DNA of 36,858 bases from Acanthaster planci (lineage: Eukaryota). The translations under genes were made by a program, and so were the position numbers. Location: positions 2,899,825-2,936,682 of the forward strand of contig NW_019091361.1 of the NCBI RefSeq assembly GCF_001949145.1, written 5' to 3'. The notes under the pieces are model-generated. The model had not been told where the DNA came from. It worked only from the letters and a program-made list of their open reading frames with translations, and made no database searches. Positions 1-36,858 of the stretch are shown here, piece by piece; the first letter of the stretch is position 1; every line of letters starts with the position of its first letter.

Positions 1-366
1 CCAGTTAAAGATGAAGCCATTGCTTGAGACAAGTCAACTTACTTTTAAGAAAGAGTAGTCAACTAACTTTCAAGAAAGACACATAACATCCACAGCATTT
101 GGCCTTTTGCAAACCTAACTGGACCCCCCTTGTTAGCACCCACTTGATCACACAGAACTGTAAGACTGGGTGAAATCTTTATGACTTTCCTCTAAAGACT
201 AAACCTGACACTGCCTTCACTGCCTTTCCTGATGAACTGTTTGTGGTACACTGATGACAGTAAACTGTGAACGAACCTTGACCCACTGCTCTAATCTAAT
301 CCACCAAACAATTGACTAATGTTGTTTTCTTGTTTCAAAATGAGAGACTGTTAACTCAATCATTAC

Positions 367-561
367 CTTGCAAAATTTCTGGTGCCTGATGATGTCTTGG
401 TGAGGGTCTGCTTGGGATTTCAGCTAGCACTTGGGATGTCATCTCATCTCTCTGACACTGCTGTCCAATGGAGCTGGGGCCTTTGTCACGTTGCTTGCTC
501 CTCCAAAACAATCTGGAGAGTACTGATTGCATTCTGGATGGCTTTTGTGCAGACTGGGCTG
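367..561 (-). CDS. Putative internal exon of the same unidentified gene
   Basis: tctgtgcctag| acceptor, CAAG|gtaatg donor, 195 nt, phase 1-1, open frame AQSAQKPSRMQSVLSRLFWRSKQRDKGP...APEILQ. Confidence 0.5.
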
Positions 562-2172
562 CTAGGCACAGACAGAGAATATTTTGAAAATCTCAACAGC
601 ACGTATGCCTGATATGTATAAGTCATCCCTGTCACGAAACCAAAGAGTAGGCACACCTCTGCTCGAAGCTGTACATGCATAAACTGTTTCTGCTTTCATT
701 CATTTCTGTTTTCCTTGAGGGCTTTCATGTGTAGATCTATCCCAGAGCAAATCTTTATGATGGACTGGAGTTATACCAGGAGTCATACACTGTAACCTTT
801 GCAACATTGAAAAGCAATGTCTTCCTACATGTACAGAACAAAGTCACAAAAACAATTTGATTTACAGGATCTGCTTTCAGATAAATGCCTGACAGATCTC
901 ATATACCTCCCATTCAAATAGTCAAAACTTACAGGTACAGTCTCTGTTCTTCATAAACCATGCACATGAACAATATTAGAAGTTATCCTAAATAGTTATA
1001 ATTTTGGTCAAGCAAGAGCATCAATCCATTTTGAAAAGTGTGGGGGCGGGGAACATGGCCCTGATCAGAGTGAATGTGAGCACAAAGTGAGAAGCCCTGA
1101 GTGGCATGGGGTCCAAATAGATGCTCTGTGGTGTGATCTGAGACAAGTTCTGGCTACTTTAGCCAGTTTTTTCAACAAAGACTTTTTCAAGGTATACATT
1201 GTCAATTAGGTTTTGAAAAAGGGGGGGGGGCACGTCCCCCCCCACCTGACACCAATTGATGCCTATGGGGGTCAAGTGATCTGTGGAAAGATGTATCAGA
1301 CATAATTGCTTTGGTTGCTGCATTTGAAACAAGGACTAAATCGTGTAAATGTTGTATCTTCCAGTGCAACTGCAAACAAACACCAATTCAAGCAAAGTTA
1401 CAAAGCAATGCATACGCTGTTTGGTAAACACAAAGGAAAGTCTGTGACCTTGTAGTCGCCAAGTCCCTAATTTCGCCACCAATTGTCAAGGCTGATTGGT
1501 TTTCACATTACATGGTGAATTAAGGGGCCTGGGTCACTCACGTTACATATCTAACGTCAGGATTTGGCTATGTAGTGAGTGAACAGCAGGAGTACGCATA
1601 CAGCAATAGATGGTGGCCATTACTTCACCTCTGTCATGTCGGTGAGGTTCAATAAATTACACAAGTACCAGCAGATGTACATATAGCTCCCATGGGATAT
1701 TTATGATAAGAGCTATCCGTTACCCCATTTATTCTTTAAAGCACTAAGGGCAAAATAGTTCTTTGCCCTGCAGCATGAGGATTCTTAATATCAACTCAGT
1801 ATAAATACATGCAGTTCACGATGATTGTTTCAGTGTGGGCAAAGGTTCACATTATAAAGGCCAAATCTTCAGTGAAGATACCCATGATAACAGGTGGTCG
1901 ATGATATTTTCACAATAATTTTAGGATCTGGCCTACCATCCACCCAGCAAGTGAATTTATCTACTTAAGTTTTTACCCAAGCAAAACTAAAGCTCAGCGA
2001 ACGAAGACAACAGGGCACTTAAAAATCACAGTTGAAGTGAATAGTTTGTACCTTGACAGTTTGTAATTTGCCTCTGATGACTTGCAAGTGATCACTTGCA
2101 AGTTATTAGACTCAGCAAAGACTTCAAATTAATTTGCTGAATATACTGTTATTTGCTACAACACATAACTAC

Positions 2173-2331
2173 CAGGATTCCCGCCTTCACTGGATACATC
2201 AGCAGCTGTACATGACAGATAATGAGATACTGGCTTGTCTTGTCCTCCATCCTCAGCCGACAAGTCGGAGGGGAAGTCTTGGTCATTTGATGCAGGCATC
2301 TCCACTCCTTTCCCCTCCTCACCTGACTTCT
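2173..2331 (-). CDS. Putative internal exon of an unidentified gene running off the left edge
   Basis: ttttcttgacag| acceptor, |gtagtt donor, 159 nt, phase 1-1, open frame KSGEEGKGVEMPASNDQDFPSDLSAEDGG... (acidic, disordered). Confidence 0.5.
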
Positions 2332-3832
2332 CTGTCAAGAAAATGTAAAATCCGATTTTAATATAATGAAGTTACACATGAACATGTATAACAAAAACGT
2401 TCTGGTGAAAGTCAAATGACACCATGTTGGTTATGGTCCAATTTCTGGATTTGGTTTAATTGAGCAGTGCATAACTAAGCACTAATTATGCTCATTACTG
2501 GTGTTTATTATGCCATACTTGCACTAATATAGCACGGATTATTGATGAACAAACCATTATACAAAATCAGTTGCGAAAGCACAAACATTTGTACATTATG
2601 ACCAATATAATAGCTATCACACCTGGGAGTGCCTCCAGCATGATTGAAGAGATGAACATTAACAAATAAAAACACAAATAACAACATGTCAACATACATG
2701 TACATGTAGCCTTCAACATACATGTAATGGCTAATTATGAATACAAGGAAACATCATGAAATTACTTGATGAGTTGTGTTTGCTCGTGTCCCCAATCAAG
2801 CCAGGACCTGTATCTGGGGTTCTACAATATTTTCTTCAAGGCCATGTTCCTTGACGGAATACATGGTGGAGGAGCTGTTCACAATCAGAAATGGTTTGGG
2901 GAATAAGTCGGCGCTAATACAGAGTGATTAAGCCATCCAAATCTCACTTCGTCCACAGCTTACACCAACGGGGTTTGTAAATAATACGCTGCATCCATCA
3001 ACAACAAAAGTTGGCTTAAACCGTGCCAAAAAACTCCAAAGGTTTCATTGATTTCCAGGTATGACATGCCTATCATGCCTGTGGGTTACATCCTTGGGTG
3101 TAGATGCCCAGATCCATATGCTGGCAATGTAAGCAAAAGAGAAACAGACTCCATGTAGGCCCTCTTGATGTCCAAATTTTGGAAATGCAAGTTTTTAATG
3201 CCAATTAAGACCACTCAATTCTCACACATTGGCTAAAAACCTTGCCAGGGGCACAATTACCTGCAACCTTCAAGGGTTCCTCATTTGAAAGATGGACTTG
3301 TGAATATGTTACAAGGCACATCTACGTATACTTTTACCTAAGTATCTGCATGTTTCATTTTAAAGTGTTTCCTGCAGAACGTTGGTTGGTTCAGATTTCA
3401 TATCCCGATGGGTGGAATTTTGGTGCACTGCTGAGGTGACACAGTACAGTGTACATGAACAAGACCTGCATCAAAGAAAACACATACAGGCCTAAATAAA
3501 CACCAGATTGATAACAAAAGAGTAAAAAAGACCATGATCTACATGAATCATTCAGCATGTTCAGCCTTGTTTCTGGGTTATTAAAATGAAGAATTTTCTG
3601 CATTGCAATCAATTGTTCAGGGAGTACGATGGGGGAATCCCCAAAATCACATTTCCTGCGCCTACATCGTGTGCCTTGCTCTATGACTGCTGTGCAATAT
3701 TACAGAAACACTACATCGCTTGTTGAGGATTATGTGACTGTAAAGTACAAACCTACTCCAGCTAAGCAGGTATTGCACTGGCAAGAAACCAGTTCCACAT
3801 CCGCATCCATTTTCTTCACGCAGTCCACAAGC

Positions 3833-5023
3833 GCAGTACCTTTGTTTTTATGAATTATAGAGGGCGCTGTTAAAAACAATCATTTTGAATCATCAATCAT
3901 CATTGTCCATTCGCCTCCAGCTCTGATATCGAAAACGCTTTCAGACCCTAGGCTGTTAAAATGACATTTGAGGCCCCGAGCTAGCTAGGCCCAGCTCCGT
4001 TTTTGTCCGTTTTTGTCCTGTCAACCAACAGAATTTATCTTCTTTTGCCAGCGTCTTTGTTGAAGGTTTTTGTTAGCCAACAGAGGGCGCTCTCCCACTT
4101 TCACGGAGGTTGCAGGCCAGTAAATAAACTGCCATACTGTGAAATACCCGAACTTCGAAAAATCAGGAAATTACTCCCGAATTTCCCAGGTGTTCGAGAC
4201 GCACATCAAATAAAATTTTGTTTTTTATTTTCTTTTCAAATTTCCTTTCATTAACCAATGACTTTTGAAGATTTACTTTACCCTAAAATGCAGTCGTGAA
4301 GCCCCTCGCCATTTTGAAATGATCGATGTCCCAACAAGTTGACCACTGGCTTAGCCCCCCCCCCCCACACAATCACACTTTTTTGAAAGGAGGGGGCATG
4401 TCCCCTGTAGGTAATGAGGTGGGGCTTAATGCATCTNGCAGTACCTTTGTTTTTATGAATTATAGAGGGCGCTGTTAAAAACAATCATTTTGAATCATCA
4501 ATCATCATTGGCCATTCGCCTCCAGCTCTGATATCGAAAACGCTTTCAGACCCTAGGCTGTTAAAATGACATTTGAGGCCCCGAGCTAGCTAGGCCCCGC
4601 TCCGTTTTTGTCCTGTCAACCAACAGAATTTATCTTCTTTTGCCAGCGTCTTTGTTGGAGGTTTTTGTTAGCCAACAGAGGGCGCTCTCCCACTTTCACG
4701 GAGGTTGCAGGCCAGTAAATAAACTGCCATACTGTGAAATACCCGAACTTCGAAAAATCAGGAAATTACTCCCGAATTTCCCAGGTGTTCGAGACGCACA
4801 TCAAATAATTTTTTTTTTATTTTCTTTTCAAATTTCCTTTCATTAACCAATGACTTTTGAAGATTTACTTTACCCTAAAATGCAGTCGTGAAGCCCCTCG
4901 CCATTTTGAAATGATCGATGTCCCAACAAGTTGACCACTGGCTTAGCCCCCCCCCACACAATCACACTTTTTTGAAAGGAGGGGGCATGTCCCCTGCAGG
5001 TAATGAGGTGGGGCTTAATGCAT
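3833..5023. repeat. Near-identical ~600-bp direct duplication (3833-4436 / 4438-5023) separated by a single N
   Basis: Both copies start gcagtacctttg and end ggcttaatgcat; they differ by a few substitutions and small indels; N at 4437. Confidence 0.95.
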
Positions 5024-7380
5024 TTGACTTTTAATGGTTAATGGCCGATGCCTGATGGTCTCTTTTACTGCCCCCAATATTTTGAAAATCGTTTCGCCGC
5101 CGTTGATGAACACCATGACTGCCCGGGCCGTGCTTAAAAGTTGCAAAAAAGTGACAGTGAATCATCATTAATGGCTTTAATCAGAATCAACCCCAATCCC
5201 CAGGTGTGCACGCAGGTGTGACATCACGATGACGTAATCACATGGTGTTTTGGGCAATGCCCACTCCTTCCCGCGTGCACATGGTTCCAAATTTGAGTAT
5301 GAAACAATGCGATGCGAAGCTGAATAATATTTGGAAGGATGACCATACAAAGTCTTCTTTTATTTGCAAAGGTGTCAGTATTAAAAGTAACAGCATACGT
5401 TACTAAATGAGGCAACATTAATAACTCAGTTAGTTTTCGGTTGGCTTTCAGTATAAAATGAAAAGAAAATGTCAATGGTTTTCTTGTGGATGATTCGTGT
5501 GAATCATTTCCATAACGGTGAACTGACAGATAAATACGAAAATGGTGCAAGTAAGGCGAAACTGGGTTTGTCATTATAGGAAGTGCTGAATCTTTTTCAT
5601 ACATTAAGCATTCACAAAGCAGTTCGACTAAATGACAATACTAGCGGACCACACTTTAACGTTTTTAATGCACAGTCTATATATGAATTTTTTGGAAATG
5701 CACATGTAAAAAATATCCATGTCTTGTTAGCGTCGGTGAAAAGTGAAAAAAAATGCACATATTTATGCAAATTATTTTTACAATTACGGCGACAATAATA
5801 GTGCTTCTCGCTACTCGTTTTCATTAAAATCCATGCTTTGGCATTATAAAAAACTGTTATTGCTGTTGCAGTTTTTTGAAAATCTTTTTCAAGTACTTGT
5901 TATTACAAGACTCCTTGGTTGATATTCACTCAGTTGTATCTCATCAAAATACAAAGCGGACGGAGATACGAGTTGAATTTGTACTTTTTTTAAGTGTAAT
6001 AATACACACACCACACCCATCGACTGTTACCGAGGCTCATAAAAACAGTGGCACTCAATACATGCCACGTGACGTAATGTATTGTAGTTTTATTATTAAT
6101 TGAAAAATATACAAAATGTTCAATACATTTTCTATATATTGTGAACAAGCTGATAGTATTACATATAAAACCTGAAATTAACTTACAAGTACGAGGCTAT
6201 TTTTCTAGTTTGAAGTAAAATCCTTTTTGAACAAAGTATATTTACAAGCACAAACAAGCCAACAAGATTTGACTGACTTGTTTCTTGATTAAGAAGGTTT
6301 GAACATAATGATTAAAAAAACTGCATGACAGACTGTCAGAATCTTTCATCTTTTACTTATATTCAGAATGTTGTAAAAATTGGCCGCCAAACTTTGAATT
6401 TAAGTCGCACAGTTAATTGAATGTTGGACTGTAAGGCCTGAAACATTTTCCTTACTATTCACTTAAGTATTAAATGTAACTGTCGTTTTCATTCATCATA
6501 TGTAATGCATGGTTAAAAGGTGCAGTCAGCAATAGCAAACTTTAGGCAGTCTTTACACTCCAGCTTTGCTCTCATACCGAGCTTAAAAGTCATACCTTCA
6601 CAAGCCTCAGCATTTTAAGATTATGCCTCCATCTCAAGTATACAAAGTTTATTGTTTCTCTTCAATTCACCTGTTACATTAGATTGAAATTGAATATTTG
6701 TTAGAACTGAAAAAGTCAAACATCAATGAAACAAGATCGTTTACCATTCGATTTTGCCATAGATTTTGAGATAACGGGTGTAGTACTGAGACTTAATTAA
6801 GACCAGCCTTCAAACCTTCTTCAGCGAATGCGTTTCGATTCTTTCACTGGTTCCTCCAGTGCATGTATAAATGGGAATAGAGAACAGGTACGCAACAACT
6901 TTTTTCTCAATTATTTGTTTTAATGACCTTGTGTCGGCCATCTTGATTTGAAAGTAAAGTTAACTTTTCAATTTGGGAACCTGAGAGTAAACATAACAGC
7001 AACAAATTAAAAGTTAAATTAAACACAACTTCATAGCACCACCCCAAACGAATTTACATTAAATATGGTAGACTCAGGGAACAAGATTTAAAAAACGGCT
7101 TCCGTGTGAACAAGATCTATTGTGTCTTGAATATTATATCTCAATGCTACCTACAATTTCAAATTAAAACCAAACTATGCTATGCCATGAAGTTACTCTT
7201 TTATGGATGCCATGTAATCTCCCCAATGTGGGCTAAATTTGAATATTTGTGTTGTTGCCAGGCATACTCCTAGATAATTTGCAGGAATGTCCATTGTAAC
7301 TTGGTTTCAATGTTTCCTGAACAATGTGCGGTAAATTCTAAATAAAAGGTTCATTCGTACTTGGCTCGAGACCAAAGATA

Positions 7381-7530
7381 AAAGCGAATTTATGAAGGCA
7401 GGTAAAAATATTCGCGCTGCGAATTCGCAAAAGATAAACACATTTCAACACGAGCGAAATTTTTCATAAATCTTTCGTGGCGTCAAATTCGGTTTGCGTT
7501 CACATTCGCCTGTAGTTTGAACCGGCCTTA
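7381..7530 (-). mobile_element. MITE-like fragment (possibly PIF/Harbinger-like), same family as 16764-16920
   Basis: Its reverse complement ttaaggccggttcaaactacaggcgaatg...gcgaattcgcagcgc...aaattcgcttt aligns to 16764-16918. Confidence 0.65.
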
Positions 7531-7591
7531 ACGTTCTTGTGATAGGCATAGACGTGAGCTCGATTATCATAGGATTCATGCATCGTTGTCA

Positions 7592-10500
7592 TTATTCAGA
7601 GACGGTAAAAATGTGGAATGTTATCATTTCTCCAAAGTCTATTCCTTCTAGATTTTGAACGGAGGCGAGTCCTCCATCACCGAGAGACAAAAAGAGCAGG
7701 GAAGGAACAGGAGCCAACGGCTCTGTAACTCCTCCGCTGAAATGATTGCTCGCTAAGTTGGCTATCTTGACATGACCAAGAGATGACAGCAAGTGAAAAA
7801 TGGCCTTGATATCACTGTCATCCAAACCACAGCCAGCCATAAATAGTCTGCTCAAGGATGGAAAAGGAACGACGTTTATTTCTGACAAACCGTGCAATCT
7901 GTTTGCGTTCAGGACAACAGTATGTAGGTTGGTGGCTTCTTCAAGTAGGGAGAACAGCGTCTCAATGTCATCGGGTGTCAGATTGCATTCGCTCAGATGC
8001 AGTTCACCGAGCGAAAGGACGGGAGTGATCTTGACAGGCAGCAAATCGTGCAAATCGTTCCCCTTCAGAACAACTCTCTCTATGCTGCCTGCTGTTGCTA
8101 GAAGAGAGAAAAGGTGTTCGACGTCGCTGTTTGTCAGACCACATTCGTACAGGTGCAGTTCACGAAGCGAAGGAACAGGGTCGATCTTGACAGGCCGCAA
8201 ACCGTACCAATAATAACTGATTGCTGACCGAGCACCTCTACCTAAGCTTGCCCCCACTGCAAACAGTGAGAAAAACAGAAAGCACAGAAAGGACAAGAAT
8301 AGGGACAGAAAATAGAAAGATGATCCACGTTCTGTCAAGGTTCGATCTTGTGGCTGATGGTTATGGGGCGATGCAGGCTTGATCATGACCGGCAGCAAAC
8401 CGTGCAAATCATTTCCCCTCAGAACACATTTGTCTACACTTCCAGCTTCTTTGAGGAGGGAGAAAAGTTGCTCAACGTCACTTTTTGTCAGACAACATTC
8501 TTGTAGCTGTAGTTCACGAAGAGAAGGAACAGGGGTGATCTTCATGGTCTCTAAACCATGCAAATCGTTTCCATGCAGAACGAGTTCCCTGACGCCGCCC
8601 ACTGCTGCAAGAAGAGAGAAGAGTGGCTCAACGTCACTGTTTGTTAGACCACATTCATGTAGCTCCATTTCACGAAGCGAAGGAACAGACGCGATGCTGA
8701 CATGCTGAAGACTATGCAGGCTGTTTCCCCTCAGAAGAACTACTTTTATGCTACCCAATGCTGCTAGAAGGGAAAACAGCGGCTCAACGTCAGTGCTTGT
8801 CAGCCAACACTCGTACAGGTGCAGTTCACACAACGAAGGAATAGAGGGGATCTGGGCATGATGCAAATTGGAAAACTTGTTTCCCTTCAGAACAACTGTC
8901 TCTATGCTACCCGCTGCTGCAAGGAGGGAGAAAAGTGGTTCAATGTCCCCGTTTGTGAGACAACATTCGTGTAGATGAACTTCAGAGAGTGAGGGAACAG
9001 GGGTGATTTCAACAGGCTGCAAATCATGCAAATCGCTTCCCTTCAGGACGACTGTTTTTACGCTGCCCGCTGCTCCAAGGATAGAGAAAAGGGACTCAAT
9101 GTCACTCCGTCTCAACTCACAACGTTGTAGCTGAATTACACAAAGCGAGGGAACACGGGCGATCGGAGCAGGCTGTAAATCGTGCAAATTGTTGTCCTTT
9201 AGAACGAGCGTGTTTATGCTGCCCACTTCTGCGAGGAGGGAGAAAAGGGGCTCAATGTCAGTGGGTGTCAGACAACAATCATACAGATGAAGCTCACACA
9301 GAGACGAAACACGGGTGATTTTGAAAGCCTGTAAGCCGTGTAAATCATTCTCTTTCAGGACAACTGTCCTGATGGTGCCAACTGTTACGAGGAGGGAGAA
9401 CAGTGGCTGGACGTCACTATTTGTCAGGTTACATTTGTACAGGTGGAGTTCACAGAGTGACGAAACCGGGACGATCTTGACATCTTGCAAACCACTTAAA
9501 TCGCCTCCTATGAGTACAGCTTTCCTGACCCTACCCACTCCTGCAAGAAGAGAGAAAAGGGGCCCGATATCACTGGTTTTCAGGCAACAGTCTTGTAGCT
9601 GCACTTCACAAAGCGAAGGAACTGGACTGATCTGCACAGGCTGCAAACCGTGCAAACTGCCTCCCGATAGACCGACTTTCACTACTCTACCTGCTGCTGC
9701 AAGGAGAGAAAAGAGTGGACCAATGTCAGCGATGGCTAGGTTACATTCTTGTAGCTGGAGTTCATTAAGAGACGGAACGGAATTGATCTTGACAGGCTGG
9801 AAACCGTGGAGATCGTTTCCATGGAGAACAACTGTTTTTACGCTTCCCGCTGCCTCCAGAAGAGAGAAAAGTGGCTCAATACCATTGCTTGTCAAGTTGC
9901 ATTCGTACAAGTGGAGTTCGCAGAGCGAAGGAACAGGTTGGACCTGGCCATGGACAGGCTTCAAACCACTCAAATTACTTTCCGACAGGACTAACTTCCT
10001 CATGCTGCCCACTGCAGCAAGAAGAGAAAACAGTGGCCCCATGTCAGTGTGTGCCAGGTTACATTCATGTAGCTGCAGTTCACAAAGCCCAGGGATAGGG
10101 GGAATCTTGTCACTAATGTCAGGTTGCATTCCGTGAAAATTGCTTCCGGACACAGCAACTTCCTTTATGCTGCCAGCCATTGCGAGGAGAGAAAAGAGTG
10201 GCTCTATATCACTGGTCGTCAGGCTGCATTCTTGTAGCTGCAAGTTACAAAGTGACGGAACTTTGGTGATGCTGATAGGTTGCAACCCGTGCAGATTATT
10301 TCCTTTCAGCAAGCTGTCTTCACACTTCCCGCACCTGCCAGAAAGGAGAAAAGTGGCCCAATGTCACAGCATGTCAGACTACACTCTTGTAGCTGTACTT
10401 CGCAAAGCGAAGGAACTGGAGTGAGGTTGTCGGCCTTCAAATCGTGCAAATCGTTTCCATGCAAAATAACTTTCTGTATGGTGTTGGCTGCTGCTAGGAG

Positions 10501-10719
10501 GGAAAAAAGTGGTGCAATGTCAGTGCTCGTCAGATTGCATTCGTGAAGCTGTAGCTCAGTAAGGGAAGGAACCGGGGTAATACCGAAGGGTTGCAAACCA
10601 TGCAAATCGCTTCCCGAAAGAATAACTTTCGTTATGCTGGCCGCTGCTTCTAGGAAGCAGAAAAGTGGCTTGATGTCCCTGTTAGTCAGATTACATTCGT
10701 GCAGCTGTAGTGCACACAG
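7592..10719 (-). CDS. NLR terminal exon part 2: LRR array (ORFs 10306..10767 and 7592..10312, joined across frameshifts)
   Basis: The 52-aa repeat SLCELQLHECxLTxxDIEPLFSLLAAAGS-IKTVVLKGNDLHGLQPxxITPVP continues in register across both frame changes; stop TAA ends at 7592. Confidence 0.9.
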
Positions 10720-13700
10720 GAAGAAACAGGGGTGAACTTGTCTACCTGGAAACGACGGAAGCTGCATCCCGACAGAGCAACTGTCTCGACGCTGCCCGCT
10801 GCTTTAAGAAGGGAGAAGAGTGGCTTTATGTCAGAATTGGTTAGGCCACATTCTTGAAGCTGCAGATCAGAAAGCAAAGGAGCAGGTTCGATCTTGACAG
10901 GTTCCAGGCCGCGTAAATTGTTTCCCTTCAGGAAGACCTTCTTGATGCTGCCTGCTCCTGTAAGAAGGGAGAAAAGGGGCCCAATTTCACTGTATGATAG
11001 ATTGCATTCATACAGGTGTAGTTCACAAAGCGATGGAAGAGGGGTGATCTTGGCAGGCTGCAAACGTTGCAAATCGTTTTCGTTGAGAACCACTACCTGT
11101 ATGTTGCCCGTTGCTGCAAGGAGAGAGAACACCTGTTCAATGTCACTCTTCGTCAAATTGCATTCGTACAGGTACAGTTCTCGGAGAGAAGGCACAGAGG
11201 TGATCTGGTCAGGCTGCAAACCGTGCAAATCGTTGCCCTTTAGGACGAGCGTCTTTATGCTGGCTGCTGCCGCAAGGAGGGAGAAAATTGGCTCGATGTC
11301 AGTTTTTGTCAGACTGCACTCATGAAGCTGCAGCTCGCAAAGCGACGGAATAGGGCTGATCTTCACAGCCTGCAAACCGTGCAGATCGTTATCCTTCAAA
11401 AGAACTGTCTTTATGCTGCCAGCTGATGAAAGAAGGGACAAGAGTGACTCGATGTCTTTGCTTTTCATGCCAGTGTCCGCAAGGGCCAATACAGTCAAGC
11501 TCATAATTGGTCCAGGTGTCACCATCTGTTCAGATAGCAGTTCGAATGAAATGGTGTTCTTGATGACCAAGGTACTTATTTTTGACTCTTTGTAGGATAA
11601 CATGTCAAAAAGTTGCAAGATGTTCCAGTCACCGGTTCGCACATCTAATCTCTTCATGTGCTTTATCATGCCTTGGGAATCATCGACAAAGTTACTCCAA
11701 TGCACGTTGGCAAGGTTAAGGGTCAAAGAGATGTTACACTCTATTTCTTTCACTATGTCTTTTAACAGTTTTAAATGTTCCAAACTGTCGCACTTAGCTT
11801 TGACACTGTTTATGTCCAGAGCTTTACGTTTAGACCCAGTTTGAACAAGGTAGTGCGCAGCCACGAGATCCTCCCCTTGGATCTCGAATGTAAACTTAAT
11901 GTTACCAGTCCCAACTATTTCGTCTACAAGGGAGTCTAATTGAGCTTCGAATAAGAGCAATGTCGAAATTCGGTGTAATGATTCCTTCATTTTGTCTTGC
12001 CCTAAAAGTCCATCAATTTCTCGTATTATTGTCTGGGCAGTGTTCTTGTTCAGTCCACAGCAGAAGCGGAGAAGAAATTCAACACTTTCAACGTCGCCAC
12101 TAAATATGCTTGACAATACATTGTGAAACTCTTTCTTGTCAGATCTTGACAAGCTATCGAGGTAAACTGCAGCGCAGTATTCCTGGAAAGTTTTGTGGAG
12201 GAACGAAAAGAGAGTGACGCTTGTGAGACCATACACAGTTTCTGTTTTCGACAGCAAGCCAATTTTACAACCCTTTTCGAAAATATCACTGTCTTCTCTA
12301 TTGATCTCTGAGGCCATGAAATAAAGTTTTGGTCCATCTGGATCGAGCAAACCCTCAAGAGCAAGCCGACCAAGGGCAAAAATGTCTGTCTTGGTGTCAT
12401 GTGCGTAAGTGTTTGCTTGGCTGTCTGTTTCTTTGCTGTCCACACGCTGGAAAAGATGCTCAATTTTGTGACTGAAGAGTTTCGTTATTTGATGGGGCAA
12501 TTTTCCTTCTTCCGCCCACGTGAAGCACATCAACCAAAGAAACAAGGGGATTTCCGCCAAACTACGGAATGTGTTAGACGCATTGACCGTATCAAGAAAG
12601 CTCTTTTGGCTTTGTTTGGAAAAATCTGTCAAGTACTTTCCTACGTATTTTTCCCTGTCTTTCTCATCGAAGCCTGCCACATGAACTTTTGTGAAGTGTT
12701 CATGCATTGTCAGCAATTCATTTGCTGTCTTTTGTCTACTCGTTACCACAATTTTACACGACTTCAGTGATTTGAACGACAGCATATCGCTCAAGTTAAT
12801 TTCATCCTTGCGCTGTTTTGTGTGTGTCAACCTTTGCAGAGAAATTTCGTCTGCGCCATCAAGAAGGATCAGCACGCTCTTTTGGTTATTCCGAATATAC
12901 TTCTCCAAGTCTTCTTTCTCAAATCTACCTTCTGTAAGAATTTGCGAAAAAATGGCATCCACGACGTCAAAATTCTTACCCATTCGATTAACTTCGATGA
13001 GAAAGACAAGTTTGTAATCCTTCAGACCAAACTTTGTCCCAGGTTGGGATTGGTTAGTTTGTTGCGTCCCATTTGTCTTTATTTCCACCCAATCATACAC
13101 AATCTTTTTAAGCAGCGTGGTTTTGCCGTAACCTGCCTCAGCTGTGGCTAATATCCGATTTGTTTTGAGGGTAAGCATGTCCTCGTATGAATCAAGGGGT
13201 ACGTTTTGGAAGAGAAACCCCGTCTCTTCTTCCACTTTTGACACTGAGCGACCAGGGGTACCTCTTTGCGACTTGCCTTTCAGATGCCCCACTTTCATGG
13301 TGGCAGCCGGGTGTATCTTGAACTCTGATGAGCAGCTAGGAGCTGCCAGGTTGGTTTCTTCAAGAAGCTGTTGGTTTACATAAAGTCTACCAATCTCCAC
13401 GGACGTGCCTCTCTTCGTCGGGTGTGTAGTGACTTTCAGGGTCTGCTGGTAGTGTGCTGTTAGTTCCTCCGCACACTGTTCAACGTCAAAATGTTCCCCT
13501 GCAACGCCTGGGTTAAAAGGAGGTTCTCTGTGGGTCAACAACTGCAAAAATCCTAATTTCTGTCGAAGAACTCGCTTCAATCAAAAAACGTTTCCAATCG
13601 TGTTGGTGTGGTTTACGTTGTAAATTCAAGTCTGATAAATGTTTTTCCAAAATGTGAACTCCTTTAATTAGCTCTTTGTAACCACCCGAATAAAAATTGG

Positions 13701-16498
13701 GTGCAGCATAAATGCAATTATAAAAGGGAATTTACATGTACATGTAGTTTGTGTTGAAAGGTCATGCGAAAAATTGTGGAAAATTGCGGATCTAAGCATA
13801 CTTGCGATCTGTAGGCACATCCTTGATATTAAATAGGAATTAAATAATATCACGCACGAGATTCCCGAATGCATAATAAACATTTCAGAATTGTGTTTTA
13901 GGCACGGTTTCAGATATAAAATTTTGTAGCATTTTGATGCAATATTATACCTGGAACTTTTGATGCCAAATCAGCACGGTGCGTTTTTCTCAAAGCATTT
14001 TTCAAAGTCTGGGGTGCCTCTTCGGGGTTGTCCTGCTTCTTGTACCACTTATCTAGCATCTTCAAGCTCTGCCTGACTATATTCCCCTTATGGCCCTCTT
14101 CGAATTGCTCGACTTGTGTGTTATCAAAGTCTAAGTTGATGGCGAGCGACACCCAGTCTCTTCCGAGTTTCTCTGACAGTTCCAAAAAGTATCCGCTTGC
14201 AAACTGTTCTTCTGAAATGTTGAAAATATCTTTGTGAAGAAATCTACAAGAACAAACTTTTTATATGTGGAACAGCATTTTGAGTTGCAAATAAATTTGA
14301 GCCTTCTCATCAGACACTCGTCTGTTATTATCTTGGACATTAATTTTCTGCAATTCTCTTCTTCGACGTGTCAGTATGAAAACTCGTTGACGTCTCTATA
14401 CGCTGGATGCACAATGGAAAATGCTGATTGAAACGTGCATTTTTCAAACTCCATAAGTATCCCTACTTTCCTGGACAACTGAGGGCCCTGTTGTTGGCTT
14501 CAGGGGAAGACATGGTTCAGTGCAATTTTATTTCTATTCCATTTATAGGCCAAGCATTTACCGGTACTCACTGAAATAATTTTTACTTGGATGCTCGAAC
14601 TTTAGGCCAGGAAAACATAAAAAATGCCGCAACTTTATTTGCACGAGTTGACATCACAGTTTTGATCATGAATATGGAAATACTCACTTGCACGAAAACA
14701 AACCAGGCAGAAAAACCCCTTCCGAAGTCGTGACACAAAACTGGAAATGGATTTAACTGAGAAACAAAGGTGCATTTCAAGGTTTGTGTGAAATGAATTC
14801 TATTGCAGCTTCCCTTAAACAAAGATTAAGAGTTCCATTACAATACTTACTTTCAGGCGCACCACCCAATAGACCACCTGCTCTTATCTCGATGTTCTGG
14901 TCTTGTTGTATGCCTTGATCGGTAAGAGACAGCGAGTCACACAGCTGCAAATTAGCCATTGTCGGTTCTTAATGTTTAATTTTTCCCTTCATGATTTGCA
15001 ATTATTGCCAACAACTTTCAAGTCATCAATGTTATTTGACATGAAATGCAGGTAAGATATCTTTAAATGGGATGCATGTTTTTCGGGGTCTCTTTTAAAA
15101 ACAGACTCCAAAGACAGACAAATAGTAAGAAACGTACTGAGCCTAAGGTAACAACATGTTGTTACATGGTAACAACATGTTGTTACAGAGCCATGTTGCA
15201 ACATGGCTCTGAACACTTGTTTAAATAACATTTACATTTACAGCAACAGCTGTGCTTTCAAAACTTTGTATTTACTAACTCTGATAATGGATGATAACTT
15301 TCTTCGGTGGTCGTAAGTAAAGACTTACCAACAAATTTCTCTGGATGAAAAGATGTTGTGTTTGTGGCTGGATACCACTCTTGTTCTTGATTAACTCCTT
15401 CAAGGATGAAACTGATGTCTTTTGATCTAGTTGGAGGCAAAGTGTCCTTGATAAAAAGGAACCTCGGACAAAAACTTGCAACTTCTCCTTCCTTTCATGA
15501 AGACTGTAATACAAACAACAGAAATGTGATTCAGTAAAGCTTGAAGTTACTTCATGAATTAGGTTTTTATTTAAATTGTCAGGTTAAGCCTGAGTCTGAT
15601 AATTGGAACACGTATGAGGAGTTACAGTACTAGTATAAGTGTCAAGCACAGTGGACTTTATACCTTGAATACGTACTACTAGAAGTGTAGACAGTCGTAC
15701 TGAAAATAATCAAATACTTACATAACGACTCGAACTGAAATTGGAGAGCGATTTTCTTTTGAAAATACAGGGACATTGCATTTTTCGAAACTCTCTGATT
15801 TCTACCAATAGTCAAATTCACGACTAGTTTCCATTTAACCACACCGTTTAATTTGTACTCGATCGTGTTGCATTTTAGCGTATGTCGGAGCTGAGACAAT
15901 CACTGGTGAGCTGAAAATGACCATATTCAAATTCTGATTTGATAATTGGAAACGAAAAGTAAAAGTTTGCACTGATATGCACAGATGATTCATAGTAATA
16001 AATCTATGATTGCGACGAACCACTAGAATATACATGTACATTAATATGGGATCAGTTTTAAGCATAACTTGGTTTAACAAAAACACACTCAGATCTAATC
16101 GAGATGCAACAACAATAAACATTTATATTATCAGAATGCTGGTTGTTAAATATTAACTTGACCTTTACCTGTATCAAACTTGATAACAGGATAAGCAAAA
16201 TTCAATAATGTACTTGCTAATACCTCTCCGTTTCAGCTTTAGTGATCGTTTGATCATGATTCGGGGGTTTGCTCAGTTCACACTGAGGTGTGGATGCTCT
16301 TTTTGGGTGGGGCACAAGTTCTTTGTCGTCGTCTGTGAGTCTTGATGAGGCTTTGATTGGAAAGACAGACAGGAATGCTGCTTTCCGGCCATGTTTAGCT
16401 TTCATCTTCTTGCTGATGAGTTTCGCCCTTGGGTGGTCGCATACCGCACCAGTAGTAATTCTATCTTTATCCCACTGACCAAGGCTGACCTGCTCCAT
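7592..16498 (-). CDS. NLR-like receptor (UBL-DEATH-NACHT-LRR), 5 coding exons, ~2240 aa, with two frameshifts in the LRR region as assembled
   Basis: Phase-compatible GT-AG exons 16498-16224, 15503-15329, 14944-14851, 14211-13951 and 13507-7592. NACHT motifs: Walker A AEAGYGKTT, Walker B VLILLDGADE, sensor-1 KIVVTSR, IPLFL, and FSFLHKTFQEYCAA. Single-base deletions near 10720 and 10311 break the frame (assembly error or pseudogenisation). Confidence 0.88.
7650..11500 (-). repeat. Coding tandem repeat, 156-nt unit (paired 29+23 aa LRRs), ~24-25 diverged copies
   Basis: The motif ccgtgcaratcgtt recurs at 156-nt spacing (e.g. 11221 and 11377). Confidence 0.9.
10720..13507 (-). CDS. NLR terminal exon part 1: NACHT NTPase, helical domains and first LRRs
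   Basis: Acceptor ccttttaacccag|gc in phase 1; ORF 10686..13580 carries all NACHT motifs. Confidence 0.92.
13951..14211 (-). CDS. NLR coding exon 4: DEATH domain
   Basis: Phase 1-1 exon; LSEKLGRDWVSLAINLDF...QSLKMLDKW...TLKNALRKTHRADLA matches the DEATH-fold pattern (LG.DW..LA..L, ML..W, L..AL....R.DLA). Confidence 0.88.
14851..14944 (-). CDS. NLR coding exon 3: C-terminal part of ubiquitin-like domain ending LLGG
   Basis: ctaatttgcag| acceptor (phase 0) and |gtaagt donor (phase 1); encodes LCDSLSLTDQGIQQDQNIEIRAGGLLGGAPE. Confidence 0.8.
15148..15211. repeat. Cluster of three perfect palindromes
   Basis: gtaacaacatgttgttac twice (15148-15165, 15169-15186), then cagagccatgttgcaacatggctctg (15186-15211). 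Confidence 0.9.
15329..15503 (-). CDS. NLR coding exon 2: N-terminal part of ubiquitin-like domain
   Basis: tattacag| acceptor and |gtaagt donor; encodes LQVFVRGSFLSRTLCLQLDQKTSVSSLKELIKNKSGIQPQTQHLFIQRNLL, which aligns by eye to ubiquitin residues 1-50. Confidence 0.8.
16224..16498 (-). CDS. NLR coding exon 1 (basic, low-complexity leader MEQVSLG...TKAETE)
   Basis: ATG in a strong context (aaaacgATGg); upstream acceptor tttttttag ends at 16547; donor GAG|gtatt, phase 2, matches the next exon. Confidence 0.65.
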
Positions 16499-16763
16499 CG
16501 TTTTGGTCGAAAGTTGGAGGTCAGATGGTGAAACTTAACAACGATCCTAAAAAAAATAAATATTAACAAAATCTGATCCCAGACGGAGATAAATAACAAG
16601 TCAAGAATCCGATTTGTAAAAGCTCTATGTGGAACTGTAAAGATGTTTTTTCACGTTACCTGGCCAAAATGCTTGTACATTAAGAAAAGGAGCAATTCAC
16701 ATTGGTACACTCCTATGTTTACCCCTAACCGAAAGGCTCATATCCTGCTCACTGTAACGAGCC

Positions 16764-16920
16764 TTAAGTCCAGTTTATACTTTCAGGCGAATGCGAAAAC
16801 AAAGCGAATTACTTTGACGTAACGAAAAATTTGCTGCGAAATTTCGGTCGAGTTTAATGTGTTCAACTGAGCGCGAATTCGCAGCGCAAATATTTGAGCT
16901 GATGTCAAAATTCGCTTTCG
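16764..16920 (+). mobile_element. MITE-like fragment, same family as 7381-7530
   Basis: ttaagtccagtttatactttcaggcgaatg...; internal inverted repeat aaagcgaatt/aattcgcttt. Confidence 0.65.
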
Positions 16921-17751
16921 CGCTTGCTTTTACGCGCCAAGACAAGAAGGATGAGTCCACACCATCCAGTCAACATTTCCCTATGGTCTCATACATTATA
17001 TTGGATGGGATGGTGAAAGCCATTTTGAGGGTTATTGTTCACATTTTTGAGGGCTCACGAGGGTTGAATTAGGGAATTCGAACAGTTTGACACAAGACGA
17101 CGTCACAATGATCTCATCTTTAAGGTTAGGCCATCTTTATGTGGTCACATATTCATCAAAATAAATAACAATTATTAGGTGATCAGCTTACACCTGTGAT
17201 GCACTCATTAAAAAAATTCTTAAACTACACATCCCTTTTGCCAGTACTGACTGTTTTAAATATTCATTTCTCGTACAGCTTATGAGTGGAATAGTCTACC
17301 TGAACATGACATGTGTCCACATCTTTGAATATGTTTAAAAGCTATATCCTTGAATTTTTGACTCGTTAATTGATTTATTTTTATCTTGCCTTCTACCATA
17401 GTTGTTTGATATTTTTCCTTTTTATAATGCACTCTTTTCATCTTTCTGCAGTTTATCGTCGAATGTGGCATATCTGAACTACTTTTCTTCGTTTTTACTA
17501 GTTGGTTTCCTGTATTCGTTTTTCGTTGTAACTTTTGAATTTAACGCATTTTATCATAACTTTTGTTTCATTTCTTTCTTTTGTTAATTTTATCTCCTTT
17601 TCTGATTTGTTCTGTTAGTAATCTGTTTTGTATATATATTTATATATCATTAGTTTTATCATTTACTCGTTCTGTTTATTTTATCCGGAAAGTGGTTTAA
17701 GATTGGCGGTACGGTCTCTACCACAACACTTGACATTGTCAGAAATACAAC

Positions 17752-17777
17752 AATAATAATAATAATAATAATAATAA
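17752..17777 (+). repeat. (AAT)n microsatellite
   Basis: About 8 AAT units. Confidence 0.9.
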
Positions 17778-19309
17778 CCGTTTACCTCCGTAAATCGCAA
17801 CCCAACAGGGATATGCCCATTAGTTGTTCAAACCCTTAAGCTGGTTGGGTACGTTGCTCATCCCCAGGAACTCGTCATTTCCTTGTTTGACCTGACACAA
17901 ACCGTAGTCGATGACGGCCTCTGGCTGGAGGAGGAATCCAGTTGGTACTGAAATGTCATTCATCTTTTCATTTTAATCCGATGAGAATTTGTACGCTGAA
18001 GCAAGAAGCAGACGTGCATGTTCCATTGTCTTTTGCAAACAAGGCAGTATGCATTATGTTTCGGCCACGTCTGTCGCACGTACACACAGTTAATATTAAC
18101 TTTGACCTTCCAATGGTCACGTGAGGTGCAACCAACATGCCTCTTTTGCATTGTATTTCTTCTACAACCCTGTTTACCCAAACCTTTGGAATATAAAATG
18201 TCTTTTCGTTTCGTGCTCGCTGATCCAAGGAGTTCAACTATGTTAATAGTATTGATGGTTGGGACTTTGCTCTCAAAGTATTTGTGATCATGCATACATA
18301 ATCAAGTGTATAAATAGCACAGTGGACCCGACTGTGGTGTACGGAATAATAAATAAAGTACGGGACGTTTAACCCAGGAAAGGTTTTGAACTGAAACGTT
18401 CAAAATACATAGCAACTTCCGCCACAGTCACGTGATCACATGTCTACCACCCCCCTAATTGTCATTGCCAGTTCTTATCGACATTCACTCGACTCTTGTT
18501 TTGTCATAGGGGCCTATTTACCTTGGACAGTTCCGAGCTGAAGTTTCACAAATGTCCCAAGCACTGCACACCTAGAGATTTCTGAGGGGGTCCATCCATA
18601 TCCCTAGCCGTAGGCCTATATAAATTATGTGAGGTTGTACTGCTACATGTATTTCCAATGGGTGTACAAGAACAAGACAAGCGTGACGGAATCATGATAA
18701 AGGTCTGGGACGACCGCTTAATAATCCTACAATTGGGTCTCTATTTTAAAAAAAGGGGACCGAAAAGGACACACCGTTAGGGAAGCTTTCACACTGATAA
18801 GATGTTGTGATAAACAAACCACATAAATATCGTATAAACTGAAAGGATGTAAAACCCTAGCCTTCCACCGAACGACCGAGAAACTTTACTTTTAACGCCA
18901 TCCCATCAGGGGTATCGCCCGAGGTATATGAGAAAATGAGAGGGTCCTACACCATAAAACGGCAAATAAATAAAAGGAAATCTTATTACAAAGCAGTGCA
19001 TGCCCAAATACGTACAGCACTGGTAATTATGACTACATATCTAACGTAAAATCTGACATGCGCGAGTCGCAGAATCCCAATGATGGGCCTACGGCAAAGT
19101 TCCTATTGCTGAATATTTGTATGTTGACAATGATTTGCACAGTACATGTATTTACATCTCCGTCTCGTAGAAGACAACCAACCTCTTCTTTGGCATGGAA
19201 GATGATTCAGTGAAAGATTTTTTATTAAATCTCCATGGTTAGACGAATTGACTCTAACCCCATCCCCACAGATCTTGCAATTCGCATCGCCGTGAACCGA
19301 GTATCAGGT

Positions 19310-19373
19310 CAACTTGCCCCTTATGAAGCTCCTTATAAACTCGCCCCTTATAAACTCGACCCTTGTGAACTCG
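19310..19373 (+). repeat. Short degenerate tandem repeat (~15-nt aactcgccccttat)
   Basis: 4-5 imperfect copies. Confidence 0.6.
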
Positions 19374-20364
19374 AGACTGGCGACTTAACCCTTCAATCCT
19401 AGCAAAATTTGTTGGTGGTCAAGTTTGTGCTCAGATTGGGTCACGTGTTTTTAAATCCACAATTTAATCTTGTACTTTTTGTATCTTGTGTTTTACTTCT
19501 TATTTCTCCATTGAAGTACAGGGAATAATGTTATGTTCGGGACACACCGAACAAGACAACTGCCCGAAATCGGCCGTACATGAGTAATTGTTCCACGAAC
19601 CTCATTTCAATGTCACTTTTACAATTGAGTCAATACTTTTCCAAATGAAGCTTTGAATTCATATGTTTTGTACGAAATTGTCAAAGTTTTTTCAAATCTT
19701 TTTTTGTTGTTGTCCATTGCACAATGTCTGGGACGGCCCGGGTTGACAGGCAAACTGACTCGCCCAAAATTCTACGTCACACACCAACGCCGCGGCGGTT
19801 TACAGCGGCGCTGCAACATGAACAGCGTGCCAGACAATAACGTCCGCAGAAGAATGTTCCTGCAGGCAGCTTCAAGCACGTGCAAGCGCACGTGCGAACG
19901 CTGCATGCTTGAGTAGTTAGTCTGGAACCATTACTATCACAACACATCCCGGTCCAGCATGATTGTGACATTGCAGAAAAAAAGTCTATAGTGACTCTCG
20001 CCCTAGGGACAAGCAGCGGTATTTTATGATGTCGTTTGCTTATAGGCATTTGCGCTAATATTGACTCCCCTTCGGCGCCACCATGCATTAATCTCGGGAA
20101 TTCAACAAACATTGGTGTACTTTACTTGCCTTTTTTGGACATATTACATGATTGCTACTCAATAACATCCACCAACATGGAGGTGTCACAATCTGCCAGT
20201 CGACTAGGCCCAGCCTCCATACACACCATGATACACACACTGCACAACTAATCTCCACCTTAAGTCTGGCCATTTGGCATTAGTTAGACATTCAGAACCA
20301 GTGGAGCGATGAGAGGGGAAAAGCTCTCATCTGAAAGTTGACTAAGCCGTTTATGTGATGAACA

Positions 20365-20444
20365 ATGGAGGTTTTAGGATTTGACCTGTCTCCAGCCATG
20401 CTGACACTGGTTACGATGGTTGGAATGTTGTTCGTGTCTCTGGG
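20365..20444 (+). CDS. CYP exon 1 (signal anchor [27 protein letters not shown])
   Basis: acaATGg start, hydrophobic anchor, |gtaaga donor in phase 2. Confidence 0.8.
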
Positions 20445-23400
20445 GTAAGAACTAACTGCAATAAACAATCGACTAACCCAACAATGAGTGCAATTTGAGC
20501 AGGCCTATGTTGTCACACTGCAGTATCGCTTTATTTTTCCACCGTGGAGCTGTGGCCATTTTCCTTCATCCATGGTTCAAATTATAGGCCTATTTGCTGC
20601 TGCTTTGGTGGAATAACAAAAGTCTGTGATTATGGAAGCAGCCCTGCAATAGGCGCAGAGTCGTACGGTATTCCCTCTTCCGTGTTTCAAGACCAACCAG
20701 GTAACGTTAATAGGTGTAAACATTCCTCCATGGCCTTCAATATTTCGACACGGGAGCTTCCTGGATCTTCCCTCAATGCTCGTTCATAACTAGACTTGAT
20801 GCAAAGTTGATACTGGTAATTAATTTGATTTTGTTCGGTGAGATCCACACAGCCAGACGATATACCGTATACAGGTTGCGGATGATTGACCATATTAAAT
20901 TCGAAACTTAATTGTCCTATACTAGAGACCAGAGATTGTGGATTTTGACTTAAGTTTACTGACAAAAGACGACCATATAACGACCTGTCAACAACTCTAA
21001 TTCATCTTGCAGTGGCGATTCACACAATTAATAGACTGGTTGCCAGTCCCTGCTGTATTGCCTTTGGACTATTGTAGGGGCTGATTTACAGCGAGTAGTG
21101 AATTTGAGGGTATTCCACTGGATTTGTGTAAAATTGTGTTCATATTTGGAAAATTCACTAAGGCTACAGAGTTAAGTGTTACAGTAATAGGGTTAATAAC
21201 AATTAAGTTAAGTGTGGAATGTAATCCTGAGAAAGCTAATCATTGATGGGCACTTTAATGGCTTTTGAGTACGTACGCTACTAATACCTCTTTGTAGCAA
21301 GTTAAAACAAGTTAAAATCTGCTACAAAGAGGTATTTGACGGCAATCAACTATCCGACAATCATTTTTAAATGATTGCCGGATGGTTGATTACGTCACCT
21401 ACAATTCATCAACATACTTTACTGGTTCCCAGGTGAAGCAGTGTTCATCAGCGCTAAAACAGGATTGCACCCTCGGTTGGCAAACATGTTTAGGCGTCAA
21501 AACACTAAGCCTCTAATTCCTAAACGTCGGTGTTCCATTGTTATACACTATATCCACCGACACTTCTCTCTAAGTTGTCTAAGTGTCAGCAGTGTAAACT
21601 TTATACTGCAATGGATGAAAGTGTTTCGATAGGTGTGTTGTCGCCAACTTTTGCAAACCTTCATATTTGCAAAAATCGAGAAAAAAAATTTCTAGAGTCT
21701 CTCCGCCATTTTGGATCCTACCTTGGATTAAGTCTGAACAACACTGACAGTGAACTTGAGAACCATAATTCGCTATAAACACGGAGCGGTAAAGCTGCAA
21801 ACCCTCGAAGGTACTGAGAGTGGTGTAACTGCGAGTGGGGTGGAGCACAGACCTGGGGGGGGGGGCGTTTCCCACCGTATGTCCTTCGTGCCCCACTCTC
21901 CCCCATTTGAAACTTCAAATGTGTACACAACCAATTAATGTACGAGCTGCAGTCTATCAGCTTTCGCCGGCCCTGAAAAAGTTAGTGCATTCCCTCGGTG
22001 CCAATGAGAAATTTTTATAGATACGCCACTGTGTGCCGTTGTAAATTTCTGCGGCTGGGTTTTCATACGTGGGGACTGTCTTTGCAGGCATGCGTAAAAC
22101 AATCAGGTGATTGAATTAACGTATCAAATGATGATGAATTTGCTTTACATTTCGAGCTTGAGGGTAAAGTTTGATGCCTTTTGGTTGGTTGGTTTTCTTG
22201 GTCACTTCCGTTTTAGGTTGCTTTCATCCAGTCATGATTTCTACATCTAGTCCTACTTTCATACGAACAATTTTACCCAGATGATTGTAGAAAAGACTGG
22301 AGAGCAACAGCAGGTCAGAGGACCATTCAATTAACACGAGCATAAAACGTCTAAATTTGTCCTTTGCAGATATGACTGGTGGTGCCATCAATATTTTCAG
22401 AGGCGAGGCATTCCTGTGGCTGAATACATCCCACTTCTGGGAAGCTCAGCCACGTGTGGTAAACTAGTACGTCATAAGCACCGCTCAATTAAGACGCCCT
22501 TTAAGATTTTACTGACCTGTTTTGTAATTGCTGATCACAGCTGATCTTTCTAGGAAATTTTCATCTTACATAAAAGCAAAACTTCTTGGTGGAATGTAAC
22601 TTTTAATCGACATATTTTTGATAGCTCGCAATATAATTGGTTTTGCATACAGAGGGCCGTGCCGGTTTCTGTAATGAACTGATTAAGTTGAGAAGAACTT
22701 TTGTCAAATCCAGTTCTTTTGTAAACATTGTATTTTTCAATTTTCTTCAGGGATTTCACAGTGCGTGTGAACGTTTCCTCAAAGACAAAGGAAAATATGT
22801 GGGGTAAGGCAACATGGTCACACCAATACTTTTTGTTTTAATTGATAGTGCTGAAGTGTTAACGTTCCCCTAACACCTGCCAGTATTGCACAAATTTCAT
22901 TATCGTGATCCTTTACTTATTTCCTTGTGGTAAATAGAATTGACCTTTTTCAAAAGTCAGCCATATTTTATTGAAAGTGAGATAACTTTTTTATTTTGAC
23001 ACCTGAGAATAGAAAGGAAAGCACTGAAATGAAATTGCATTGTCATTCATGCTAATAAAGATTGTAAAAGTTGTGGTTAATTCTTTTAAGCCACATTTTA
23101 AAAATTGAGAGTGAGGCATTGAATCCAAAAATTGTCTGGCACCAACCCGTCTAACACATTACATTGAATAAGATAGATTCCAAGAACGCAATTAAAATGG
23201 TTTCCCTGTGAATGAGATCCATTAGAGTTTTGAATACTGCTGCACAATGGCGTATTTGATGTAAGATGTGGGAATTCTAAGGGACAACCAGTCTAGGCCC
23301 CGTCCCACCTCAGCTGGAGCGTATTGGCAAACACCTGACGGATCTGTCTGATTATTTGAATTACATCTCCACCGAATGGAGCCCCTTCAAGACAACGAGG

Positions 23401-26400
23401 CCCCACAGGTGTCCTTTTTAAACCCTGTATGCGTCCTTTTGTCAAGAATGAAAAATACCAGGCTGTATTGTGAACACATGCCATGTGGCATCCCTTGGTA
23501 TTAAATGGATAGAAATGGTTTTGACACTTTCAGTGCATCGCAGGATCGGGTAAAAAAAAACCTGCGTCTAAAGCATGAAATTGTTGGGGATGTGAACCAG
23601 TCCAACGTCACTTAATATCACACTTCAGAATATGTCTCAAGTACATGCCCATCATATCACTGATTCACCCGAATGCAAGAATCAATTTTAATTTGAAATT
23701 AAAAAAGAGATCGTTTGAAAGACCTTTTTGCTAGCTGTACAATTTTGATTATGAATAATCTTATTCCAGATTTTCATTCCTATACTGTGTGAGGAGAAGA
23801 TGACTTGATTTTTATTAATGAGATGGAAACTGGTGTTTTGTAGTTGCACTTTTCCCACGGAATGATGCGTAAAATGCACTGCTTGTTTGTTATCCAGTCC
23901 CGGACATGCAGATTATGAAAATAGTAAATTAGGCCTATCTATTACTGTGGTGATTCTACTACAATGAAAAGTTCCAGTTCCTGAAAAACACCCTGAAAGT
24001 TCTTAAGATCTCTATTTTGATTTTCGTAGGATGTATGAAATCCGGCGCCCTGTTCTAATTGTCAGTGATCCTGACATCATCAAGAACGTACTTATCAAGA
24101 ATTTTAACAGTTTCTGCAACCGGCGGGTGAGACACTAGCTGTACACATGATTTCATATTGGAACTCCTCCCTGTTTCCGATCGTCTGCTATGACAGCGTT
24201 CAATGATTGTGGTCATTAATGTCAATTCAAATCCTGGTTGGTTTCAAGGAAATATTAACTGAGCGAGTGACGAGAAATAACGGATTCTATAGCTAGAGTT
24301 GGCACCATGCCTGCGGGAGAATGCCTCACTGGAGGCCCTTAAATGTGTTTTATTCTAGTTGTTGCTGGCATTCTTTTCATGAGTAGTTTTAAGTTCCAGT
24401 GGGGGTTGACATTTGATACAGTGGTGTGGCCCCACCCTCGCCCCGCCAGTTACACCATTGGATTCTTGTGACAGGAAGTTTGCAATTCTGAAGAATTTAT
24501 CCGAGAATTTAACTTAATTGCCAAAAATACACCAATGTTTCAAAAATGCAACATAAACGATGAATCAGAGAAGAGAATAATTATATAGTAATCAGCGAAA
24601 TTGGCAAAATATGCATGACTTACTGTGTCCAAACAATTTTTTTCTGTAACTGTGATGTATGATATCACAGTTTGCTAAAGAATAGGGAATTCTCATAAGC
24701 ATAAAAAACACAAAAGGCAGCAAAATACCCTTTTAAATAGTAAAACAAAAGTTGAAAGCAACAACAGACTCCTGGTGTTGGTTTATAGAATCAGTAGAAT
24801 ATTGGGAGTAGGTCTGTCCACATGCTCCTCTATTTACCTTTATTGCGCTTTAACCTGTTGTCACACATAATCGAATGTTGCCTTATAAAGGTATGCTATA
24901 ATGATGAGGGGATGATGAAAAAAACCACCTGAAAATATATTGTCATCATTGAGCGAAACAGCTGAAGATCTTCAAAGGAAAAGGCATTGAAAGGTTTATT
25001 AGTTTGAGAGGGAAACCCTGTAAGAATGCACACAAAAAATCATACGGCTATGCAAGAAATCGAACCTTCGACCAATGAGAAGCCTTGGTTTTCTGCTCTT
25101 CTGAACGTATAAGCACGTGTTTACCCAACCAGCCAATATTAGTACGTTGGATGCTCGCCGTACGTTGTTACTTTACTCTATTTCTGAGCAGGTAATGCCT
25201 CTCCTTCCAGCGCCCATGAAGAGGGGACTGAATTTGCTGCAAAACGATGAATGGAAAGAAGTACGCAACATCCTTACCCCAACCTTCAGTGCAGCGAAGA
25301 TGAAACAGGTACATTTTATTTATTTTTGGCATACCCTCCGCAAGGTTATACATTTGTTTTGTTTTGTTTTTTGTTTTTTTCAATAGGCGACTGTTGGCGA
25401 AACATTGGTCGTCAAGACCCAAAGGTGCCCAGCTGTAAGCAGACGTTGGAGGTGTTTAGCCAGATCCTCACAAGTCTGAATCAAACACCACCCAGTCAAA
25501 ACGTCAGTGTTTAAGCTATCATCAGAGAATTTTTCCTCTCTGCAGTAGAATTGCAGTCTCGGTGATATATAGCCGTTCTCTAGTCTTGTGAAACCTGGTT
25601 TATAGTCAGAAACTGAAGAGCTACTGATTATCCACAAACTTAAGTTTGTGTCTCTCTCTTAGGAACTGCTTCTTCGTTAATGTCGAGAAACGAAACGAAA
25701 AAAAACACCGCAGGATGGTACACGGAAAAAGTTTTGTACACACAAGTAGAAGGCCTATACTTAGCATTTTTCTGAATCAGAACAAGTTAATAATGAACAT
25801 TGTCAAACAAAATTGGCCTATTGGAGTGACATGAGAATTGGACTGATCAATTTTATGGGTTCCTTTTTTCTTGCGAAAGCTGCCATGCAATTTACTTAAG
25901 ATTAGCTGGAGGACATTCAGCTGGACTGCCAGCGTTAACACACATCGATGATGTGATTGTCTTGTTTTCGTTTTTAGATGTCGTTTGTGATGAATGAGTG
26001 TTGTGATAGGCTGGTGTCCTATTTGGACAAAGCAAGGGAAGGCGGAATTCCTGTTGAATGCCGGCAGTAAGTGCGATCTTTATTTTTGAATTTTAGTATC
26101 TTGGGGGTGGTGGCTTTGCATTCATGATGCACTATATAAGCATTATTGAGACATTCCTTATGGCAGATTTGAAAAATTGTTACTTGTGCATAAATGTCTA
26201 GATTGAACTGAAAGGTATGCCCTCTGTAATAAGGGAAAGAATATACACAATTTCCATGGAAACCTCTTGTCCGAAACATTTTCTTGCAGTGTGTTTGGGG
26301 GCTACACCATGGATGTCATTGCAAGATGTGGTTTTGGTCTTCGTGCAGACTCTTACGACAAAGACGATCCTTTCGTGAGGAATGGCAGCAAAATGTTTGA

Positions 26401-29400
26401 CTTCAAAGTGGAATCTCTTGTTTCACTTCTGTTGGGTAAATAGCCAAGGGGGGTGAATACGACACAAAGGCGCAGCCGATTGCGCAGTAGACACAGCAGG
26501 CTCCCAACCTCGAGCCTCCAAAATATCTGGAAGTCTGCAAAAAGTTTGAGCGCCTGCCATAAGGTGAACTGGCCTTCTTGTCAATAAGGCAGAGTGTTCC
26601 ACACAGAGCACATAATTTGGGGGAAACTGTCATAATCCGGCCGTGTCAATATTTGTCATTTTTTTGTCATTGAAATATCTTGTTGACCCTGGGTGCGGGT
26701 TCCGATGACGTATTTCATTTTTACTGCTTCGTGTTCGCCAAATACGTCATTGATGTATTTTCCACTGGCATAATGTGCATTTACCTGTTCGTGTATATTC
26801 ATGTATAACTGTACACGTAATACATGAGAAAACATACACTGCGAATCAGGTTGACCTTGCTGTGTGCACATTTTGGATTAAAAACTCTCAGCATTAATTT
26901 TCTTTTTGTTTGCAGTAATATTTCCAGTTTTGGCCACACCCCTCACGAAACTGACGAAATATAGCTTAATTGATCAGTCAGCCGTGGATTTTTTCGTGGA
27001 TGTCACGAAGGAAGTTGTCAATTTGCGGAGGCGTGGAGAGCGTGAGTCTAAGGTGAGATGGGACCCTCCCAAACTCTTTTTTTTCGAGAACATTCTTTTC
27101 AAAATCCATAAAATTTATGACAATCTCTGTTAATTCTTCTTTTTCGTCCTTATTTTACTGGCTGTATAGACTCTGTGATTTCTGTCTTGGATGGCATCAC
27201 GCCATTACTAATTAATGTGAAAATGTGCATTATCATACGTCATACGTTTTTAAGTAAAAAGGCACCGAAACCCCCTTAAACTGTCACTGGAAAAGTTGTC
27301 TATCAGTTTTAATGAGACATAAAGGAAGAACTGCCGTAGTAAATTACACTATGCCATATGCACTATGGCTGGCCCATGTTATATAACGTCAATACGGTCG
27401 TCTTCAATGTTATGGTTATTGTTGTTATCCATTTGTGATTTATCGCTCGTTTTGATTTCGATTTTGTCGTTGTCGATGACATTTTGGTATGTTCATTTTG
27501 GTATAACACGCTTGAACGCAGACTAGGCCCATAAGACAGTCCGTATTTCTTTGCCACCATTATTCTTTTTATTTTTTAGAACATCGATGTGCTTCAACTG
27601 CTCCTTAATGCCCACAATGATCCCGAGTATGACCAGGGAGAGTCGGCGTCCAGACTCAACGGTCGAGAAAATGTCGTCGTCCGGCGTAAGCCGCTGTCCA
27701 CCACTGATGTCCTGGCTCAGGTACGTCCTGGACCTCGTTGGTCTTATAAAAGAATCGCTGCTGTCCACACAGGGACGCCATGGATGGCATGTATGTGTTA
27801 TGTACGTTTCATTTTTGCTGGACCACAGCAAAGGACTGCCTACAGACAAGATCACAGATTTTGTTTTTGTATATCTTATAATAGTCGGCTGTATTACAGG
27901 TGTTTAGACTCTTTCTTTCGACTATTTCGTGCATGCTTGCGATATACTTAGATCGACCTTATAGATTTCGTCTTAGAGTCAGCTCAGTGGTATTCCAAAT
28001 GTTCTTGAATCAGGTCTCAGCTTGGAGTAAAAATGTATCGAGAGAGTGATCTTCCTCAATCTCTACAATATAAAGAAAATACAGACTCAACACATTTATC
28101 AATACCTATCATTAACGTTTCATCAGACATCAATTCCTATGGCACTTTAGTTCTCACGATCACAACGCCAGATTACCTACAATTTTTCCACTTCAGTACC
28201 TTAATGTCAGACAACCCACTTACCATCTTTAGACGTAGTAATATGTTTTACATTTTTTAAATCAAGATATTTATTTATTTTCTTAAGGCCCTTAACATGT
28301 CTCGTCTTCTTTACTGGCCCTTGTCTCCTTTTATCGAGTATCCCATCTTAAGCGTCATTCTATACAGGGTATTTAAAAAGTAAACATTTAGAAAATTGTC
28401 TACAAAATAGAAGTTTTATTAGTTTCCAGAAATTTTTTATCATATATTGATAGACCAAGGTTTTTTGCTTTGTTTGCCATCACATCAATGATCAGCCGTT
28501 CTGCATGAGTGAGCACTGCAGCATTGATTTACAATTACAGAAAGTGGTTGTAAATTTGGGGCCTGTGCTTTGTTTCTTTCAAATTCCCAGAGAAATGTTG
28601 TTGACCCTTTGCCCTCCTCAAAATATTAACCCAGATTTATCCTCATTACAATAATGACAACAGCATGGCGCAAAAAGGCAATTGTTCATAGCAATGGATC
28701 TTTCACCATACAGGAATGCAAGTTCATGAGGGTTTCATGTCACACATGCGCATCTTAGTCCTCTACGTGGCCTCCATATCTCTTCTCACACACTTTAGCA
28801 TCAATCTCAGCAATAGCTTACCCAGAAGGATGAAACCCTCTTATGTAACACTCACGGCTATGTGTACTTCAGCATCAATCTCAGCAGTAGCTTACCCAGA
28901 AGGATGAAACCCTCTTATGTAACACTCACGGCTATGTGCACTTCAGCATCAACCACAGCAGTAGCTTACCCAGAAGGATGAAACCCTCTTATGTAACACT
29001 CACGGCTATGTGCACTTCAGCATCAGTCTCAGCAGTAGCTTACCCAGAAGGATGAAACCCTCTTATGTAACACTCACGGCTATGTGCACTTCAGCATCAA
29101 CCTCAGCAGTAGCTTACCCAGAAGGATGAAACCCTCTTATGTAACACTCACGGCTATGTGCACGTTCAAATCACTGAAAATTCGTGTGTCAAGTTTTCAT
29201 TTCGACGGACCATTGACTTTTGTTGCCACTGTGATTTTGAGGGCAAATTGCCTTTGAGTAGTGTTTATGACGAGTCTATCATGAACTCATGGTTGTGTAA
29301 AATGGGGATTGCTAGACAGTGAAATTGAAATAAGTTTCGATGTATTGGATGTTGCCAAGCATTCCAAACACAATTATCTTTCGGCGCTTTCTGCTTTGTG

Positions 29401-31855
29401 CCACATGCTAATTACAATTCTTTTTTGTTACCAGGCATTGACATTTTTCTCGGCCGGATACGAGACAACCAATACCGTGCTAAGTTTGACTGCATACCTA
29501 CTCGCTATGAACCAAGACGTCCAAGAGAAGCTGTACGCCGAGATCGATAGCCTCACTCCAACAAGAAACGACGTTACCTACGGCGTCATCCACAATATGG
29601 TGTACTTGGACATGGTGATAAGCGAGTCTCTCCGCCTGTTTCCACCAGTTGTCCTGTAAGCGGCCACAAGTTAATTCTTCTGGTTTTGAAATTAAAGCCC
29701 CCTTTTGTGATTCTATTTCACGTTCTTCCCACTTTAAGCAAGCACAACAGACAGAGTCACAGAGGGTCAGTCAGGATGGTCATCGTGCAGTTTAATTAAT
29801 TTATTTACATGTTCTTACCATTATCATCTACCAATAATTTGAGCACAATGGAACATTGAAAACAGCACTCGAAAGTATGGGCGCGTTCTAGTAGTAATCC
29901 ATATGACATGTCACTGGCATACAATTTACATAATGCCTGCGCCGGTTTTTGGTTTGTACCTTATGTTGTGAAATATCAATTCAGAGACAAGTATTTTCAT
30001 CATAACTTGAAAATGACAATGCAGTACCAATTATTTTACTAGAACCCTGGAAATTGTTCTCTAATGTTTCAGTGAACCATTAATTTTTCAGCTTTTATTT
30101 TGCTTTTTCGAATCTGTATCGTGCAACCTTCTCAGTTTTCGTACTAATGTGAATGTTCATTTTCGTGTGCAAAACTGTTATGTCATCGAAGGGACTGAAT
30201 CTGATTTGTACGCCAAAGCTGCTGGAAGTTTTGATGCGGTATCTTGCTTTTCCTTCCCTTTTTTTACTGACGGCCAACCACAGTTGTGGCAGCTACTTGT
30301 AGGAAACCTGTGACTGTGACGACAAAAACACAGACCCTATATTGGCCTACCAAAAGTTAATGCAAAGTATAAACATGGCACAAACACTTTAGATGGAAGC
30401 ACTTTGTCAAAAGAAAGATTTATACGACTGATGAGATTTTTATATTTGTTTTACCTACAACTTGGCTCCATTCAGAATTTGAATATGTTTATTTAATGCC
30501 TGACAACCCATGTTCTCTCTATCGTCCTTAAAAGGAAAAAATTTAGTGTCTTTCATGAATGAATTTGTTTTAAAATGCTCAGAATGTTGCTCTCACAATA
30601 ATGGTTCAACTTTTGTTCTCAGTCTCGAACGCGTCTGCAATGAAACAACACGATACAACGGTTTGACCATTGAAAAGGGACTGGTTCTGTTCATCAGCAC
30701 CTGGTCTATTCATCACAGCGAAGACTACTGGCCGAATCCCACCCAATTTGATCCTGAGCGGTAAAAAGTTTGAACTTTGAAGAAATTAAAGTTTGGAGCT
30801 GATTTCATCAAAGCTAGAATTTTGATAAAAAGAGACAGATTTGACAAATCCCCCTAGGAGTTGGAATTCTTGGTCTTTTGAAAAGTGAAGATGGTACACA
30901 CATCATGATTAAAATGAAACCTTCCTCACAAGTTTTGTTTTCGAAATGCAGGTTCAATGCTGATAACAAAGCCAACATCAAGCCTTATACATACATGCCG
31001 TTTGGCCTTGGACCCCGTAATTGCATCGCGATGCGGTTTGCCTTACTGGAGGCCAAAATAGCACTAGTTCGAGTTTTGCAGCAATTTCGCTTTGATGTTT
31101 GCCAGAAAACTCAGGTGAGCACAGTTAAACTGTTGTCCAACCCAACTGGGCTCAATGTCACGGAGCTGCTTAAAAGTTAGCTTAAAAGTTGTGCTAACTT
31201 AAGCAGAAAAATTGGCTATAACCCCAGCACTATTTCATTGGGGTGCTGGGTGTGACCATTGATCTCCATCATAAAGACCGGATAGGATATTGCGCGTTGT
31301 TTGGGCACAAAATGGCTGGCGAATAATGGACGTCACTAAGTTTAAGCATATATTTAACTTCAAGGTTAGCATGCCTTTGGCTGTGCTTACAGTCTCCGTG
31401 AAATACGCGGTGCCTCTTTATAAAAGCGTTAAATCGTGTGCTAAGTAGCGCCGTGATATTGGGCCCTGAAAATCAGTGTCACATCCAATATTCTGCTGTA
31501 CTTCTTGTTCTATTGGCCGCAGACTATCTTTCGCTCACCAGTTGATAGAATGAATAAGCCAGTGACATAAATCAACAAAGTTATTTAATCAGGTGTTTAC
31601 GCATAGATGGCAGAGTAATCCACAAAAGCAAGCTTGACGAGACATGTCGCTTACCCGCTCTGGTTGCGGGTGTATGCATACTGACAATGGCTAAGTACCT
31701 ATACTGTCATTCCATGCTTATTGATGAACGAAAAATTCTTTGAAGGTGTCGTGAAATCAATTTGGGAATTTCTTTTCTAGATCCCGCCAACTCTTAAGAA
31801 ATTTGGATTGATTTCTCCTGAGAGTGTGATGCTGAGTGTCATTCCAAGGAACTAG
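20365..31855 (+). CDS. Cytochrome P450, clan 3 (CYP3A/CYP5A-like), 13 exons, 517 aa
   Basis: GT-AG exons 20365-20444, 22370-22466, 22751-22803, 24030-24126, 25192-25308, 25978-26066, 26290-26435, 26916-27052, 27580-27720, 29435-29655, 30623-30760, 30952-31114 and 31781-31855 splice into a 1554-nt open frame. N-terminal membrane anchor, WKEVR (WxxxR), AGYETT, ESLR (ExxR), FDPERF and heme motif [10 protein letters not shown] are present. Confidence 0.95.
20620..21010 (-). mobile_element. Possible highly decayed non-LTR retrotransposon fragment in CYP intron 1
   Basis: Minus-strand peptides [12 protein letters not shown] and EEGIPYD resemble LINE ORF2 pre-RT motifs; weak. Confidence 0.3.
21283..21397. 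repeat. Two abutting inverted repeats (hairpins) in CYP intron 1
   Basis: aatacctctttgtagca/tgctacaaagaggtatt (perfect 17-bp arms), then tgacggcaatcaactatccgacaatcattt/aaatgattgccggatggttgattacgtca. Confidence 0.85.
22370..22466 (+). CDS. CYP exon 2
   Basis: [25 protein letters not shown]; tttgcag| acceptor and |gtacgt donor. Confidence 0.88.
22751..22803 (+). CDS. CYP exon 3
   Basis: 53 nt, [18 protein letters not shown]; ttcttcag| and |gtaagg. Confidence 0.88.
24030..24126 (+). CDS. CYP exon 4
   Basis: [32 protein letters not shown]; canonical splice sites. Confidence 0.93.
25192..25308 (+). CDS. CYP exon 5
   Basis: [20 protein letters not shown]; canonical splice sites. Confidence 0.9.
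25978..26066 (+). CDS. CYP exon 6
   Basis: 89 nt, [18 protein letters not shown]; tttttag| and |gtaagt. Confidence 0.9.
26290..26435 (+). CDS. CYP exon 7
   Basis: [16 protein letters not shown]...DDPFV; canonical splice sites. Confidence 0.92.
26916..27052 (+). CDS. CYP exon 8
   Basis: IFPVLATPL...[16 protein letters not shown]; canonical splice sites. Confidence 0.9.
27580..27720 (+). CDS. CYP exon 9
   Basis: [12 protein letters not shown]...[10 protein letters not shown]; canonical splice sites. Confidence 0.9.
28790..29163 (+). repeat. 74-bp minisatellite, ~5 copies, in CYP intron 9
   Basis: agcttacccagaaggatgaaaccctcttatgtaacactcacggctatgtg recurs at 28815, 28889, 28963, 29037 and 29111. 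Confidence 0.97.
29435..29655 (+). CDS. CYP exon 10 (I-helix to K-helix)
   Basis: [12 protein letters not shown]...[15 protein letters not shown]. Confidence 0.95.
30623..30760 (+). CDS. CYP exon 11
   Basis: LERVCNETT...[12 protein letters not shown]. Confidence 0.94.
30952..31114 (+). CDS. CYP exon 12 (heme-binding cysteine)
   Basis: [22 protein letters not shown]. Confidence 0.96.
31146..31468. mobile_element. MITE with ~27-bp terminal inverted repeats in CYP intron 12
   Basis: ctgggctcaatgtcacggagctgctta versus the reverse complement of the right end, cagggcccaatatcacggcgctactta. Confidence 0.75.
31781..31855 (+). CDS. CYP exon 13 (terminal)
   Basis: ttttctag| [24 protein letters not shown]. 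Confidence 0.88.
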   Translation: MPPTLKKFGLISPESVMLSVIPRN

Positions 31856-32805
31856 AGCTACGGGAATCATCAGTCATGAAAGTTGTCTCATGGCAGCATC
31901 AGCTTAGAGTGGGAGAACGTAAAACCAAAATAGTTGAGTGTTTCTCGCTTGCTTTCAGTTGAAACAAATTATATAAGGAAACTGACTAGGTGCTTACAAA
32001 TGATTATAGGGAAGCGTCTTTTAGGGGTCACCGTAGTCTATTCGGCAGACCGCCCAGCTCAGTAGAAATGTATGACAAATACATGTACCTACGAAGATGG
32101 TGCGGAACGGTGGGCGCGAGTGAGCTATTTTTTTCCAATGTGGGCACCACCGAGTGAGTATATCCTGGGTGAAAACTTTCGCCACGAAAACTAAGGTTTC
32201 ATGTCGTAAGGGGTAATTTGTTCTCTCTTAACCTTCTCTGGCTCATAATTCCTAGCGTCTAGCCCGACTTGATGAACAATAGGGTCAGAGAAAATCGAAG
32301 AATGAGTGATGTTGGAGTGTTTATTAACCATTTTGATTGTAAAGTTTCACGTGAAGCGTACATGTGATATTGTACTCAAGCTGTTTGTTTGGCAACTCGC
32401 ATGCTTTACACTAGAGTTTCAATTTTTACTCCACACACTGTTCATTGTCAGGTGCTGTCTGGAAGGCCAAGTCCGCAGCCGCACACCGGCCTGGCATTCA
32501 GGGAAAATGGAATTGCAAATAAAGAAATAAAGGAACTGGGGAAATTTTAAGAGTATAGCAATGTAGGAATAATACTGGAAAATAGGAATAACGAAATTGG
32601 AATAGTAGTTGGGCCTAATTGTAATCAAACCTAGACATTTGAACCTCCAAAGGTTAATGTGAAATAAAACTCTGTGAAATTGAGACAGTTGTATTTGGAC
32701 TGTATTTGCTTGTCTTCCTTTGCCTTGGCGTCCTTAAACTAATAATTTAAGCGGACTTCCCTTAATAGATAGCCTGTCATTACATAAAGATGAACAAAGA
32801 ACTTG

Positions 32806-32877
32806 ACTGGAGCCAGATTTGAACCTGCGACCTCCAGAATACCGTACAGGTGCTTTACCAACTGAGCTATCCAGCCC
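32806..32877 (-). mobile_element. tRNA-derived SINE head / tRNA pseudogene
   Basis: Minus strand reads gggctggaTAGCTCAGTTGGtaaagcacctgtacggtattctggaggtcgcaGGTTCAAATCtggctccag, with A and B boxes but broken stems. Confidence 0.7.
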
Positions 32878-33199
32878 TATGTTGTTAGCCCTTCCCATTT
32901 GTCAATATTTTTGTTCAGGGGACGCTAGCCAGAAAGCATTAAACCTGAAACACGATGTAAAATGTGGTTATTGGATTACATTAAGCCTATGAGTGTTTGC
33001 ACGTTATAAAAGCGTTGTTAGGAGGAGTTCCAAGGATTTTTTTATCTATCATACGATCGCAGTTCAACACAATGTGTTGGGTTAAACTGCATAAGGTGAT
33101 TAAAATATTTGAAGACTTTAATTAGAAACACATCAAATGTAACCTAATAAAAGAAAATATATTTGCAACTTTTGACGTGGCAAAAAAAGCAAACTATTA

Positions 33200-33795
33200 C
33201 AGTTACGAGCTGTAGCCAAGGGTGAAATGACAGATTCCCCAACATGAATACCATCCAAAGTTACCTAGGATATTTGTTGACGAGTGCCAATAATGATAAA
33301 TTCCGTTTTATTGCCATTCAAAAATAATCCATTATTAAACATTCATTGTCTGACATCGTGTATGCAAGCCTCCATAGCTGACAGGGCAAATTCCTGACTA
33401 TCAGTTTCATCTGGACAAAATGATAAATACAACTGAGTATCATCAGCTTAGCAATGGATTCTTGGGTGATGAGCATTGACGATGTCAAACAACTGACTAG
33501 TGTACAAGATAAACAATAAAGGACCTAAACATGACCCTTGAGGAACACCCCCATTCAAGATTACGTTTACTAGATAGTTTACCATTGACCAAATCCCTTT
33601 GAGATCTACCACTCAAATATGAGTTAAACAAGATGAGGGCAGTGCCAATAATTCCAAAACGTGACTGGGGTAAACTCAAAAGAACATCATGATCTAATGC
33701 GTGGAAAGCTGCACTCAAATCTAATAACATCAGAAGTGTAACGTATTTCCTGTTCACGGCCATCAACAAATCATTTTGATGTAGTAACTTGAGCA
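33200..33795 (-). mobile_element. Decayed L2/CR1-type LINE reverse transcriptase fragment
   Basis: [35 protein letters not shown] and LNGNKTEFIIIG motifs, with a frameshift and stop codons. Confidence 0.92.
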
Positions 33796-34622
33796 AATTT
33801 CATTCCCATGTTCAAGCCTGATGGAAGGGGAAACCACCACTGGCTTGCCTGAAAACTGTTGGCCAATTCAATTATTTTGACTAGTGGGTGTAATGTGGTA
33901 TTACAAGACAGGAGAGTGATGGGCTGCTTGGCCAAATTTTGAAAGTCAAATTTCTTTTTGGTCCAGCATAGAGTCCGAATTTCAAAACATGAGTACTGTA
34001 CTGCGTCCCCTCCCCCTTCAAGAGCAAACCCTGTGTGCGAGTTTCGAACCTATAGTTAGCCAAACCTAACCATAATCAACAGAAATGAACCCTATAGTTT
34101 GCAGTCGCTAGTCACAAGTGATTATTTCCGGCAGTTGAAGAAGATGGAAATTCACAGACGTTAGCCTAACGGCAAAACTACACAGCTATGCACTATCAGC
34201 CCCACTCGAGGTCATAGGCCCATAACCTGGATGAGAGACAACCTTTTCCAATTGTTCACGTTTTCGGGGGGAGGGCTACTAAATGATGCAGGCCAATATA
34301 AACAGGCCGAAAACTGCTCACACGGGCCAAATAGCAATCATTTGGTATGCACTCAAATTTTCTACAAAATAGGGCATTTTGTGGCCCATGAACTTGAAGA
34401 TTTGTAGAAAAGACAGGTGTGGGCGAGCAAAGAGAATACCAGCTTTCGTCAGAGTGAGATTGGGAAGAATCTATTTTTCAAGCAGTGTTGGCATCGATAT
34501 TTCAAAATGGCCAGGGGCTCCAAGACTGCGTTTTTAGGGGTGACCTTCCGCGGAAATAAATATCTTAAGAAGTCATCGGTTAATGAATGGAAATTTGACA
34601 AGAAAATGAAAAATCAGAAAGT

Positions 34623-34858
34623 GGGCTTTGATTTGACGTGCGTCTCAAACGCCTGAGAAACTGGTGAGTATTTTTCCTGATTTGTTTGAATTTCGGGTAT
34701 TTATCACTGTTGGCTGGGGCAGTTTATTTTACTGGCCTGCAACCTATTGGGCACTAGACCAGTGAATCAGTTGCTACAAACAACAGTGATAAATATCCCC
34801 AATTAAGAAAATCATGAAAAATACAAGTTTCACAGGTGTTCAAGACAGGCAAAGCCCT
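34623..34858. mobile_element. Fold-back MITE; related copies at ~4108-4211 and ~4703-4806
   Basis: Arms 34623-34712 and 34781-34858 are inverted; the reverse complement of 34631-34744 aligns to ggttgcaggccagtaaataaactgcc...gagacgcacatcaaat at 4108. Confidence 0.75.
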
Positions 34859-36735
34859 CTTTAGCTTGTTATAGTACAGCTCTGAAGACAAATGACACTG
34901 CATTCGATTTGAATGCTTCCATATTTATATGAACAGATAAAATCAGAAAAAAACCTGTTTTTTCTTTAGAGGTGCTCTTTAAAATAAGGAACATGTTGAG
35001 GTTGACAAGTTCCCCATATTGTCCCCAGGGTCGTAATGTAAACAGCACATGAACAAATCATAAATGGAAGATTTTCAAACAAGGTGAAACAGTCTTCCAT
35101 TAAGTAGAAAATTCTTTCTCTCCTAATTCTGACAAAACAGTGAAATTTAGGGGTAAAATTGCTATGTGAACATTCCAAAATCCATTCCACGATCATATGT
35201 ATGAAGATAGTATGAAGATATGAATGATGTTAGCTATGGGTGAGTTTTGACATATTTCTATGATATACCTTGTAGTATTGTATTCAGGCTTGTAAGTAAT
35301 AAAACGTTTCAATAGTGACTTGCTGGCTTATTAACCAGTCTGTGGGAACAAGCCGACGTCTGTAGGATACGTCTGTAAGGGCGCGTCTATTTTCCAAAAG
35401 TCTGAGCAACAGCTAGACAAAGACTCGACGCTGCAGTGGCACGGCGCGACGGCTCGCCGGCATGACGCAAACTTTCGTTGCGACGGCACGATGCAACAGC
35501 ACAACGTGCAAACAAGCGGCCTGACGCAAAGCTCGATCGGACACGAAAGTACCAAACAGTAACATAGCATCGGGACAAGTGACGATTTTGTGTCACTGTG
35601 ATAAAACAACAAATAGGGCGGCATTGAGAACAACTGCCAGTCCGACGATACTTAAGTCAAGATATGATGTGACATGTTTTATAGGCGTAGTAGTAACTTT
35701 AGACTGCAGGGCTTTGACCTTCAGGGTTAAGTCTTGGACGAAAGGATTGTGGGTCAAAGCCTTGCTCCAACACTGGCTTGTACTCAGACTAGACTGTCAT
35801 GAAATGGCATGAACGATGACGTGATCATGTGATTTATAAAATTTGAATATTCAGTGCAACCTATCTTGCACCAAGTTGCATTTTGACAAACTGAATTTGC
35901 AACTTCTTATTTAAAGGATAGCTACAACAATTTCTTTTAATGTAAACCGTCAAAGAGCACTTTTCTGTCTAACTTGATCTTACTGTCAACTTTGTTTCAG
36001 GATTTTCAAAGGGTGTTTTATTGCCTTTTTTATGTTCGCGCTACGAGAACTTCCATATTCATGGGCACAACTGTAATGCTACCCCTGGTGAAACCCTCGA
36101 TGCAAGATAGTATTGATAGGAAGAAGCGCACTGATGTATTCACATTAGCATTTCACACAACTGAAAATACGACAACTTCAAGGTCCACATTTTAAAAATG
36201 AATTATAAACTGACAGGAAAAGTGCTCACTTTTCAACTACATCTTTACAGAGAAGGAATTTACTGTAAGAGGCACCATTCACAAGGCAGGGAAATGTGTC
36301 TGAAGGACTACACCACAGATCAGATCCATCACATCACATAACATATTATTTAGCAGAACTATTGGGGTCCTGATTCAACCTTCGGCTGTCATTTTGTATA
36401 AGTAAAGAAAACGAAATAAACAGCCCCCCCCAAAAAAAAAGATAAAAAATGGCGTGTTATTAACACAATTTTATGAAAGAGTTCATGCGTGTAGGTAGTC
36501 TAGTGTCCAGACGTGGTCCAGGGAGTCAGACTTGCCCATATAAAAGCATACATTCAAAACTACTAAAGGAGAAGCTGTCAGGGAGAACGACCATTGTTTC
36601 TTTGTATGTGTATTTTGCTACGTGACGCACCATCGTAGCGTTTTAGTCAGGAAGCATAAACAGAAACATTCTGCACAGTAGAGTTAATGGTTTTATTATC
36701 TCCTTAAGACGAACAGCGGAAAGCAACTTCTATGA

Positions 36736-36812
36736 AATGGTCAAATGGTTAAGGTCGCGATTTTCAAATCGTTGGTCAGTGGGTTCGAATCCCACTGGCG
36801 GCTTTTTTATTT
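36736..36812 (+). pseudogene. tRNA-like fragment (pseudo-tRNA or SINE head)
   Basis: A-box-like tggtcaaatgg, perfect T arm gtggg-ttcgaat-cccac, followed by a T-run; the acceptor stem does not pair and the anticodon loop is irregular. Confidence 0.55.
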
Positions 36813-36858
36813 TCCCAAACTTGCTGTCAGTCAGTTGCTATAAGAGACGTTAAATTCA

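Follow-up and report, generated by a model that had tools for sequence, protein, structure and literature searches.

Invertebrate deuterostomes possess large families of NLRs, and what triggers and controls these receptors is still poorly understood. The window analyzed here, a stretch of 36,858 nt of the Acanthaster planci genome (GCF_001949145.1, contig NW_019091361.1, positions 2,899,825 to 2,936,682), carries on its minus strand an NLR gene in which, according to an earlier note made from the DNA letters, a ubiquitin-like (UBL) domain ending in LLGG is fused to the DEATH domain. This raises the question of whether the fusion is real and, if so, why a ubiquitin-type tail is kept inside a putative immune receptor. 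All coordinates given below are those of the window.

Gene structure and domains of the protein

The gene starts with a 5' untranslated exon at 17786..17891, whose end is set by the reach of contig X1 and may extend further, followed by the exon carrying the start codon (16224..16546, ATG at 16498), which contains leader codons 1 to 91. The end of the leader and the first part of the UBL are encoded by exon 15329..15503, with L100 starting at 15481, and the second part of the UBL, its tail and the start of the linker are encoded by exon 14851..14944. These are followed by the DEATH-domain exon (13951..14211, phase 1-1) and by a large last exon (7592..13507) containing the NACHT domain, helical domains and leucine-rich repeats (LRRs). 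All of these features lie on the minus strand, and all four introns have GT-AG ends (phases 2, 0, 1 and 1). Owing to two one-base frameshifts, at 10718 and 10311, the last exon reads 1,208 aa in the window as given, versus 2,240 aa in the form found in contig X1.

Raw RNA reads supported the proposed splicing. Thus, joint 15329/14944 was covered by 13 reads, joint 14851/14211 by 14, and joint 13951/13507 by 13 (the last being listed as 13506/13950, with the cut displaced by +1). All three were present in three of the four runs; run X16 did not cover the gene, the depth there being limited to 3 of 30 bins, each of them on or next to the intronic repeat. No joint skipping a UBL exon was found among those listed (threshold, 3 reads). 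A single 7,205-nt contig of presumed RNA origin, X1, spans all the exons, while contig X8 covers the introns and lacks these joints. The spliced protein was identical to the NCBI A. planci NLR model P0001. The UBL exons are hence already part of a public gene model, whose precomputed Pfam list omits ubiquitin. Accordingly, the two small exons with canonical, phase-compatible splice sites that the earlier note had described, the 79-aa domain (L100 to G178, with LLGG at 14872-14861) and its in-frame joining to DEATH and then to NACHT-LRR all held. The domain lies directly ahead of DEATH as claimed, but it is internal rather than N-terminal, because an upstream coding exon overlooked in that note (16546-16224) places a leader of 99 residues in front of it.

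The remainder of the protein is that of an animal NLR, with an N-terminal death-fold domain, a NACHT domain bearing Walker A and B motifs, and C-terminal LRRs. Pfam scores were 40.2 and, for its exon, 45.8 bits for Death (cut-off, 22.6), 70 bits for NACHT (PF05729; cut-off, 26.7; residues 392 to 563, 12624..13139) and 36.5 for LRR_8 (cut-off, 27). The Walker A and B sequences are AEAGYGKT and LLDGADE, respectively. The first position of the P-loop consensus is usually Gly; here it is Ala, as in the relatives from Patiria and Asterias. Echinoderm NLRs of the DEATH-NACHT-LRR class are known from A. planci and P. miniata (PMC8662601). The protein shares with them these three domains, each scoring above its cut-off, but differs from that class in carrying a leader-UBL-LxGG cassette before DEATH, of which we found no mention in the available part of that description. 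Neither FIIND nor a C-terminal CARD was detected by Pfam in P0001 or in the LRR open reading frame. FIIND scores in two Asterias relatives (P0222 and P0223) were artefacts of the LRR repeats, with 0 passing stretches, and lay inside LRR units.

The ubiquitin-like domain and its leader

Residues 99 to 172 were predicted to adopt the ubiquitin fold by AlphaFold2 and Foldseek. AlphaFold2 yielded a beta-grasp with pLDDT values of 86 to 94 across residues 101 to 170, and the top ten Foldseek matches in the PDB were all ubiquitin or its variants, in line with the by-eye alignment to ubiquitin in the earlier note. Against single-ubiquitin chains, the target TM-score was 0.81 to 0.92, with an rmsd of 1.3 to 2.4 Å. 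The Pfam ubiquitin profile (PF00240) matched the protein with an E value of 2.7e-05 and 24.3 bits, slightly below the gathering cut-off of 25.4, while two of five close relatives exceeded it (28.4 and 26.7); exon 15329..15503 alone gave an E value of 8e-05. The UBL family profile in turn matched ubiquitin with an E value of ~1e-9 per domain. A search of the ESM Atlas with the UBL gave only leads at 0.80 to 0.82. The complex of the UBL with its own DEATH domain, predicted without an alignment, gave no answer (score, 0.00) and is evidence neither way, and for a relative of 579 aa the AlphaFold2 model was of low overall quality (pTM, 0.33) and uninformative on domain contacts. Because single-domain PDB matches extend past the GG in ubiquitin-eS31 fusions, descent from such a fusion was considered, but it is left unproven, the extra match consisting of low-complexity lysine-rich sequence.

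The domain is ∼35% identical to ubiquitin, and judging from the aligned residues its binding surface is eroded in the family. Thus, the equivalents of the hydrophobic patch are changed (L8 to S/P, I44 to F/Y and V70 to R), as are those of R72 (G), R74 (mostly L/M), K48 (N) and K63 (Q). The tail is 1 to 3 residues longer than that of ubiquitin and variable in length.

The leader, most of which comes from exon 16224..16546, contains a family motif, (Y/D)HS-x2-K-x4-K-x3-K-x2-R-x2-AF, present in 37 of 43 family proteins, and is predicted to be disordered outside it (pLDDT, 37 to 61). No Pfam family was found in the leader, and the motif gave no usable match in the ESM Atlas.

Spread of the cassette and conservation of its tail

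The UBL was found in 43 proteins, 42 of them named and belonging to four sea-star species, although these represent 19 clusters at 70% and include many paralogs and orthologs that are not independent cases. The carriers are NLRs plus three sea-star proteins named SAMD9-like by NCBI (P0129, P0138 and P0214), an assignment resting on those names and on weak SAM, STAND and TPR matches. The cassette spans two distant NACHT clades as well as SAMD9-like proteins, whose published architecture survey leaves ubiquitin unmentioned in its main text (PMC5445408). Its presence on both NLRs and SAMD9-like proteins suggests that it serves the STAND immune proteins of sea stars as a general means of control. 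Among homologs retrieved through NACHT alone, 8 of 39 carried the UBL. It is dispensable for this NACHT type, because close relatives such as P0010 and P0018 are devoid of it.

Among the sequences sampled, the family was confined to sea stars, with partner domains that, where identifiable, were mostly of immune type. This confinement is weakly tested, because polyubiquitin-like repeats swamped the profile search of representatives, in which 18 of the 150 matches listed were new family members; one profile match, P0113, proved to be a degenerate polyubiquitin. With the UBL profile, no match was obtained in the available NACHT homologs of Amphiura (two) and Saccoglossus (one). A single-sequence search with the UBL region detected, among 43 candidates, the protein itself alone and was too insensitive, since profiles later recovered the family.

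Of 56 UBL copies, 45 have the L-x-G-G tail, as do 42 of the 43 proteins. P0202, the longer cluster-mate of the lone exception, has it as well. GG was kept both in paralogs and in other sea stars, and in the unbiased subset retrieved through NACHT alone all eight UBLs end in GLLGG. A tree built without the tail required a single loss of GG, affecting nine copies (support, 92/88). The 53 copies together span a core tree length of ∼8 changes per site with this one loss. The GG-less copies form a persistent clade with the core retained, and eight of the nine are the upstream member of a tandem pair whose downstream member retains GG. Such relatives are under-sampled, because both discovery profiles contained the tail. 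Among the 44 GG copies (mean identity, 48%), the absence of change at L, G and G is true by definition of the class, while x changed 6 times (core median, 6), the two residues preceding G-L changed 11 to 12 times, and neighboring tail positions overall changed 6 to 14 times. With pLDDT values of <50 at residues 177 to 179, the tail is not part of the fold, so that its conservation cannot be put down to folding.

Pro after GG blocks cleavage by deubiquitinases. The residue following GG was never Pro in the 45 copies (G in 20, A in 16, T in 6, and D, V and R in 1 each). Thus, as would be expected of a cleavable fusion of the SDE2/FUBI type, a conserved diglycine stands directly after the fold and is followed by a residue other than Pro.

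Candidate functions of the cassette

The reading that we tentatively favor, at slightly less than an even chance, is that the first 178 residues (leader-UBL-LLGG) constitute a removable cap cut by a host Gly-Gly-specific protease. What puts a cleavable cap ahead of the other explanations is that the predicted fold is that of ubiquitin, that the domain is spliced in frame to DEATH-NACHT-LRR and that GG is conserved. A deubiquitinase or a relative would cut after G178 in the L175-L176-G177-G178 motif (14861..14872, minus strand; predicted cut at 14861/14860), leaving DEATH-NACHT-LRR with A179 as its new N terminus. The tail would be retained since the active site of the enzyme reads it, and removal of the cap would license or tune the receptor, as in SDE2, FUBI-eS30 and TUG, while the shed fragment ending in GG would be cleared via the diGly C-degron pathway. 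We infer that the enzyme is the host's; it would probably be a selective one, since the canonical ubiquitin surface is altered.

There are precedents for such processing. SDE2 is cut by USP5 (PMC13572447) and FUBI by USP36 (PMC8354635); FAU, SDE2, TUG and USP1 are processed at an internal diglycine, the product being cleared by KLHDC2, and autocleavage of USP1 releases an N-terminal domain, a precedent for a nonterminal diglycine (all PMC8013793). Like SDE2, FAU and TUG, the protein combines a ubiquitin fold of divergent surface with a conserved Gly-Gly within a longer chain. Unlike in SDE2, FUBI-eS30, TUG and USP1, which are described as cut by selective host deubiquitinases or by autocleavage, cleavage here is predicted, the UBL is joined to an immune STAND ATPase, and the cassette recurs across a gene family specific to the lineage. 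Moreover, in contrast to the SDE2/FUBI type, the leader keeps the UBL away from the extreme N terminus. Host cleavage, if true, would extend deubiquitinase-mediated maturation, as known for SDE2, FUBI and TUG, to immune receptors.

Several features argue against a host-cut cap. The longer, variable tail fits poorly with a fixed fold-to-tail reading distance, the R72 equivalent is Gly and that of R74 mostly Leu or Met, and the cassette is missing from close relatives (P0010 and P0018). Nor does the invariance of the tail tell whether it is cut by the host, cut by a pathogen or read without being cut. The earlier note had suggested that cleavage of the cap may expose DEATH; a cleavable cap is indeed the leading reading, but uncapping of DEATH cannot be its general purpose, because the cassette also occurs on proteins with no DEATH detected behind it, the SAMD9-like ones included. 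On the many sea-star immune proteins that carry it, the cap is likely removed by a protease as a control step. Our literature searches gave no account of such a step in this receptor class, nor of the leader-UBL-LxGG cassette itself. The conserved, predicted-cleavable cap provides a precise and cheap test handle for the whole subfamily (wild type versus G177A/G178A).

A more doubtful proposal is that a portable ubiquitin-mimic cassette on NLRs and SAMD9-like STANDs senses deubiquitinase activity, so that either a cut by a pathogen or interference with the host cutter would activate them. If so, animals would have an immune sensor that uses an inbuilt decoy of ubiquitin to read deubiquitinase activity and needs neither FIIND nor functional degradation.

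We consider it unlikely that the UBL is a pathogen tripwire as proposed in the earlier note, i.e., a ubiquitin decoy ignored by host enzymes whose cleavage by a microbial deubiquitinase or LxGG protease switches the receptor on, although a microbial cutter would mean a new route to effector-triggered immunity as well as a design from which protease sensors could be engineered. L-x-G-G is the motif of coronaviral papain-like proteases (PMC10126577), the loss of R72, R74 and V70 together with the longer tail could repel housekeeping enzymes, and both the restriction to sea stars in the sampled sequences and the mostly immune-type partners fit. A further point in favor of the tripwire is that, among the RNA variants listed, 8 of 11 in UBL plus DEATH (4 of 7 in the UBL) change an amino acid, versus none of the 15 in the NACHT region (Fisher P, 1e-4). 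The list gives 40 of 71 variants, and the count leaves out 14 of the 40: 3 lie within introns, 3 in the 5' untranslated exon or ahead of it, and 8 are differences clustered in 3 reads that match poorly. The variant reads may be paralogous, and relaxed constraint accounts equally well for the pattern. Conversely, pathogen enzymes that recognize the fold would hardly be attracted by an eroded surface. The analogy drawn earlier with NLRP1 and CARD8 did not stand. The protein resembles them in being an NLR-type sensor with a disordered N-terminal stretch and a candidate protease site near the N terminus, but without FIIND and a C-terminal CARD their release mechanism is absent, and the effector domain lies directly behind the site. 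Further, known tripwire regions evolve fast (PMC8591160), whereas here the site takes the form of a folded mimic of ubiquitin and is invariant, L, G and G having been lost once while the flanks and the domain surface vary.

Equally improbable in our estimation is that UBL and tail stay attached, binding either a partner (a deubiquitinase, an E1-like reader or an adaptor) or some other region of the receptor itself. Integral ubiquitin-like domains are mostly described as stable parts of their proteins (PMC13572447), and a variable tail length, the persistence of the GG-less clade with its core, and a leader motif kept in 37 of 43 proteins, odd for a merely discarded fragment, would all agree with this. 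An L-x-G-G that is invariant yet unstructured, whose x is free and which Pro never follows, is, however, not easily explained by binding alone, and the hydrophobic patch that proteasome receptors use has changed (V70 to R, L8 to P/S). Together with the changed K48 and K63 equivalents, the V70 change also disfavors the proteasome-targeting tag raised in the earlier note.

There is still less to suggest that the released leader-UBL-GG is itself the active product, conjugated to targets like ISG15. The beta-grasp fold, the intact diglycine, the conserved leader motif and, in several members, a lysine-rich stretch after GG recall ISG15 or ubiquitin-ribosomal fusions, and the 146-aa model P0045 consists of leader, UBL, GG and only 9 more residues. 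P0045 may nevertheless be a gene-model fragment, and, unlike in those proteins, R72 is Gly, the tail exceeds the length of ubiquitin's, and the recognition residues (L8-I44-V70, R72, R74, K48 and K63) are all altered. Finally, a captured ubiquitin gene fragment whose tail persists without function is very improbable: the ∼35% identity and the absence from close relatives would suit it, but GG was lost once in 53 copies while neighboring tail positions changed 6 to 14 times.

Gene structure, transcription and fold of the UBL-bearing NLR

The NLR gene on the minus strand contained an open reading frame of 1,208 codons, assembled from 16498-16224, 15503-15329, 14944-14851, 14211-13951 and 13507-10686, and its four introns were all GT-AG (phases 2, 0, 1 and 1). 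The spliced product was identical to P0001, the NCBI model of an NLRC4-like protein of Acanthaster planci. Three of the junctions had been proposed in an earlier note from the sequence alone, and each was recovered in 13 to 14 raw RNA reads, in three of four runs, the fourth having no coverage of this gene. The remaining junction, 16224/15503, was supported by a single 7,205-nt contig and the NCBI model, and was absent among the raw-read joints listed. The contig covers a 5' exon (17891-17786) and exon 16546-16224, and continues through both exons of the ubiquitin-like domain (UBL) and the exon for DEATH to the last exon. UBL joints were missing from a run whose coverage included the introns. 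The 79-residue domain described previously corresponded to L100-G178 and thus has 99 residues ahead of it that had been missed. The UBL-bearing NLR is a real, expressed and family-wide architecture.

An AlphaFold2 model of residues 1 to 184 (six-sequence alignment) bore out the ubiquitin fold that had been proposed for the spliced peptide. Residues 101 to 170 (pLDDT, 86 to 94) showed the strand-strand-helix-strand-strand order of ubiquitin, residues 1 to 90 were of low confidence, and residues 177 to 179 fell under 50. The best ten Foldseek matches were ubiquitin or its variants, with target TM-scores of 0.81 to 0.92 and rmsd values of 1.3 to 2.4 Å against single-ubiquitin chains. Death, NACHT and LRR all exceeded their Pfam cut-offs, and ubiquitin is missing from the precomputed annotation because its score (24.3 bits) lies below the cut-off of 25.4. 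Q2, K27, Q41, L43 and L50 are core residues of ubiquitin, and all were unchanged among the GG-ending copies of the sea-star UBL; in contrast, the recognition residues V70, R72, K48 and K63 were replaced by R, G, N and Q, respectively, and R74 mostly by L or M. The tail is 1 to 3 residues longer than that of ubiquitin.

Family distribution and conservation of the L-x-G-G tail

A NACHT-only search gave 39 proteins, 8 of them with a UBL; many of the other 31 were unspliced ORF calls, unable to reveal upstream exons. Profile searches, with discovery profiles that included the tail, yielded a family of 43 proteins, 42 of which were named from A. planci, Patiria miniata, Asterias rubens or A. amurensis. 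No members were found outside sea stars, a weak negative since the widest profile search was swamped by polyubiquitin. The architectures included UBL-DEATH-NACHT-LRR, UBL-DEATH-UBL-DEATH-NACHT and UBL-NACHT without a detected DEATH. A basic leader motif of ∼45 residues, (Y/D)HS-x2-K-x4-K-x3-K-x2-R-x2-AF (16498-16350 in the window), lay near the N terminus of 37 of the 43 proteins and had no match in Pfam or Atlas. Three sea-star proteins named SAMD9-like by NCBI (P0129, P0138 and P0214) carry the cassette of leader, UBL and L-x-G-G, followed by lysine-rich sequence. A NACHT tree was built from 24 gene models with a UBL and 9 without one, leaving aside unspliced ENA calls and truncated NACHTs. 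In this tree the cassette fell in two separate clades (support, 100), each containing a UBL-less member, which forces at least three gains or losses.

Conservation of the GG in paralogues, which the earlier note had named as a check, was confirmed: GLLGG ended the UBL in all eight carriers from the NACHT-only search, and, when copies were located with a profile lacking the tail, L-x-G-G ended 45 of 56 (x being L in 26, M in 13, R in 3, and P, I and K in 1 each). Of the 43 copies that were the last or only one in their protein, 42 had the motif, as did 3 of the 13 copies lying before another. When 53 copies (after removal of 3 weak ones) were placed in a tree without the tail, the nine that lack GG grouped together (92/88) inside the GG-bearing copies, which amounts to one loss of GG, in the upstream member of a tandem duplicate. 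The downstream copy retains GG in eight of these nine cases, and a longer cluster-mate of the ninth, P0175, has a GG copy. The tandem UBL-DEATH-UBL-DEATH proteins P0047, P0051, P0054 and P0202 keep GG in the second UBL only, so that one cut would remove an entire DEATH domain along with the cap.

The 44 GG copies form 19 clusters at 70% and have a mean identity of 48%. Among them, parsimony gave 6 changes at x, 11 to 12 at the two residues preceding G-L and 8 to 14 immediately behind GG; the median for the UBL core was 6, with 5 of 71 columns unchanged; the absence of change at L, G and G follows from the definition of the class. The non-circular evidence for tail conservation is the GLLGG in all eight NACHT-found carriers and the single loss.

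Possible roles of the cassette

The architecture joins two known kinds, and its mechanism is one that we infer. No description of it was found in titles and abstract openings, a scope outside which most subscription literature lay, among it the first surveys of NLRs in sea urchin and coral; supplementary domain tables might still list the combination. The DEATH-NLRs of these sea stars have been described (PMC8662601), in a paper whose text has "ubiquitin" once, outside the passages covered, and whose supplement lacks it. The word was likewise absent from the portions covered of PMC3879445, PMC4083563, PMC5445408 and the main text of PMC8260672, appeared twice in an unrelated sense in those of PMC8913654 and referred only to sacsin in those of PMC3710099. 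Ubiquitin is listed among the effector domains of metazoan TRADD-N proteins (PMC8195603), and some paralogues already carry the automatic label "ubiquitin-like domain-containing."

An unstructured, conserved L-x-G-G directly behind a ubiquitin fold, and never followed by Pro, is the signature of UBL fusions cut after GG. Given this signature and the precedents of SDE2, cut by USP5 with release of its functional part (PMC13572447), FUBI-eS30, cut by USP36 (PMC8354635), and FAU, TUG and USP1, which like SDE2 yield GG-ending products cleared through KLHDC2 (PMC8013793), we tentatively favor the cassette as a cap that a selective host protease would remove by cutting after GG. With all readings combined, it is probable that an enzyme of some kind cuts at GG. 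Since the cassette also precedes proteins without a detected DEATH, its action is unlikely to be DEATH-specific.

The tripwire for pathogen proteases put forward in the earlier note appears unlikely: LXGG matches the coronaviral papain-like protease motif (PMC10126577) and the ubiquitin surface is eroded, but FIIND and CARD are absent, and the site is invariant, whereas NLRP1-type tripwires evolve rapidly (PMC8591160). A binding module that stays uncut is equally unlikely. A modifier precursor is improbable, and a vestige highly improbable.

Transcript variation and other features of the region

Among the RNA differences listed (40 of 71 and 40 of 195), which may include paralogous reads, an amino acid was altered by 0 of 15 in codons 328 to 854, by 8 of 11 in the UBL and DEATH domains together and by 18 of 29 within the LRR ORF, counts that omit 14 entries of the former list and 11 untranslated entries of the latter. 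None of the differences listed touched LLGG. This tally, which is no test of selection, hints at freer variation in the N-terminal domains.

The LRR exon (minus strand) carries one-base frameshifts at 10718 and 10311. The latter is likely an assembly error, because the extra base was present in all four data sets (contigs X1, X5 and X8, and 3 of 3 X19 reads). At 10718 the extra base occurred in X1 and X8 only, X5 and X19 (0 of 11 reads) agreeing with the window. This pattern points to a segregating allele, by which the protein would be cut from 2,240 to 1,208 aa.

Elsewhere, a multi-exon cytochrome P450 gene lies on the plus strand (25105-31180), two ORF pieces matching PF00067 (70.9 and 63.6 bits). 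In every run, reads with partial matches piled up by the hundreds on a short interspersed repeat (14645-14686) within the intron between UBL and DEATH. Two near-identical stretches ∼590 bases apart (3985-4254 and 4577-4846), with near-identical 89-aa ORFs, represent an apparent local duplication. Finally, a hydrophobic Phe/Leu-rich stretch interrupts the LRR array at ∼8200-8350 and is contiguous in contig X1.
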